A stretch of DNA of 64,000 nt from Gemmatimonadota bacterium (GTDB lineage Bacteria > Gemmatimonadota > Gemmatimonadetes > JACCXV01 > JAHWKZ01): contig JAWVZN010000002.1 in NCBI GenBank assembly GCA_033722155.1, positions 17,503 through 81,502 of the forward strand. Direction: 5' to 3'. The notes beneath the pieces were generated by a model. The model did no database searches. It saw nothing but the letters and a program-made list of their open reading frames with translations, and had not been told where the DNA came from. Both the position numbers and the translations under genes were made by a program. Of the stretch, positions 1 to 64,000 are shown piece after piece. The stretch's first letter is position 1. Each line of letters starts with the position of its first letter.

Positions 1-1462
1 GCCGGAGGAACAGTTCGGTGCCGGGGTCCAGAAGGATGTGGGTGACCCCGTGCTCGCGGAGGAACTCCCAGGTTCTGTCCGGATCGCCATGGAAGGGATA
101 GACGAGGCTGGGACGGCGACTCCAATACCACGCGAAGCTGGGTTTGCGGGCGAGGATCACCGCATCCGGGGCGTTGTCGCCGACCCACTCCGCTGCGAGG
201 AAGTAATCCTGCCATCGAGCGGAGTAGCCGGCGAGATCGCGGCCGTCGAGATAGTCTCGGAGCCGCTTCCACCGATCCGGTGCCTGCAGGGCCGCTCCGG
301 CGAGCAGCACGGCGGCCAGCGCCGCTGCCGCGATCCGGGCGGGCCACACGGTGTCCGCGACCCGGCGGGACAGGTGATCCATCCCCACCAGCGTGTAGAG
401 CCACAGCAGCGGGACCACCGTCAGGAAGAAGCGGTCCCCGATCCAGGGCCACACCGCCAGCAGGGCGAGCGTGATCGCCGCCCAGGCGTCGGCGACGGCG
501 ATCCCGCGGGTCCGAATCGCCCGCACGGCGCCGTAGACGATCAGGCCGGCGCCGACCGGGAGGGCGAGCAGGACGATCGCGTCGGGCGGATCGGCGGGCC
601 AGAAGAGGCGCGGAAGCTCGACGGTGGCGTAATGCCCGACGTTGTGCAGGACCCTGCCGACGAGACCGGCCGCCCCGATCGACGGGCTCTCCGGGTTCTG
701 GGGATTCGAGGCGAGCAGCTGGTCGAGGTACCCGCCCGTCTCCGGAGGGCCCTGGCGCGTCCAGAGGATCCACGGGAGCGTGCCGAGGACGGCGACCGCC
801 GCGGCCGCGCCGGCGCGCTTCCACAGCCCGTGGATCGCGGGCACGATCGCCGCCGCGAGGAGGAGGGCGGCGCCGGGGATCCGGACGTAGAACGCGGCGA
901 CCGCGATCGCACAGGCCCCGATCCATCGCGGGTCGATCTCCCCGCCGGGCTCCTCCCCTCCCTCTTGGTCGCTCGGAGCGTGCCCATCCGCGAAGGCCCA
1001 CAGCGCCACCATCACGATCGCGGTGAACGCCATGTCCGAGAGGACCCAGTGGGTGTAGGCGAGGAACACCGGATAGAGGCCGACCAGCCACACCGCCGCC
1101 GCGGCGGCCCAGCCGGGCACCGCGGGGTCCCTCCGGGCCAGCGCCCACACCGCCCACAGCAGGACTCCCCCCGCCGCGATCGAGCCGAGCTTGAGCGCCA
1201 TCATCGAGCCTCCGGACAACCAGTAGAGGGGCACCAGGAGGAGCGGGAATCCCGGGGGGTACTGCGTCTCGGGAGGGGCGCCGGGATGGACGAGGTCGAC
1301 GTAGCCACGTCCCTCGCCCAGGGCCTTCGTCAGAGCGTAGTAGGCGGCGTTGTCGCCTCCGGTGAAGAGGAAGGGGTCGAAGAGGGCCAGCGCGAGGACG
1401 AGCGAGACGAGGCCGCCCGCGAGCGCCCAGGCGGCGGGAGCGTTGCGCGGCTTCCCGGTCAC
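1..1462 (-). CDS. ArnT/PMT-family (GT39/GT83-like) integral-membrane glycosyltransferase, N-terminal ~487 aa; the 3' end runs off the left edge of the window
   Basis: The codon-aligned antisense of the listed + ORF 38..1621 reads as a multi-TM protein (…FPLLLVPLYWLSGGSMMALKLGS…, …YLDGRDLAGYSARWQDYFLAAEWVGDNAPDAVILARKPSFAWYWSRRPSLVYPFHGDPDRTWEFLREHGVTHILLDPG…) with high GC3. A GTG start at 1460-1462 overlaps the upstream TGA (GTGA). There is no stop inside the window, so it is absent from the ORF track. Confidence 0.6.
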   Translation of the reverse strand, partial: MTGKPRNAPAAWALAGGLVSLVLALALFDPFLFTGGDNAAYYALTKALGEGRGYVDLVHPGAPPETQYPPGFPLLLVPLYWLSGGSMMALKLGSIAAGGVLLWAVWALARRDPAVPGWAAAAAVWLVGLYPVFLAYTHWVLSDMAFTAIVMVALWAFADGHAPSDQEGGEEPGGEIDPRWIGACAIAVAAFYVRIPGAALLLAAAIVPAIHGLWKRAGAAAAVAVLGTLPWILWTRQGPPETGGYLDQLLASNPQNPESPSIGAAGLVGRVLHNVGHYATVELPRLFWPADPPDAIVLLALPVGAGLIVYGAVRAIRTRGIAVADAWAAITLALLAVWPWIGDRFFLTVVPLLWLYTLVGMDHLSRRVADTVWPARIAAAALAAVLLAGAALQAPDRWKRLRDYLDGRDLAGYSARWQDYFLAAEWVGDNAPDAVILARKPSFAWYWSRRPSLVYPFHGDPDRTWEFLREHGVTHILLDPGTELFLR

Positions 1463-2415
1463 GCGCGGGGATCGCCGTCGCCCGGACCGCGCCTCAGGCG
1501 GCGTTCGAGGATCTCCACGCGATCGCGGACGTGGGCGATCGCCTCGCCCAGGAACCCCATGGCGAAGAAGAGGGTGCCGAGGGTGACGAGCAGGACGACC
1601 AGGTACAGCAGCGGACGGTAGCCCTGGTCGAGCACGAAGCGGTAGTACACCGCGACCCCTCCGACCGCGAGTCCGGCCACCCCCATCGCCGTTCCGAGCG
1701 CTCCGAAGAGGATCAGCGGCTTGCGCATGAAGGACACCAGCGTCTTCACCGCCACCAGGTCCAGCGTTCCCACGACGACGCGGCCGAGCCCGGAGTACTT
1801 CGCCTCCCCCCGCCGACGTGGATGGAGGTCGATCGGGATCTCGTCGATCCGGTATCCGCGATCGTGCGCCAGCACGACGAAGAAGCGGTGCCAGTCGTGG
1901 CGGAGCGGGATCTCGTAGAGGAGGTCCCGGCGGAACGCCTTCATCGAGTTGAGGTCGTGCACGGGAACGTCGAACAGGGTGCGGGAGAGGCGGTTGTAGA
2001 TCTTCGAGACGAACCGTTTCTCGTACGGCCCCTGCTTCCAGCCGGTGACCACGTCGTTCCCCTCGGCGAGCTTCTCGAGGAAGCGGGGGATCTCCTCGGG
2101 CGAGTGCTGCAGGTCGGCGTCGTACAGGACGATCCATCCGCGGTCGGTGGCGTCGACGCCGGTCAGCAGCGCCTCGGTCTTGCCGCGGTTCCTCCGGTGC
2201 CGGAGAACCCGCACCGGGGCCGGAAACGAGCCGGCCTCGCTCCTCGCGGCCTCGGCGGTGCCGTCCTCCGAGCCGTCGTCGACGAGGATCACCTCGCCCT
2301 CCAGTCCGTGCTTCCGCCACGTCTGTGCCATGGCGTCGAACAGCGGACCCATGTTCTCCACCTCGTCGTAGGCGGGAATCACGACGGCGAAATCGCTCTC
2401 GATCGGTCGGTCCAT
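1459..2415 (-). CDS. GT2-family polyprenyl-phosphate glycosyltransferase (Dpm1/GtrB/ArnC-like), 318 aa
   Basis: This is the C-terminal part of minus ORF 1459..3741, beginning MDRPIESDFAVVIPAYDEVENMGPL…VILVDDGSEDGT…YDADLQH…, with two C-terminal TM helices. The ATG at 2413-2415 was confirmed in the sequence, and the N-terminal 440 aa of the listed ORF is arginine-rich antisense junk. Confidence 0.85.
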   Translation of the reverse strand: MDRPIESDFAVVIPAYDEVENMGPLFDAMAQTWRKHGLEGEVILVDDGSEDGTAEAARSEAGSFPAPVRVLRHRRNRGKTEALLTGVDATDRGWIVLYDADLQHSPEEIPRFLEKLAEGNDVVTGWKQGPYEKRFVSKIYNRLSRTLFDVPVHDLNSMKAFRRDLLYEIPLRHDWHRFFVVLAHDRGYRIDEIPIDLHPRRRGEAKYSGLGRVVVGTLDLVAVKTLVSFMRKPLILFGALGTAMGVAGLAVGGVAVYYRFVLDQGYRPLLYLVVLLVTLGTLFFAMGFLGEAIAHVRDRVEILERRLRRGPGDGDPRA

Positions 2416-2453
2416 TCCGGGCTCCGAATGTAGCTGTCGCATCGAATCGGGCG

Positions 2454-3569
2454 CTACGAGACCTCGGAGGCGGTCAGGAGAACCTCGCGGGTCTCCGCCG
2501 CGGCGCGCTCCCAGGTGTATCCACGGGCACGCTCGATCGCGCGCTCCTCCATGGCGGCCCGACGGGCCGGCTCCCCGATCGTGGTCTCCATCGCGGCGGC
2601 GATCGCGTCGACGTCCCCGTGGGGCACCAGCAGGCCCGTCTCCCCGTCCACCACCGTGTCCCGCAGGCCGGGGGCGTCGCTCACGATGGCGATCGTCCCC
2701 ACGCGCTGCGCCTCGATCGAGGCGAATCCCCACCCCTCCTTGGGGCTGGTGTAGAGCACCGCCCACGCCCGACGCAGCAAGGTCCACTTCTCCTCCTCCT
2801 CCACCCATCCGGGAAACGCGATCCGGCCGTCCAGGCCCAGCCGGTGGGCCCGCCTCTGCAGCGAGGCCCGGCGGTCCCCGTCCCCGGCCACCACCAGCCG
2901 CGCCTCCGGGTGGCGACCGGCGAGGCGGGCGAAGCCGTCGATCACGAGATCGATCCGCTTGTACCGCTTCAGCCGCCCCAGATAGAGGAAGAGGGGCTCG
3001 TCCGCCTTCGGATGCGCCAGGATCGGCGCCTCGTCGAGCGCGGGCAGGCCGTTGGGGATCACCCGGATCCGCTTCTCGTCGATCCCCCGATCCACGAGGT
3101 CGGCGGCGGTCGACGGCGAGACGGCGACGAACGGGCTGTCCCGGTACACGGCGGGAATCGGGAGCTCGCTCAACCGGAGGTAGGCGCCGAACAGCGGGTT
3201 CGTCTCCGAGAAGATCGTCCGGCCGAAGAGGTGATGCACCAGGGCGACCACCGGCGGCTCGACGAAGAGCGGGGAGAAGAACGGCACCTTGTTCAGATCG
3301 TCGACGACGACGTCGTAGTCGTTCCGGCGCAGGACCCTCCGGTACACCCCGGGCACGACGTAGTTGAACACCGCGCGGTTCCCGCCGCGGCGGATCACGT
3401 TGATCCCCTCGAGACGCTCCTCGTCGGGCGCGCCGTCGTGGCCGACGCACAGGAGGTCCACCCGGTCGCCGGCCGCGGCGATTCGGGAGAACACCTCCCG
3501 GAGGTGGACCTCGGCTCCCCCCGCGTCCGGATGGGTCCAGTCCTGCCAGTTGACCACGAGGATCCGCAC
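2454..3569 (-). CDS. GT4-family glycosyltransferase (GT-B fold), ~371 aa
   Basis: C-terminal part of ORF 2454..4514: VRILVVNWQDWTHPDAGGAEVHLREVF…EGWGFASIEAQRVGTIAIVSDAPGLRDTVVDGETGLLV. The GTG start at 3567-3569 is preceded by a GGGGGGAGGGG SD-like run, and the rest of the listed ORF is junk. Confidence 0.8.
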   Translation of the reverse strand: MRILVVNWQDWTHPDAGGAEVHLREVFSRIAAAGDRVDLLCVGHDGAPDEERLEGINVIRRGGNRAVFNYVVPGVYRRVLRRNDYDVVVDDLNKVPFFSPLFVEPPVVALVHHLFGRTIFSETNPLFGAYLRLSELPIPAVYRDSPFVAVSPSTAADLVDRGIDEKRIRVIPNGLPALDEAPILAHPKADEPLFLYLGRLKRYKRIDLVIDGFARLAGRHPEARLVVAGDGDRRASLQRRAHRLGLDGRIAFPGWVEEEEKWTLLRRAWAVLYTSPKEGWGFASIEAQRVGTIAIVSDAPGLRDTVVDGETGLLVPHGDVDAIAAAMETTIGEPARRAAMEERAIERARGYTWERAAAETREVLLTASEVS

Positions 3570-3574
3570 CGCGG

Positions 3575-4357
3575 CTACCCCTCCCCCCCGTACGGCTCGG
3601 GGTTCCGGGCCACGACCCCGATCGTGTGCGCCACCCAGCGGGAGGCGCGGGGGGCGAGAAGACGCTCGCGGACGGCCCGCCGAAGCCGGCGCACCGGCGC
3701 GATCGACGGGGGGCGCCGGGGCAGGGACGCGCCCGCCGCACCGGCGAGCTCGCGAATCAGGCGGTAGCCGAGGCTCGGGACCATCCAGTCCCCGTAGGTG
3801 TCCACGATCTCCCAGCCCGCCTCGCGGACCGTCCTCTCGAGCTCGGCGATGGTGAACTCCGTCTCCCACCCCGCGAACCACCGGTCGGCCCTCAGGGCCG
3901 CGCGCTTCAGGAGGGTCCAGGGATGGTAGGTCTGGGGCACGTCCGCGAGCAGCAGGCCGCCGGGCGCGGTCACCCGCCGGTTCTCGACGAGGAACGGAAG
4001 CGGGTTGCCGAAGTGCTCGAGGACCCCCTGGTGGAAGACGGCGTCGAAGACGCCGTCGGCGAACGGGAGATGGAAGCCGTCCCCGCCGACGATCCCCCGA
4101 CCGGTCAGGGCGGGTGCGGCGGCGGACACCAGCTCGAGCGCGGCCGGGCTGGAGTCGAGCGCCACCGCCCGATGTCCTCGGGCCGCGAGGGCGGCGGTGT
4201 CGCGTCCGGTGCCGGCGCCGATCTCGAGCACCCGCTTCTCCGGAGCCCCGAGCCAGGCGACCAGCGTCTCGAGGACCCGGGGGCTGGAGGGATACACCTC
4301 GTCGAGCTCCCCCTTCGAGGCCCAGAAGCGGGTCCAGGGATCGGCGGAACGCTCCAC
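3575..4357 (-). CDS. Class I SAM-dependent methyltransferase, 260 aa
   Basis: ORF 3575..4357 carries the Rossmann SAM motif VLEIGAGTGRDTAALAARGHRAVALD and …DAVFHQGVLEHF…. Confidence 0.8.
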   Translation of the reverse strand: MERSADPWTRFWASKGELDEVYPSSPRVLETLVAWLGAPEKRVLEIGAGTGRDTAALAARGHRAVALDSSPAALELVSAAAPALTGRGIVGGDGFHLPFADGVFDAVFHQGVLEHFGNPLPFLVENRRVTAPGGLLLADVPQTYHPWTLLKRAALRADRWFAGWETEFTIAELERTVREAGWEIVDTYGDWMVPSLGYRLIRELAGAAGASLPRRPPSIAPVRRLRRAVRERLLAPRASRWVAHTIGVVARNPEPYGGEG

Positions 4358-4362
4358 GGCCG

Positions 4363-5127
4363 CTACCGTCCGCTCGCCAGCCGCCGCGCCTCGAAATCGG
4401 GCATCCCGCTCTCCCGGATCGCCCGCTGGGCGCCCTCGAGGTCGTACTCGAGGCGGGCGAGCGAAAGGCGGGCGTGGTCGGGATCGAACGCGGCCACCGC
4501 GGCGCGCGGATCACGGTCGCGGGGTTGCCCCACCGCTCCGGGATTGACGAGGTACGGCCCCTCTCCGTCGAGGTCGACCTCCCCGTCGGCGGGAAGGCGC
4601 AGGGTCTCGACCCCCCCGCCGTCCCGCCTCCAACCGGATCGGACGTGGGTGTGGCCGAGAAAGCCCCATCGGGCGCCGCGCTCCGCCAGGGCGTCGAGCT
4701 CCACGCCCGCCGCGCGAGCCCCGGTCACGTACTCGAAGGCGTCGGGGTCGGCGAAGCCGCTGTGGGCGAGCCACACCCCGCTCTCCTCCCCTTCCACGGT
4801 GGCCGGCAGCGAGGCGAGCCACCCCATGGCGTCGTCGTCGAGCAGTTCCGCCTGGCGTTCGATCGCCGCCCGGGCATGGGGGTTGAACCACTCGCGGAGG
4901 GCCGGATCCACGACGGCGGCGTCGTGGTTGCCCCGCACCGTGGCCGCGCACGTTTCGCGGATCCGCTCCACGCACGCCGCCGGATCGCCGCCGTATCCCA
5001 CCACGTCGCCCATGCAGTAGATCGGCTCCGCCCCCCGCTCCTCGAGCCACGCCAGCGCGGCATCGAGCGCCTGGAGGTTGGCGTGGACGTCCGCGAGAAG
5101 GCCTAGCGGCCGGGTTCGAACTCCCAT
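4363..5127 (-). CDS. Metallophosphoesterase (calcineurin-like, YfcE/MJ0936-type), 254 aa
   Basis: Trimmed from ORF 4363..5343 to MGVRTRPLGLLADVHANLQALDAALAWL…CMGDVVGYGGDP…GNHD…GHTH, with the ATG at 5125-5127 confirmed. Confidence 0.75.
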   Translation of the reverse strand: MGVRTRPLGLLADVHANLQALDAALAWLEERGAEPIYCMGDVVGYGGDPAACVERIRETCAATVRGNHDAAVVDPALREWFNPHARAAIERQAELLDDDAMGWLASLPATVEGEESGVWLAHSGFADPDAFEYVTGARAAGVELDALAERGARWGFLGHTHVRSGWRRDGGGVETLRLPADGEVDLDGEGPYLVNPGAVGQPRDRDPRAAVAAFDPDHARLSLARLEYDLEGAQRAIRESGMPDFEARRLASGR

Positions 5128-5135
5128 GCCCCGGC

Positions 5136-5558
5136 TCAGGACGGGATCAGGTCGAGCCGGTGGGCGAGGGCGTCGAGGATCCCGTTGACGAAGCGGGGGG
5201 AGTCGGCGCCCCCGTAGCGCTTCGCGAGCGTGATCGCCTCGTCGATGGACACCTTGAAGGGGACGTCGTCGAAGTGGAGGAACTCGGCGGTGGCGATCCG
5301 CAGCACGTTGCGATCGATAATCGCCATGCGGTGGACCTCCCACCGCTCCGCGCTCTCCTCCAGGAGGGAATCGATCTCGCCGAGCCGGTCGGCGATCACG
5401 CCGATCAGCTCCTCGGCGAACTCGCGCACGTCGGCGTGGATGCTGCGCCGCTCGAAGAACCCCTCGGCCTCCTCGCGGAGCTCCGGCCGTCGGTCGCGCA
5501 TCTCCCAGGCGTACAGGATCTGGAGGACCCAGCGGCGGGCCTTGCTGCGTGCCTTCAC
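5136..5558 (-). CDS. nusB: Transcription antitermination factor NusB
   Basis: 140-aa ORF: MKARSKARRWVLQILYAWEM…; it overlaps ribH by an ATGA junction. Confidence 0.9.
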   Translation of the reverse strand: MKARSKARRWVLQILYAWEMRDRRPELREEAEGFFERRSIHADVREFAEELIGVIADRLGEIDSLLEESAERWEVHRMAIIDRNVLRIATAEFLHFDDVPFKVSIDEAITLAKRYGGADSPRFVNGILDALAHRLDLIPS

Positions 5559-6067
5559 GCGTACCCGAATCCCCGCACCGGGCCGGTGCTGCGCCCGCGG
5601 AGCCGGTCGAAGAGCGCGCTCTGGAGAAGGGCGGCGCGGGCGGCTTCGCCGCCCTTGTCGCCGCGGGCGGGATCCGCCCGTTCGACCGCCTGCTCCAGGG
5701 TGTCGGTGGTGAGCACGCCGAAGGCGAGGGGGACGTCGATCTCGTTGGCGAGCCTCTGCAGCGATCGGGTCACCGCGTGCGCGAGGACGTCGAAGTGGGG
5801 GGTCTCTCCCCGGACCACCGCTCCCAGGGCGACGATCGCGTCGAGGGGGTCGGGACCGGCGGCGAGCACCTCGCGGCAGGCGGGAGAGAGCTCGAAGGCG
5901 CCGGCGACGTGGTGCTCGACGACATCGCCGTCGTCGACCCCGGCCTCCACCAGCGCGGTCCGCGCCCCGGCGGCGAGCTGCGAGGTGACCTCGTCGTTGA
6001 AGCGGGCCACGACGAGCGCCACGCGGCGCCCGGTCCCGTCCACCTCGAGTTCCGGCGCCTCGCCCAT
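5555..6067 (-). CDS. ribH: 6,7-dimethyl-8-ribityllumazine synthase
   Basis: 170-aa ORF: …RRVALVVARFNDEVTSQL…HFDVLAHAVTRSLQRL…. Confidence 0.9.
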   Translation of the reverse strand: MGEAPELEVDGTGRRVALVVARFNDEVTSQLAAGARTALVEAGVDDGDVVEHHVAGAFELSPACREVLAAGPDPLDAIVALGAVVRGETPHFDVLAHAVTRSLQRLANEIDVPLAFGVLTTDTLEQAVERADPARGDKGGEAARAALLQSALFDRLRGRSTGPVRGFGYA

Positions 6068-6074
6068 GGGGCTC

Positions 6075-7312
<1,238 letters not shown>

Positions 7313-7316
<4 letters not shown>

Positions 7317-7903
7317 TCCCGAAACTCCATGAAACGCTTAAGGTAACGCGCGATCACATCATACTCTACGTTAACGCCGTCTCCGGGCGCGCGATCCGAG
7401 AGGTTCGTCGCCTCCCAGGTGTGGGGAACGATGGAGAGCCGGGCTCCCTCCCCGGTGAGATCGAGCACGGTCAGGCTGACGCCGTCGACGGCGATCGAGC
7501 CCTGCGCGGCGACGAGCGGCCGCCCGGAAGCGGGCAACGACAGCTCAATGTACCGGTTCTCCCCCCGCCGTTCAATCGATCGCACGGTGGCCACGGCGTC
7601 GACGTGGCCGAGCACGAAGTGGCCTCCGAGCCGGTCGCCGACGGCGAGGGAACGCTCGAGGTTCACCACCCGGCCAATCTCGTAGTCGCCGATGGCCGTC
7701 CGCTTCACCGTCTCCCGGACCGCCTCGGCGACGAAGGCCCCCTCCTCGACGTCCACCGCGGTGAGACAGCAGCCGTCGACGGCGACAGACTCCCCCACCT
7801 CCAGAGGCTCCTCCCAGGGCGTGGCGACCTCGAGCCGGCGTCCCTTCTCGAGGGCCTCGACCGCGCGGACCGTTCCGGTGGACTCCACGATTCCGGTGAA
7901 CAC
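7313..7903 (-). CDS. ribE: Riboflavin synthase alpha chain
   Basis: 196-aa ORF: MFTGIVESTGTV…VDGCCLTAV…; its stop overlaps the ribBA start (ATGA at 7313-7316). Confidence 0.9.
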
Positions 7904-7929
7904 GGGGTCAGTCTACCACGTCGGGGGCC

Positions 7930-9045
7930 TCACAGCGACGGCGCCGGTCGGCCGGTGACGAGGCCGTCGCGGCCGATCGAGGACCACTCGGGATCCTCCA
8001 GGGCGAATCGCGGGACGGGTCCGGCCGGAGAGAAGACGGGGAGCGCCCCCTCGCCGACGTCGCCGTCCGGGGCGAGAAAGAGGGACCACCGATCGGCGAG
8101 TCCGGCCACCATCAGGCCGGCCGCCAGGGTCGGGCCGGGCTCGACGAGGACCCCGGACACGCCCCGTTCGGCCAGATCCGCCGCCACCGCTCCCAGGTCC
8201 AGGCCCCGCCTCGAGACCTCGGTGGGGACCACCTCGACGCCGCGATCCCGCAGCGCCTCGGCCCGCTCGCCGGAGGCGCGACAGTAGATCACGGTCGGGA
8301 CGCGGTCGGAGGTCTCGGCGATCCGGGAGTCGGCGGGGGTACGGAGGTGGGAGTCGAGGACGACCCGGAGGGGCTGCACCTCCGGCCACGGCGCCTCCGC
8401 AGGGTCGTCCGGCGCCCCGTCGGGAGGCGGCCACTCCCGCACCGTCAGCTCGGGATCGTCGATCATGACGGTGCCGACGCCCACCAGCACCGCCCGGTGG
8501 CGACGCCGCATCCGGTGGACGTGGGCGCGGGCCTCGGGGGAGGTGATCCACCCGGGGCCGCCGACCCCGCGGGTGAGGTGGCCGGAGAGGGTCTGGGCGG
8601 TCTTCAGGTGGAAGAGGGGCCGCCCCGTCCTCTCGAGGTGGAGCCACGCTTCGACGAGCCTCATGGCGGCGGCCTCCTCGACGCCGGCCACGACCTCCAC
8701 GCCGACCTTCCGGAGCCGCTCGGCGCCTCCCCTCCCGGCGTGGGGATCGGGGAGGGCGTAGACGAGGCGGGCGATTCCCGCCTCCGCGAGCGCGTCGGCA
8801 CAGGGAGGAGTGCGACCGTGATGGGCGCACGGCTCCAGGGTGACCACCGCGGTCGCTCCCCGGACGTCGCGTCCCTCCCGGGCGGCGGCCTCGAGCGCCA
8901 CCGCCTCCGCGTGGGGCTCGCCCGCCCGGGCGTGCCACCCCTCCCCGAGCACCTCCCCCTCGCCGTCCACGAGCACGCACCCGACCATCGGGTTGGGAGA
9001 GGTGGCGCCGCCCCCCCGCTCGGCCAGCGCGAGGGCGCGCCGCAT
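7930..9045 (-). CDS. ribD: Bifunctional diaminohydroxyphosphoribosylaminopyrimidine deaminase / 5-amino-6-(5-phosphoribosylamino)uracil reductase
   Basis: Trimmed from ORF 7930..9474 to MRRALALAERGGGATSPNPMVGCVLV…HAEAVAL…TLEPCAHHGRTPPC…; the ATG at 9043-9045 was confirmed and the upstream 143 codons are antisense junk. Confidence 0.85.
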   Translation of the reverse strand: MRRALALAERGGGATSPNPMVGCVLVDGEGEVLGEGWHARAGEPHAEAVALEAAAREGRDVRGATAVVTLEPCAHHGRTPPCADALAEAGIARLVYALPDPHAGRGGAERLRKVGVEVVAGVEEAAAMRLVEAWLHLERTGRPLFHLKTAQTLSGHLTRGVGGPGWITSPEARAHVHRMRRRHRAVLVGVGTVMIDDPELTVREWPPPDGAPDDPAEAPWPEVQPLRVVLDSHLRTPADSRIAETSDRVPTVIYCRASGERAEALRDRGVEVVPTEVSRRGLDLGAVAADLAERGVSGVLVEPGPTLAAGLMVAGLADRWSLFLAPDGDVGEGALPVFSPAGPVPRFALEDPEWSSIGRDGLVTGRPAPSL

Positions 9046-9071
9046 GGGAGCCCGCCACCGAGCGGCGCGGC

Positions 9072-10163
9072 TCACCCGGACACCTTCCACGCGACTCCTT
9101 CGCCCTCGATCACGGACCCGATCCGCGCCACCCGTTCGCCGGTCTCCGCCATCCCCGCGGTGATCCGATCGACCGCGGATGGGGCGACGACGAGACAGAA
9201 GCCGATCCCCATGTTGAACACCCGGACCATCTCCCCGTCGCCGATCCCGCCGGCCTCCGCCAGCCACCGGAAGACGGGCGGCACCTCCCACGCGGAGGGA
9301 TCGATCCGGGCGCCGAGCCCCTCGGGGAGGGCCCGCGGAAGGTTCCCGGAGAAGCCACCGCCGGTGACGTGGGCGGCGGCGCGGAGGTCGGGGTCGTCGA
9401 GCAGGGGCTCGACGGCGTCCCGATAGGAGCGGTGAACCGCGAGCAGGACGTCGGCCCAGGAGGCCTCCCCCCACGGAACGGTCTCCTCCAGGCGCTTCCC
9501 TTCCCGTTCCAGCACGATCTTGCGCGCCAGGGTGTAGCCGTTGGTGTGGAGGCCGCTGGACGGCAGCGCGAGGATCGCGTCACCGGGCTCGGCGCGTCCC
9601 CAACGCTCGAGCCGGCCACGGGGGGCGATCCCGACCGCGAAGCCGGCGAGGTCGTAGCCGTCCGGGGGATACACGCCGGGCATCTCGGCGGTCTCGCCGC
9701 CGAGGAGCGGGATCCGGTTGGCCCGGCAGCCGCGGGCGAAGCCTTCCACCAGCGCGAGGGTCGTCTGCTCGCGGAGCTCGCCGGCCGCGATGTAGTCCAG
9801 GAAGAGCAGCGGGCGCGCTCCCGAGGCGAGGAGGTCGTTCACGCAGTGGTTCACCAGGTCCTCTCCGATGGTGTCGTGGCGGTCGGCGGCCTGCGCCACC
9901 AGCACCTTCGTCCCCACGCCGTCGGTCGTCGCCACCAGGACCGGCTCCGCCTCCGGGAGGGAGCCGATGTCGAAACACCCCCCGAAGCCTCCCGGGCCCC
10001 CGAGGACTTCCGGGCCGAGCGTTTCCTCGACCAGGGCGCCGAGCCTCCGCTTCAGGCGGTCGGCCACGGCGAGATCCACGCCGGCCTCGGCGTAGGCCGG
10101 CGCGTCTCCTCCGTCCGCCGGGCCCCTCCCGGCCGGCCGGGGCTCGCCGGGAGCCTCAGGCAT
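9072..10163 (-). CDS. purM: Phosphoribosylformylglycinamidine cyclo-ligase (AIR synthetase)
   Basis: 363-aa ORF: …VATTDGVGTKVLVA…GGETAEMPGVY…. The N-terminal ~25 aa may be an extension, so the exact start is uncertain. Confidence 0.8.
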   Translation of the reverse strand: MPEAPGEPRPAGRGPADGGDAPAYAEAGVDLAVADRLKRRLGALVEETLGPEVLGGPGGFGGCFDIGSLPEAEPVLVATTDGVGTKVLVAQAADRHDTIGEDLVNHCVNDLLASGARPLLFLDYIAAGELREQTTLALVEGFARGCRANRIPLLGGETAEMPGVYPPDGYDLAGFAVGIAPRGRLERWGRAEPGDAILALPSSGLHTNGYTLARKIVLEREGKRLEETVPWGEASWADVLLAVHRSYRDAVEPLLDDPDLRAAAHVTGGGFSGNLPRALPEGLGARIDPSAWEVPPVFRWLAEAGGIGDGEMVRVFNMGIGFCLVVAPSAVDRITAGMAETGERVARIGSVIEGEGVAWKVSG

Positions 10164-11082
10164 CGAGGAGCAGGGGCACGTGGTCGAAGTGGGTGAGCTC
10201 CTTGAACTCGAGGAAGCGCCGCTCGATGTCGCGGGGGGAGAGCGAGGCCAGCCGGTCGACGGAGAACGACTCGCAGCAGAACGATCCCATCGCGGAGCCG
10301 TAGATCGTGGCCCGGCGCAGGCCCTCCGTGGTGAGGTCCTCGAGCGAGGCCAGGGTGCCGAGGAAGCCCCCGGCGAAGGCGTCGCCGGCGCCGGTGGGGT
10401 CCACGATGTTCTCCAGCGGCAGCCCCGGAACCGCGAAGCGGCCGTCCGGGCCGAAGGTGATCGCCCCGTGCTCCCCCTTCTTCACCACGACGAGGCGCGG
10501 GCCCCAGGAGAGGATCCTCTCGCCGGCGAGGCGCAGGTTGGGCTCTTCGGCCAGCTCGCGGGCTTCGGAGTCGTTGATCAGCACGAGCTCCACCCGTTCG
10601 ATCACCTCCCGCAGCTTCCGGGGGGTGTTCTCGATCCAGTAGTTCATCGTGTCGAGCGACGTCGTGCGCGGCTCCGCCACCTGCTCGAGCACCCGCAGCT
10701 GCAGTCCCGGATCGATGTTGGCGAGGAACACGTGATCGGTGTCGCGGAAGGAGTCGGGGATCTCGGGATCGAAGTCGGCGAAGACGTTCAGATCCGTGTA
10801 CAGGGTCTCGCGGGCGTTGAAGTCGAACCCGTAGCGGCCGCCCCACCGGAAGGTCCTCCCCTCGGCCGTCTGGAGGCCGGAGAGGTCGAGACCGTGGGAG
10901 ACGAGCAGCTCGACATGCTCGTCGGGAAAGTCGGTGCCCACGACGCCCACGACGCGGACGTCGGTGAAGTAGGAGGCCGCCAGGCCGAAGTAGACGGCGG
11001 CGCCCCCGAGGGCGTCCTCGCGGGACCCGAACGGCGTCTCCACGTCGTCGAGCGCGACCGATCCTACCACGAGAAGCGACAT
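10156..11082 (-). CDS. PfkB-family carbohydrate/nucleoside kinase (ribokinase-like)
   Basis: 308-aa ORF: MSLLVVGSVALDDVETPFG…VDPTGAGDAFAGGFL…; it has an 8-nt overlap with the purM start. Confidence 0.75.
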   Translation of the reverse strand: MSLLVVGSVALDDVETPFGSREDALGGAAVYFGLAASYFTDVRVVGVVGTDFPDEHVELLVSHGLDLSGLQTAEGRTFRWGGRYGFDFNARETLYTDLNVFADFDPEIPDSFRDTDHVFLANIDPGLQLRVLEQVAEPRTTSLDTMNYWIENTPRKLREVIERVELVLINDSEARELAEEPNLRLAGERILSWGPRLVVVKKGEHGAITFGPDGRFAVPGLPLENIVDPTGAGDAFAGGFLGTLASLEDLTTEGLRRATIYGSAMGSFCCESFSVDRLASLSPRDIERRFLEFKELTHFDHVPLLLDA

Positions 11083-11116
11083 CGCGGGGCTCCCGGCTCG
11101 AGAGGGGCGGTGGGGG

Positions 11117-12775
11117 TCACATCGACTCCGGCGCGTCGAGGCCGAGGAGGCCGAGAAGCTCGCGAATCGCCCGCTGCGTGGCCCTGGCGAGCGCCAGCCG
11201 GGCGCGGGCGAGGCCCTCGTCGTCGACCAGGAATCGTCGGGCGTGGTACCACAGGTGGAAGCGCCGGGCGAGTTCCTCCAGGACGTCGGTGATCCGATGG
11301 GGCTCGAGCGCGTCGGCGGCGTCGGCGACCACCTCGGGGAGCTCGTCGAGGGCCCGCATCAGGGCGAGCTCCTCCTCGGCGACGAGCCGGTCGAGGGTGT
11401 CGGGGAGCCCCCCGCTCCCCGCCGGGTCCAGGTCGGGACGCTCCAGGCGGTCGAACACGCCGGCGATCCGGGCGTGGGCGTACTGCACGTAGTAGACGGG
11501 GTTCTCCTCGCTCTGGCGCCGGGCCAGGTCGAGGTCGAAGGTCATGTGGGTGTCCCCCTTGCGCATCAGCAGGAAGTAGCGCGTCACGTCGACCCCGATG
11601 TCGTCCAGCAGCTCCCGCAGGGTCACCATCCGGTCCGCCCGGGTGGAGAGGCGCACCTCGCGGCCCTCCTCCACCAGGCTGATCTGCTGATAGATCACGG
11701 GCCTCAGCCACCCCGGAGGCACGCCCAGCGCCCGCAGCGCGGCCTCCATGCGCACGGCGTAGCTGTGATGATCGGCGCCCCACACGTCGACGGCGACGTC
11801 GAAGCCCCGCTCCCGCTTGTCGCGGTGGTAGGCGATGTCGGGCAACAGGTAGGTGGGGCGTCCGGTGGACTTCACGAGAACCCGGTCGTCGGTGTCGCCG
11901 TAGGCGCTGGCCCGGAACCACGTCGCTCCCTCGTCCTCGTACACGACCCCGTTCTCCCGGAGCGCATCGAGGGTCGCCTCGATCCGGCCGTTCTCGTAGA
12001 GAGAGGACTCGTTGAACCACCGGTCGAACTCCACCCGGAAGCGGGCGAGATCCTCCCGGATCCACCGCTTGATCCGCTCTCCCGCGAAGTCGCGGAAGAC
12101 CGCGAGGCAATCCTCCGGCGGAACGTCCCGGTAGGCCTCGCCCCGCTCCTCCGCCATCTCGTCGGCCAGCTCTCCGATGTAGTCTCCCCGGTACCCTTCC
12201 TCGGGAAACGGATAATCGGGATCCCACCGGCGCTGGTAGCGGGCGTGGACGGAGGCGCCCAGGAGGTCCATCTGGCGCCCGGCGTCGTTGAAGTAGTACT
12301 CCCGCACCACGTCGGCGCCCTGCGATTCGTAGAGGGCGGCGATCGCGTCGCCGAGGGCGGCGTTGCGGGCGTGGCCGACGTGGAGCGGCCCGGTCGGGTT
12401 GGAGCTGACGAACTCCACGTTCACCCGGAGCTCCGACAGCCGGTCCGAACCGAGATAGCGGGAGGGGTCGTCGAGGATCCTCTCGACCACCCCCCGCAGC
12501 CAGGCGGGAGCCATCGTGGCGTTGAGGAAGCCCGGGCCGGCGACGTCGAGCCCGGCCCACCGGTCGGGATCGAGCTCGAGCGCCCCGGCGAGCTCGTCGG
12601 CGATCTCGCGCGGGGAGCGTCCGAGGCGGCCGGCGAGCTGCATCGCCACCGGGCTCGCCCAGTCCCCGTGATCGGGATCCCTGGGACGCTCGACGAGGAT
12701 CTCCTCTACGGCCCACCCCCGCTCGGCGCAGGCGGTCGCGATCGCGGCGCGCAGCTCCTCCCGCGGGCGGATCAC
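11117..12775 (-). CDS. argS: Arginine--tRNA ligase
   Basis: Trimmed from ORF 11117..13351. The HIGH motif …SSNPTGPLHVGHARNAALGD… is present and the protein ends …APESM. The GTG start at 12773-12775 overlaps the upstream TGA (GTGA), giving 552 aa. Confidence 0.9.
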   Translation of the reverse strand: MIRPREELRAAIATACAERGWAVEEILVERPRDPDHGDWASPVAMQLAGRLGRSPREIADELAGALELDPDRWAGLDVAGPGFLNATMAPAWLRGVVERILDDPSRYLGSDRLSELRVNVEFVSSNPTGPLHVGHARNAALGDAIAALYESQGADVVREYYFNDAGRQMDLLGASVHARYQRRWDPDYPFPEEGYRGDYIGELADEMAEERGEAYRDVPPEDCLAVFRDFAGERIKRWIREDLARFRVEFDRWFNESSLYENGRIEATLDALRENGVVYEDEGATWFRASAYGDTDDRVLVKSTGRPTYLLPDIAYHRDKRERGFDVAVDVWGADHHSYAVRMEAALRALGVPPGWLRPVIYQQISLVEEGREVRLSTRADRMVTLRELLDDIGVDVTRYFLLMRKGDTHMTFDLDLARRQSEENPVYYVQYAHARIAGVFDRLERPDLDPAGSGGLPDTLDRLVAEEELALMRALDELPEVVADAADALEPHRITDVLEELARRFHLWYHARRFLVDDEGLARARLALARATQRAIRELLGLLGLDAPESM

Positions 12776-13098
12776 GATCCGTTCGCCCCGTCCCCGCCGC
12801 CTCCGTCGGCTGCGTTCTTCCCCTCCGTTTCGGACGATCCGGAGTCCTTCGCGTCCGACGGGCCGCCCGACGCCTTCTTCCTCTCGGACTCCGCCTTCGA
12901 CCGGTACTCCTCGCTCCGGTAGTCGGTGGCGTAGAACCCCTCGCCCTTGAAGAGGAAGCCGGCGCCTCCCGAGATCCGGCGGCGCGCGCGCTTCCCGCAG
13001 GAGGGGCATTTCCGGGTACGGGCGCGGTCGTCCATCTTCTTCAGGAACCGCTCGAACTCGTGTCCGCAGGACGGGCATTCGTACACGTAGGTGGGCAT
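12772..13098 (-). CDS. FmdB-family putative regulatory zinc-ribbon protein with an acidic Gly/Ser-rich tail, 108 aa
   Basis: C-terminal part of ORF 12772..14817: MPTYVYECPSCGHEFERFLKKMDDRARTRKCPSCG…. The ATG at 13096-13098 was confirmed, with a GGAG SD upstream. Confidence 0.7.
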   Translation of the reverse strand: MPTYVYECPSCGHEFERFLKKMDDRARTRKCPSCGKRARRRISGGAGFLFKGEGFYATDYRSEEYRSKAESERKKASGGPSDAKDSGSSETEGKNAADGGGGDGANGS

Positions 13099-13181
13099 GG
13101 GCGTCGCTCCGTCTCCCGGGGCGGAATGCAGGAACGGGACCCCAATATCGCCGGCGAGCGGCCCGATACCAAGGGGGAGGG

Positions 13182-14855
13182 TCAGCCGGCGGTGGCGTCG
13201 GTCCAGGTCCCGGCGACCTCGCGGAAGACGTCGGCGATCTCGCCCACGGTGGCCCCGGAGGCGCACGCGTCGCGGATGACCGGCAGCAGGTTCTCCTCGC
13301 CTCTCGCCGCCTCGCCGAGCCGCTCCAGGGCGGCCTCGACCACCGCCGCATCCCGCCGCTCGCGCCACTCCGAGAGGCGACTTCGCTGCCGAGCGGCCGG
13401 TTCCTCGACGTCGGGGATCTCGATCCGCGCTTCGGGATCGCCGGCCGCCTCCCACCGGTTCACCCCGACCACCACCTCCTCCCCCTCCTCGACCCTCCGC
13501 TGGTGCGCATACGCCTCGCGCTCGATCTCGTCGCGAAAGAAGCCGGACTCGATGGCGGCGACCGATCCCCCCATCCCGTCGATCCGCTCGAGGTAATCGC
13601 GGATCCGCCCCTCGAGATCGGCGGTCAGCCGCTCCACGTACCACGATCCTCCCAGCGGATCGGCGGTGGCGGAGGCGCCGCTCTCGTGGGCGAGGATCTG
13701 CTGCGTCCTCAGCGCCAGCCGCGCGCTCTCTTCGCTCGGCAGCGACAGCGCCTCGTCGTAGGCGTTCGTGTGGAGGCTCTGGGTGCCCCCGAGCACGGCG
13801 GCGAGCGCCTGGACGGTCACCCGCACCACGTTGTTCAGCGGCTGCTGCGCCGTGAGGGTCGCGCCGTCGGTCTGGGCGTGGAACCGGAGGCGGGCCGCGG
13901 CGGGATCGGTCGCGCCGAAGCGGTCCAGCACGAGCTCCGACCAGATCCGGCGCGCCGCGCGGAACTTGGCGACCTCCTCGAAGAGATCGTTGTGGACCCC
14001 GAAGAAGAAGGAGAGGCGCCCCGCGAAGCGGTCGACGTCGAGCCCCGCCTCGCGGGCGGCCTCCACGTAGCAGATCGCGTTGGCGAAGGTGAACGCCACC
14101 TCCTGGGCGGCGGTCGCGCCCGCCTCGCGGATGTGGTAGCCGGAAATCGATATCGGGTTCCAGCGAGGGGTGCGCCGGGCGCACCACGCGAACGAGTCGA
14201 CGATCAGCCGGAGGCTGAACTCCGGCGGATAGATGTAGGTGCCGCGGGCCACGTACTCCTTGAGCACGTCGTTCTGGATCGTGCCGCGGAGCCGCTCCAG
14301 CTCCCCCCCCTTCTCCTCGGCGACCAGGGTGTAGAGGGAGAGCAGGGTGGTCGCGGTGGCGTTGATCGTCATCGAGGTGGAGACCTCGTCGAGCGGAATC
14401 CCCTCGAACAGGCGACGCATGTCGTCGAGGGTGTCGATCGCGACCCCCACACGGCCTACCTCGGCCTCGGCCCGGGGGTGGTCGGAGTCGTATCCCATCT
14501 GGGTGGGCAGGTCGAAGGCCGTGGAGAGGCCGGTCTGTCCCTGTTCGAGCAAATAGCGGAACCGGGCGTTCGTCTCGGCGGCGGTTCCGTAACCGGCGTA
14601 CTGGCGCATCGTCCAGAGACGCCCCCGGTACATGTTCGGATGGATGCCGCGGGTGTAGGGGGGCGAGCCCGGGAAGCCGATCTCCTCCACGGCGTCGACG
14701 TCGGCCACGTCCTCGGGAGCGTAGCACGGCTGGATCGCGTGCCCGCTCGTGGTCTCGAACCGCGCCTCCCGCTCCGGATGTCGCTCCCGGTGCGGATCCA
14801 GGGCCTCCGCCTCCCACTCCTCCTTGGAGCGCGGGCGCCGATCGCCGTCGCTCAT
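13182..14855 (-). CDS. Methylmalonyl-CoA mutase family catalytic subunit (substrate-binding barrel only, no B12-binding domain), 557 aa
   Basis: Trimmed from ORF 13182..15299 to [19 protein letters not shown]…[60 protein letters not shown]…. The ATG overlaps the upstream TGA (ATGA). Confidence 0.85.
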
Positions 14856-15412
14856 GGCTCCTCCCCTCCCTCCTCCCCGTCGGCGGGCGGCTCGATCCGG
14901 CAGATCGCGGCGTCGCGCTCGACGGCGTCTCCCTTCGAGACGGACACCTCCCGCACCACGCCGCCGATCGGCGCGGAGATCTCGTTCTCCATCTTCATCG
15001 CCTCGATGATCGCGATTCCGTCGCCCGGCGCCACCTCGTCGCCCTCGCCCACCTCCAGGGCGAGGACGAGCCCGGGCATCGGCGCGCGGACCTCCGTACC
15101 GGCCCCGGCGGCTCCTCCCCGGATCCCGAGCTCGTCGAGCCTGTGCTCCGATTCGGTCGTCACCCGGAGCGGGTGGGTCGAGCCGGCGAGCCGCAGGGTG
15201 CCGGCGCCGTCGGTGGACGGCTCCCACAGGAACCGGGTCGGTCGCCGGTCCGCCCACACCCGGTGCGCTCCGGGGCCCGGGACGAGCCGCCAGGTCCACC
15301 GCTCCCCATCGGCGGCGACCTCCGCGACCCAGGCTTCCTCCTCCGGCCGGAGGCGCACCCGCCAGCTCTTCCCGTCGGGCGCACTCACCCAGTAGGTGCG
15401 CTGCCCCCTCAC
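14852..15412 (-). CDS. Biotinyl/lipoyl-attachment domain protein (BCCP-like) with a Trp-rich N-terminal domain of unknown function, ~186 aa
   Basis: C-terminal part of ORF 14852..16645: …[49 protein letters not shown]… (AMKM biotinylation motif). The GTG start at 15410-15412 overlaps the rlmD TGA (GTGA). Confidence 0.7.
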
Positions 15413-16764
15413 CGTGCCCTCTCGCGCTCCAGGACCATCACCGCCTCCACGTGGGAGGTCTGCGGGAACAGGTCGAAGGCCCTCGTGGCGAGGATCTTCC
15501 ACTCCGGTCCGAGCCGGCGGACGTCGCGGGCGAGCGTGGTGGGATCGCAGGAAACGTACACGATCCGCCGCGCGGAGGAGCGGTGAATGGACGCCAGAGC
15601 CCGGCGGGGGACGCCCGCGCGGGGCGGGTTCAGCACCACGGCCGCGGGGCGGGGACGCCCCCAGTCGATCCGGTCGGCGGGAAGCTCGAGGACGTGGGCG
15701 CGCTCCTCGTCCACCCGGGCGGTGTTGGCCCGGAGGTCGCTGGCGGCGCCGGGGTGGGCCTCCACCGCCGTGACGCGGGCCCCCCGCTCCAGCAGGTCGC
15801 ACGCGGTGATCCCCACCCCGGCGTAGCCGTCCACGATCCGGTCGCCCTCGCGGGGGTCGAGCGCTTCCAGGACCGCGTCGTAGAGGACCGTGGCGGACTC
15901 GAGATCCGCCTGCAGGAAGCTGTCGAACCCCACCCGCAGGGGGCGGCCGCGGTACTCGAAGGAGGTCTCGAGCCTGGGAGCCGAGCCGGAGAGTTCGAGC
16001 GTGCCGCGATCGGAGTCCCATCGCCCCCAGGTGGCGGGGACGCCGGCCTCGGCGGCGCACGCTCCGGCGATCTCCCGCGCGCCGGCGCAATCCTCCGCGA
16101 AGACGCCGGCCTGGAGGATCTCGTCCGGAAGCACCCGCACGGCGAGGCGGCCCCGGGACGGTGGACCGGGCTCCCCCGGGGAGCGCGCGAGGGCGCCCAG
16201 CCCGGACCCGAGCCCGCGGACCAGGGGGGCGATCGCCCGGTTGCCCCGTTCCGCGAAGATCGGGCAGGCGGGCACCTCCACGATCGCGTCCGGATCGTGC
16301 GCGGCGTGGAACCCCACCACGGGGAGCTCCTCCTCGAGGCGCCAGCTGAGGACGACCCGGTCCCGGTAGTGCCACGGCGTGGCGGCGGCCTCGCAGACCG
16401 GGGCGTCGGCGAGCGGTCGGTCGGCGATGCGCTCGAAGGCATCGCTCACCGCGCGCGCTTTCGCGTCCCGCTGGGCGACAGGATCGAGATGCTGGAGCTG
16501 GCAGCCGCCGCAGGTGCCGAAGACGGGGCAGCCGGGCTCCACGCGGCGGGGTCCGGGCTCGAGGACCTCGTCCAGCCGGGCCCTCGCCCAGGTCGGATTC
16601 CGCTCGGTCACCGTGGCCCGCACCCGGTCGCCGGGTGCGGTCCACGGGACGAACAGGACGAAGCCGTCCACCCGCGCCACTCCGTCTCCCCCGTAGGCGA
16701 GCCGATCGACGCCCGCCTCGACGACCTCGCCCTCGCGGGGACCGCCCTCGGGCGCGCCGCTCAT
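15409..16764 (-). CDS. rlmD: 23S rRNA (uracil-C5)-methyltransferase RlmD/RumA family, 451 aa
   Basis: C-terminal part of ORF 15409..17586: MSGAPEGG… with a TRAM domain, the Fe-S cysteines [14 protein letters not shown] and a methyltransferase core (…[10 protein letters not shown]…LNPPRAG…). The ATG at 16762-16764 was confirmed. Confidence 0.8.
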
Positions 16765-18269
16765 CGGAGGCCCGTCCAGCGGGCGCCCCGCCGCCACGCG
16801 TCGCGTCCCCCGGACGGCGCCGGACGGGGACGCGACGCGCCGGGCGGCCCGAGATGGGTCCGCAGCGCGGCCAGCGCGGCGGCCAGTGGAGCGTCGGCGT
16901 CCCTTCGCTGCTCCATCCGCTCGACCACGCGATCGGCGTGGCGCTCGAGCCACGCGGTGTGGGTCCGCCCCTCGCGCACCGCGGGATCCTCCAGCAGGGC
17001 GCGGTGGAACGCGACGTTGGTGGTGAGTCCTCCGACGATCGTCTCCTCCAGCGCCCGGGCCTGGCGGGCGAGGGCCTCCTCGCGGGTCCGGCCCCACACG
17101 ATGCACTTGGCGAGGAGCGGGTCGAAGTGGGACGTCACCTCCACCCCGGCGGCGATGCCGCTGTCGAACCGGACTCCGGGCCCGGCCGGCTCGCGGTAGG
17201 CGGTCACGGTGCCGGTGTCCGGCAGGAACCCGCCGGCCGGATCCTCGGCCGCGATCCGGCACTCGACGGCGTGGCCGCGCAGGGAGACGTCCTCCTGGGT
17301 GATCGGCAGGGGCTCGCCGGCGGCGATCGCCAGCTGGAGGGCCACCAGGTCGAGTCCCGTGACCCACTCGGTCACCGGGTGCTCCACCTGGAGCCGGGTG
17401 TTCATCTCCAGGAACCAGAACGATCCGTCGGGCGCCAGCAGGAACTCCACCGTGCCGGCGCCGACGTAGCCGACCGCCTCCGCCGCCCGGACCGCCACCG
17501 CCCCCATCTCGCTCCGCGTCTCCTCGTCGAGGCCGGGAGCGGGGGCCTCCTCGAGGATCTTCTGGTGGCGGCGCTGCAGGGAGCACTCCCGCTCCCCGAG
17601 GTGGATCGTCCTCCCGTCGCCGTCGGCGACGACCTGGATCTCGACGTGGCGGGCCTCGGGAAGGTACGTCTCGAGATAGAGGGCGGGATCACCGAAGGCG
17701 CTCTTCGCCTCGCCGGACGCCCCCCTGAAGGCCGCAGCCAGCTCCTCGGGCCCGCTCACGACCCGCATGCCCTTCCCCCCCCCGCCGGCCGCCGCCTTCA
17801 GGAGGACGGGGTAGCCGATCTCCTCCGCGCGCCGCTCGGCCTCCCCGGCGTCGCCGACCGCGTCCACCGAGCCCGGGATCACCGGCACCCCGCTCCGCTC
17901 CATGGTGCGACGGGCGGCGGTCTTCTCGCCCATCGCCCGGATCGCGTCCGCGGGCGGGCCGATCCACGTGAGCCCGGCGTCGGAGACGGCCCGGGCGAAC
18001 TCCGCGTTCTCCGCGAGGAAGCCGTATCCGGGATGGACCGCGTCGGCCTCGAGCGCCCGGGCGGCGTCGATCAGGGACGCGATCGCCAGATAGGCCCGCC
18101 GGGGATCCTCCGCGAGGATCCCCAGGGCGCGATCGCACGCCCACACGTGGGGCGCGTCGCGGTCGACCTCCGCGTAGACGGCCGCGCTGCCGATCCCGGC
18201 CTCCCGGCACGCCCGCGCGATCCGCACCGCGATCTCCCCACGGTTGGCGATCAGCACCCGCCGGATCAT
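16761..18269 (-). CDS. accC: Biotin carboxylase (acetyl/propionyl-CoA carboxylase BC subunit), 502 aa
   Basis: ORF: MIRRVLIANRGEIAVRIARACREAGI…YPVLLKAAAGGGGKGMRVV…EMNTRLQVEHPVTE…. Its stop overlaps the rlmD start (ATGA). Confidence 0.9.
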   Translation of the reverse strand: MIRRVLIANRGEIAVRIARACREAGIGSAAVYAEVDRDAPHVWACDRALGILAEDPRRAYLAIASLIDAARALEADAVHPGYGFLAENAEFARAVSDAGLTWIGPPADAIRAMGEKTAARRTMERSGVPVIPGSVDAVGDAGEAERRAEEIGYPVLLKAAAGGGGKGMRVVSGPEELAAAFRGASGEAKSAFGDPALYLETYLPEARHVEIQVVADGDGRTIHLGERECSLQRRHQKILEEAPAPGLDEETRSEMGAVAVRAAEAVGYVGAGTVEFLLAPDGSFWFLEMNTRLQVEHPVTEWVTGLDLVALQLAIAAGEPLPITQEDVSLRGHAVECRIAAEDPAGGFLPDTGTVTAYREPAGPGVRFDSGIAAGVEVTSHFDPLLAKCIVWGRTREEALARQARALEETIVGGLTTNVAFHRALLEDPAVREGRTHTAWLERHADRVVERMEQRRDADAPLAAALAALRTHLGPPGASRPRPAPSGGRDAWRRGARWTGLR

Positions 18270-18290
18270 GCTAGGGCCCGGTCCGGATCC

Positions 18291-19835
18291 TCACAGCGGG
18301 ATGTTCCCGTGCTTCTTCTCGGGGTTCGCGTCCCGCTTCGTCGCCAGCGCCGCCAGGCCCGCGACCAACCGCGGGCGGGTGTCGGCGGGATCGATCACGG
18401 CGTCGACGTATCCCCGCTCGGCGGCGATGTAGGGGTGGGCGAAACGCTCGCGAAACTCCTCGGTGCGCTCCTCGATCACCCGCTCGGCGTCGTCGGAGTC
18501 GGCGATCTCCTTCTTCCACAGGATCTCGACCGCGCCCTTGGGACCCATGACGGCGATCTCGGCCGACGGCCACGCGAGGTTGAGGTCGCCGCGGATGTGC
18601 TTCGAGCTCATCACGTCGTAAGCGCCGCCGTAGGCCTTTCGCAGGATGACCGTGAGCTTGGGCACCGTCGCCTCGCAGTAGGCATACAGCAGCTTGGCCC
18701 CGTGGCGGATGATCCCCGCCCACTCCTGGCTCGTGCCGGGCAGGAACCCCGGGACGTCCACGAAGGTGACCAGCGGCACGTTGAAGGCGTCGCAGAACCG
18801 GACGAACCGGGCGCCCTTGATCGAGGCGTCGATGTCGAGCACGCCGGCGAGCACGGACGGCTGGTTCGCGACCACCCCGACCGAGCGGCCGTCCAGCCGG
18901 GCGAACCCGACGACGATGTTCCGCGCGAACCGCTCCTGCACCTCCAGGAACGACCCCCGGTCCATCACCTCCCCGATCACGTCGTGCACGTCGTACGGCT
19001 TGTTCGGGTTCTCGGGAACCACGCCCCGCAGGGCGGGTTCGACCCGGTCCGGGTCGTCGTCCGGCTCGACCGCGGGCGGATCCTCCGCGTTGTTCGAGGG
19101 AAGGTAGGAGAGCAGGCGCCGGATCCCGTCGAGGCACGCCGCCTCGTCGGGAAAGGCGAAGTGGCCCACGCCGCTGTCCGAGGCGTGGACGGCGGCCCCG
19201 CCCAGATCCTCGAAGGAGACCTCCTCGTGGGTGACGGTCTTCACCACGTTCGGCCCCGTCACGAACATGTAGCTGGTCCCCTCCACCAGGCAGACGAAAT
19301 CGGTGATCGCCGGCGAGTACACGGCGCCTCCGGCGCACGGGCCGAGGATCGCGCTGATCTGGGGGACGACCCCGCTGGCGAGCGTGTTGCGCAGGAAGAT
19401 CTCGGCGTAGCCGCCCAGGGAGGCCACGCCCTCCTGGATCCGGGCGCCGCCGGAGTCGTTGAGCCCGATCACCGGAGCCCCGACCTTCGTCGCCAGGTCG
19501 ATCACCTTGCAGATCTTCTCGGCGTGCGCCTCCGAGAGCGAGCCGCCGAAGACGGTGAAGTCCTGGCTGAACACGCAGACGGTGCGGCCGTCGATCGTCC
19601 CGTGACCGGTGACGACGCCGTCGCCGGGGATCTTCCGCTCCTCGAGCCCGAACTCGCGGGCCCGGTGGGTGACGAACATGTCCAGCTCCACGAACGACTC
19701 GGGATCGAGCAGAAGGTCGAGCCTCTCGCGTGCGGTGAGCTTCCCCTTCTCGTGCTGGGCCTCGATCCGGTCGGGCCCGCCCCCCTGCCGCGCCCGCTCC
19801 TGCCGCTCGCGAAGCTCCTCCAGCCGCTCCTTCAC
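18291..19835 (-). CDS. pccB: Propionyl-CoA carboxylase beta chain / methylmalonyl-CoA carboxyltransferase
   Basis: 514-aa ORF: …[19 protein letters not shown]…[19 protein letters not shown]…[19 protein letters not shown]…. Confidence 0.9.
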
Positions 19836-19848
19836 CCCGTCCCCCTCC

Positions 19849-21594
19849 TCACCACTCCACCGCCTCCGGCTCGGCCGCCTCGATCCGGTGTACCACCACC
19901 GCCCGGCGGATCCCGTCCGGCGTGAACCGGAAGAGCGCCGACGCGCCGCGGTACGGTTCGGTGGCTCCCGGCGACTCCTCGAGCGGGAAGCGCTCGACCG
20001 CCAGCCGGGTGGCGTCGTAGCCCCAGGCCGCGATCCGGTTCGTGGGGGGGCCGCCGTATCGGTCGGCGTACCGCTCGGAGAAGGAGTTCCAGCGGGTCAC
20101 CCGGGGATCCCTGCTGAAGGTGTCGGCGAAGTAGCCGCGCAGGAAGCCTCGCCCCTGTCGGAAGAAGTCGGTGTCGTTCCACGCGTCCGTTCCGAGGGGG
20201 AGGATCGTCCCCAGCTCGAAGAACGCCATCTGGTTGAGGATCCGGAGGGCCTCATCGGGCCGGTTGGTGGACAGGAAGACCCCTTGGGCCTGCGACCGGA
20301 CGATCGCTCCGAGATGCTCGGTGAACTCGGTGGTGCCCGGCCGGTAGTCGCGCCGGATCGCCACCCGTCCCCCCACGCTCGCGACGGCGGAGGCGAACGC
20401 GTCCGCTTGGATCCGTCCGTAGGGGTTGTCCACGGCGAGGATCGCGAGGCGGCGCTTCTCGAGGGTGCGGGCGGCGTACATGCCGATCGTATGCCCGATC
20501 GATCCGTCCAGGGCGTTGACCGTGAAGACGTTGGGGTCGACCTCGAGCAGGTTGGCGTCGGTCGCGGTCGGGCTCACCATGGGAACTCCCTCCTGGCTGG
20601 CGATCCGGGCGGTCCGGAGGGCGATCTCGCTGACCAGGGGACCCAGGATCGCCTGCACCCGATCCCGGCGGGCGAGCGAGCGCACGATCTCGGCGATCGA
20701 GTCCGGATCGCTGGAGGAGAAGCGCACCTCGAGGTCCACCGGGGTCCGGCGACCCTCGTTCACGTCCTCGAGCGCCAGCTCGATCCCCCGCCGGATCTCG
20801 TCGGCGACCCGGGCGAAGCGGCCGTCCTCGGGCGCGATGAACCCGAGCCGGGGCCTTGCTCCCGCGGCGCGCGGACCCGTCTCCGGACCCGCCAGCCTGC
20901 CCGCTTCGGCGATCACCTCGCCGGGAAGGGCGGGCAGCCCGCTCACGCGGCGGGCGAGCTCCCGGGCGCGGGCGGTGTCGCCGTCCGCGTAGGCCCAGCG
21001 CGAGGCCTGAAGGTAGAAGGGGGCCAGGAAGTTGCGCGGGGGGCGGACCCCGACGGCCCGCTCGATGGCCGAGCGGGGGAGGCGGTCGAGCAGGTCGCGG
21101 CTCAGGTCGAGGAACTCCTCGATCCGCTCGGGCGAGGCCTCGCGGATCTCGAGGGCGGCATCGAGGCTCGCCTGGAATTCCCGGACCCCGTACCGGCTGT
21201 TGGCGAGCAACAGGGCCGCGCTCTCCCGGAACGGAAGGACGGAGCCGAGCGACAGGTAGCGGTCGAGTTCGGCGGCCGCGGAGGCGTCCTCGCCGAGCTG
21301 GTAGAGGGTTCGGCCGCGCCAGTAGAGCGCGAGCCCGGAGACCTCGCTGGCGGGATACTCCTCGACCACGCGGGTGAAGAGTTCCAGCGCGGTCTCGTGG
21401 TCGCCGATCCGGGCCGCGTCGACCCCGCGTTCGTAGGCGTCCCTCGCCTCCGCGGCGGCCGCGCGGGTGATCGGAGCGTCGCTCAGGGTCGGGCCGGCGG
21501 GCCCCCGGGCGGAGACGCACCCGATCGCCAGCGCCGCGGCGAGCGTCGCGCTCCACGCCAGACAGGCCGCCGGGTTTCGCCACCGGAAAGGCAC
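19849..21594 (-). CDS. LpoA-like lipoprotein: N-terminal TPR-like region plus C-terminal periplasmic-binding-protein (LivK-like, type 6) domain, ~581 aa
   Basis: Trimmed from ORF 19849..22170. The lipoprotein signal is [26 protein letters not shown]; TPR-like helices follow, then …[25 protein letters not shown]…[30 protein letters not shown]…. No ATG is available, so the GTG at 21592-21594 is assumed. Confidence 0.65.
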
Positions 21595-21623
21595 GGTCCG
21601 CCCCGTGGCCCGTCGAGCGGAGC

Positions 21624-23549
21624 CTACTCTTGGCTCTCCTCTTCTTCCTCGGACGTCTCCTCGCCCGCCAGCTCGGACTTCACCTCGGCGAGGGCGTCGG
21701 CCATCTGGGTGGTGGGGCGCTCCCGGCGCCGACGAGGCCGCTCCGGCTGCGGCGCCGGCTCCTCTGGGATCTCCCCCCGCTCGCGATGGCCCGGAATGTC
21801 GATCACGGAGAGCACGATTCGACGGTTCTCGGGATCGGACTCGATCACCTTCAGGACGAGCGTGTCGCCCTCGTCGAATTTGTCGGACGGCGCGTCGAGG
21901 TTCCGGTAGCCGAGCTGGGAGATCGGGACGAACCCCTCGACCTCTCCCTCGAGGTCGACGACGACGCCCTTGTCGAGCAGGCGGATGATCTCCCCCTCCG
22001 TCTCCACCCCGACCGCGTACTTCTCGGCGAGCTTGGGCCAGGGATTCTCCTTCAGGTCCTTGATCGACAGGGAGATCCGCTTGTTCTCGGTGTCGATGTT
22101 CAGGATCTCCACCTTCACCGTCTCCCCCTTGCGGACCACCTCGCTGGGATGGTGGATCCGGCGGGTCCACGACATGTCGCTGATGTGGACCAGGCCGTCG
22201 ATCCCCTCCTCGATCTCCACGAAGGCGCCGAAGCTCGTGAGGTTCCGGACCTTTCCGGAGATGACCGAGCCCGGCGGGTACTTCTCCGCCAGCGTCTCCC
22301 AGGGATCGTCCTCGATCTGCTTCATGCCGAGGGAGATCTTCTCCTCCTCCTCGTTCACGTTGAGGACGACCGCCTCGATGATGTCGCCGATCGACACCAC
22401 CTTGGACGGGTGCTTGATGTGCCGGGTCCAGCTCATCTCGCTGATGTGGACCAGCCCCTCGACCCCCTTCTCGAGCTCGACGAAGGCGCCGTAGTTCGTG
22501 ATGGAGACGACGCGGCCGTGCACCCGCGAGCCGACCGGGTACTTCTCGGTCACGTTGTCCCAGGGGTAGGGCTGGAGCTGCTTCAGCCCGAGGGAGATAC
22601 GGTTGTTCTCGAGGTCGAGGTCCAGGATCTTCACCTCGAGCTCGTCACCGATCGACACCAGCTCCGAGGGATGCCCGACGCGGCCCCACGACATGTCGGT
22701 GATGTGGAGCAGGCCGTCGGCCCCGCCGAGGTCGATGAAGGCCCCGAAGTCGGTGATGTTCTTCACCACGCCCTTGCGGACCTGGCCGACCGCGATCTCG
22801 TCCAGCAGCCGCTCGCGCTTCTGCTCGCGGATCTGCTCGAGGATCATCCGCCGGCTCACCACGATGTTCCGGCGACGCTTGTTGAGCTTGATGATCTTGA
22901 ACTCCATCGTCTGGCCGATCAGGGCGTCGATGTCCGGCACCCGGCGCAGAGCGATCTGGCTTCCGGGCAGGAAGGCGTCCACGCCGAACAGGTCGACGAT
23001 CACTCCGCCCTTGATCTTGCGGGCCAGCTGCCCCTGGACGATCTCGCCGGAGTCGTAGGCCTGGCGGATCTTGTCCCACACCTTGTAGAAATCGGCCTTC
23101 TTCTTCGACAGGACGACCCGGCCGTCCTCGTCTTCCAGGTTCTCGAGGAAGACGTCCACCTCGGCCCCGACCTCCTTGGAGTCGGTCGGCTTGAACTCCT
23201 CGATCGGAACGACCCCCTCGCTCTTGAACCCGACGTCGAGCACGACCACCGCGTCGTCGATGCGCAGGATCCGGCCGGTGACGATCTGGCCTTCCTGGAT
23301 GTCCTGGATCGACTCCTCGTACATGCCGAGGAGCGCCTCGTATTCGTCGAGCGAGTACTCGTCCTCGTCGAACAGGTCGGGGCGGATGTTGACGGCCTCC
23401 GCGGAGCGCTCGATCTCTTCGTCGAGCAGCTCGTCGGCGGGCTTTTCGTCGACCGGGAGCTCTTCCTCCTGCGTGGTCGACTCGTCGGTGAGGGTCGCGG
23501 TGGGGGTGGAGGTCTCGTCCTCCGTCGGGTGGTCCTTGGTGTCGGTCAT
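21624..23549 (-). CDS. rpsA: 30S ribosomal protein S1 (six S1 repeats)
   Basis: 641-aa ORF with repeated S1 motifs (…GRVVSITNYGAFVEL…, …GKVRNLTSFGAFVEI…) and Lys-rich, expression-type codon usage. Confidence 0.95.
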   Translation of the reverse strand: MTDTKDHPTEDETSTPTATLTDESTTQEEELPVDEKPADELLDEEIERSAEAVNIRPDLFDEDEYSLDEYEALLGMYEESIQDIQEGQIVTGRILRIDDAVVVLDVGFKSEGVVPIEEFKPTDSKEVGAEVDVFLENLEDEDGRVVLSKKKADFYKVWDKIRQAYDSGEIVQGQLARKIKGGVIVDLFGVDAFLPGSQIALRRVPDIDALIGQTMEFKIIKLNKRRRNIVVSRRMILEQIREQKRERLLDEIAVGQVRKGVVKNITDFGAFIDLGGADGLLHITDMSWGRVGHPSELVSIGDELEVKILDLDLENNRISLGLKQLQPYPWDNVTEKYPVGSRVHGRVVSITNYGAFVELEKGVEGLVHISEMSWTRHIKHPSKVVSIGDIIEAVVLNVNEEEEKISLGMKQIEDDPWETLAEKYPPGSVISGKVRNLTSFGAFVEIEEGIDGLVHISDMSWTRRIHHPSEVVRKGETVKVEILNIDTENKRISLSIKDLKENPWPKLAEKYAVGVETEGEIIRLLDKGVVVDLEGEVEGFVPISQLGYRNLDAPSDKFDEGDTLVLKVIESDPENRRIVLSVIDIPGHRERGEIPEEPAPQPERPRRRRERPTTQMADALAEVKSELAGEETSEEEEESQE

Positions 23550-23573
23550 GAAGGGGGGGCTTCCGGGTTCCGG

Positions 23574-23611
23574 TCAAAAAGAGCCCCGTTCCGGAGTGAT
23601 CCGGCCCGGGG
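23574..23611 (-). terminator. Intrinsic-terminator-like hairpin plus U-tract between cmk and rpsA (minus-strand RNA)
   Basis: The minus-strand RNA folds as CCCCGGGCCGGAUCACUCCGGAACGGGGC (outer CCCCG/CGGGG stem, inner CCGG/CCGG stem) followed by CUCUUUUUG, leaving about 25 nt before the rpsA ATG. Confidence 0.45.
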
Positions 23612-23639
23612 ACGTGTACGGATTCACGAGAGGAAGAAG

Positions 23640-24404
23640 CTACCCGCCACGTCTCTGCGCTGTCAAGTCGCCACCGGGCTTCACGATAGGCGGCAGGGGA
23701 CCCGCGCTCTCGGGGAGCTCGTCGCGACGCTCGGAGATCCGGTGGATCACCCGTGCCACCGTGGTCTCCACGTCGATGTCGCTCGTGTCGATCCGCACCG
23801 CGTCGGGAGCCATCGAGAGGGCTCCCGTGGGCCGCGCCCGGTCGGCCCGGTCCCGCTCGGCGAGGCTCTGCTCGTAGCTCGCCAGGACCGCGGGGTCCTC
23901 GGCCCGCTCGGGCTCGGCCTCCCGGGCCCGGCGTCGGGCCCGCTCCACGAGCGAGGCGTCGAGATACACCTTCAGGAAGGCGTCGGGAAAGACCACCGTA
24001 CCGATGTCGCGGCCGTCCACCACGGCCGGCTCCCCGTCCACCCGGTCCCGCAGGGCCTCGTTCACGATCTCCCGCAGGTCGGGGTCGTCGGCGACGCGGG
24101 AGACGATGCGGGTGACCGCCGGCAGCCGGATGGTGTCGGTCACGTCCTCGCCGTCCAGCCGGGTATGGACCCGCCCCCCGGAGAGCTCCTGCTCGGTCTC
24201 GGAGGAGGCGAGCTCGTCCCGCAGGCGGGCGCGATCCGCTTCGTCCTCGAGATCGATCCCCTCCCGCAGCGCGATCAGAGCCGCGACCCGGTAGAAGGCG
24301 CCGCTGTCCACGTAGCGCCAGCCGAGACGTCGGGCGACCTCTCGGGCCGTGGTGGACTTCCCGGTCCCGGCCGGCCCGTCGATCGCCACCACCGGAGAGC
24401 TCAT
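23640..24404 (-). CDS. cmk: Cytidylate kinase
   Basis: Trimmed from ORF 23640..25430 to MSSPVVAIDGPAGTGKSTTAREVARRLGWRYVDSGAFYR…. The ATG at 24402-24404 overlaps the upstream TGA (ATGA). Confidence 0.9.
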   Translation of the reverse strand: MSSPVVAIDGPAGTGKSTTAREVARRLGWRYVDSGAFYRVAALIALREGIDLEDEADRARLRDELASSETEQELSGGRVHTRLDGEDVTDTIRLPAVTRIVSRVADDPDLREIVNEALRDRVDGEPAVVDGRDIGTVVFPDAFLKVYLDASLVERARRRAREAEPERAEDPAVLASYEQSLAERDRADRARPTGALSMAPDAVRIDTSDIDVETTVARVIHRISERRDELPESAGPLPPIVKPGGDLTAQRRGG

Positions 24405-25597
24405 CCGGCGACGGACGCGATCGGCCGGTCGAGCTCCATCCCGTCGAGGGCCGCGAGCACGCGGTCCCGGAGCTCGAACACGGCAGGCGGAGGCTCCTCC
24501 GGGGGGGCCAGCGCGTCGGGCACGGACGCTCCGCAGCCGGGACACGGATAGGTGGCGGTCTTCGGCGCCGCCGGAACCACCGAGCGAGCTTCGCACCCGT
24601 CGCACACGAGCAGGGCCTTGCGGCCCGACTCCTTGCCCCGCTTGGCGACGGGCGATCCCTCGATCTCGACGATGTCGAGCGAGAAGTCGACGGTCGCGGC
24701 GGCGGAGATCCGGGTGCCGACACCGTATCCGTCGGCGAGGGGGTTGAGCCGCTCGATCGCACGCTCGTCGATCCCGCCCGAGACGAAGAACTCGACCCCC
24801 TCGAACCCGCGCCGGTCGAGTTCCCAGCGGGTCTCCCGCATCAGCTGCAATAAGTCGCCCCGCCGGGAGCCCGGGGTGTCGAACCGGATCCCCGCGAGAC
24901 GCTCCTCCAGCGCCTCGGCGACCCGGAGGGCCTCGAACTTCTCGTCCTGGAAGGTGTCGATCAGGACGATCGTGGGGACATCGTCCCCGAAGGCCTCGTC
25001 GAAGGCGCGGGCCGTCCGCACGGTGTCGCCCAGGATCAGGACGAGGGCATGCGGCATCGTCCCGGTCGGCTCGACCCCGATCCGCTCGGCGGCGGCGATC
25101 GCGCTCACGCCGTCGCACCCTCCCAGGTAGGCGGCCCGTTCGATCATGGGGGTGATGGCGGGATGCATCCGCCGGGCTCCGAAGGAGAGCACGGTCCGCT
25201 CGCCCGCGGCGATACGGCAGCGGGCGGCCGCGGTGGCCACTCCGGAGGCCTGGCAGATCAAGCCCAGCAGCGGGGTCTCGAGCTCGGCGAAGCTCCGGTA
25301 GCGCCCCTCGACCGTCAGGACGGGCTCCCGCGGGCCGAAGGGCGATCCCTCCGGAAGCGCCCGGAGCCGGGCGTCCTTCCGGGGCTCGAGCAGGGCCCTC
25401 GCTTCGTCGGTCCCGGCGAGGATCGCCCACGGCCAGCCGTCCGGGAGGGACTTGGCGCGCACCTCCACGACGACGTGGGGGTCGACACCCTCCCGCTCGA
25501 GCACTTCGAGCGTGCGGTCGAAGTACACGTCGGTGGTGCGGCCGCGCAGGATCGCGTCGGGGGTGGAGACGTGAAAGGGGTCGGCGAAGTCGTTCAT
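24401..25597 (-). CDS. Nicotinate phosphoribosyltransferase-family protein with a C-terminal CxxC-CxxC zinc ribbon
   Basis: ORF 24401..25636: …DVYFDRTLEVLEREG…FGARRMHPAITPMIERAAYLGGCDGVS…VLIDTFQDE…, ending …LLVCDGCEARSV…TYPCPGCGA. The listed start is TTG; the internal ATG at 25595-25597 (MNDFADPFH…) is preferred. Confidence 0.7.
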   Translation of the reverse strand: MNDFADPFHVSTPDAILRGRTTDVYFDRTLEVLEREGVDPHVVVEVRAKSLPDGWPWAILAGTDEARALLEPRKDARLRALPEGSPFGPREPVLTVEGRYRSFAELETPLLGLICQASGVATAAARCRIAAGERTVLSFGARRMHPAITPMIERAAYLGGCDGVSAIAAAERIGVEPTGTMPHALVLILGDTVRTARAFDEAFGDDVPTIVLIDTFQDEKFEALRVAEALEERLAGIRFDTPGSRRGDLLQLMRETRWELDRRGFEGVEFFVSGGIDERAIERLNPLADGYGVGTRISAAATVDFSLDIVEIEGSPVAKRGKESGRKALLVCDGCEARSVVPAAPKTATYPCPGCGASVPDALAPPEEPPPAVFELRDRVLAALDGMELDRPIASVAG

Positions 25598-25660
25598 CGG
25601 GCGAGGGAGGTTACCGCGGGGTCGGGCCCGCTTCAAGACGGCCGCGCTCCCGGAGGGACC

Positions 25661-26626
25661 CTACAGCCACCCCCGCCGACGGAAGAACCACAGCAGGCTC
25701 CCCGCCACCGCGAGCATCACCCCCCACACCGCGAAGTAGCCGTACCGCCAGCCGAGCTCGGGCATGTACTCGAAGTTCATGCCGTAGACTCCGGCGATGA
25801 AGGTGAGCGGAAGCATGATGGTGGCGAAGATCGTCAGGACCTTCATCACCTCGTTGAGACGCTGGCTCACCACCGAGAGATAGGCGTCGAGCGCGCCCGT
25901 GAGGAGGTCGCGGTACCCGTCGGCCACCTCCACGAGCCGGTAGGAGGAGTCGTAGAGGTCGCGGTAGAAGGTCACCGTGGCCGGGTCGATCTCCTCGTAC
26001 TCCCCGCGGCCGAGACGGGAGAACACCTCCCGGTGCGGGTCGAGGGTGCGCTTGATCTCGAGCGAGCGCCGCTTGGCGGCGAGGATCCGATCGAGCGTCT
26101 CGTCCGACGGGTCGGCGAACAGCTCCTCCTCGATCTTCTCGATCTCCCCGTCGACGGTCTCGAGAGCCGGGAAGTAGAACTCCACCATCCGGTCGAGGAT
26201 CTCGTACAGGAGGTAGTCCAAACCGCGAAAGCGGGCCCGTCCTCCGGCGGCGTACTTGTCTCGGATCGCTCCGACGCTGCGAAGCGGGGCGCGATGGTAC
26301 GTCACCAGGAAGCCCGGACCGAGGAACGCGGCCAGCTTCAGGGTGCGGAGTTCGTCCTCCGGAGCGGCGAAGTCGATTCCGCGAAAGATCAGGAAGAGGT
26401 AGGGGCCGAAGTCCTCCACCTTGGGCTGGTGCTCGGGGGTGAGGCAATCCTCGATGGCGAGAGGGTGAAACCCGAAGGGCTCCTCGAGGATCGCGAACTC
26501 CTCGTCGGTGGGGGCCTGGAGGTCGAGCCAGAGCCGTGACCCGTCGTCCGGGGGCCATGCGGCCGAATCGAACCGTTCGGCGAGCCGGGGCGGACCCTCC
26601 GGGTGGAGCCAGACCGCCGTCAGCAC
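25661..26626 (-). CDS. corA: Magnesium/cobalt transporter CorA
   Basis: 321-aa ORF ending …YGMNFEYMPEL…WRYGYFAVWGVMLAVAGSLLWFFRRRGWL (GMN motif plus two C-terminal TM helices). Confidence 0.85.
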   Translation of the reverse strand: MLTAVWLHPEGPPRLAERFDSAAWPPDDGSRLWLDLQAPTDEEFAILEEPFGFHPLAIEDCLTPEHQPKVEDFGPYLFLIFRGIDFAAPEDELRTLKLAAFLGPGFLVTYHRAPLRSVGAIRDKYAAGGRARFRGLDYLLYEILDRMVEFYFPALETVDGEIEKIEEELFADPSDETLDRILAAKRRSLEIKRTLDPHREVFSRLGRGEYEEIDPATVTFYRDLYDSSYRLVEVADGYRDLLTGALDAYLSVVSQRLNEVMKVLTIFATIMLPLTFIAGVYGMNFEYMPELGWRYGYFAVWGVMLAVAGSLLWFFRRRGWL

Positions 26627-26642
26627 GGAGGGCCCGCGTCCG

Positions 26643-27227
26643 TCAGGTGGAGCAGTGGACGCACCGGAAGGTGGTCGGGAGCTCCTCGAGACGGTTCTTC
26701 GGGATCTTCCGGCCGCACGCCCGACACACCCCGTACTCGCGGGCGTCGATCAACTCGAGGGCCGTCCGGATTCGCTTCAGCTCGTCGGTCTCGCGCTCCT
26801 CGAGCCGGAGGAGGATGTCCCGGTCCTTCTCCTCCTGGGCGCGCTCCTCCAGTTCACGGCTGGTGCTCTCGTCGAGCTCGGCGAGCTCCTCCCGAAGCTC
26901 GTCGAGCCGCTGGCTCACCCGGACCCGTTCCTCCAGCAGCCGCTTGCGGAACCGCTCGTAGAAGGCGTCCCCCCGGTCGATCTTCTCCCGTTTCCCCGCC
27001 CCCTCTCCCCACGCGCCGTCGGGCTCGGTCTCCAGGGTGGGCTCCCGGGTCCCCGGAGGAGCGTCCTCGTTCGCTCCCGGCTCGCGCCGGGTGGTCTTCT
27101 CGCCCGCGCGTCCCGGGATCCGCTTCGCCTCCTCGTCCTCGATCTCGCGGGCGTCGCGCTCCACGCGCTCCCTCTTCTCCTCTTCCTCGTCCTCGCCACC
27201 GGCGCGATCGCGCCTCTCGTCCGCCAT
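26643..27227 (-). CDS. DksA/TraR-family C4 zinc-finger protein with a highly charged low-complexity N-terminal extension
   Basis: 194-aa ORF with the C-terminus …DAREYGVCRACGRKIPKNRLEELPTTFRCVHC; the N-terminal ~80 aa are rich in E/R/D. Confidence 0.7.
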   Translation of the reverse strand: MADERRDRAGGEDEEEEKRERVERDAREIEDEEAKRIPGRAGEKTTRREPGANEDAPPGTREPTLETEPDGAWGEGAGKREKIDRGDAFYERFRKRLLEERVRVSQRLDELREELAELDESTSRELEERAQEEKDRDILLRLEERETDELKRIRTALELIDAREYGVCRACGRKIPKNRLEELPTTFRCVHCST

Positions 27228-27300
27228 GAGACCTCCCTCGCTCTAGGATTCCGGTCCTGGATGATAGCCGACCGTCCCCGCCCCGGGCAACCGGGGACGC

Positions 27301-27822
27301 CTATCGCCAGGGCCCGGGGATCGCCTCGAGCCACCGCCACCAGACCGGCCTCCCGTCCGGCCCCTCGTCGGCCTCGGGAGCGAGGACCTCCTCCACGTCG
27401 GAGCCGACCACCACGGTGACGTCCAGGATCAGCGTCGAGTCGGGCTCGGACCGGATCGGCACCCCGCGCAGGGAGCTCGCGACGTCTCGTGCGGGCCGGA
27501 CGTTCCCCACCCGGTCGATCACGACCGTGCGGGACCGGCCGAACGAGTCGGCGTTGCCGAACTCGACCACGTCGTAGCCGCGATCGCGCAGGTAGTCGGT
27601 CATCCGGGCGGCCGCTCCGGGCTCTCCCGAGCCGTTCAGCACCTGTACCCGGATCCGGGCCCGCTCGGCGGGGGGCATGGGCGCCCGAACCGATTCCCGA
27701 TCCTCCCTCTCGGGCCCGTCGCTCGGGTTCTGGTGCTGGAGCCAGGTGGACATCACGAAGCCTCCAAGGATGAGGGCGAACAGGCTGATCGCCCCCGTCT
27801 CGAGACAGCCGCGGAGGTTCAC
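27301..27822 (-). CDS. LytR_C-domain membrane protein (LytR/CpsA/Psr C-terminal-domain-like), ~173 aa
   Basis: C-terminal part of ORF 27301..28299: …GAISLFALILGGFVMSTWL… (TM) then …RIRVQVLNGSGEPGAAARMTDYLRDRGYDVVEFGNADSF…TVVI…. The GTG at 27820-27822 forms a GTGA overlap with the upstream stop. An alternative ATG start lies at 27853-27855. Confidence 0.6.
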   Translation of the reverse strand: MNLRGCLETGAISLFALILGGFVMSTWLQHQNPSDGPEREDRESVRAPMPPAERARIRVQVLNGSGEPGAAARMTDYLRDRGYDVVEFGNADSFGRSRTVVIDRVGNVRPARDVASSLRGVPIRSEPDSTLILDVTVVVGSDVEEVLAPEADEGPDGRPVWWRWLEAIPGPWR

Positions 27823-28427
27823 GAGGTCTCCGTCCACGCGTTCCAGGCCCGCCATCCGTCGGGGTGGACGGGGCGCCCCCGGTCGAGCACCCACCGCAGG
27901 CGGAGACCCAACACGGTGCGGGCCGACCGGTGGAGCCCGGCCTCGCCCTCGGCCGCGCGCTTCCGCAGCGAGGCGGCGTCGACGACTTCGGAGAAGCTCC
28001 GCGTCGGCTCGGCGAAGTCGGCGACGTAGAGCAGCTTGCCGATCCTTCCCCACGCCGGATGGGCGGTCGGATGGTGGCGGACCGCGGCGAGCACGCGGGG
28101 GTCGGTCTCTCCGCGGCGGCGGGCCCAGACGGCGGCCGCCTGGGCGTGGAGCAGCTCGGGGGCGTAGGCCGCGGCCCAGGGATCGGGCTCCTCCCCCGCG
28201 TCGAGGATCGCCTTCCGCCACGCGTCGGGCCCGTCCGGCTTGCGGGCGTCGTGATACCACGCCGCCCGCTCCACGGCGTCCCGGTCGGAGAGGGACCAAC
28301 CGGCGTCGGCCGCGATCGCGAGGACGGTCTCGGCCACCGATTCGACGTGCCTCAGGCGGTCCCCCTCCAGCCGGGAGCGCACGGAAGCGCGCAGCGGGGC
28401 GGCGGCCGGGCCCTCAGTCCGCTCCAC
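27819..28427 (-). CDS. HD-domain hydrolase, YqeK-like (bis(5'-nucleosyl)-tetraphosphatase family)
   Basis: 202-aa ORF: …RHVESVAETVLAIAADAG…AAWYHDARKPDG… (HD motif). Confidence 0.6.
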   Translation of the reverse strand: MERTEGPAAAPLRASVRSRLEGDRLRHVESVAETVLAIAADAGWSLSDRDAVERAAWYHDARKPDGPDAWRKAILDAGEEPDPWAAAYAPELLHAQAAAVWARRRGETDPRVLAAVRHHPTAHPAWGRIGKLLYVADFAEPTRSFSEVVDAASLRKRAAEGEAGLHRSARTVLGLRLRWVLDRGRPVHPDGWRAWNAWTETS

Positions 28428-29463
28428 GACGGACGAAGGCCTTGACGATCGCGCCGTTGGGGATCGTCGTCCGCACGAGGTGGTTCCACCCCCGCAGCTC
28501 GGCTCCCCGGCCGACGTGGGAGTCGACGATCCGGCTGAAGGGGCCGATCACGGCCTCCCGACCGACGGTGGAGGCCCCCTCGATGAGCACGTCGGGGTAG
28601 ACGACCGTGTCCGGTCCGATGTCCACGTCGGCGTCGACGAGGGTCGTCTCCGGGGCGAGGAAGGTGACGCCCCGGGCCATGAGCCGCCGTCGGATCCGCC
28701 GCCGGATCACCCCCTCGACCTCGGCGAGCTGGGCGCGGTCGTTCACTCCGGTCATCTCCCGCGGGTCCTCGAGCTCCGACACCCGGGCGTGGCGGCCCCG
28801 CTCGGCGAGAAGCCCCACCACGTCGGTCAGGTACTCCTCCCCCTGAACGTTCTCGGGCTCGAGCTCGGCGAGCAGCGGCTCCACCACCGGCCAGTCGAAG
28901 CAGTACACGCCGGCGTTGACCAGGCGTATCTCCCGCACCTCGGCGTCGGCGTCCGCCTCCTCCACGATCCTCAGGATCCGCCCGTCGTCCACGATCACGC
29001 GGCCGTAGCCGGAGGGGTCCTCGAGGCGGGCCGCGAGCAGGGTCGCCGGGGCGTCCTCCTCCCGGTGCAGCGCGACGAGCTCCTCCAGGGTGTCGGCGGA
29101 GAGCAGCGGGGTGTCGCCGCAGCACACGAACACGTCTCCCTCGAAACCGTCCAGGCGGGGCGCCGCGCAACGGAGGGCGTGGCCGGTGCCCCGCTGGTCC
29201 TCCTGGACCGCGAACCGGATGCCCGACACGGAGGCGAGCGCTTCCCTCACCCTCTCCTCCTGGAAGCCGATCACGCACACGATCGGTTCGGCCTCCAGCG
29301 CCCGAACGGAGGAGAGGACGTGATGGATCATGGGACGGCCCGCCAGCGGGTGGAGAACCTTGACGAGCCGGGACCGCATGCGGGTTCCCTCCCCCGCGGC
29401 CAGAACCACGGCGGCCAGACCCCGGTCGCGGCCCGACGGCTCAGCCACCGGAACGCTCCCCAC
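28414..29463 (-). CDS. Sugar-phosphate nucleotidyltransferase with a C-terminal left-handed beta-helix (GlmU N-terminal-like, lacking the acetyltransferase tail)
   Basis: 349-aa ORF: …GLAAVVLAAGEGTRMRS…VIGFQEERVREAL… followed by hexapeptide repeats. The listed start is GTG at 29463, and an alternative GTG lies at 29446-29448 (8-nt overlap with panC). Confidence 0.7.
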   Translation of the reverse strand: MGSVPVAEPSGRDRGLAAVVLAAGEGTRMRSRLVKVLHPLAGRPMIHHVLSSVRALEAEPIVCVIGFQEERVREALASVSGIRFAVQEDQRGTGHALRCAAPRLDGFEGDVFVCCGDTPLLSADTLEELVALHREEDAPATLLAARLEDPSGYGRVIVDDGRILRIVEEADADAEVREIRLVNAGVYCFDWPVVEPLLAELEPENVQGEEYLTDVVGLLAERGRHARVSELEDPREMTGVNDRAQLAEVEGVIRRRIRRRLMARGVTFLAPETTLVDADVDIGPDTVVYPDVLIEGASTVGREAVIGPFSRIVDSHVGRGAELRGWNHLVRTTIPNGAIVKAFVRRGAD

Positions 29464-30313
29464 GGGGGTCGAGGAGAGCGTTGTCGATGAGCCGGACCGG
29501 GCCCACGCGGGCGGCCACGGCGGCGACGCAGGGGCCCTCCACCGTGTCGACCCGGACGAACCGGTCCCGGTCCACCACCGCGGCGTATTCCGGCTCCACC
29601 CCCGGGGCGTCCTCGAGCGAGCGCCGCATCGCGTCCTCGAGGCGCGTTCCGTCCCGCTCCCCGAATCGGAAAAGCTCCCGGACGCGCTCCAGAGTCCGGG
29701 GGATGGCCAGGGCCCGCTCGCGCTGATCGGGCGAGAGGCGGACGTTCCGGCTCGACGCGGCGAGGCCGTCCGGCTCCCGCACCGTCGGAGCGACCTCCAG
29801 CTCGACCGGGAAGTCGAGGTCGGCGATCAGCCGCCGCACCGCCGCCGCCTGCTGGGCGTCCTTCCGCCCGAACACCGCGACGTGGGGCTCGACCACGTGG
29901 AACAGCTTGGTGACCACGGTGAGGACCCCGTCGAAGTGGCCCGGCCGGGCGGCCCCCTCGAACCCCTCGGTGATTCCCCGCATCGTGACCGAGGCGAGCG
30001 GCGGCTCCGGGTACATCTCCTCGACGGAGGGGGCGAAGACGAGATCCACCCCTCTCCCGCCGGCGAGATCCAGGTCCCGGTCCAGGTCGCGGGGATACGC
30101 TTCCAGGTCGCTCTCGGAGTCGAACTGGGTGGGGTTGACGAAGATCGACAGCACGAGACGGTCTGCGAGCCCCCGGGCGAGGTCCACGAGAGAGAGGTGA
30201 CCCTCGTGAAGGTATCCCATCGTGGGAACGAGCGCGATCCGGTCGCCGCGTCGCCGGGACGCGTCCAGGGACTCGCGGCAGGCGGCGACCGTCCTCGCGA
30301 GCTCCGGCCTCAC
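29441..30313 (-). CDS. panC: Pantoate--beta-alanine ligase
   Basis: Trimmed from ORF 29441..30583. VRPELARTVAACRESLDASRRRGDRIALVPTMGYLHEGHLSL…. GTG start overlaps the panB TGA (GTGA). Confidence 0.9.
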   Translation of the reverse strand: MRPELARTVAACRESLDASRRRGDRIALVPTMGYLHEGHLSLVDLARGLADRLVLSIFVNPTQFDSESDLEAYPRDLDRDLDLAGGRGVDLVFAPSVEEMYPEPPLASVTMRGITEGFEGAARPGHFDGVLTVVTKLFHVVEPHVAVFGRKDAQQAAAVRRLIADLDFPVELEVAPTVREPDGLAASSRNVRLSPDQRERALAIPRTLERVRELFRFGERDGTRLEDAMRRSLEDAPGVEPEYAAVVDRDRFVRVDTVEGPCVAAVAARVGPVRLIDNALLDPRGERSGG

Positions 30314-31107
30314 GGATACGATTCGGCCTCGTCGGGGAAGCGCCCCTGTCGCACATCGTCCACGAACCGGCCGAGGGCCTCCTCGATGCTCGCCCCGAGG
30401 TCCGCGTAGCGGCGCACGAACCGGGGCCGGAAGTCCGGCGTGAGGCCCAGCAGGTCCGGGGTGACCAGGACCTGACCGTCGGTCTCCGGCCCGGCTCCGA
30501 TGCCGATCGTCGGAACCGGCGAGTCCGCGGTCACCGTGGCGGCCAGGTCGCGCGGAATCTTCTCGAGCACGAGCGCGAAGCAACCGGCATCCGCCAGCGC
30601 GCGCGCGTCGGCCTCCAGCCGCGCCGCCGAGTCGGGCTCGTCGGCCTGGAGCCCGTAGCCGCCGAAGGCGTGCACGGATTGCGGGGTGAGCCCGAGATGC
30701 CCCATCACCGGGATACCCGCGGCCACCAGCCGCTCCACGGTGGGGGCGAGCCGCTCCCCGCCCTCGATCTTGACGGCCTGGGCCCCGGTCTCCTTCAGCA
30801 CCCGGCCGGCGTTGCGGAGGGTGTCCTCCGGGGAGACCTGGAAGGTGAGGAACGGCATGTCAACGACGACGAGGCAGTCGGGGGCCCCGCGCCGGACCGC
30901 GCGGGCGTGGTAGAGGATGTCGTCGAGGGTGACCGGAAGGGTCGTGGGGTGGCCGGCGAACACCTGCCCCACCGAATCGCCCACGAGGATCCCGTCCACG
31001 TCCGCTTCGGACACGTAGCGGGCGAGAAGCCAGTCGTAGGCGGTGAGGAACACGATCCGCTCCCCGGCCTCCTTCTTCTCGCGGAGGGTGCGGACCGTCT
31101 CGCTCAC
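30310..31107 (-). CDS. panB: 3-methyl-2-oxobutanoate hydroxymethyltransferase
   Basis: Trimmed from ORF 30310..31497. VSETVRTLREKKEAGERIVFLTAYDWLLARYVSEADVDGILVGDSVGQV…. GTG start overlaps the folK TGA (GTGA). Confidence 0.9.
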   Translation of the reverse strand: MSETVRTLREKKEAGERIVFLTAYDWLLARYVSEADVDGILVGDSVGQVFAGHPTTLPVTLDDILYHARAVRRGAPDCLVVVDMPFLTFQVSPEDTLRNAGRVLKETGAQAVKIEGGERLAPTVERLVAAGIPVMGHLGLTPQSVHAFGGYGLQADEPDSAARLEADARALADAGCFALVLEKIPRDLAATVTADSPVPTIGIGAGPETDGQVLVTPDLLGLTPDFRPRFVRRYADLGASIEEALGRFVDDVRQGRFPDEAESYP

Positions 31108-31550
31108 CGCGTCGGCTCGGGCTCGGGAAGCCACGCCTCGGGCGCTCCCGCGCGAAGACACAGCTCCAGGAAGAAATCGCGCTCGGCCAGCCGGGGATGT
31201 GGGACGGTCAGGCCGGACTCGTCGACGGCGCGCCCGCCGTACAGGAGAAGATCGAGATCGATCGTGCGGGGCCCCCGGGGGGGACCGGCGGAGCGATCCC
31301 TGCCCAGGTCGCGCTCGATTTCCAGGCAGGCGCCGAGCAGCTCCCCCGGCTCGAGCGCGGTGTCCACCCCCAGGACCTGGTTGAGGAAGCGGGCCTGGTC
31401 GGCCACGTCGACCGGATCGGTCTCGAGCACCTCGGAGCAGGCCACGAGTCGCGTGGAGTCCCGCTCCATGACCGCTCGCCGCGCGAGCGCCAGCCATCGC
31501 ACCCGGTCGCCGACGTTGGATCCGAGGCTGACGTAGGCGCGGGCGATCAC
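31104..31550 (-). CDS. folK: 2-amino-4-hydroxy-6-hydroxymethyldihydropteridine pyrophosphokinase
   Basis: Trimmed from ORF 31104..31616. VIARAYVSLGSNVGDRVRWL…IDLDLLLYG…. GTG start overlaps the folB TGA (GTGA). Confidence 0.85.
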   Translation of the reverse strand: MIARAYVSLGSNVGDRVRWLALARRAVMERDSTRLVACSEVLETDPVDVADQARFLNQVLGVDTALEPGELLGACLEIERDLGRDRSAGPPRGPRTIDLDLLLYGGRAVDESGLTVPHPRLAERDFFLELCLRAGAPEAWLPEPEPTR

Positions 31551-31903
31551 GGCCTCTCGATCTCCACCTCGATCGTCTCGACCGGGCCCGGCAGCGCCGC
31601 CCACGGCTTCCGGCATCGAACCGTCACCCCGTCCACCCCGTCCAGCGCCAGCACCGCGTCGGCGATCCGAGCCGCGAGGGTCTCGAGCAGGTGGGGCTCT
31701 GTGGACGTGGCCACTTCCGCCGCCGCGTCGTAGAGCGTGCGGTAGTCGATCCCGTCGGCGAGCCGGTCGGTGGTCGCGGGCCTCCGCAGATCTGTCGCCA
31801 CCTCGAGGTCCACCTCCAGCGGCTGGGGATTCTCCCGCTCGTGCGGCAGGTCGCCCAGGATGGTGAAGAAGCGGAGACCGCCGAGTCGGAGCACGTCGCC
31901 CAC
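31547..31903 (-). CDS. folB: Dihydroneopterin aldolase
   Basis: 118-aa ORF with a GTG start: …VLRLGGLRFFTILGDLPHERENPQPLEVDLEV…. Confidence 0.85.
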   Translation of the reverse strand: MGDVLRLGGLRFFTILGDLPHERENPQPLEVDLEVATDLRRPATTDRLADGIDYRTLYDAAAEVATSTEPHLLETLAARIADAVLALDGVDGVTVRCRKPWAALPGPVETIEVEIERP

Positions 31904-31908
31904 CGCCT

Positions 31909-34900
31909 CTACGGGATAACCAGGGCGCGGACGGAGCGCGTCTCCCCGCCGGCGACGAGCCGGATCACGTACACCCCCGGCGGAACCGGCACGCCCCGTT
32001 CGTCGCGGCCGTCCCAGCTCACCGCCTGCTCACCGCTCACCGTGCCCCCCGCCCGCAATTCGCGGACCCGTCGGCCGAGCACGTCGTAGACGGCGAGGTC
32101 GATCTGGACGGCGTCCTCTGCCGGCCCGGGATCGGGGACCGAGAAGCGGATCGTCGTCGATTGGCCGAGCCGGATGGGGTTCGGGAAGTTCTGCTCGAGC
32201 ACGAGCTCCCCCCCGGGCGCCGGCGGCTCCGGGGGCTCGGTCCCGAGGACCCGGCGGAAGTAGGCGTCGCGCGCCGCGATGGCCGCCTGCTGGAGCGCCT
32301 CCAGGTTCTCCCCCGCCACCAGGGCGACGGCCACCGTGTCGGTCGCCCCCGCCTCGATCGAGATCGGTCCCACCCCGATCACCTGCCACAGATCCTGGGG
32401 CTGGCCCACGCTCGTGTTCGTCTGTCCGCTCGCGAGGGCGTCCCACTTCTCGGCGTCGGAGAACTCCCCGCCGAAGGGATCGGGCGCCTCGGCCCGCTCC
32501 GGGGCGCGGTCGGCCAGCGGGTCGCCGAGTTCGCTCTCGAGGACCTCCTCGCGCCGCAGGACCGCGTAGGTGATCTGCCCCAGCGAGACGTCGTCGAGCC
32601 ACACGACCCCCAGAACCGGCTGGCCCGCTCGGGGGCCCTCTACGAACCCGAGCCGGTGTACGGGATCCCACCCCGCGATCTCGGAGGGCTCTCCGTCGGC
32701 CCCCGGCAAATCCCAGTCCGCGAACAGGCCGAGCCGCGCCCCCTCGATCGGGCGCTCGGCGGTGTTGGCCACGGCGTACTGGAGGAGTACGAACGCGTCC
32801 TCTCCGGATTCCCCGAAGGCGAAGGACTCCTGGCGGACCCGCAGACCCAGCGGCTCGATCTTCTTTCGGTCGTCGTAGCCCGTGGTGATCCGCTGGCCGC
32901 CGGCCGCCTGGTCGATGGCGATCGGGAAACCGAACAGGGGGATCCAGTCGGAGGCGTTCTGGGTGTCCTCGCCGTAGGGGATGTCGTCCGAGACCCGCTC
33001 GCGACCGGTCCCGGCCATGAAGCTCGCGTGGAAGAGCCAGTTCGGGCTGTCCGGCGGGAAGCGGAAACCATCCCCCCGCAGGGTGAAGCCGCCCTGATGG
33101 AGGCCGGTGTAGTAGCCGAGCCCGCCGAAGTTGTTGACCGAGAGCCGGACTCGGCCCCGGTCGTGGGTGGCGAAGCCGCCGGGGATCGGCTCGCCCGCCT
33201 TCAGCACCAGCGGGAACGGTCCGATCGCGGCTCCGTCGACCACCATCTCCAGGCGTACCGGCGAGCCGGGCGGGATGCCGGGATCGAGCCGGATCTCGAA
33301 GGCGTCCCCGTCGGCCGGGCCGAAGAACTCCCCCGTCCCCGCCGCGGCGAGATCCACGGTCGCCCGGCTCACGGTGACGCCGGGGGTGGGACTGGAGAGC
33401 GTGGCCGTGGACGGGCCGATCGCGGGCCCGTGGTTGGTGAGGCGGGGGACGATCGCGTGGGATCCGCCGGGCCGGATCACCAGGGTTTCCTCGGGCTGGG
33501 CGGGGACGAGCTTGCCCGCGGGCGCGTCGGCCGGACGGAAGCCGACCAGCCGGGCGAACGGCTCGCTCGGGCGGTCGACCCGGGCCACGGCCGCCGCGGC
33601 GTCGACCAGGCCGTGGCCGCTCCGGTTGTCGTCGCCCGCCGCGCCCAGATCGCGCGCGGTCTCCAGCACGATCGCCTTCGCCCTCTCCGGGGTGATCCTC
33701 GGATCCTTGGACCGCATCAGAGCGAACACCCCGCCAACCATCGGCGTAGCGAAGGAGGTGCCGGTCAGCAGGGTGAATTCGTTGAAGCGGTTCCGGGTGG
33801 TGACGGAGAGGCCGGGGGCGACCACCTCCGGCTTCGTGGCGTGCGGGCCGCCGCACTGCGAGGGCCCCTGCCCGCTGCTCGTCAACACCTGGTTCTGGCC
33901 GTCGACGGCGCCCACCGCGAAGGCGTTCACGGGCGAGTCGGCCCGGTTGGCGGGCGAGGTGACGCCCCGCCCGCCCTCGTTGCCGGCCGACCACACCACG
34001 ATCGCCCCCGCCGCCTCCAACGCATCGATGGCCTCGTCGAAGATCGGGTCGCACCGGATCCGGTTGCTCGCGGGATCCACGTCGGTGAGACCGTACGAGT
34101 TGCTCACGACGTCGGGGACGTCCGTGGCCGTCGAGGGATCCCCGTCGGGGTCCGCGAGCCACTGGAGGGTCTTGAGGGCGTTGGATACGAAGCCCTCGTC
34201 GTCCTGGAACACGTCGCCGGCGATCCAGGTCGACTCGAAGGCCACGCCGAAGCTTCGTTCCCCGCCGGTCATCACTCCCATCGACGCGGTTCCGTGGCCG
34301 TTGGAGAGGGCGGTGTCGTCGTCCTTCGGGAAGACCGTGAGTGCGATCGGGGCGTACCAGGAGGCGTCGCTGCCCGCGAAGCGTCCCCGCCAGCGATCCC
34401 CGAGCGTATCGTCCTCTCCGTTCACGCCGGTGTCGGTGTTGGCAACGATCGCGCCCTGGCCGAAGATCCCCCGCTCCCACACCTCGGCGACTCCGATCCG
34501 GACCAGCTCCTCGACCGGGGCCCGGCCTGCGTGCACCGCCCGTCCGTCCGGGCCCGCAGCCGCTCTCCCGAGCGCCAGCCGGCGGTCCTCCACCACCCGG
34601 GCGATCGCGGGGTGCGCCTCCAGCGCCCCGATCCGGGCCGGATCCACCATGGCGACCACCGCGTTCACAAGCCACAACCGGTCGAGCTCCTCGAAGGCGC
34701 CCTCCGCGCGAGCCGCCGAGAGGGGGGCGCGCGCCGCCACGAGCGACGTCTCGTGGATCGATCGGAGGTCGCGCACGAGCCGCTCGTGGCGGAGCTCCAG
34801 GGTCGGCGCCGAGATCGCCCGGGCCAAGGCCTGCTCCCGCGACGGGTGGTCGGTGAGGCGGACGATCACCCGGACTCGATCCCCGTCCGTCGGGAGGGGC

Positions 34901-34968
34901 GTGTCCATCGCCGACGCCGTTCCCAACGCGAGAAGCCCCGCGAGCGCGAGCGTCCCCCCGCGCCTCAC
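31909..34968 (-). CDS. Secreted S8-family subtilisin-like serine protease with a T9SS-type (Por) C-terminal sorting domain, 1019 aa
   Basis: ORF with a signal peptide (MRRGGTLALAGLLALGTASA) and the S8 catalytic triad (…ANTDTGVN… Asp, …NGHGTASMG… His, …GTSFATPMV… Ser). The C-terminal ~90 aa read LEQNFPNPIRLGQSTTIRF…LAVYDVLGRRVRELR…WDGRDERGVPVPPGVYVIRL…. The GTG start overlaps the upstream TGA (GTGA). Confidence 0.85.
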   Translation of the reverse strand: MRRGGTLALAGLLALGTASAMDTPLPTDGDRVRVIVRLTDHPSREQALARAISAPTLELRHERLVRDLRSIHETSLVAARAPLSAARAEGAFEELDRLWLVNAVVAMVDPARIGALEAHPAIARVVEDRRLALGRAAAGPDGRAVHAGRAPVEELVRIGVAEVWERGIFGQGAIVANTDTGVNGEDDTLGDRWRGRFAGSDASWYAPIALTVFPKDDDTALSNGHGTASMGVMTGGERSFGVAFESTWIAGDVFQDDEGFVSNALKTLQWLADPDGDPSTATDVPDVVSNSYGLTDVDPASNRIRCDPIFDEAIDALEAAGAIVVWSAGNEGGRGVTSPANRADSPVNAFAVGAVDGQNQVLTSSGQGPSQCGGPHATKPEVVAPGLSVTTRNRFNEFTLLTGTSFATPMVGGVFALMRSKDPRITPERAKAIVLETARDLGAAGDDNRSGHGLVDAAAAVARVDRPSEPFARLVGFRPADAPAGKLVPAQPEETLVIRPGGSHAIVPRLTNHGPAIGPSTATLSSPTPGVTVSRATVDLAAAGTGEFFGPADGDAFEIRLDPGIPPGSPVRLEMVVDGAAIGPFPLVLKAGEPIPGGFATHDRGRVRLSVNNFGGLGYYTGLHQGGFTLRGDGFRFPPDSPNWLFHASFMAGTGRERVSDDIPYGEDTQNASDWIPLFGFPIAIDQAAGGQRITTGYDDRKKIEPLGLRVRQESFAFGESGEDAFVLLQYAVANTAERPIEGARLGLFADWDLPGADGEPSEIAGWDPVHRLGFVEGPRAGQPVLGVVWLDDVSLGQITYAVLRREEVLESELGDPLADRAPERAEAPDPFGGEFSDAEKWDALASGQTNTSVGQPQDLWQVIGVGPISIEAGATDTVAVALVAGENLEALQQAAIAARDAYFRRVLGTEPPEPPAPGGELVLEQNFPNPIRLGQSTTIRFSVPDPGPAEDAVQIDLAVYDVLGRRVRELRAGGTVSGEQAVSWDGRDERGVPVPPGVYVIRLVAGGETRSVRALVIP

Positions 34969-35762
34969 AGCAGCTCCAGCTGGATGTCGGAGTAGCCGCC
35001 GGCGACGATCCGGCGGAGGCTGGCGAGACCGGTCTCGATCGGCATCTCGATCACCTTGAGCGCGTCCGGGGCGTACCGGAAGATCGCTTCGAAGGTCGCG
35101 CGCCAGTCGACCGCCCCTTCACCGATCGGGAGGTGCTCGTCGGAGAAGCCGTCGGTGTCGTGCAGATGGATCTCACGAACCGCCTCCCCGAGCGCCGGCC
35201 ACCACGCGTCGGGTTCGACCGAGCCGTAGATGTGGGTGTGGGCGACGTCGAGGGTGAAGCCGACGTGGCGGGCGTCGAGCTGGTCGCGGAGATCGAGCAG
35301 GATCCCGGGGTTCGGCTCGAACATGTTCTCCAGCAGGATCGTCACCCCCGCGTCGGAGGCGAGGTCCACCATCCGTTCCCACACCTCCAGCGAGAGGGCG
35401 AGCCATCCCGGGAAGGCCGACGCCGGCAACAACGGCAGGTAGCCGGTGTGAAACGTCATCTGGCGAGCGCCCAGCGCTCCACCGACCCCGATGGCCCGCT
35501 CCCAGCAGCGACGGGTGTGTTTGCGGATCACCGCGTCGAGGCTGCCGGGATTGAGGTCGAAGATCGGGGCGTGGACGGAGACCTCGATTCCCCGCTCCGC
35601 GAGCTGGTCGCCGAGCCGGCGGATCGCGGTCGTCCGCTCCAGGTTCAGCAGCCACTCGGTGTCGTAGAGCGCGACCTCGATTCCCACGTCTTCCTCCGCC
35701 AGCACGTCGATGTGCCGGCCGACTTCCGGGAACGACGTGCTGAGCGCGAACCGCTTGGCCAA
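34965..35762 (-). CDS. Sugar phosphate isomerase/epimerase (xylose-isomerase-like TIM barrel)
   Basis: 265-aa ORF: …ILLENMFEPNPG…LDVAHTHIYG…IHLHDTDGFSDEHLPIGEGAVDW…. Confidence 0.75.
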   Translation of the reverse strand: MAKRFALSTSFPEVGRHIDVLAEEDVGIEVALYDTEWLLNLERTTAIRRLGDQLAERGIEVSVHAPIFDLNPGSLDAVIRKHTRRCWERAIGVGGALGARQMTFHTGYLPLLPASAFPGWLALSLEVWERMVDLASDAGVTILLENMFEPNPGILLDLRDQLDARHVGFTLDVAHTHIYGSVEPDAWWPALGEAVREIHLHDTDGFSDEHLPIGEGAVDWRATFEAIFRYAPDALKVIEMPIETGLASLRRIVAGGYSDIQLELL

Positions 35763-35870
35763 CTCGCCTGCCTCGAGGTCGCCGCGGCCGTCCGGAGCCG
35801 CGAGATGGAGAGGGTCGGGGATCTGAACTCGTGATGACCGGCCGGCAATTTACGGTTCGGAGAACGGGCG

Positions 35871-36674
35871 TCAAACACGATCCAGCGCGTCCCTCAACTC
35901 GGCGATCCACTCCGCGGCGGCCTCGGGGCCCTCCCGGTCGAGCCGCTCGACGTAGGCGGTCCCCACCACGATTCCGTCCCCGATCAGGGCGGCTCGCCGA
36001 GCGGAGTCGGCGTCGCCGATCCCGAAGCCCACCACGATCGGGAGCGCCGTTTCTTCCCGCAGCACCTCCACCTGCTCCGCGAGCCGTTCGTCCGCTCCCG
36101 CTCCCTCCCCGGTCACCCCGGTACGGGCGATCAGATAGACGAACCCCTCGGAGAGGCGGGCCAGGACGCGAAGGCGCTCCGTCGGCGTGGTGGGGGCGGC
36201 CAGCCGGATCAGCGGCAACCCCCGGGCGGCGAAACGGGCGGAGACCTCCGCCCCTTCGTCGAACGGCAGATCGGCGATCAGTACGCCGGCGAAGCCGGCG
36301 TCGGCGCACTCGGCGGCGGCCCGGTCGACGCCGCGGGCCCAGAGGGGGTTGAGGTAGGTGAAGAGCACCAGCGGCGGGCGGGTGTTCACGGCGTAGGCGG
36401 CGCAGATCTCCAGGGCGTCCTCCAGCGTGACGCCTCCCGCGATCGCCCGCTGGCTGGCGGCTGCGATCACCGGGCCGTCCGCGAGAGGGTCCGAGAAGGG
36501 GATCCCGAGCTCGACGGCGTCGGCGCCGGCCTCCGCCAGGGCCTCGAGGGCCGGAAGCGTCGTGTCCCGGTCGGGGAACCCGGCGGTGAGGTACGGGATC
36601 AGCAGTTTCCGGCCGGCGTCCCGTGCCTCGGCCAGGCGGGCGCCCATCGGGCTCGGATCCACCATCGCGCTCAT
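35871..36674 (-). CDS. trpA: Tryptophan synthase alpha chain
   Basis: Trimmed from ORF 35871..37406 to MSAMVDPSPMGARLAEARDAGRKLLIPYLTAGFPD…AVELGIPFSDPLADGPVI…VGFGI…. The ATG at 36672-36674 overlaps the upstream TGA (ATGA). An alternative start is M10 at 36647. Confidence 0.9.
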   Translation of the reverse strand: MSAMVDPSPMGARLAEARDAGRKLLIPYLTAGFPDRDTTLPALEALAEAGADAVELGIPFSDPLADGPVIAAASQRAIAGGVTLEDALEICAAYAVNTRPPLVLFTYLNPLWARGVDRAAAECADAGFAGVLIADLPFDEGAEVSARFAARGLPLIRLAAPTTPTERLRVLARLSEGFVYLIARTGVTGEGAGADERLAEQVEVLREETALPIVVGFGIGDADSARRAALIGDGIVVGTAYVERLDREGPEAAAEWIAELRDALDRV

Positions 36675-38101
36675 TCCGGGAGGAAGTGGCGGCCGACGTC
36701 GATCCCGTAGCGACCGGGATCCAGCACCTTGATGATCGTCCGGACGTACTCCCCGCCCCGGTCCCGCTCGGCGAGATCCACCACGGGCCCCTCGATACGG
36801 TTCCCCTGGTGGTCGGCGATCAGCCTGGCGTGCGGCCTGTCGAGCCGGTCGGGACCCGGGCTCCGAGCCGTCACCACGGCCAGCTCCAGGGTGTCGAGCA
36901 GCGCCAGGGTGCCCGGCGGGTACACGCCGAGCATGCTCACGAACGCCTTCAGCAGCACCGGATCGTAGCGGGTTCCCGACCACTTCATCATCGCCTCGAT
37001 CATCTCGGGCGGGCTGATGGGATCGGTCTTGTATACCCGGGGCGTGGTCCCCGCGTCGAAGGTGTCGCAGATGGCGACGATCCTGCTGAAGAACGTCAGC
37101 TTCCTCGGCGCGAACAGCTCCGGATAGCCCGACAGGTCCACGTTGAGGTGGTGCTCGAAGGCGACCAGCATCTCCCGCAGGGGAATCCGCCCGGTCGGCC
37201 GGCGCTCGATCAGGTGGTGGACCCCGTAGCGCACGTGGTTCTGCATCTCCTCCCACTCCTCGTGCTCGAGCGAGCCCGCCTTCTTCAGGATCTCCAGGGG
37301 CACGTCCACCTTGCCGATGTCGTGCATCAGCGCGCACAGGCCGAGATCGTACAGCTCGAAGCGCGAGAGCCCGATCCGTTGTCCCAGCGAGATCGAGAAG
37401 ACGCACACGTTCACCGAGTGGGTGAACGTCGGTTCGTCGTAGTCACGGAGATTCGTCAGCCCGACCAGCAGCGTCTCGTCGTCGAGCACCTGATCCACGA
37501 TCGACTGCACCGCCCGCTTGACCTGGTCGGTGCGGACGGCCCGCCCCGCACGAAGGCTCTCCATGAAATCGCGGGTCACCGCCACCCCGTGCCGGTAGGT
37601 GCGCTCGGCCCGCGCCCGGGCGTCGGGGTCCTCGACGAGGGTCTCCGTCGTCTCCTCGCGCAGCGGGAGCACCCGCACGCCCTCCACTCCCGCCTCCCCC
37701 AGTCGTCGAGCGGTTCGCTCCACCGAGCCCGCGTCCCCTCCCTCGAGACGCCCCACGACGTAGGCGAACCGGGCCGTCTCGTCGGGATCGAGCGGTCGAG
37801 TCCACTCGAACCCGCCCACCTCCAGAGATTGGAAGAATCGGAGCAGGTTCTGGTGGACGGTGTAATGGCGCAGCTCGCTGCGGACGCGCGAGCCGTTCAC
37901 GAGCACCGTATCCTGGCCCGTCTCGAGGCGGGCCCATCCGTCGATCTGCCACAGCTCCGAGAGGGTCCGGGAGAGCCGCTCGGCGGAGGCGCGGAGGGTG
38001 TCGTTGCCCGGCTCGTACAGCTGGCCCGAGCGAAACGCGACCAGGAGGTTCTGGACCAGCTCGCGGCCGAGCGCCAGAAGCGGCTGGGACACCTCCATCA
38101 T
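36671..38101 (-). CDS. HD-GYP domain phosphodiesterase (c-di-GMP family) with an uncharacterized ~200-aa N-terminal domain, 476 aa
   Basis: Trimmed from ORF 36671..39376 to [30 protein letters not shown]…. It has the HD motif …CALMHDIGKVDVP… and the GYP motif …HHLNVDLSGYPE…. The ATG overlaps the upstream TGA (ATGA). Confidence 0.85.
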   Translation of the reverse strand: MMEVSQPLLALGRELVQNLLVAFRSGQLYEPGNDTLRASAERLSRTLSELWQIDGWARLETGQDTVLVNGSRVRSELRHYTVHQNLLRFFQSLEVGGFEWTRPLDPDETARFAYVVGRLEGGDAGSVERTARRLGEAGVEGVRVLPLREETTETLVEDPDARARAERTYRHGVAVTRDFMESLRAGRAVRTDQVKRAVQSIVDQVLDDETLLVGLTNLRDYDEPTFTHSVNVCVFSISLGQRIGLSRFELYDLGLCALMHDIGKVDVPLEILKKAGSLEHEEWEEMQNHVRYGVHHLIERRPTGRIPLREMLVAFEHHLNVDLSGYPELFAPRKLTFFSRIVAICDTFDAGTTPRVYKTDPISPPEMIEAMMKWSGTRYDPVLLKAFVSMLGVYPPGTLALLDTLELAVVTARSPGPDRLDRPHARLIADHQGNRIEGPVVDLAERDRGGEYVRTIIKVLDPGRYGIDVGRHFLPE

Positions 38102-39768
38102 CGGCCTCCCGTGGCGGCGCTCCCGTCCCACGATCCGAGGACCTGGCGAGCGGTCCGGCGGACCAGCGCGTGCTTGTGCTCGGTCGCCTCCTCGACCGCC
38201 TCGTGGGCCTCCTCCGTGCCGGTGGCGCCGAGCCCCACGACGACACACGCCAGCTCCTCCGGATCGGCGCTCCGGAACAGGCCGCTGCGGCGCTCCAGCC
38301 GCTTGATCAGGTCCTTCACCACCCGTTCTCCACCGAGCGCCCCGTACGCCTCGAAGACGAGCCGCTGCTCGGTCGGAGGACGCTCGCGCCATCCGTCGCT
38401 CTCCACGATCTCGGAGATCCGGGGCAGAGCCGGCGCGTAGCGATGCGCTACCAGATGGCGCAGGGCGTAGAGGCGGACCGTCGGATCGGGATCGTCCACC
38501 GTCCCCGCCACGACCTGGAGGGAGCGTCCGCCCCCGAACTGCTTGAGGGCCTGGAGGGCGTCGCGGCGCACTTCGGCGTCGGAGGAGTCGAGGCAGCGCG
38601 CCAGGCCGTCGATCAGCCGGGGGTCGCCGAGATGGCCGGCGAGCCAGGCCGCCGCGGAGGCGAGCCGGGGATCGTCGCTCCCGAGCGCCTCCGACAGCTC
38701 GTCTATGCGCTCGCGCCCCAGCTCGGCCAGCGCCCCGGCGATGGCGGAGTGCTGAAACAGCTTCTTCAGGTCCCCGACGAGGGCGAGCAGCCGGATCGGG
38801 TCCTCGCGCCCGAAGGTCCGGTAGTAGCCGGCCGCGACCTGCTCCTCGACCGAACCCGATTCCACGGCGTCGGCCAGCCGGCCGAGCACCGGCTCGGAGA
38901 GGGCGGCCTCGCGCATCCGGGCGAAGGCGATCCGTCCCCGCTCTCCGCACCCATCGCTCTCGAGGTACGGGACGAACAGCTGGTGGAGCTTCCGGATCTC
39001 GTCCCAGGAGCCCTCGTCGAGGAGGCGCTCCTGCATCTCCGCCAGGGCCTCCAGCAGGGGGATGGGTTCCTGCCGCACCGGGTGGATCAGCAGCTCCCGG
39101 AGGCAGGTGAGCCCCTCGTGGAGGAGCCCCCGGCTCCGCTCGGCCTCCAGCTCCGCCTGGAGGGAGGCCATGTCCTCGTCGTCGAGGAAATAGAGGGTCC
39201 CGTCGAAATCGGACACGGGGCCCCTCGGGTCCTCGGCCGCGGCCCGATCCTCCGGATCCAGCTCGATCCGTCCCTTGTCCTCGTGCTCGTCCCGCTCCGC
39301 GGACGGCGGCACCCACTCCGCGTCCTTCAGGTCCTCGACGAAGGTGTAGCGGAGGTGGGTGAAGCTCTCCTGCCACAACCTCCCGATCAGGCCCTCATCG
39401 CGCTCCTCCTCCGTCTCCCGGGCGGATCGCGCGAGATGGTCGAGGAAGGCGGCGAGCTCGGAGCGAGCGAGTCCGGTGTAGAAGATCACCTTGCGGACAC
39501 CCTCCCGGTGGAGGGAGCGGGGAAGCGACTCCCTTCCCTCCTGGCGGTAGACCACCGTGTCGTCGACCGCTAGCGCGTCCTCCTCGACCTCGAGCTCGAT
39601 GGTCCCGTGGAGGTCGAGGAGGCTCCCGATCCTCCCGGTCGCCCGCTCCTCGATGTCCCGCCGCTCGGGGTGATCCGCGTCGTAGAGCCGACGCGCCTTG
39701 AACGCACGGACGAGCTCCTGCACCAGCTCGGAGGCGGACTCCGCGTAGTCGGTGCGCTCGGGGCTCAT
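38098..39768 (-). CDS. HEAT-repeat (PBS-lyase-like) protein whose N-terminal domain is homologous to that of the adjacent HD-GYP protein, 556 aa
   Basis: Trimmed from ORF 38098..40728 to [38 protein letters not shown]…. HEAT repeats occur, for example …[31 protein letters not shown]…. A strong SD, GGAGGGAGGAGG, lies immediately upstream of the ATG, which overlaps the trpB TGA (ATGA). Confidence 0.75.
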
Positions 39769-40955
39769 CCTCCTCCCTCCCTCTCGCGCCGGGCCACCGC
39801 CTCCACGTCCTTGTCGCCGCGCCCCGAGAGGCAGACGAGCACCCGGGAATCCGCCTCGATCGGGCACCCGTCCCGCCGCAGGAAGGCGATCGCGTGGGCG
39901 CTCTCCAGGGCGGGGATGATGCCCTCCAGCTCGCCGAGCAGATGGAAGGCGTCGAGGGCCTCGTCGTCGGTGACCGCGTCGTAGGCGACCCGTCCCCGCT
40001 CCTTCAGCTCCGAGTGCTCCGGTCCCACCCCGGGATAGTCCAGCCCGGCGGAGACGGAGTGGGCGCCCAGGACCTGACCGTCGCCGTCCTGCAGGAGATA
40101 GCTCAGGGCTCCGTGGAGAACCCCGGGGCGGCCCTTCGAGAGGGTCGCCGCGTGGCGTCCGTCGAGCCCCTCTCCGGCGGCCTCCACGCCGTACAGCTCG
40201 ACCGGGTCGTCGAGAAAGGCGTGGAACACCCCGATCGCGTTCGACCCGCCGCCGACGCACGCCACGATCGCGTCGGGCAGCTCCCCCCACCGCTCCCGGC
40301 ACTGGCTCCGGGCCTCCCGCCCGATCACCGCCTGCAGCTCGCGCACGATCAGGGGGTAGGGGTGGGGTCCGACCACGGAGCCGATCACGTAGTGGGTGGT
40401 GTCCACGTTCGTCACCCAGTCGCGGATGGCGGCGTTGGTGGCGTCCTTCAAGGTTCTCGTCCCGTCGTCGACCGCCACGACCTCGGCTCCCAGCAGCTCC
40501 ATCCGGTACACGTTGAGGGCCTGCCGGCGGGTGTCCTCGCGGCCCATGTAGACGACGCAGTCGAGCCCGAAGCGCGCGCACGCGGTGGCGGTGGCGACCC
40601 CGTGCTGTCCGGCGCCCGTCTCGGCGATGATCCTCCGCTTCCCCATCCGCAGCGCGAGCAGCACCTGTCCGAGGGTGTTGTTGATCTTGTGGGCCCCGGT
40701 GTGGTTGAGGTCCTCGCGCTTGAGCCACACCCCGTAACCGGTCTCCCGGGAGAGGCGGGGCGCCTCGGTGAGCGGGGAGGGTCGGCCGACGTAGTCGGCG
40801 AGGAGCGCGTCGAGGCTCGAGCGGTAGGCCGGATCGCGGGCCGCCTGCTGCCAGGCGCTCTCGAGCTCGTCGAGGGCGGCGATCACCGTCTCGGGCACGA
40901 AGCGGCCGCCGAAGGCGCCGAAATACCCCCTGGGGGTCGTCCCGGGGCGGCTCAT
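39765..40955 (-). CDS. trpB: Tryptophan synthase beta chain
   Basis: Trimmed from ORF 39765..41582 to [23 protein letters not shown]…[11 protein letters not shown]…. The ATG overlaps the trpF TGA (ATGA). Confidence 0.95.
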
Positions 40956-41608
40956 CGTGACGGCCCCGGCTTCCGGGCGACCTCGCGGGCGGCCCGCACG
41001 AAGGCGCGGATCTTCGCCGGGTCCTTCCTGCCGGGAGCGTCCTCGAGACGGCTGGACGCGTCGACCCCGTCGGGCGCTACGACCTCGATCGCGCGGCGCA
41101 CGTTCCCCGGCCCCAGCCCGCCCGCCAGGACGAGCGGTACCGTTCGCCGTGCCGGGGGCCACCGCGTGGCCAGTCGCTCCCACGGCAGGGTGTCCCCGGT
41201 GCCCCCCCGACCTGCCTCGCCGGCGTCGAGAAGGACGGCGTCGGCCGCCGACTCCCACGGCTCCAGCCGGGCGGAGCCGCCGCTCCAGGGGACGGCCTTC
41301 CACACCGGCCGGCCGGTGGCGCGCCGCGCCTCCCGGCACAGCTCGGGGCTCTCGGCGCCGTGGAGCTGGAGCGCCGCCAGATCGAGGTCGGCGGCGAGGC
41401 GCTCGAGCTCGGCGATCCGCGGGTCCACGAACACCCCCACCCACGACGCCTCCACGTCGCCGACCAGGCGCGCGGCCTGCCCGGGCGTGACCCGACGGAC
41501 CGACGGGGCGAAGACGAGCCCCAGGTAATCGGCTCCCGCCTCGACTGCGGCTCGCGCGGACGCGGGATCGGAGATCCCGCACACCTTCACGCGAAGCTCC
41601 CCCGTCAC
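40952..41608 (-). CDS. trpF: Phosphoribosylanthranilate isomerase
   Basis: C-terminal part of ORF 40952..42505. [33 protein letters not shown]…. GTG start overlaps the trpC TGA (GTGA). Confidence 0.85.
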
Positions 41609-42432
41609 GGGCCCGAGCCCCCCGCTTCCACCAGGGCGGCCAGAGCCGCCCCGGGCCGGGGGGATCGCATCAGGTGCTCCCCCACGAGCACGGCGTCCGC
41701 ACCGGCGTCGCGCGCCCGAGCGACGTCCTCCGGCCCGCTCACGCCGCTCTCCGCGACGAGGATGACCGAGTCCCCGAGTCGCTCCCGCAACCCGGCCACC
41801 GTGGCCAGGCCTCGGGGAAGGGACACCTCCAGGCTCCGCAGGTCGCGGGCGTTCACCCCGATCACCTCGGGATCGATCGCCGTCGCCCGATCGGCCTCCT
41901 CCTCCGCGTGGATCTCCACCAGCAGGCCCAGACCGGCCTCCTCCGCCGCGGCGGCGATCGCCTCGAGGGCTGCATCGTCGACCGCGGCCACGATCAGGAG
42001 CGCGGCGTCGGCCCCGGCGGCGCGGCTCTCCCACACCTGCCACGGATCCACGAGGAAGTCCTTTCGAAGGACCGGCACCGCGGCCGCCGGCGCGACCGCC
42101 TCCAGGTCCGCCAGCGCCCCGTCGAACGCGGCGTCCGTGAGGACGCTGACGGCGGCGGCTCCCCGCTCGGAGTAGAGGCGGGCCCGGGCGGCGACGTCCA
42201 CTTCCACGGCCAGGTCGCCCGCCGACGGGCTTCGCCGCTTGATCTCGGCGATGACCGCGGTGCCCGGCCCGCGCAGCGCTTCCGCCCACGGTCGCGCCGG
42301 CGAGCGCTCGGCCGCCTCCCCCCGGAGCTCGGCCACGGAACGGGCCCCTCTCTCCCGCCTCACCGCGGTACGCTTCCGGCGCACCGCCTCGGCGAGAAAC
42401 CGGGATTTGACTTTCGGCGTATCTTCGGTCAT
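41605..42432 (-). CDS. trpC: Indole-3-glycerol phosphate synthase
   Basis: ORF 41605..42486 trimmed to the ATG at 42430-42432: [21 protein letters not shown]…[15 protein letters not shown]…. Confidence 0.85.
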
Positions 42433-42504
42433 CTTGGCGTTCGTTGGAGGCCGGTGTGCGCGTCGGCCCGAGCGGTGGAGTCGCATCCAGACATGGGCGG
42501 GACA

Positions 42505-43110
42505 ATGAATCTAACCAAGCGCCAGCGTGAAATCTACGACTACATCAAGTCCTTCCTCGAGGAGCGGGGATATGCGCCCAGCCTGGAGGAGATCGGGGCT
42601 CACTTCGGCCTCTCCTCGGTCGCCACGGTGCACGAGCACCTGGCGAACCTGGAGGCGAAGGGCGTGCTGCGGCGCGATCCGAACCGCAGCCGGGCCGTCG
42701 AGCTCACCCGTCCGGGCCTCACCGACGCGGTCGAGCTGCCGCTGCTCGGGCGAGTCGCCGCCGGCGAGCCGCTCGAAGCGATCGCCGACAACGAGACGAT
42801 CGCGGTGCCCGAGGAGATGCTCGGCCGCGGCGAGACCTTCGCCCTCCGGGTGAGCGGGGACTCGATGATCGACGAGCACGTGGCCGACGGAGACTATCTC
42901 ATCGTGGAGCGGCGGGAGACGGCCCGGGACGGCGAGCGCGTGATCGCCCTGATCGACGGAGAGCGGGCGACCTTCAAGACCTTCCGCACCGAGGGCGACG
43001 GCCGGATCCGGCTGCAGCCCGCCAACGACCGGCACGCGCCGCAGGTGTACGAGGCGGACCGGGTGCGGGTCCAGGGCGTCGCGATCGGGGTGCTGCGGAA
43101 GTACCGCTGA
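42505..43110 (+). CDS. lexA: LexA repressor (S24 peptidase)
   Basis: C-terminal part of + ORF 41674..43110: MNLTKRQREIYDYIKSFLEERGYAPSLEEIG… (wHTH) and …LRVSGDSMID… (catalytic Ser). An alternative ATG lies at 42493. Confidence 0.9.
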   Translation: MNLTKRQREIYDYIKSFLEERGYAPSLEEIGAHFGLSSVATVHEHLANLEAKGVLRRDPNRSRAVELTRPGLTDAVELPLLGRVAAGEPLEAIADNETIAVPEEMLGRGETFALRVSGDSMIDEHVADGDYLIVERRETARDGERVIALIDGERATFKTFRTEGDGRIRLQPANDRHAPQVYEADRVRVQGVAIGVLRKYR

Positions 43111-43136
43111 CAGGCCGAGACGTTTTCGACAACCCG

Positions 43137-44198
43137 CTAGGACGCCTCCCGCGAGAGTTGCCGGGAAAGGTCCACGAGCGCCTTCAGGGTCTCCACGGCC
43201 GCCCCCGACGCGATCGTCTCCCGGGCTCTCTCCACCCCTTCGCGAAGGCCGTCCGCCACTCCGGCCACGAACAGGGCGGCGCCCGCATTGGCGGCGGTGA
43301 TCGCCTCCTGTGCCGCGGTCCCCTTCCCCGCCAGCACCGACGCCAGGATCCGCGCGTTCTCCGCCGGATCGCCTCCGGCGAGCTGCTCGGGATCGTGTGG
43401 CTCGATGCCCAGGTCGCCCGGCTCCACCACGTCGGTCGTCACCGCGTCCTGCCGCACGCTCGCCACGATGGTGGGGCCGGAAACCGAGATCTCGTCGAGC
43501 CCCTCGCGGCCGTGCACCACCAGCGCGTGCTCGCTTCCGAGCTCGTGGAGGACGCCGGCCATCAGCTCCACCACGTCGGGCCCCGGGACCCCGATCACCT
43601 GCCGGGTGGCGCCGGCGGGATTGGTGAGGGGGCCCAGCAGGTTGAACACCGTCCGGATCGCGATCTCGCGCCGGGCCCCGATCGCGTGACGCATCGCGGG
43701 GTGGAACCGGGGCGCGAAGAGGAAGCCGATCCCGATCTCGTCGATGCAGCGCCCCACCCCCTCGGGCGGCAGGTCGATGGCGACCCCCAGCGACTCGAGC
43801 ACGTCGGCCGAGCCCGAGCGGGAGGAGGCCGCCCGGTTGCCGTGCTTGGCGACGGCGACCCCGGCCGCTGCGGTGACGAAGGCGGCCGTCGTGGAGATGT
43901 TGAAGGTGCCGGAGAAGTCGCCACCGGTCCCGCAGGTGTCGACCAGGGGGGCGCGCTCGGTCTCGACTCTCTGTGCGCGGGAGCGCATGACACGGGCGGC
44001 CCCGGCGATCTCCCCGGGGGTCTCCCCCTTCGTGCGGAGCGCCGCCAAAAGCGCCGCGATCATGATCGCGGTCGTCTCCCCGTCCATGACGGTGGCGAAC
44101 AACGCCTCCGACTCCGCGGCGGTGAGATCGCGCCCCTCCGTCAGCGTGCGAAGGCACGTCCGGGGATCGCCCTCCGCCCGCCGGGCGGCCGGGCTCAC
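43137..44198 (-). CDS. trpD: Anthranilate phosphoribosyltransferase
   Basis: In ORF 43137..45950. VSPAARRAEGDPRTCLRTL…DTCGTGGDFSGTFNISTTAAFV…. GTG start overlaps the transporter TGA (GTGA). Confidence 0.9.
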   Translation of the reverse strand: MSPAARRAEGDPRTCLRTLTEGRDLTAAESEALFATVMDGETTAIMIAALLAALRTKGETPGEIAGAARVMRSRAQRVETERAPLVDTCGTGGDFSGTFNISTTAAFVTAAAGVAVAKHGNRAASSRSGSADVLESLGVAIDLPPEGVGRCIDEIGIGFLFAPRFHPAMRHAIGARREIAIRTVFNLLGPLTNPAGATRQVIGVPGPDVVELMAGVLHELGSEHALVVHGREGLDEISVSGPTIVASVRQDAVTTDVVEPGDLGIEPHDPEQLAGGDPAENARILASVLAGKGTAAQEAITAANAGAALFVAGVADGLREGVERARETIASGAAVETLKALVDLSRQLSREAS

Positions 44199-45487
44199 TC
44201 CTTCGCTTCGCTCGTCCAAACCGGCTCTTCCCCCCCGGCGACGATCGGGGGGTGCGCGGCGAGCTCTCCCTCGGTGGCCGCCACCACGACGGCGCAGGAG
44301 GAGTCGCCGGTGATGTTCAAGGCGGTGCGGCACATGTCGAGGATTCGATCCACGCCGAGGATCAGGGCGATCCCCTCGAGGGGGATGCCGACGGTCTTGA
44401 GGACCAGCGCCAGGGTGATCATGCCGACCCCGGGAACGCCCGCCGCGCCGATCGAGGCGAGAGTGGCGGTGAGCACCACCATCAGCTGCTGCTCGATCCC
44501 GAGCTGGAGGCCGTACACCTGGGCGATGAATATCGTGGCCACGCCCTGGTACAGGGCGGTGCCGTCCATGTTGATCGTCGCCCCGAGCGGGAGCACGAAC
44601 GCGCTCACCTCCTCGCTCACCCCCAGGTTCTCCTCGCACGACTCCATCGTCACCGGGAGCGTGGCGTTCGACGACGAGGTGCTGAAGGCCACGAGCTGCG
44701 CGGGCGCGATCCCTTTGAAGAACGGAACCGGGCTCATTCCGCTGAACAGCTTCACCGCAGCCGGGTAGACGAGGACGCCGTGCACGACGAGGCCCACGAT
44801 CACCACCACCGAGTAGACGACCAGCGTCTTCAGGATCCCCAGGCCGTACTCCCCGATGATCGCCGCGATCAGCGCGAAGACGCCGTACGGGGCGAGCTTC
44901 ATCACCAGGTGGACGAGCTCGATCATGGCGTCGTTGACGGTGTCCATGAAGGAGATCACCGGCTCGGCCTTGGAGCGCTCCAGGTAGGTGAGGGCGATGC
45001 CGAAGACGAGGGCGAAGAAGATCACCTGGAGCATCGTGGCCTCGGCGAGCGCCTCGATCGGGTTCGTGGGGATGATCTCGAGCAGGGTGTCGACCATCGA
45101 GGGCGCCTCTGTGGCCTGCTGGACGTTCACCTCCGCGGCCCCCGCGAAATCCTCGAGGAGCCGATCCTTCACGTCGCCGGCCAGCCGCGCGCCGGGCTTC
45201 ACCAGGTTCGCCAGGGTGAGCCCGATCGTGATGGCGATCGAGGTGGTGACCAGGTAGTACGTCACGGTCTTGAGCCCGATCCGGCCGAGCTTGACCAGGT
45301 CTCCCAGGCTCGCCACCCCCACCAGGATGGAGGCGAAGACGAGGGGCACGACGATCATCGTGATGAGCCGGATGAACGCGTCCCCGATCGGCTTGATGAC
45401 GGCGATCCCGGGCCCGACGAGCAGTCCGGCCACCGCGCCGAGGACGAGTCCGAGCAGGATCTGGGTGTGGAGGGGGATCCGCTTCAC
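44195..45487 (-). CDS. Dicarboxylate/amino acid:cation symporter (DAACS family, GltP/DctA/SstT-like)
   Basis: 430-aa ORF with a GTG start: MKRIPLHTQILLGLVLGAVAG…GTALYQGVATIFIAQ…; it has multiple TM segments. Confidence 0.85.
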   Translation of the reverse strand: MKRIPLHTQILLGLVLGAVAGLLVGPGIAVIKPIGDAFIRLITMIVVPLVFASILVGVASLGDLVKLGRIGLKTVTYYLVTTSIAITIGLTLANLVKPGARLAGDVKDRLLEDFAGAAEVNVQQATEAPSMVDTLLEIIPTNPIEALAEATMLQVIFFALVFGIALTYLERSKAEPVISFMDTVNDAMIELVHLVMKLAPYGVFALIAAIIGEYGLGILKTLVVYSVVVIVGLVVHGVLVYPAAVKLFSGMSPVPFFKGIAPAQLVAFSTSSSNATLPVTMESCEENLGVSEEVSAFVLPLGATINMDGTALYQGVATIFIAQVYGLQLGIEQQLMVVLTATLASIGAAGVPGVGMITLALVLKTVGIPLEGIALILGVDRILDMCRTALNITGDSSCAVVVAATEGELAAHPPIVAGGEEPVWTSEAKE

Positions 45488-45624
45488 GGGCGGCGAACGT
45501 AGCCGGGCGGTGTCGAGCGGGCAACCGCGATTCCCCCGCCGGAGGGACCTCCGAGAGGCATTGCCCGGCCCCCGCGGAAGACGATATCTTTCCGGGAACG
45601 TCGACCCCTCGATCCTTCCAGCCG

Positions 45625-46392
45625 GTGAATCGAATCAAGGCCGTTCTCGAGTACGACGGAACCGCGTATCGCGGGTGGCAGCGCCAGCCGGACGCCACCA
45701 CCGTGCAGGGAACCTGCGAGCGCGCGATCGCGAAGGTCGTGGGAGACCCCGTCGACGTGGTCGCCTCCGGCCGTACGGACTCCGGGGTCCACGCCCGGGG
45801 GCAGACGGTCCACGTGGACGTGGACGCCGGGATCGATCCACCCGACCTGCGGCGAGCCTGGAACGCGTACCTCCCCGACGACGTGTGGGTGCGGGAGCTC
45901 GCTCCCGCCCCGAGCGGCTTCCACGCCCGCCACGACGCACGCGCCCGCACCTACCGCTACTACGTGGCCCACGGGCCACGGGCCCGCTCCCCGTTCGTCT
46001 CCCGCTATCACTGGTCGCTGGATCGTCCGGTCGACTGGGACCGGATCGAGCGCGCCACCGGCCGGCTGACGGGAACCCACGACTTCCGGCGCTTCGCGAA
46101 GGGTTCGAAGCGCGCGAGACGTCGCGCCGGCCGCCCGCCGGGCCGCTGCACGGTGGCCGGGGCCGCCTGGCGTTCCGTTCCGGCCGGACGGATGCTGGAG
46201 ATCACCGCGGACCGGTACCTTCGCCACATGGTTCGCGCCCTGGTCGGAACCCTGATCGACATCGGCCGGGACCGGGTGACGATCGCCGAGCTGGAGCGGG
46301 CGCTCGAGCCCGGCGGCGAGCGGCCGAGTGCGGGCTACGCGCCACCCCGGGGCCTGTTCCTGTGGCGGGTGGAGTACGCGGATGACGCGTAG
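45625..46392 (+). CDS. truA: tRNA pseudouridine(38-40) synthase
   Basis: 255-aa ORF (GTG start): MNRIKAVLEYDGTAYRGWQRQP…SGRTDSGVHARGQ…. Confidence 0.9.
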   Translation: MNRIKAVLEYDGTAYRGWQRQPDATTVQGTCERAIAKVVGDPVDVVASGRTDSGVHARGQTVHVDVDAGIDPPDLRRAWNAYLPDDVWVRELAPAPSGFHARHDARARTYRYYVAHGPRARSPFVSRYHWSLDRPVDWDRIERATGRLTGTHDFRRFAKGSKRARRRAGRPPGRCTVAGAAWRSVPAGRMLEITADRYLRHMVRALVGTLIDIGRDRVTIAELERALEPGGERPSAGYAPPRGLFLWRVEYADDA

Positions 46393-47851
46393 GGGGGAGC
46401 TCCTCGTCACCGCCGTCCTCGTGGCAGCGGTGGCCGCGGGCGCGGGGTGGTGGCTCGGCGCCGACGACGGGGGCGGCCTCGAGCGGGCCCTCAGCGAGAG
46501 CGCCCATGCCCAGACGCCGGAGGGCCTCGACGCCTCCCGCCGCAACGCCATCGTCGCCGCCGCCGACCGGGTCGGACCGGCGGTGGTGTCGGTCAGCGTG
46601 GTCTCCACCCAGGTGGTGCGCGACCGATCGCCGTTCGAGGACCCCTTCTTCCGGGGGTTCGAATTCCTCTTCCCTCCCCGCGAGCGGCTCCGCCGGGTGC
46701 AGGGGCTCGGCTCCGGCTTCGTGGTCTCGCACGACGGCTACGTGGTGACGAACCAGCACGTCGTGGCCGGGGCGACCCGGATCGTGGTGACCCTGCTCGA
46801 CGGGCGGCAGTTTTCCGCCGAGCTCGTCTCCGAGGACCCGGCCACCGATCTCGCGGTCCTGAAGATCGACGCGGAGGACCTCCCGGTGGCGCCGCTCGGC
46901 GATTCCGGGGATCTGCTGATCGGAGAGTGGGCGATCGCGATCGGGAACCCGTTCGGCTACCTCCTCGCCGACCGTCGCCCCTCGGTCACCGTGGGGGTGA
47001 TCAGCGCGATCGGCCGGGACGTCCGACCGCAGGGAGGGGCGGGCCGCGGGCAGGTGTGGTCCAACATGATACAGACCGACGCCGCGATCAATCCCGGCAA
47101 CTCGGGCGGCCCCCTGGTGAACGCGCACGGAGAGGTGGTCGGGGTGAACGCGTTCATCTTCTCCGGGGATGGCGGCGGCTCGATCGGACTTGGCTTCGCG
47201 ATCCCGATCGATCGGGTGAGGCGGGTGCTCTCCGACGTGGTGGCGTTCGGCGAGATTCGCCGCCCGTGGACCGGCGTCCATCTGGTGGCCCCTCCGGCGG
47301 AGGAGGGCCGGGCGCCGCGCGGGGCCCGCGTAGTGAAGGTGGACCCGGGCAGCCCCGCCGACCGCGCCGGGATCCGGCCCGGGGACCGGATCGTCGCGAC
47401 CGACGGCCGTCCCCTCGACTCCCCGATCGAATGGGAGGGGCGGTTGCTGGATCTCCCGAGCGAGGAGTCGCTCACGGTCGAGATCGAGCGGGATCCGCGC
47501 GGAGCCGAGGAGGCGATCCGCTTCGAGGTGGAGGTTCGTCCCGAGGACGATCCGGTTCGGCGCGCCCCCAGGGCGTCGGTCCTGGGCGCCACCTTCCTCG
47601 TCCTCGACGCCACCATCGCCTCGCGGCTGGACGTCGAGAGCGAGCGCGGGCTCTACCTGCTCGATCTGCACTCCCGCTCCCCGCTCCACAGGCTCGACCT
47701 CCGGGAGGGCGACGTATTGATCGCGGTCGATTCGCACCGGCTCGAGGACACCGGCGACGCCGATCGCCTCGAGGAGCTGCTCCGTTCCGGCCGACGCGGC
47801 TCCGTGCTTCTCGAGCGCGACGGCCGGGAGGGACGGATCACCGTATTTTGA
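46382..47851 (+). CDS. HtrA/DegP-family periplasmic serine endoprotease (trypsin-like domain plus PDZ domains)
   Basis: ORF 46328..47851 trimmed to the ATG at 46382: MTRRGELLVTAVLVAAVAAG… (signal/TM), …TNQHVV… (His), …GNSGGPLVN… (Ser), then PDZ-like regions. Confidence 0.85.
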   Translation: MTRRGELLVTAVLVAAVAAGAGWWLGADDGGGLERALSESAHAQTPEGLDASRRNAIVAAADRVGPAVVSVSVVSTQVVRDRSPFEDPFFRGFEFLFPPRERLRRVQGLGSGFVVSHDGYVVTNQHVVAGATRIVVTLLDGRQFSAELVSEDPATDLAVLKIDAEDLPVAPLGDSGDLLIGEWAIAIGNPFGYLLADRRPSVTVGVISAIGRDVRPQGGAGRGQVWSNMIQTDAAINPGNSGGPLVNAHGEVVGVNAFIFSGDGGGSIGLGFAIPIDRVRRVLSDVVAFGEIRRPWTGVHLVAPPAEEGRAPRGARVVKVDPGSPADRAGIRPGDRIVATDGRPLDSPIEWEGRLLDLPSEESLTVEIERDPRGAEEAIRFEVEVRPEDDPVRRAPRASVLGATFLVLDATIASRLDVESERGLYLLDLHSRSPLHRLDLREGDVLIAVDSHRLEDTGDADRLEELLRSGRRGSVLLERDGREGRITVF

Positions 47852-47873
47852 CCCCCGACGAGAGGAGCCTCGC

Positions 47874-48821
47874 ATGAGGGCGCAGGCCCCCGCGGCCCGA
47901 ACCGCCGTCGACCTGCCGCTGGAGCTCGTGCACAGCGGGAAGGTCCGGGAGATGTACCGGATCGGCGACGACGTGCTGATGGTCGCCACCGACCGCCTCT
48001 CCGCCTTCGACATCGTCTTCGACCAGGGGATCCCCGACAAGGGCCGGGTCCTCACCGGGCTCACCGATTTCTGGCTCGACCGCCTCGAGGCCGCGGTTCC
48101 CCACCACCGGATCACCACCGACCTCGACGCCATCGTCGCCGACGTCCCCGGTTTGGAGGACCACGCGGACGCGCTCGAGGGGCGCGTGATGCGGTGCCTG
48201 CGGGCCGAGCCGGTCCGGGTGGAGTGCGTGGTCCGGGGATATCTCGACGGCTCCGGGTGGCGAGAGTACCGGGAGAGCGGCGCGGTGACCGGAATCCCCC
48301 TTTCCGAGGGTCTCGAGCGCGGTGCCGAGCTCCCCGAGCCGATCTTCACGCCCGCCACCAAGGCGGAGGAGGGCCACGACGAGAACATCCCCTTCGACCG
48401 CCTCGTCGAGGCGGTCGGAGGGGACCTCGCCGAGGTTCTCCGCGACCGCTCCCTCGCGCTCTACCGCGAGGCTCGCGACCACGCCGCCGCGAACGGCCTG
48501 ATCCTGGCCGACACGAAGTTCGAGTTCGGCTGGCACGCCGCCCCGGAGAGCGGCGAGCGGCCGCTGCTGCTGATCGACGAGGCGCTCACGCCCGACTCGT
48601 CCCGCTTCTGGGACGCGGAGCGGTGGAGCCCCGGCGGACCGCAGCCGTCGTTCGACAAGCAGCCGGTGCGGGATTTCCTCGAGGCGGAGCGGCGGGCCGG
48701 ACGCTGGGACGGCGAGCCGCCCCTCCCGGACCTCCCCGGGGAGGCGGTGGCGGCGACCCGGGAGCGGTACCGCGAAGCGTATCGGCGGCTGACGGGCTCG
48801 CCCCTGGAGGGGACGGCTTGA
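47874..48821 (+). CDS. purC: Phosphoribosylaminoimidazole-succinocarboxamide synthase (SAICAR synthetase)
   Basis: 315-aa ORF: …LVHSGKVREMYRIGDDVLMVATDRLSAFD…. Confidence 0.9.
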   Translation: MRAQAPAARTAVDLPLELVHSGKVREMYRIGDDVLMVATDRLSAFDIVFDQGIPDKGRVLTGLTDFWLDRLEAAVPHHRITTDLDAIVADVPGLEDHADALEGRVMRCLRAEPVRVECVVRGYLDGSGWREYRESGAVTGIPLSEGLERGAELPEPIFTPATKAEEGHDENIPFDRLVEAVGGDLAEVLRDRSLALYREARDHAAANGLILADTKFEFGWHAAPESGERPLLLIDEALTPDSSRFWDAERWSPGGPQPSFDKQPVRDFLEAERRAGRWDGEPPLPDLPGEAVAATRERYREAYRRLTGSPLEGTA

Positions 48822-49084
48822 GGGCGCGGGTCGAGGTCTTCGTCCAGCTCAAGCCCGGGATGCTCGATCCCCAGGGCGAGACCCTCGAGCACGCGCTCGA
48901 GGCGATGGGATACGAAAGCGTGGAGGGGATGCGGGTGGGCAAGTGGATCACCTTCGACCTCGAGGGAGGCGACCGGGCCGAGATCGAGGCCCGGGTCGAC
49001 GAGATGTGCCGCCGCCTGCTGGCAAACCCGGTGATCGAGCGGTACCGCTTCGAGGTGTCCGCCGACGGAGAGGGGGCGTCGTGA
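48818..49084 (+). CDS. purS: Phosphoribosylformylglycinamidine synthase subunit PurS
   Basis: C-terminal part of + ORF 48194..49084: (TTG)[31 protein letters not shown]…. The TTG start overlaps the purC TGA (TTGA). The protein is about 88 aa. Confidence 0.75.
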
Positions 49085-49779
49085 GCGGGGGTTCGATCGG
49101 GGTGGTCCGCTTCCCGGGCACCAACTGCGACGTGGACGTGTGGGAGGCGATCGCCGGCGTGGAGGGCGCCCGCCCGGTGTGGCTGTGGCACAAGGAGCCG
49201 GACTTGAAGGGCGTCGGCGCGGTGGTTCTCGCCGGTGGCTTCTCCTACGGGGACTACCTGCGCGCCGGCGCGATCGCCCGCTTCAGTCCGATCATGGAGG
49301 AGGTGATCGCCTTCGCGGAGGCGGGGGGTCCGGTTCTCGGGATCTGCAACGGCTTCCAGATCCTCACCGAGGCGGGACTGCTGCCGGGCGCCCTGACGCG
49401 GAACGAGGCCCTCGCGTTCGTGTGCCATCCGCAATGGCTGCGGGTGGAGTCGGCGGACACGCCGTTCACCCGCACCTACGAGGATGGAGCGCTGGTTTCC
49501 TTTCCCGTCGCCCACGCCGAGGGGAACTACGTGGCCGACGAGGGAACGCTGGATCGACTCGAGAGCGAGGGGCGGGTGGTGTTCCGCTACGTCGACGAGA
49601 TGGGGGCGACCACCGGGGCGGCGAACCCCAACGGATCGGCCCGCGGCATCGCCGGGATCGCGAACGAGAGGGGAAACGTGGTGGGGCTCATGCCCCATCC
49701 CGACCGCGCCGTCGAGCGGATGATCGGATCGACCGACGGGCGCGGGGTGTTCGAGGCGCTGGCGGAGGCCGCGGCGTGA
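49081..49779 (+). CDS. purQ: Phosphoribosylformylglycinamidine synthase glutaminase subunit
   Basis: Part of ORF 48943..49779. (GTG)[23 protein letters not shown]…GICNGFQIL…. GTG start at 49081 overlaps the purS TGA (GTGA). Confidence 0.9.
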
Positions 49780-52028
49780 GCCCGGTCACCGCCCTGCGCG
49801 ACGAGCCGGTCACCCCGGATCTCGTCGAGGCCCACGGCCTGTTGCCGGCCGAGTACGAGCGCATCGTCGAGCTGCTCGGCCGCGAGCCGAACGTCACCGA
49901 GCTCGGCGTCTTCAGCCTGATGTGGAGCGAGCACTGCGGCTACAAGTACTCCCGCGCGCGGCTGGCCGAGCTCCCCACCGGGGGGCCGAACGTCCTCCAG
50001 GGCCCGGGCGAGAACGCCGGCGCGGTGGATGTCGGCGACGGCTGGGCGGTGGTGTTCAAGATGGAGAGCCACAACCACCCCTCCGCGGTGGAGCCCTACC
50101 AGGGAGCGGCGACCGGGGTCGGGGGGATCCTCCGCGACGTCTTCACCATGGGGGCGCGCCCGGTGGCCCTGCTCGACTCGCTCCGCTTCGGCGAGCCCGA
50201 CGACCCCCACGTCCGGTACCTCTTCCGCCACGTCGTGCGGGGCGTCGGCGACTACGGCAACTGCGTGGGGGTTCCGACCGTCGGGGGAGAGGTCGTGTTC
50301 GACGACGCCTACCGGGGCAACCCCCTGGTGAACGCGATGTGCGTGGGCACGATCCGCCACGAGGAGCTCACCCGGGCGAAGACGGGCGCGCCGGGCAGCG
50401 CGGTGTACGTCCTGGGGGCGGCCACCGGCCGCGACGGGATCCACGGGGCGAGCCTGCTCGCCAGCTCGGAGCTCTCCGACGACACCGAGGAGAGCCGCCC
50501 GACCGTCCAGGTGGGAGACCCCTTCACCGAGAAGCTGCTGCTCGAGGCGACCCTGGAGCTGATCTCCGCAGGGGTGGTGATCGGGGTCCAGGACATGGGC
50601 GCGGCGGGCCTCACCTCCTCGTCGAGCGAGATGGCGTCTCGCTCCGGCACCGGGATCGAGATCGACGTGGCCCGGGTCCCCCGCCGCGAGACCGGGATGA
50701 CGCCCTACGAGGTGCTGCTCTCGGAGTCCCAGGAGCGGATGCTGGTGGTCGCCGACGAGGAGGCGGAGGAAGAGCTGGTGCGGATCGCCGGGAAGTGGGA
50801 CCTCCCGTGCACGCGGGTGGGCTCGGTGACCGCCGACGGGACCTGGCGCATCCTCGAGGGCGAGGAGGAGGTGTGTTCGATCCCGGTGTCGGCCCTGGTG
50901 GACGAGGTCCCGACGTACGTCCGCGAGGTGGAGCGGCCCGGCTACGTGGACGAGCTCCACGCCTGGAGCCCCGAACCGGGATGGCTCGACGGCCGCGACC
51001 CTCTGGACGACCTCGAGGCGCTCCTGTCCACTCCCACGATCGCCTCGAAGCGGTGGGTGTGGGAGCAGTACGACCACATGGTCCGGACGAGCACGGTGAC
51101 GGGGCCGGGCGCGGACGCGGCCCTGCTGCGGATCCGAGGCACCCGCCGGGCGCTCGCCCTCGCCGTCGACGGCAACGGTCGGTGGGTGTGGTCCGACCCG
51201 TGGCGCGGCGGCGCGCTCGCGGTCGCCGAGGCGGCTCGCAACCTGAGCGCCGTCGGCGCCCGCCCGCTGGCGATCACCGACTGCCTCAACTTCGGCAACC
51301 CCGAGCGGGACGCGGTCTACTGGCAGTTCGTCGAGGCGATCCGCGGCGTCTCCGACGCCTGCCGGGCGCTCGGGACGCCGGTCGTGAGCGGCAACGTCTC
51401 CTTCTACAACGAGTCGCCCCGGGGGGCGATCCACCCTACCCCCACGGTGGGCATGGTGGGGGTGGTCGACGACGTGGAGGCGCGGATCCGCCCCGACGCG
51501 GCGCGCCCCGGCGACGCCCTCGTGGAGATCGGGGGTCGGGGCCGGCATCTGGGCTGCTCCTCGTTCCTGAAGGAGATCGTGGCAACGGTGGCCGGTCGAG
51601 CCCCCGTCGTGGACCTGGAGGCCGAGCGGGCTGTGGGCGAGGCGGTGCGCGAGCTGGCCGGGGCGCGCCTCGTCAGCGCCGTCCGCGACGTCTCGGACGG
51701 GGGGCTCGCCGTGGCCGCCGCGGAGCTGGCGTTCGCCTCGCCCCGGGGCGTGGGCCTGGAGATCGAGCTCGGCGACGGAGAAGTCCCCCACGAAGCCCTC
51801 TTCGGGGAGGACGCCGCCCGGCTGGTGGCGGCGATGGCGGAGGAAGCGGTCGAGCCCGCCCTCGCGGCGCTGGAGGCGGCCGGGGTGGAGGCCCGTGTCC
51901 GGGGCTGGATGACCGACGACGACGAGATCCGGGTGGCCGGGTTCGGGGGGCGGCCCCGACCCGGGCTCGAAGCGGCCTGGAGCGAGGCGATCCCGCGGCT
52001 CATGCACGGAATGGAGGAGCAGCGATGA
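49776..52028 (+). CDS. purL: Phosphoribosylformylglycinamidine synthase subunit PurL (FGAM synthase II)
   Basis: Part of ORF 49140..52028. (GTG)[10 protein letters not shown]…[13 protein letters not shown]…[25 protein letters not shown]…. GTG start overlaps the purQ TGA (GTGA). Confidence 0.9.
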
Positions 52029-53437
52029 GCGGACCGCGAGAGGAGTGCGGCATCGTGGGGGTGATGGGCCACCCCCGGGCGGCGGAGTGGGCGTATCTCG
52101 GCCTGTACGCGCTGCAGCACCGGGGCCAGGAGTCGGCGGGGATCGTGGCCACCGACGGCAAGCGGGTGCGGGCGCACCGCGGCATGGGCCTCGTGAGCGA
52201 GGTCTTCGACGAGGAGGTTCTCGCGCCGCTCGGCGGCGACGCGGCGATCGGCCACAATCGGTACTCGACCACGGGCTCGCCCACGCTCGCCAACGCCCAG
52301 CCGATCCTTGTGAACTATCGGGACGGCTTCCTCGCCGTGGCTCACAACGGCAACCTCGTCAACGCCCGCACGCTGCGCCGACGCCTCGAGCGCTCCGGCT
52401 CCATCTTCCAGTCGACGATGGACACCGAGGTGCTGGTCCACCTGATCGCGGCCGAGCGGGACCCCTCGCGGGACCGCGCCGTTCTCAAGGCGCTCGAGGA
52501 GGTGCGCGGCGCCTACTCGGTGCTGCTTCTCACCCCCGGGTCCCTGTACGCCGCCCGCGATCCCCGGGGCTTTCGGCCGCTCGTCCTCGGCCGCCGCGAC
52601 GGCGCCGTGGTCGTGGCCAGCGAGAGCTGCGCCCTCGACCTGCTGGACGTCCAGCTCGAGCGGGAGCTCGCCCCGGGCGAGACGGTGCGGGTGGAGCGGG
52701 ACGGCCGGGTGGAGACCCTCCGGAGCTCCCCGGCCGACGCCGAGTGCATCTGCGTCTTCGAGCAGATCTACTTCGCGCGCCCCGACTCCGTCCTCTACGG
52801 GATGAGCGTCGACGAGGCCCGGCGCAGGCTGGGCCGGGAGCTCGCCGAGGAGCATCCGGCCACCGGCGCCGACTGCGTCTTCGCCGTCCCCGACTCGAGC
52901 AACTCGGCCGCGCTGGGCTTCTCCGAGGGGAGCGGTCTCCCCTTCGAGCTCGGCCTGATCCGCAACCATTACGTCGGCCGCACCTTCATCCAGCCCGGCC
53001 AGGAGGTGCGCGACTTCCGGGTCAAGGTGAAGTACAACCCGGTGGAGAGCGTGATCGACGGACGGAGCGTGGTGGTGGTCGACGACTCGATCGTCCGGGG
53101 CACCACCTCCAAGGCCCTCGTCGGCCTGGTCCGCGAGGCCGGAGCGCGCGAGGTCCACATGCGGATCGCCTCCCCGCCGCTGCGCCATCCGTGCTACTAC
53201 GGGATCGACATTCCGAGTCGGGAGGAGCTGATCGCGGCCGGGATGTCGGTGCCGGAGATCCGCGACTTCATCGGGGCGGATTCGCTGGGCTACCTCTCGT
53301 TCGACGGCCTCTACCGCGCCGTCGGCGGGGCCGAGCGCCACTGCGACGCGTGCATGAGCGGGAACTACCGCGTCCCGCTCGAGCGCGGCATCGAGGAGAA
53401 GACCGCCTTCGAGACGCCCGAGCTCACCCGCACCTGA
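52025..53437 (+). CDS. purF: Amidophosphoribosyltransferase
   Basis: Part of ORF 49922..53437. [13 protein letters not shown]… (N-terminal Cys nucleophile), PRT motif …[14 protein letters not shown]…, plus C-terminal Fe-S cysteines. ATG start overlaps the purL TGA (ATGA). Confidence 0.9.
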
Positions 53438-53458
53438 CCCCCAGGGAGGAGGAGCGCA

Positions 53459-53934
53459 TGCCGGTCCGCCACCGACGCTACGGCGGCACGCCCCAGACCG
53501 TCCTCGCCGACTGGATCGCAGAGCGAGCCGAGAAGTGGGCGGAGGAGTGGTACGAGGACATCCAGCGTGAGCCCACCACGGCCCGCTACCGCGAATACGA
53601 GGACCGCGACGAGCTGATCCGGGACACCACCGCGCTCTACCACTACCTCTCCCTCTGGCTCCGGACCGGGGAGTGGGACCCGCGGATCGATCCCCACTAT
53701 CGGCGGATCGGCCGCGATCGCCGCGAGGCCGGGTTCCCGCTGAGCGACGTGATCAGCGCCATCCTGGTGGCGAAGCGGCACCTGTGGAACGGGATCATCG
53801 CCGGTCGCCAGCTCTCGATCGCGCTGGAGCTCGAGGTGTCGAAGGCGATCAGCCTCTTCTACGACAAGGCGATCTACCACACGATCCTCGGCTACGAGGA
53901 GCGTCCGGACGCCGAAGGCGACGCGACGGGCTGA
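53459..53934 (+). CDS. Hypothetical protein, 158 aa (possibly an RsbR-N / globin-like sensor-type fold; weak)
   Basis: C-terminal part of ORF 52045..53934: MPVRHRRYGGTPQTVLADWIAERAEKWAEEWYEDIQ…VISAILVAKRHLWNGIIAGRQLSIALELEVSKAISLFYDKAIYHTILGYEE. The ATG at 53459 follows the SD GGGAGGAGGAG. Confidence 0.5.
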
Positions 53935-53952
53935 GCGAAATCCCGCCGGGGC

Positions 53953-54153
53953 TTACTGCTCCCCGCCTCCGTTCCCCTCTCCGGGCGTTTCCGGGGCCTC
54001 GATCTGCACGTCCGCCTCGATGTCGGCCTCCTCTCCGCCCCCGGCCCCGTGGAACGCGCCGCTCATGTACAGGACCGCGGCCAGGATCAGGATGACGATG
54101 ATGATGAGGATGGCGTAGATCCCGCCCTGTCCGTCGGCCTGCTGGTTCGCCAT
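53953..54153 (-). CDS. Small membrane protein, 66 aa (single TM helix, acidic Gly-rich tail)
   Basis: ORF: MANQQADGQGGIYAILIIIVILILAAVLYMSGAF…. It has high GC3, a GGAG SD 7 nt upstream of the ATG, and a TAA stop. Confidence 0.4.
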   Translation of the reverse strand: MANQQADGQGGIYAILIIIVILILAAVLYMSGAFHGAGGGEEADIEADVQIEAPETPGEGNGGGEQ

Positions 54154-54266
54154 CGGGAGCTCCTTGCTCGGGATGCGTCGGCTTCGCGCCCGGGACGGCG
54201 GGGCCGCCGCGGTCGGCGCGCGCTTCCTTCACGTTTCGCGGTTGTTACAAGCCGCGCTTCGCGAAG

Positions 54267-55634
54267 TCAAGCCGGAAGGGGCCGCAGGGTCGCGGTGAAG
54301 TGGCGCAGCACCGGAGCGGTGTCGACGATCTCCATACCGCCGATCTCCTCGCGCCGCTCGAGCACCCGCCGGCACGCCGCCACGACGTACCGCAGGTGGG
54401 CGTCGGTGTAGACCCTTCGGGGCAGCGCCAGGCGCACCAGCTCCAGGCGCGGGTGGCGCACCTCCCCCGTCTCGGAGTCGGGCGCGGCGAACATGAGGCT
54501 GCCGATCTCCACCCCCCGCACGCCTCCCTCCAGGTACAGCTCGCAGGCGAGCGCCTGCGCCGGGAACTCTTCCGGGGGCACGTGCGGGAGGAACCCGGCC
54601 GCGTCGAGGTAGATCGCGTGGCCGCCGGGGGGCTCGAGGATCGGCACGCCGGCGTCGCGCAACCCCTCCGCGAGTGACGCGACCTGCCCGACCCGGTACC
54701 GGAGGTACGCCGGCTCGAGCACCTCCTCCAACCCGCGGGCGATCGCCTCGAGGTCGCGCCCGGCCAGTCCGCCGTAGGTCGGGAAGCCCTCCACCAGGAC
54801 GAGCAGCCGGGTCACCCGCTCGGCCCACTCGTCGTCGTTCAGGGCGAGGAAGCCGCCGATGTTGACCAGGCCGTCCTTCTTGGCGCTCATCGTGCAGCCG
54901 TCGCCCAGGCCGAACATCTCCCGCGCGATCTCCCCCAGGTCGCGGCCTTCTTGCCCTTGCTCGCGCTCCCGCACGAACCACGCGTTCTCGGCGAACCGGC
55001 AGGCGTCGAAGAGGAGCGGGATGCCGTACCCCTCCAGCAGCCCGGCGACCGCCCGGGCGTTGGCGAGCGAGACGGGCTGGCCGCCCCCGGAGTTGTTGGT
55101 GATCGTGAGCATGCAGAAGGGAACGTTGTCGGGCCCCGCCTCCTCGATCGTCTCCCGCAGCCGGTCGAGGTCCATGTTCCCCTTGAAGGGATGGGGGTCG
55201 GCGGGGTCGTACGCCCGCTCGATCACACAGTCGACCGCGCGCCCCCCGTTGTTCTCGATGTTCGCCCGGGTGGTGTCGAAGTGGCTGTTGTTCGGGATCG
55301 TGTCGCCGGGCCCCACCACGCGCGAGAAGAGCAGGTTCTCGGCCACCCGTCCCTGGTGGGTCGGGATCACGTGCTCGTAGCCGAAGATCCCGCGGACGGC
55401 CTCCTCGAAGCGGTAGTAGTTGCGGCTGCCCGCGTACGACTCGTCGCCCAGCATGAGACCCGCCCACTGGACGTCGGACATCGCCGAGGTTCCGCTGTCG
55501 GTGAGCAGGTCGATCGTGACCGCGTCGCTCGGGAGGTTGAACAGGTTGTAGCCCGCCTTCTCGAGCGCGTCCCGGCGCTCGCGGCGCGTCGTCAACGGAA
55601 TCGCCTCCACCGCCTTGATCCGGAACGGCTCCAT
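54267..55634 (-). CDS. Beta-eliminating lyase (tryptophanase / tyrosine phenol-lyase family, PLP-dependent), 455 aa
   Basis: Trimmed from ORF 54267..56027 to MEPFRIKAVEAIPLTTRRERRDALEKAGYNLFNL…CTMSAKKDGLVNIGGFLA… (PLP lysine). Confidence 0.85.
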   Translation of the reverse strand: MEPFRIKAVEAIPLTTRRERRDALEKAGYNLFNLPSDAVTIDLLTDSGTSAMSDVQWAGLMLGDESYAGSRNYYRFEEAVRGIFGYEHVIPTHQGRVAENLLFSRVVGPGDTIPNNSHFDTTRANIENNGGRAVDCVIERAYDPADPHPFKGNMDLDRLRETIEEAGPDNVPFCMLTITNNSGGGQPVSLANARAVAGLLEGYGIPLLFDACRFAENAWFVREREQGQEGRDLGEIAREMFGLGDGCTMSAKKDGLVNIGGFLALNDDEWAERVTRLLVLVEGFPTYGGLAGRDLEAIARGLEEVLEPAYLRYRVGQVASLAEGLRDAGVPILEPPGGHAIYLDAAGFLPHVPPEEFPAQALACELYLEGGVRGVEIGSLMFAAPDSETGEVRHPRLELVRLALPRRVYTDAHLRYVVAACRRVLERREEIGGMEIVDTAPVLRHFTATLRPLPA

Positions 55635-55654
55635 CCCGAAGTCGGCAGGCTCGG

Positions 55655-56047
55655 TCACGTCTCTCCCCCTCGCGAACGGGCGATCCGGACCGCCGCGACG
55701 AGCTCGCGCACCCCCGGCATGGGGTACTGGTAGCCCACCACCCGATACGCCCAGTTCGGCTCGTCGGTGAGGATCTGGGCTCCCAGGAACGTCCGGTGGA
55801 CCTCCAGCACCCGCTCCCACGGGATCCGGCGGTAGCGCCACAGGTACTTCACCCCGAGACCGTTTCGCCCCACCCGGATCGCCGGAGCCACGTAGGCGCC
55901 GAGCCCCAGGCTGAAGAACGACCACAGCAGGATGAACCAGCGGTGCACGAAGAGGTCGATCCAGAAGAGGTAGAGGAAGAAGACGGCGCTGACGAAGAAC
56001 CACGCCTTCAGCAGCCAGCGGACCCACGGGAAGGAGAACTCGATCAC
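55655..56047 (-). CDS. Bacterial PH-domain membrane protein, ~130 aa
   Basis: C-terminal tail of the otherwise-antisense ORF 55655..57967: (GTG)[51 protein letters not shown]… (2 TM) plus …YRRIPWERVLEVHRTFLGAQILTDE…. The GTG start overlaps the rnr TGA (GTGA). Confidence 0.6.
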   Translation of the reverse strand: MIEFSFPWVRWLLKAWFFVSAVFFLYLFWIDLFVHRWFILLWSFFSLGLGAYVAPAIRVGRNGLGVKYLWRYRRIPWERVLEVHRTFLGAQILTDEPNWAYRVVGYQYPMPGVRELVAAVRIARSRGGET

Positions 56048-58185
56048 CCCTCGCCCTTCTTCTCCACCAGCTCGAAGTCGATCTGCCGCAGGTCCTTGTT
56101 CACCCCCGCGACCCGCACCCGTACCGGATCGGCGAGGCGGAAGCGGCGCCCGGTGTTGCGTCCCAGGAGCGCGTACTTCTCCTCGTGGTACTCGTAGTAG
56201 TCGTCGTCGAGCTCGTGCATGTGGACGAGGCCCTCCACGAAGTACTGGTCCAGCCGGACGAAGAGGCCGAACGAGGTCACCCCGCTGACCACCCCGTCGA
56301 ACTCGTCGCCGACGTGGCGCTCCATGAACTGCACCTTCTTGAGGTCCACGGAGTCCCGCTCGGCCTCCACCGCCGCGCGCTCCTGCACCGAGGCGTGCTC
56401 GGTGGCGCGCTCGAGTCGGCTCTCCTCGCCCCCCCGCCGCTCGTCGTCCTTCCACCGCTCGCCCGACTCGATCCGCTTCAGCAGGCGGTGGACCAGGAGG
56501 TCCGGGTAGCGACGGATGGGCGAGGTGAAGTGGGTGTAGTGGTCGGCGGCCAGGCCGAAGTGGCCGATGTTCTCCACCTGGTAGCGGGCCTGCTTCATCG
56601 ATCGGAGGATCACCGTGTTGATCAGCTCCTCCTCGGGCTTGCCGCGCGCCTGCTCGATGACCGCCCCGAACGCCTTCGGGTCGAGCCCGCCGTCCGACTT
56701 CGGCAGCCGGTAGCCGAGCGCCGCCAGGAAGTCGCGGATCTGGTCGAGCTTTTCCGGGGCCGGCCGATCGTGAACCCGGTAGACGAAGGGAACCTGGAGG
56801 CGCGTGGCGTGGCGCGCCACGGTCTCGTTGGCCAGGAGCATGAACTCCTCGATCAGCCGCATCGAATCGAGCCGCACCGACTCCTGGATGTCGATCGGGA
56901 AGCCCTCCGCGTCCAGCTCGACGATCGCTTCGGGCAGGTCGAAGTCGAGACTCCCCCGCTTCACGCGCCGGCCGCGGAGCACCTTGGCGAGGCGGCGCAG
57001 CGTCTGGAGCTCCCACAACAGCTCCTCGTGCTCCGTCCTGGCGGGATCGCTCCGGATCAGCGACTGGGCCTCGTGGTAGGTGAGCCGGTGGCGGCTCCGG
57101 ATCACGGTCTCCGCGAACCGGTGCTTCCGCACCGCCCCTTCGCCGTCCAGGGTGAGGACGATCGAGTACGCCAGCCGGTCCTCGTTCGGGCGCAGCGAGC
57201 ACAGCTCGTTGGAGAGGCGCTCGGGCAGCATCGGGATGACGCGATCCACCAGATACGTGGAGGTGGCCCGCTCGTACGCCTCCTCGTCGATCACGTCGTG
57301 GGGCTCGACGTAGTGGCTGACGTCGGCGATGTGGACGCCGACCTCGAAGAGATCGTCCCCCTTGCGCTCGATCGAGAGGGCGTCGTCGAAGTCCTTCGCG
57401 TCGGTGGGGTCGATGGTGAACGTCGACCGGTCGCGCCAATCCTCGCGCCGCTCGAGCTCGCGGTCGAAGTCGGGCTCGATCGCCCCCGCGGCCCGGATCA
57501 CCTCCTCGGGGAACTCCTCGTCGAGACCGTGGGTCTTGACGATGGAGAGGATGTCCACCCCCGGGGCGTCGGGCGGCCCCAGCACCTCCACCACGCGCCC
57601 CTCGGGATTCTTGGTCCCGTCCCCCCAGTCGTCGATGGCGACGACGACCTTCTCCCCCTCCTCCGCCTGGGCGAGGTCTTCCTCGGCGACGTAGACGTCG
57701 AATCCGAGACGGGGATTGTCGGGAACCACGAAGCCGAACCGCTTGCCCCGCTGCAGCGCCCCGACCACCTCCTCGCGGGCCCGCTCGAGCACCCGGATCA
57801 CGCGCCCCTCGGGGTTGTCCTTGCCGCGATGGCGCTCGATCCGCGCCACCACCCGGTCCCGGTGGGTCGCGCTCCCCACCTTGTCCGGAGGCACGAAGAC
57901 GTCCGGCTTCTCCGTCTTCTTCTCGCGGACGACGAAGCCCGCGCCCTTGCGGGTCATGTCGAGCCACCCGACCACGAGGTTGATCTGCTCGGGGACTGCG
58001 TAGCGCTGCCCCTTGATCTTGTAGATCCGGCCGTCGTCCACGAGGCGGCCGAGGGATCCCTTCAGCTCCTCGTACCGCTCGTTCGGCAGGCCGAGGCCCC
58101 GGGCGATCTCCTTCCGCTTGAGCGGGCGCCGCGCCTCGTCCTCCAGATAGGCGACGATACGATCGTCGAGTTTCCGGTCGCTCAA
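56044..58185 (-). CDS. rnr: Ribonuclease R
   Basis: ORF 56044..58314 trimmed to TTG at 58183-58185: (M)[26 protein letters not shown]…. It has an RNB domain and a C-terminal S1 domain (…[15 protein letters not shown]…). The TTG overlaps the upstream TGA (TTGA). Confidence 0.9.
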
Positions 58186-58349
58186 AACGACTCCGCCTCG
58201 TCGATCAGCATGATCGGGATGTCGTCCTCGATCGGATAGCGGAGGCGGCAGGCCGGACACTCCAGCACCTGCTCCTCCTCCTTGTAGTCGAGCTCCCCCT
58301 TGCACTTGGGGCAAGCGAGGATCTCGAGCAGCTCCTCGTCGAGCGCCAT
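58182..58349 (-). CDS. Trm112-like (UPF0434) small zinc-ribbon protein, 55 aa
   Basis: Translated by hand from the minus strand (not in the ORF track): [55 protein letters not shown]. Confidence 0.55.
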
Positions 58350-58374
58350 GGAACGGCTCCTTTCGTTCGTTCGA

Positions 58375-59283
58375 TTATCGTCGATAGCCGAAGAAGCGGA
58401 GGTCCGACTCGCGCCGAGACCACTTCTTCCGGACCTTCACCCAGAGGGAAAGGTACACGGGCTCCCCGACCAGCGCCTCGATGGCCCGCCGCGCCCGGGC
58501 CCCGATCGCCTTGAGCTTGCTCCCCCCCTTGCCGATCACGATCCCCTTCTGGCTTTCCCGCTCCACGTAGACCGTGGCCCGGATCGCCAGCTTCTCGTCG
58601 GCTCCGGCCGGCTCCCTCCACTCCTCGACCACCACGTGGATGGAGTACGGCAACTCGGCCCCCAGCTCCTCGTAGCACGCCTCCCGGATCCGTTCGGCGG
58701 CGAGGAAACGGAGGCTGCGGTCGGTGAGGTGCTCGGGCGGGTAGAAGAAAGGCTGGCGCGGCAGCCGCTCGCGAGTCGCCTCCACCAGATCCTCCACCCC
58801 CTCCCCGGTCACCGCGCTGACCCGGAAGATCCCGTCCCAATCCGCCACTGCGCCCCACCGCCGTTCGCGGGCGTCCTGCTTCTCGTCGGGCACCTGGTCC
58901 GCCTTCGTCAGCAGCAGGAGGAGCGCGGCCTCGTCCTCCCGGTCGAGCCTCTCGAGAAGCTCCCGCTCCCGCTCCGCCGGCTCGTCGTGGTCCACCAGCC
59001 AGTAGATCGCGTCCACCCCCTCGAGGGATCCCAGGGCCGCGTCGACCATCGCCTCCTGGAGGGGGTCGCGGGGGTCGAGGAGGCCCGGGGTGTCGAGGAA
59101 CACGATCTGCAGGTCCTCCCGGGTGAGGAAGCCCGGGATCCTGTGGCGGGTGGTCTGCTCCTTGGCGGTGACCGCCGCCAGCCGCTCGCCGACGAGCGCG
59201 TTGAGCAGGGTGGACTTGCCCGCGTTCGGGCGCCCGAGGATCGCCACGAACCCCGACCGGGTCTTCGGCTCCACGTCGGCCAT
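58375..59283 (-). CDS. era: GTPase Era
   Basis: Trimmed from ORF 58375..59466 to [32 protein letters not shown]…DTPG…, with a C-terminal KH domain. Confidence 0.9.
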
Positions 59284-59318
59284 CGCGCCGTCAACGTACC
59301 TTCGAGCCGGCGGCTCCG

Positions 59319-59774
59319 TCACTCCGGGATCAAGCCCTTTTCCGCCAGCTCCTCGAGCGCCACGGACGACTTCTCCAAATGCTCCAATCCCATCCCCCGG
59401 AGCACGAACTCCGCCTTGGAGAACTGGACCGCGCCGTACTCCACCACCTGGATCCGGTTTCCCCACGGGTCGCGGAGATCGAGGCTCCCCTCGCTCGCCA
59501 GGATCTCGGCGCCCGTGTCCCTGGCGGCCCGCTCCACCGGCCCCAGCTCGTCCACGACGAGGCCGAAGTGCCGCCCCTGGTCCGGCGGCCCGCCCGGTCG
59601 CTCGGCGAGGGCGACGAACTGGTCGCCCAGGTCGAGGAACGCGTGTCCGGGCGACCGGCCCCTCAGCTCGTAGTCGAAGAGCTTTCCGTAGAAGGCGAGG
59701 GCCTCCTCGACGTCGTCCACCTCGAGTGCCACGTGGTTGATGCCGACCGCGCGGGCGCGGGTGTTTTCGCTCAT
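59319..59774 (-). CDS. VOC-family protein (glyoxalase / bleomycin-resistance / dioxygenase fold)
   Basis: 151-aa ORF: …GINHVALEVDDVEEALAFYGKLF…. Confidence 0.75.
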   Translation of the reverse strand: MSENTRARAVGINHVALEVDDVEEALAFYGKLFDYELRGRSPGHAFLDLGDQFVALAERPGGPPDQGRHFGLVVDELGPVERAARDTGAEILASEGSLDLRDPWGNRIQVVEYGAVQFSKAEFVLRGMGLEHLEKSSVALEELAEKGLIPE

Positions 59775-59932
59775 GGTGCGAGAGACGCTAGGAGGGGCGG
59801 GGGCGGGGCGCCGTAAGACGTCTTCGGGCGCGCTTTCGATCTCGAGGTCTCCACCCAGGGTCCGGATGGACCACCGGCGGGTCGACCCCCTCGAACGTGT
59901 TCGTCACGCCGGAACCGCCCGGCGAGGACGGA

Positions 59933-60008
59933 TGGTGGGCCGCCCAGGAATCGAACCTGGAACCTACGGATTAAGAGTCCGTTGCTCTGCCAGTTGAGCT
60001 AGCGGCCC
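59933..60008 (-). tRNA. tRNA-Lys (anticodon CTT), CCA encoded
   Basis: Minus-strand sequence GGGCCGCTAGCTCAACTGGCAGAGCAACGGACTCTTAATCCGTAGGTTCCAGGTTCGATTCCTGGGCGGCCCACCA. It folds as a cloverleaf with a 7-nt anticodon loop CT-CTT-AA and a T-loop TTCGATT. Confidence 0.85.
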
Positions 60009-60014
60009 GGAACT

Positions 60015-60090
60015 TGGGGTGGGCGAGGGGATTCGAACCCCCGACTCCCAGGACCACAACCTGGTGCTCTACCGCTGAGCTACGCCCACC
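60015..60090 (-). tRNA. tRNA-His (anticodon GTG), G-1 and CCA encoded
   Basis: Minus-strand sequence GGTGGGCGTAGCTCAGCGGTAGAGCACCAGGTTGTGGTCCTGGGAGTCGGGGGTTCGAATCCCCTCGCCCACCCCA. The anticodon loop is TT-GTG-GT, and an extra 5' G(-1) is paired with the discriminator C. Confidence 0.85.
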
Positions 60091-60104
60091 GTGCGGAGGG
60101 ACGA

Positions 60105-60133
60105 AATGTACCATCGTGCCGCCCCTCCATCAA
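60105..60133 (-). promoter_or_regulatory. Putative sigma70-type promoter for the tRNA-His/tRNA-Lys transcript (TTGATG-17-TACATT)
   Basis: The minus strand reads ccaTTGATGgaggggcggcacgatggTACATTtcgtccctccgcac directly upstream of tRNA-His, in the divergent intergenic region before the cyclase gene. Confidence 0.35.
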
Positions 60134-60157
60134 TGGAGCCGAGGGCCGGCCGGCTCT

Positions 60158-62146
60158 ATGTTGGGGCCCATGCGCCTCCCCGTGGATCGAGAGCGGCTCG
60201 CGGTCGGGCTGATCGCCGGCGTGGCGGCCGCCGCCGTGATCGCCGGTCTCGCCCGGACCGAGACCCTCCGGGGCCTGGAGTCCCGGACCGTGGACCTTCG
60301 GCTCCGGACCGAGCGGCTCGTGGAGGGCGGCGGGGTGGCCGACTCCTCGATCGTGATCGTGGACGTCGACAACGAATCCCTCCGCCGCTACCGCGACCGA
60401 CTCGGCCGGTGGCCGTGGCCTCGAAGCGCGTTCGCCGGCGTTCTCGACTTCCTCGCCGTGGGCGAGCCCCGGCTGGTGGCCTTCGACATCCTCTTCTCCG
60501 AGCCCGACCTCTCCCGCCCCGGCGCCGACTCGGTGTTCCAGCGCGCGGTGGCGGAGGGACCGCCCACGATCCACGCGGCGGTCTTCGACGAGCCGCTCGA
60601 CGTCCCCCGCTCGCCCGCGGGTGAGCCGCCGAGGGGGCTGCCGCGCTTCGCCCTCCCCCTTCCCGGCCCCCTTCCTCCCTGGCTGGAGCAGGGCGTTCCG
60701 GCGTTCGCGCTCGTCGACGCCCCGCTGCCGGGGCTGCTGGAGGAAGCCGCCGGGGTGGGCGCCATCAACCGCTCGACCGACCCCGAGGGCGAGGAGGGCC
60801 GAGAGGCCCTCCTCTTCCGCCACGCCGGACGGGTGTATCCCGGCTTCGCCCTGGCCGTCGCTGTCGGCGGCCGCGATGGATACTCCAGGCTCGAGCTCGC
60901 CGGGCGCCGGCTCCTGCTGGATGGAAGGCCGATTCCCCTGGAGGACGGCCGCTTCCGCCCCCACTGGCGAGGCTCCTACACCGATCGTCCCTTTCGCGTG
61001 GTGCCCGCCTGGCGGCTCCTGAACGCCTACGCCCGCCTGGCGCGAGGCGGGGACCCCGGCGTCGACCCGGAGAGCTTCGCGGGAGCCGACGTCCTGATCG
61101 GAAGCAGCGCCACCGGGGTGAGCGATCTCCTGTCGGGCGCGTTCGGCTCGCTGGAGCCCGGCGTCTACCTGCAGGCGACCCTCCTCGACACGCTACGCTC
61201 CGGGGACTATCTCCGCTCTCCGCCCGGGGGCGCGGCCCTGGCGGCGACCCTCCTGGTGATCCTCCTCGCCGGGCTCGGGAGCGCGATTCCCCGCGGCGTG
61301 GTCGCGGGCGGCGCCGTGGCGGCCGGGTTCCTCGTCGCGGTCGTGTCTACGGCCCTTGCGGCCTTTCTCGCCGGCGGATGGATCCTCCCGATGGCGGCCC
61401 CCGTATCGGGGGTGGTTCTCGCCTGGGGCGGCGCGATGGCCGGCAACTACCTGACCGAGGGGCGCCGCCACCGCGAGACCCGCGACGCCTTCGGAAAGTT
61501 CATCCCCCCGGACATCGTCCGCGAGATCTCCGCCGAGAGGGGAGGCGTCCACCACCGGATCGAGCGGAAGGAGCTCACGATCCTCTTCAGCGACATCCAG
61601 AACTTCACCACCCTCTCCGAGGACCTCTCACCCGAGCAGGTGGTCGAGACCCTGAACGAGTACCTGACGGAAATGGTCGAAGTCGTCTTCCGTCACCGCG
61701 GGACGCTCGACAAGTACGTCGGCGACGGGGTGATGGCGTTCTTCGGAGCCCCCCTGGAGGATCCCGACCACGCCCTCCACGCCTGCCGCGCGGCGCTCGC
61801 CATGCAGGAGAGGCTCGCCGAGTTGAACGCGCGATGGGAAGCGGAGGGACGTCCCTGCCTGGCGATCCGGGTCGGCATCCACACCGGCCCGGTCGTGATC
61901 GGCTTCATCGGCCACGAAAGGCGGCGCATGGACTACACGGTGATCGGAGACGCGGTGAACCTCGCGAGCCGGATCGAGGGGTTGAACAAGGAGTGCGGGA
62001 CCTCGATCCTCCTCTCCGAGTCGACCGCCGACCGGGTGGAGGAGGCCCTCTCCGTCGTTCCGATCGGCGAGCGAACGGTGCGCGGACGCCGGGGGGCGGT
62101 ACGGGTCTTCTCACTGGATTCCGCCACCGCCCCGGCATTATCTTGA
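60158..62146 (+). CDS. CHASE2-sensor adenylate/guanylate cyclase (class III)
   Basis: The listed ORF 60014..62146 starts inside the tRNA genes, so the start is trimmed to ATG 60158 ([31 protein letters not shown]…, N-terminal TM; alternative ATG 60170). It has a periplasmic CHASE2 region, TM helices and a cyclase domain (…[16 protein letters not shown]…[13 protein letters not shown]…). Confidence 0.85.
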
Positions 62147-62153
62147 GGGTCCG

Positions 62154-62954
62154 ATGAAGCGCCTGTCCAGCTTCCTCTTCCCGGCGGTCCTTTCCGTCCT
62201 TCTCGCCTCGCCGGCCGCGGCCCAGGAGGAGCTCTCGGCGGCCCTCGAGGGCCGCCGCGGCGCGATCCCCGACGATCCGCGAGCGTTCCAGGAGACGTGG
62301 CTCGTGCCTTCCGAGGGGAAGGCGGCCGCCGGACCCGAGCAGACCGAGTTCGGCGGCCGTGTCCGGGTGTATCAGGAGCGTCCACGGGAGCGGATCGAGA
62401 TCTTCGAGGTCGAGGGCGGGGAGTTGGGCGATCCCGTCGTGATCGTCGGCGACGGGACGCGGTACTGGCTCGTGACCCCGGTCGGGGCGAGCCCGCTTCT
62501 CGAGACCGAGCCGGCCGCCGACCCCTTCGTACGGAGGGTGCTCGCGGGTCCCGCCGGGGACGCCGAGCCGCACCGGATCGTCCCGGCGGAAGGCGGAATC
62601 GCCGCCGTGGTCCTCCGCCACTCCCTCGCCGGGGAGTTCGACGCCGACGAGGCGTTCGCGCTCGAGCTCCCCCGCGGCGGATCCGGCGTTCTGGAGACGA
62701 CGGTCTCGAGCTTCAGCGCCGCCGGAGACCCCGAGGTGGTGGCCTCGGCGGGCGCGCGCGGGGTCGACCGGGTCCGCACCGCCAGCGGAACGATCGCCGT
62801 CACCCCCGACCCCGGCGCGGTGGCGTGGATGGAGGAGGAGCTCGCCGTTCCCACGCTCGAGCTGGAGCGCTTCCGTCGAGAGGCACGCCTGGCGCCCTAC
62901 GACGTGCTCCCTTCCGTGGAGCAGGCGCCGTCCGACCCGGAGGCGGGCCGATGA
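62154..62954 (+). CDS. Secreted hypothetical protein, 266 aa (signal peptide; possibly a LolA/RseB-like fold)
   Basis: ORF: MKRLSSFLFPAVLSVLLASPAAAQEE…; it lies 8 nt downstream of the cyclase stop. Confidence 0.55.
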   Translation: MKRLSSFLFPAVLSVLLASPAAAQEELSAALEGRRGAIPDDPRAFQETWLVPSEGKAAAGPEQTEFGGRVRVYQERPRERIEIFEVEGGELGDPVVIVGDGTRYWLVTPVGASPLLETEPAADPFVRRVLAGPAGDAEPHRIVPAEGGIAAVVLRHSLAGEFDADEAFALELPRGGSGVLETTVSSFSAAGDPEVVASAGARGVDRVRTASGTIAVTPDPGAVAWMEEELAVPTLELERFRREARLAPYDVLPSVEQAPSDPEAGR

Positions 62955-63835
62955 TCGGACGGGGCGTCCGCGCCCTCGTGACGGCCCTGCTCGTCCTGCT
63001 CCTGGCGGCCCCCGCGGCCCGCGCGCAGATCTTCGGCGAGATCCAGGAGAAGGTGCAGGACGCCGCCGAGAAGGTGCAGCAGGCCCGGAAGTACGGCGCC
63101 GCGGTGGTGCCGATCAGCACCGGGCAGGAGATCGAGATCGGCCGCGGGATCGCGGCCACCCTCGCCGGAGCCTACGGCGTCGACCGCGACCCCGAGCTCA
63201 CCCGCTACGTCAACCTGGTCGGCTCCGTGGTCGCGTCGGTCGATCCCCGGCCCGGCATCGCCTACCGCTTCGCCGTCCTCGACACCGACGCCGTGAACGC
63301 CTTCGCCGCCCCCGGCGGGTACGTCTTCGTGACCCGCGGAGCCCTCGCCGCGATGGAGGACGAGGCGACGCTGGCCGCGGTGCTCGCCCACGAAGTGGGC
63401 CACGTCGACGCCCGCGACGTGGTGGAGGAGATCCAGAGCCGGGCCCGGACCGCGCTGGGCATCGAGGAGGCCGCCGAGGCGGTGGACGTGACCGGCGAGG
63501 AGTACCTCACCAAGGCGGTGGAGACGGGCGCCACCGCGCTCTTCATGGGCCTCTCCCGGGAGGACGAGCTGGAGGCCGACCGCTTCGCGGTCGAGCGGCT
63601 CGCCGCCGTCGGCTACGATCCGGACGGCCTGCTCCGATTCCTCGAGGCGCTGGAGGAGCGCTCCGGCGATGAGGACGTCTCGCTGCTCGAGAAGACCCAC
63701 CCGGACGCCTCCGACCGGATCGACGAGGCGGAGGAGGTGGTCGAGGATCTGCCGGACGAGCGTCGGGAGGGCGTGGTGGCCGAGGCCCGGTTCCGCCGCG
63801 CCCTGGAGGAAGACACCGCGACCCCGGGTTTCTAG
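62951..63835 (+). CDS. M48-family zinc metallopeptidase (signal peptide, HEXXH), 294 aa
   Basis: C-terminal part of ORF 62297..63835: MIGRGVRALVTALLVLLLAAPAARAQ…AVNAFAAPGGYVFVTRGAL…LAHEVGHV…. The ATG overlaps the upstream TGA (ATGA). Confidence 0.8.
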   Translation: MIGRGVRALVTALLVLLLAAPAARAQIFGEIQEKVQDAAEKVQQARKYGAAVVPISTGQEIEIGRGIAATLAGAYGVDRDPELTRYVNLVGSVVASVDPRPGIAYRFAVLDTDAVNAFAAPGGYVFVTRGALAAMEDEATLAAVLAHEVGHVDARDVVEEIQSRARTALGIEEAAEAVDVTGEEYLTKAVETGATALFMGLSREDELEADRFAVERLAAVGYDPDGLLRFLEALEERSGDEDVSLLEKTHPDASDRIDEAEEVVEDLPDERREGVVAEARFRRALEEDTATPGF

Positions 63836-64000
63836 CGCGATCGGGGCTCGCCGGGCTCCCGCACCGCTCCCACCTCCATATCGCATTCGGGGAGATCCGC
63901 CAGCAGATCCATCCCGTACGCCGACGAGGGCGTCACCGCTCCCGCCGGCGGATCCTCGAGGAGGCGCCGCACGCACTCCACGGAGGAGACGGCGGTGAAC
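63832..64000 (-). CDS. Possible 3' end of an unidentified minus-strand gene entering from the right edge
   Basis: Minus frame …FTAVSSVECVRRLLEDPPAGAVTPSSAYGMDLLADLPECDMEVGAVREPGEPRSR* has very high GC3 and ends in a TAG overlapping the M48 stop (CTAG). No function is assignable. Confidence 0.3.
   Translation of the reverse strand, partial: FTAVSSVECVRRLLEDPPAGAVTPSSAYGMDLLADLPECDMEVGAVREPGEPRSR

Follow-up and report, generated by a model that had tools for sequence, protein, structure and literature searches.

A CHASE2 receptor adenylate cyclase linked to a small secreted protein family and an M48 metallopeptidase in Gemmatimonadota

The genes for a CHASE2 receptor adenylate cyclase, a small secreted protein (G2 hereafter) and a secreted M48 metallopeptidase form a conserved unit in Gemmatimonadota, found here within a 64-kb stretch of DNA (the window). 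Their linkage goes beyond chance, as the three genes occur together in each of the 30 non-redundant loci that carry a G2 homolog and G2 is also found in natural gene fusions with the cyclase. The G2–CHASE2 cyclase partnership is well supported, and G2 is the first strong candidate for a partner of CHASE2, a sensor domain that has remained an orphan ever since sequence analysis defined it. Our preferred reading, to which we give slightly less than even chances, is that the three genes constitute one periplasm-facing signalling module, with G2 as co-receptor or regulator of CHASE2 and the M48 peptidase processing G2.

Gene layout and the receptor cyclase

The three plus-strand genes lie in a row at 60158–62146, 62154–62954 and 62951–63835, according to the open reading frame list and our reading of the sequence. 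Gene 1 encodes a receptor adenylate cyclase of 662 aa, with CHASE2 and class III cyclase domains (ORF list and Pfam), with the ATG at 60158 taken as its start; another ATG is found at 60170. A longer mechanical open reading frame from 60014 was rejected as an artefact because it overlaps a tRNA-His gene of the opposite strand. Gene 2 encodes the 266-aa G2 and gene 3 the 294-aa M48 zinc metallopeptidase. The initial annotation was right about the tight linkage of the first two genes, but their spacer (62147–62153, GGGTCCG) measures 7 nt rather than 8, and a GAGG Shine-Dalgarno-like motif runs across the gene 1 stop codon ahead of gene 2. The ATGA overlap of the G2 stop and the M48 start, which that annotation had also reported, is exact (4 nt, 62951–62954), implying that G2 and M48 would be translationally coupled. 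Two minus-strand tRNA genes (59933–60089) border the unit upstream; on the downstream side it meets a convergent gene, and the stop codons of this gene and of the M48 gene overlap. The flanks in the window hold tRNAs, glyoxalase, Era and RNase R. Scanning of 59700–64000 for promoters and terminators, which is uninformative for this phylum, yielded nothing resembling a promoter and a single terminator-like site, located beyond the operon, a yield not above that of shuffled sequence.

Gene 1 matched CHASE2 (PF05226; 140.3 bits against a cut-off of 26.3, 1.1e-40) at residues 25–373 and Guanylate_cyc (PF00211; 103.7 bits against a cut-off of 21.9, 1.2e-29) at residues 471–653 in Pfam, and its closest solved relatives are CyaB 3r5g (5e-35) and CyaC 1wc0. 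A hydropathy scan placed TM1 at residues 14–32 (60197–60253), and the CHASE2 domain (60230–61276), situated between TM1 and TM2, is predicted to be periplasmic. Three hydrophobic segments after CHASE2 (residues 359–377, 386–404 and 409–429; 61232–61444) would bring the chain back to the cytoplasm; the last of them is marginal, with a Kyte-Doolittle value of about 1.56 calculated by hand from the sequence. The hydropathy profile, with an N-terminal TM segment, CHASE2, three TM segments and the cyclase in that order, agrees with a topology of CHASE2 outside and cyclase inside. The catalytic domain (61568–62116) retains intact motifs that align with CyaB 3r5g, namely FSDI (477–480), DKYVGDG (518–524) and a 16-residue stretch (592–607), which we take to supply the two metal Asp residues, the Lys/Thr specificity pair and the transition-state Asn and Arg. 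This residue pattern is that of class IIIb adenylate cyclases, and the enzyme is predicted to make cAMP.

Conservation of the trio and distribution of G2

Comparison across genomes, proposed in the initial annotation as a check on the unit, upheld it. Apart from loci cut by contig ends, the cyclase, G2 and M48 genes lie on one strand in 30/30 loci, and their order is unchanged even at 39–40% G2 identity (L036 and L037). The cyclase stop is only 1–13 nt from the G2 start, and the 4-nt G2/M48 overlap is present in most related loci. The gene for an MscS-type channel, discussed below, varies in position, lying between cyclase and G2, after M48 or past an intervening nth gene, and the trio is kept also where an opposite-strand gene is inserted 3' of the cyclase; the neighbourhood therefore survives rearrangement. 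The flanks of the trio vary widely across related loci. Some flanking genes recur, encoding HEAT-PPIase, YkuD and PALP proteins, and YkuD-type L,D-transpeptidase genes are often found 3' of the M48 gene in the relatives. A recent deletion artefact was considered for the arrangement in the window and rejected, as L034 and L035 (62% G2 identity) also pass from the cyclase straight into G2; in L034, a convergent gene comes after M48.

G2 belongs to a small family that is closely tied to CHASE2. None of 90 close homologs (0/90) carries a Pfam domain, and all those named by organism are Gemmatimonadota MAGs. An exhaustive profile search of 1.84 billion representative proteins returned only 45 G2 relatives, and in every context examined G2 lies beside, or is fused to, a CHASE2 cyclase. 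At least seven natural fusions combine CHASE2, Guanylate_cyc, a hydrophobic segment and a G2 domain, four of them full-length (P0219, P0225, P0226 and P0233; 909–949 aa) and three fragmentary (P0230, P0218 and P0229). The fusion cluster representatives are mutually under 50% identical and come from JGI, ENA and Logan data. With positive charges on its N-terminal side and an A-Q junction after it, the hydrophobic segment is consistent with export of the G2 portion to the compartment of CHASE2. An M48 gene overlaps the 3' end of the fusion gene P0226 by 4 nt. A distant G2-like family of roughly 310 aa includes a member from Ca. Manganitrophaceae (Nitrospirota); in the one locus recovered for this family, through a metagenome scan with a three-sequence alignment (A4), the gene is directly 3' of a CHASE2 cyclase gene. 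A profile of fused and Nitrospirota-type G2 sequences (A5) had only four matches, and a cluster look-up gave one taxon, Ca. Manganitrophaceae.

We considered whether the adjacency is meaningless, reflecting inherited synteny in a narrow clade with fusions produced by gene calling or assembly. All loci and homologs come from MAGs or metagenomes, the recurring HEAT-PPIase, YkuD and PALP flanks amount to residual synteny, and a single sequencing error in so short a cyclase–G2 gap could mimic a fusion. Against this, the fusion is seen in seven or more representatives (at least four complete, three partial) of such low mutual identity and from different sources, the trio outlasts several rearrangements and an insertion while its flanks differ widely, and the cyclase–G2 pairing recurs in the family with the Nitrospirota member. 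Meaningless adjacency is thus strongly disfavoured, and we regard it as highly improbable. The initial annotation had envisaged a partner-gated or proteolysis-gated sensor, and the partner component of that idea gains support from the 30/30 loci, the fusions and the 45-member family tied to CHASE2. As to the remaining component, we infer proteolytic gating of the cyclase by the M48 peptidase, along with the physical binding of G2 to CHASE2, the cleavage of G2 by M48, what kind of cue is sensed and in which direction the cyclase is regulated; gene order, domain identities, trio conservation, fusion architecture and the narrow spread of the G2 family are observed.

Features of G2 and the M48 peptidase

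G2 (62154–62954) starts with a typical Sec signal peptide at residues 1–23 (62154–62222), with predicted cleavage at AAA/Q (..AAA/QEE) from sequence and alignment, and the A-Q junction is kept both in homologs and in the fusion proteins. Neither G2 nor the M48 protein has a lipobox, because neither contains Cys. The N-terminal domain (residues about 24–167; 62223–62654) consists of one helix and an antiparallel sheet. It was confidently modelled by AF2, and its top structural matches are LolA-superfamily lipid and lipoprotein binders, including RseB and MucB; the modelled domain thus appears to resemble LolA/LolB/RseB weakly. The LolA/RseB-like middle protein raised as a question in the initial annotation would be a remote likeness of fold and not membership of a sequence family: G2 has no match in Pfam or NCBIfam, and among 40 G2-family members no Pfam match to LolA, MucB_RseB, LolA_like or similar families was found at E up to 10. 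Scattered weak DUF1775 matches in the same Pfam search were judged to be noise.

Downstream of this domain lies a conserved, predicted-disordered segment (residues 175–204; 62676–62765) that ends in the invariant motif SAGARGV (residues 198–204; 62745–62765). The AF2 model has pLDDT below 50 at residues 175–201, and F187, A199, G200, R202, G203 and V204 are invariant in the alignment. The motif is present also in the fused and Nitrospirota-type relatives. Beyond it, the C-terminal module (residues 205–253; 62766–62912) comprises a hairpin and two helices in the alignment and model and bears the signatures PDxxAVxWME and LExFxREaRLaPYdxLP. An invariant motif within a segment predicted to be disordered typically marks a site of partner binding or cleavage, making it a candidate for such a role in G2. 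When the fusion protein P0219 was folded, the G2 N-domain and the cyclase domain were confident, but the pTM of the model was 0.47 and the SAGARGV segment again had pLDDT below 50; with a shallow alignment over the cyclase part, the model is silent on CHASE2–G2 docking.

The motif could also be part of a released ligand, in which case M48 would free a G2 peptide containing or adjoining SAGARGV that acts as a CHASE2 agonist in autocrine or density-dependent signalling. Such a role would suit an invariant motif in a flexible, protease-accessible segment and the translational coupling of G2 and M48, and the sole known CHASE2 cue so far is of protein nature. However, the motif is conserved also where no M48 gene is adjacent, and the fusions tether G2 to the receptor, which is better suited to a co-receptor unless signal peptidase cuts the conserved A-Q junction. 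We consider a released ligand improbable and favour a co-receptor or regulator role for G2.

Gene 3 (62951–63835) matched Peptidase_M48 (PF01435) in Pfam with 100.9 bits against a cut-off of 20.3 (9.9e-29). Its product is identical to MDX1622559.1, 'M48 family metalloprotease [Gemmatimonadota bacterium]', and carries a typical Sec signal peptide at residues 1–25, ending at ARA/Q (..ARA/QIF). The closest solved relatives are the Geobacter M48 protein 3c37 (1e-25) and BepA. The zinc-binding and catalytic motif HEVGH is at residues 147–151 (63389–63403); with this motif and the Pfam matches, the initial gene identities (CHASE2 plus cyclase, a 266-aa signal-peptide protein, and M48 with HEXXH) are confirmed. 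REDELEAD at residues 203–210 (63557–63580) aligns with NEQEAD of BepA, a segment that probably contains the zinc-binding Glu of that enzyme. HPDASDR at residues 250–256 (63698–63718) is a regular-expression match to the HPx4R active-site plug motif, and the pattern HExxH-x(30,140)-HPx4R was found in gene 3 (residues 147–256) and in 28/28 complete orthologs. The HPx4R plug of M48 peptidases has an autoinhibitory role in BepA (PMC7950410). Because this motif is present, the gene 3 peptidase is predicted to be regulated rather than constitutive.

The likeness to BepA drawn in the initial annotation extends to the M48 core and the plug, and stops there. In addition to HExxH, gene 3 shares the Glu-containing segment, the HPx4R plug and export with BepA, LoiP, YcaL and 3c37. 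However, at 294 aa it is without the TPR domain of BepA (about 487 aa) and without the lipobox of LoiP. Its BepA score in NCBIfam was 93.5 bits against a cut-off of 570, covering profile positions 36–261 of 483, and no TPR match was found; LoiP scored 48.8 bits against a cut-off of 365, and the lipobox Cys expected of a LoiP/YcaL-type lipoprotein is missing. The coupling of gene 3 to G2 and its tie to a CHASE2 cyclase locus form a context that is absent for BepA, LoiP, YcaL and 3c37 in the literature searched.

Proposed mechanism, known systems and the channel

In the mechanism that we propose, gene 1 would be a membrane adenylate cyclase receptor with its large CHASE2 domain in the periplasm, and G2, exported to the same compartment, would serve as a dedicated co-receptor or regulator of this domain. 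The putative LolA-like half-barrel of G2 would probably bind a hydrophobic cue from the envelope, and the SAGARGV flexible segment and the small C-terminal module probably serve in interaction or processing. The M48 peptidase, co-translated with G2 and probably held off by its own active-site plug as in BepA, would cut G2 or the G2–CHASE2 complex, and the cyclase would thereby be switched or reset. The fullest version of this model, with G2 as the first cognate periplasmic CHASE2 partner, a LolA-fold co-receptor whose flexible segment is cut by the plug-regulated M48 to switch the cyclase, is possible but rather doubtful.

Several known systems share parts of this design. Among CHASE2 cyclases, a cue is known only for CyaD1, CyaD2 and CyaK of S. 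meliloti, namely a plant protein signal perceived via the accessory outer-membrane protein NsrA. Like gene 1 they are CHASE2 and class III cyclase receptors, theirs being activated via an accessory envelope protein, and cyaD1 is also adjoined by genes for extracytoplasmic proteins. However, these neighbours, SMc02177 (FecR domain) and SMc02178, are periplasmic outputs rather than inputs; the S. meliloti system has no M48 peptidase, its output is the CRP-type regulator Clr instead of the channel of the relatives here, and no cyclase fusion comparable to those of G2 has been reported. The sensor kinases LuxQ and TorS have separate periplasmic binding proteins, LuxP and TorT, as co-receptors. As proposed for G2, these are soluble periplasmic partners, encoded next to the sensor, that signal to its periplasmic domain. 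Their fold is that of type I/II periplasmic binding proteins, whereas that of G2 appears LolA-like, their output is a histidine kinase rather than a cyclase, and we know of no protease coupled to them. The analogy to anti-sigma/RseP regulation made in the initial annotation would hold for logic and fold only. RseB/MucB–RseA/MucA–DegS–RseP (sigma-E) signalling employs S1C and M50 proteases in place of M48, and the output here is cAMP. The locus has no anti-sigma, ECF sigma, DegS or RseP gene, no ECF sigma or anti-sigma gene was found among the called neighbours of related loci or in the window flanks, and G2 has no sequence similarity to the MucB_RseB family in Pfam. In the literature searched, CHASE2 was not linked with M48, LolA or MscS.

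A cAMP reader is encoded at most related loci. An MscS-type channel with a cNMP-binding domain is encoded by the fourth gene in 27/30, with the architecture MS_channel_2nd, MS_channel_3rd and cNMP_binding, the same as in bCNG channels. This bCNG-like channel of the relatives is, judging from its domains, a direct cAMP effector, and cAMP would be read in most relatives by this same-operon channel. Here, the reader is not at the locus: with an E threshold of 1e-5, tblastn with the channel found no match in the whole 64-kb window, where the best E for the isolated cNMP domain was 0.48.

Alternatively, G2 and M48 could serve envelope maintenance, as a BepA/LoiP-like quality-control protease and a LolA-like cargo adaptor that are co-expressed with, or downstream of, the cAMP pathway and not its input. 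The nearest characterised relatives of the M48 peptidase, BepA and LoiP, are outer-membrane quality-control proteases, the top fold matches of G2 are lipoprotein carriers, and the periplasmic proteins beside the S. meliloti CHASE2 cyclase are dispensable for perception. YkuD-type genes after M48 and the MscS-type channel also share an envelope or osmotic theme. Yet a general maintenance pair would be expected widely and independently of a receptor, whereas the 45-member G2 family occurs nowhere but next to CHASE2 cyclases or joined to them, and covalent fusion of G2 to the cyclase is hard to square with a freely diffusing chaperone. We consider envelope maintenance unlikely and retain the signalling module as our preferred reading.

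G2, which always accompanies one clade of CHASE2 cyclases as a neighbouring gene and in some cases as a fused domain, provides a concrete, expressible partner for CHASE2. The locus also suggests that M48 peptidases, in addition to their part in outer-membrane quality control, may act in signalling. According to a 2026 review, neither what bCNG channels do in the cell nor how cyclic nucleotides bear on their gating is understood, and structural data on the latter are lacking; no operon link between a bCNG channel and a CHASE2 cyclase was found in the literature searched. Since the loci of the relatives set an MscS-type channel with a cyclic-nucleotide-binding domain immediately downstream of a receptor cyclase, they offer a natural system for asking what the channel is for. 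If our reading of G2 and CHASE2 and of the bCNG channel is true, they would form a self-contained bacterial pathway from receptor to cAMP to cyclic-nucleotide-gated channel, formally like eukaryotic sensory transduction, and would provide the first physiological context for bCNG channels.

The three-gene unit and its products

The CHASE2 cyclase lies in a compact operon of three tightly linked plus-strand genes, and both the ORF list and direct sequence reads confirm this reading of the initial annotation. Gene 1 (60158–62146) encodes the 662-aa receptor cyclase, gene 2 (62154–62954) a 266-aa secreted, remotely LolA-like protein, here called G2, and gene 3 (62951–63835) a 294-aa M48 peptidase. 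The spacer between genes 1 and 2, earlier given as 8 nt, is 7 nt long (62147–62153); the proposed ATGA overlap between G2 and M48 is exact (62951–62954), and GAGG or GGAGG is found a few bases 5' of both the G2 and M48 starts. Immediately 5' of the cyclase gene, and divergent from it, tRNA-Lys(CTT) (59933–60008) and tRNA-His(GTG) (60015–60089) lie 6 nt apart on the minus strand. The distance from tRNA-His to the cyclase start is just 68 nt, so the operon promoter must be in or very near the tRNA region. A mechanical ORF from 60014 was rejected as the true start of gene 1, as it reads across tRNA-His and is an artefact. On the 3' side, a convergent minus-strand gene (63833–64000 in the window; 2639–3349 in L031, an identical Logan contig) terminates on the M48 stop codon, and the shared CTAG leaves no terminator space between these two genes. 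Its 236 C-terminal residues, taken from L031, gave no match in a Pfam scan. Thus, with minus-strand tRNAs upstream and the convergent gene downstream, the unit in this genome comprises exactly three genes.

Genes for glyoxalase, Era, RNase R and a beta-eliminating lyase lie farther upstream on the minus strand, none of them module-related. Two small hydrophobic ORFs sit amid housekeeping genes. The first (53953–54153, minus) encodes a 66-aa protein that has one TM segment and whose tail is acidic. The second (55655–56030, minus) is the Trp/Phe-rich membrane C-terminal part of a long minus-strand frame (55655–57967) that terminates between RNase R and the beta-eliminating lyase.

The gene 1 product is a CHASE2 sensor cyclase, as first annotated, with CHASE2 at residues 25–373 (Pfam, 1.1e-40) and a class III cyclase domain at residues 471–653 (1.2e-29). 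Hydropathy indicates one TM segment before CHASE2 and three after it, the third marginal, a pattern that predicts a periplasmic CHASE2 and a cytoplasmic cyclase. Among proteins of solved structure it is closest to CyaB and CyaC, both adenylate cyclases. Its sequence contains FSDI, DKYVGDG and [16 protein letters not shown], which provide two metal-binding Asp residues, a Lys/Thr specificity pair, Asn and Arg, the pattern of class IIIb adenylate cyclases.

The third gene product, identical to MDX1622559.1 from a 95-kb contig of a Gemmatimonadota MAG, matches M48 (Pfam, 9.9e-29) and carries a Sec signal peptide and zero Cys, in line with the secreted or periplasmic HEXXH peptidase originally described. 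The Geobacter structure 3c37 and BepA are closest to it; no TPR domain was found in the protein, and its scores fall far under the BepA and LoiP NCBIfam cut-offs. The pattern HExxH-x(30,140)-HPx4R is present in this protein and in 28/28 complete orthologs. In BepA, the HP motif is an autoinhibitory active-site plug, and proteolysis requires plug movement (PMC7950410).

Linkage among relatives and the channel gene

The cyclase, G2 and M48 genes stay together across relatives. G2 has 90 close homologs with at least 51% identity, none with a Pfam domain, and all those bearing organism names are Gemmatimonadota MAGs. Genomic contexts came from contig look-ups and from scanning GTDB with each species represented by a single genome, and loci were scored by tblastn; the species scan gave 22 loci, of which 21 carry Gemmatimonadota, Gemmatimonadetes or Gemmatimonadales in the title and one is titled "uncultured bacterium". 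The order cyclase, channel, G2, M48 is found in 24 of 30 non-redundant loci, and cyclase, G2, M48 in two (the window and L034). Locus L024 has cyclase, G2, M48, nth, channel, and L001 and L002, one contig seen twice, have cyclase, G2, M48, channel; all others are truncated at a contig end and fit these orders. The trio that the initial annotation had singled out for a conservation check is therefore kept, with no counter-example to the linkage among the 30 non-redundant loci, and most loci preserve the 4-nt G2/M48 overlap.

The channel gene encodes MS_channel_2nd, MS_channel_3rd and cNMP_binding domains, which is the bCNG architecture. A 2026 review states that it is not understood what bCNG channels do physiologically or what cyclic nucleotides contribute to their gating, and that no structure is available. 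Placed directly after a receptor adenylate cyclase, the channel would be the obvious cAMP reader of the module. The tblastn search did not find the channel gene anywhere in the 64-kb window. L034 (62% G2 identity), one of the nearer relatives whose context is usable, likewise has no channel: after its cyclase, G2 and M48 genes comes a convergent gene. L035 runs from the cyclase straight into G2 before the contig ends. The lack of the channel in the window and L034 defines cyclase, G2 and M48 as the invariant core.

The linkage also survives rearrangement and divergence. Several loci contain a stretch of ~2.2 kb between cyclase and channel; in L010 this position holds an opposite-strand 699-aa gene (4163–6262, minus), with the other three genes beyond it and the cluster intact. 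The distant tier (50–54% M48 identity, 39–40% G2 identity) keeps the four-gene order, and flanks vary widely among loci. Linkage that outlasts such changes argues for maintenance by selection rather than inertia, and makes synteny without meaning very unlikely.

By eye, the 699-aa product of L010 resembles a secreted peptidase with C-terminal repeats; gaps of similar size occur in L012, L021, L023 and L030, and one of ~1.8 kb in L014. YkuD-type L,D-transpeptidase genes with PG_binding_1 are often near M48 in relatives, either directly after it (L032, 7090–8424) or one gene beyond the M48-adjacent position (L003, 8650–9975; L007, 9825–12425), and a gene that combines HEAT_2 with Pro_isomerase is a repeated flanking neighbour (L001, L005, L007). 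These neighbours could reflect residual synteny or a wider envelope theme. Often the cyclase is closely preceded, in the same orientation, by a small gene of 104–150 aa. This gene shares 4 nt with the cyclase start in L007 (2083–2397), stops 2 nt before the fusion gene on the contig of P0225 (3363–3692) and encodes a DUF6982 protein in L005 (1915–2367). It may be a further module member; the window has the tRNAs in that position and no such gene.

Fused and Nitrospirota-type forms of G2

In the contexts examined, G2 is extremely restricted to CHASE2 cyclase loci. Searched exhaustively with HMMER, 1.84 billion representative proteins gave only 45 matches to the G2 profile at E ≤1e-3, including proteins in which G2 is fused to the cyclase. 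Among stand-alone G2-like proteins, P0214, P0217, P0221, P0224 and P0231 are closest to the fusion type. In Pfam scans, four full-length fusions of 909–949 aa (P0219, P0225, P0226 and P0233) and one fragment (P0230) contain CHASE2 then Guanylate_cyc, and two shorter fragments (P0218 and P0229) contain the cyclase domain only; the G2-like region is C-terminal in 7/7. Between cyclase and G2 lies a short hydrophobic segment preceded by Arg-rich residues and followed, in all seven, by A-Q; stand-alone G2 and M48 have this junction at their predicted signal-peptidase sites. Judged from these features, the G2 part would be exported to the compartment of CHASE2, where it would be either tethered or freed by signal peptidase; the fusions might thus be processed like a polyprotein rather than staying tethered. 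As cluster representatives, the fusion proteins share less than 50% identity, and their data sources are JGI, ENA and Logan, so they do not stem from one assembly error. Such multiple independent clusters make it very unlikely that the fusions are artefacts. Downstream of the fusion gene P0226, and overlapping it by 4 nt, lies an M48 gene; P0225 likewise runs into an overlapping gene, which the contig end truncates.

G2 also exists in a third form, a G2-like family of ~310 aa that includes a member from Ca. Manganitrophaceae (Nitrospirota). In L038, the sole locus recovered for this family, the G2-like gene directly follows a CHASE2 cyclase, and no M48 gene was found near it. The C-terminal signature [ST]AGARG[VL] .. 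D..AV..ME .. E.F.RE..L is common to the stand-alone, fused and ~310-aa forms. Since the Nitrospirota-type locus is free of M48, the conserved motif cannot serve solely as an M48 site.

Structure of G2 and its putative role

G2, first described as a signal-peptide protein of unknown fold, does carry a signal peptide and has no Pfam or NCBIfam match, including when 40 family members were scanned at E up to 10. An AlphaFold2 model from a 40-sequence alignment (mean pLDDT 82.5, pTM 0.72) places one helix and an antiparallel sheet at residues ~24–167 with very high confidence (pLDDT ~95), and a small hairpin plus two helices at residues 206–243. Residues 175–201 have pLDDT <50; this stretch and its edge hold residues that rank among the family's most conserved (F187, A199, G200, R202, G203 and V204), and conserved residues make up the motif S-A-G-A-R-G-V. 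The AlphaFold2 model of a natural fusion leaves the conserved segment unordered (pTM 0.47) and carries no weight for or against G2 docking.

The strongest statement that the data allow is that one clade of CHASE2 adenylate cyclases has a dedicated periplasmic partner in G2, and that M48 is co-translated with G2 in Gemmatimonadota-type and fusion-type lineages. G2 may serve CHASE2 as a co-receptor or may regulate it; the LolA-like domain of G2 would take up a hydrophobic envelope cue, and its flexible conserved segment and C-terminal module would make contacts or be cut. The M48, probably regulated by its plug, would then process G2 or the complex and so switch or reset the cyclase, and the resulting cAMP would gate the bCNG-type channel where present. 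In a less likely variant, a released peptide would act as agonist. All organisms with the module are uncultured, and the mechanism, from G2 binding and cleavage to the cue and the sign of regulation, is what we infer; module architecture and linkage are shown by the loci themselves. A rival explanation is that G2 and M48 are a co-expressed envelope quality-control pair, as the kinship of M48 to BepA/LoiP and the LolA-like fold of G2 would suggest, along with the precedent of Sinorhizobium meliloti, in which periplasmic proteins whose genes adjoin a CHASE2 cyclase gene act as outputs and not as inputs. However, the fusions of G2 with the CHASE2 cyclase and the extreme restriction of G2 to CHASE2 cyclase loci speak against such a pair.

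CyaD1/D2/K and NsrA of S. meliloti form the nearest CHASE2 precedent, sharing an accessory envelope protein with the module but differing in partner type and output and lacking a protease. The RseB-RseA-DegS pathway follows a similar logic and has a remotely similar fold, with different components. BepA and LoiP have only the catalytic core in common with this M48. We found no report linking CHASE2 to M48, LolA-like proteins or MscS/bCNG channels in a literature coverage that is incomplete. The finding is a receptor cyclase accompanied by a protease and by an accessory partner in the periplasm, centred on an undescribed protein family, and it offers a tangible way into the orphan CHASE2 domain and, through the relatives, into bCNG channels.
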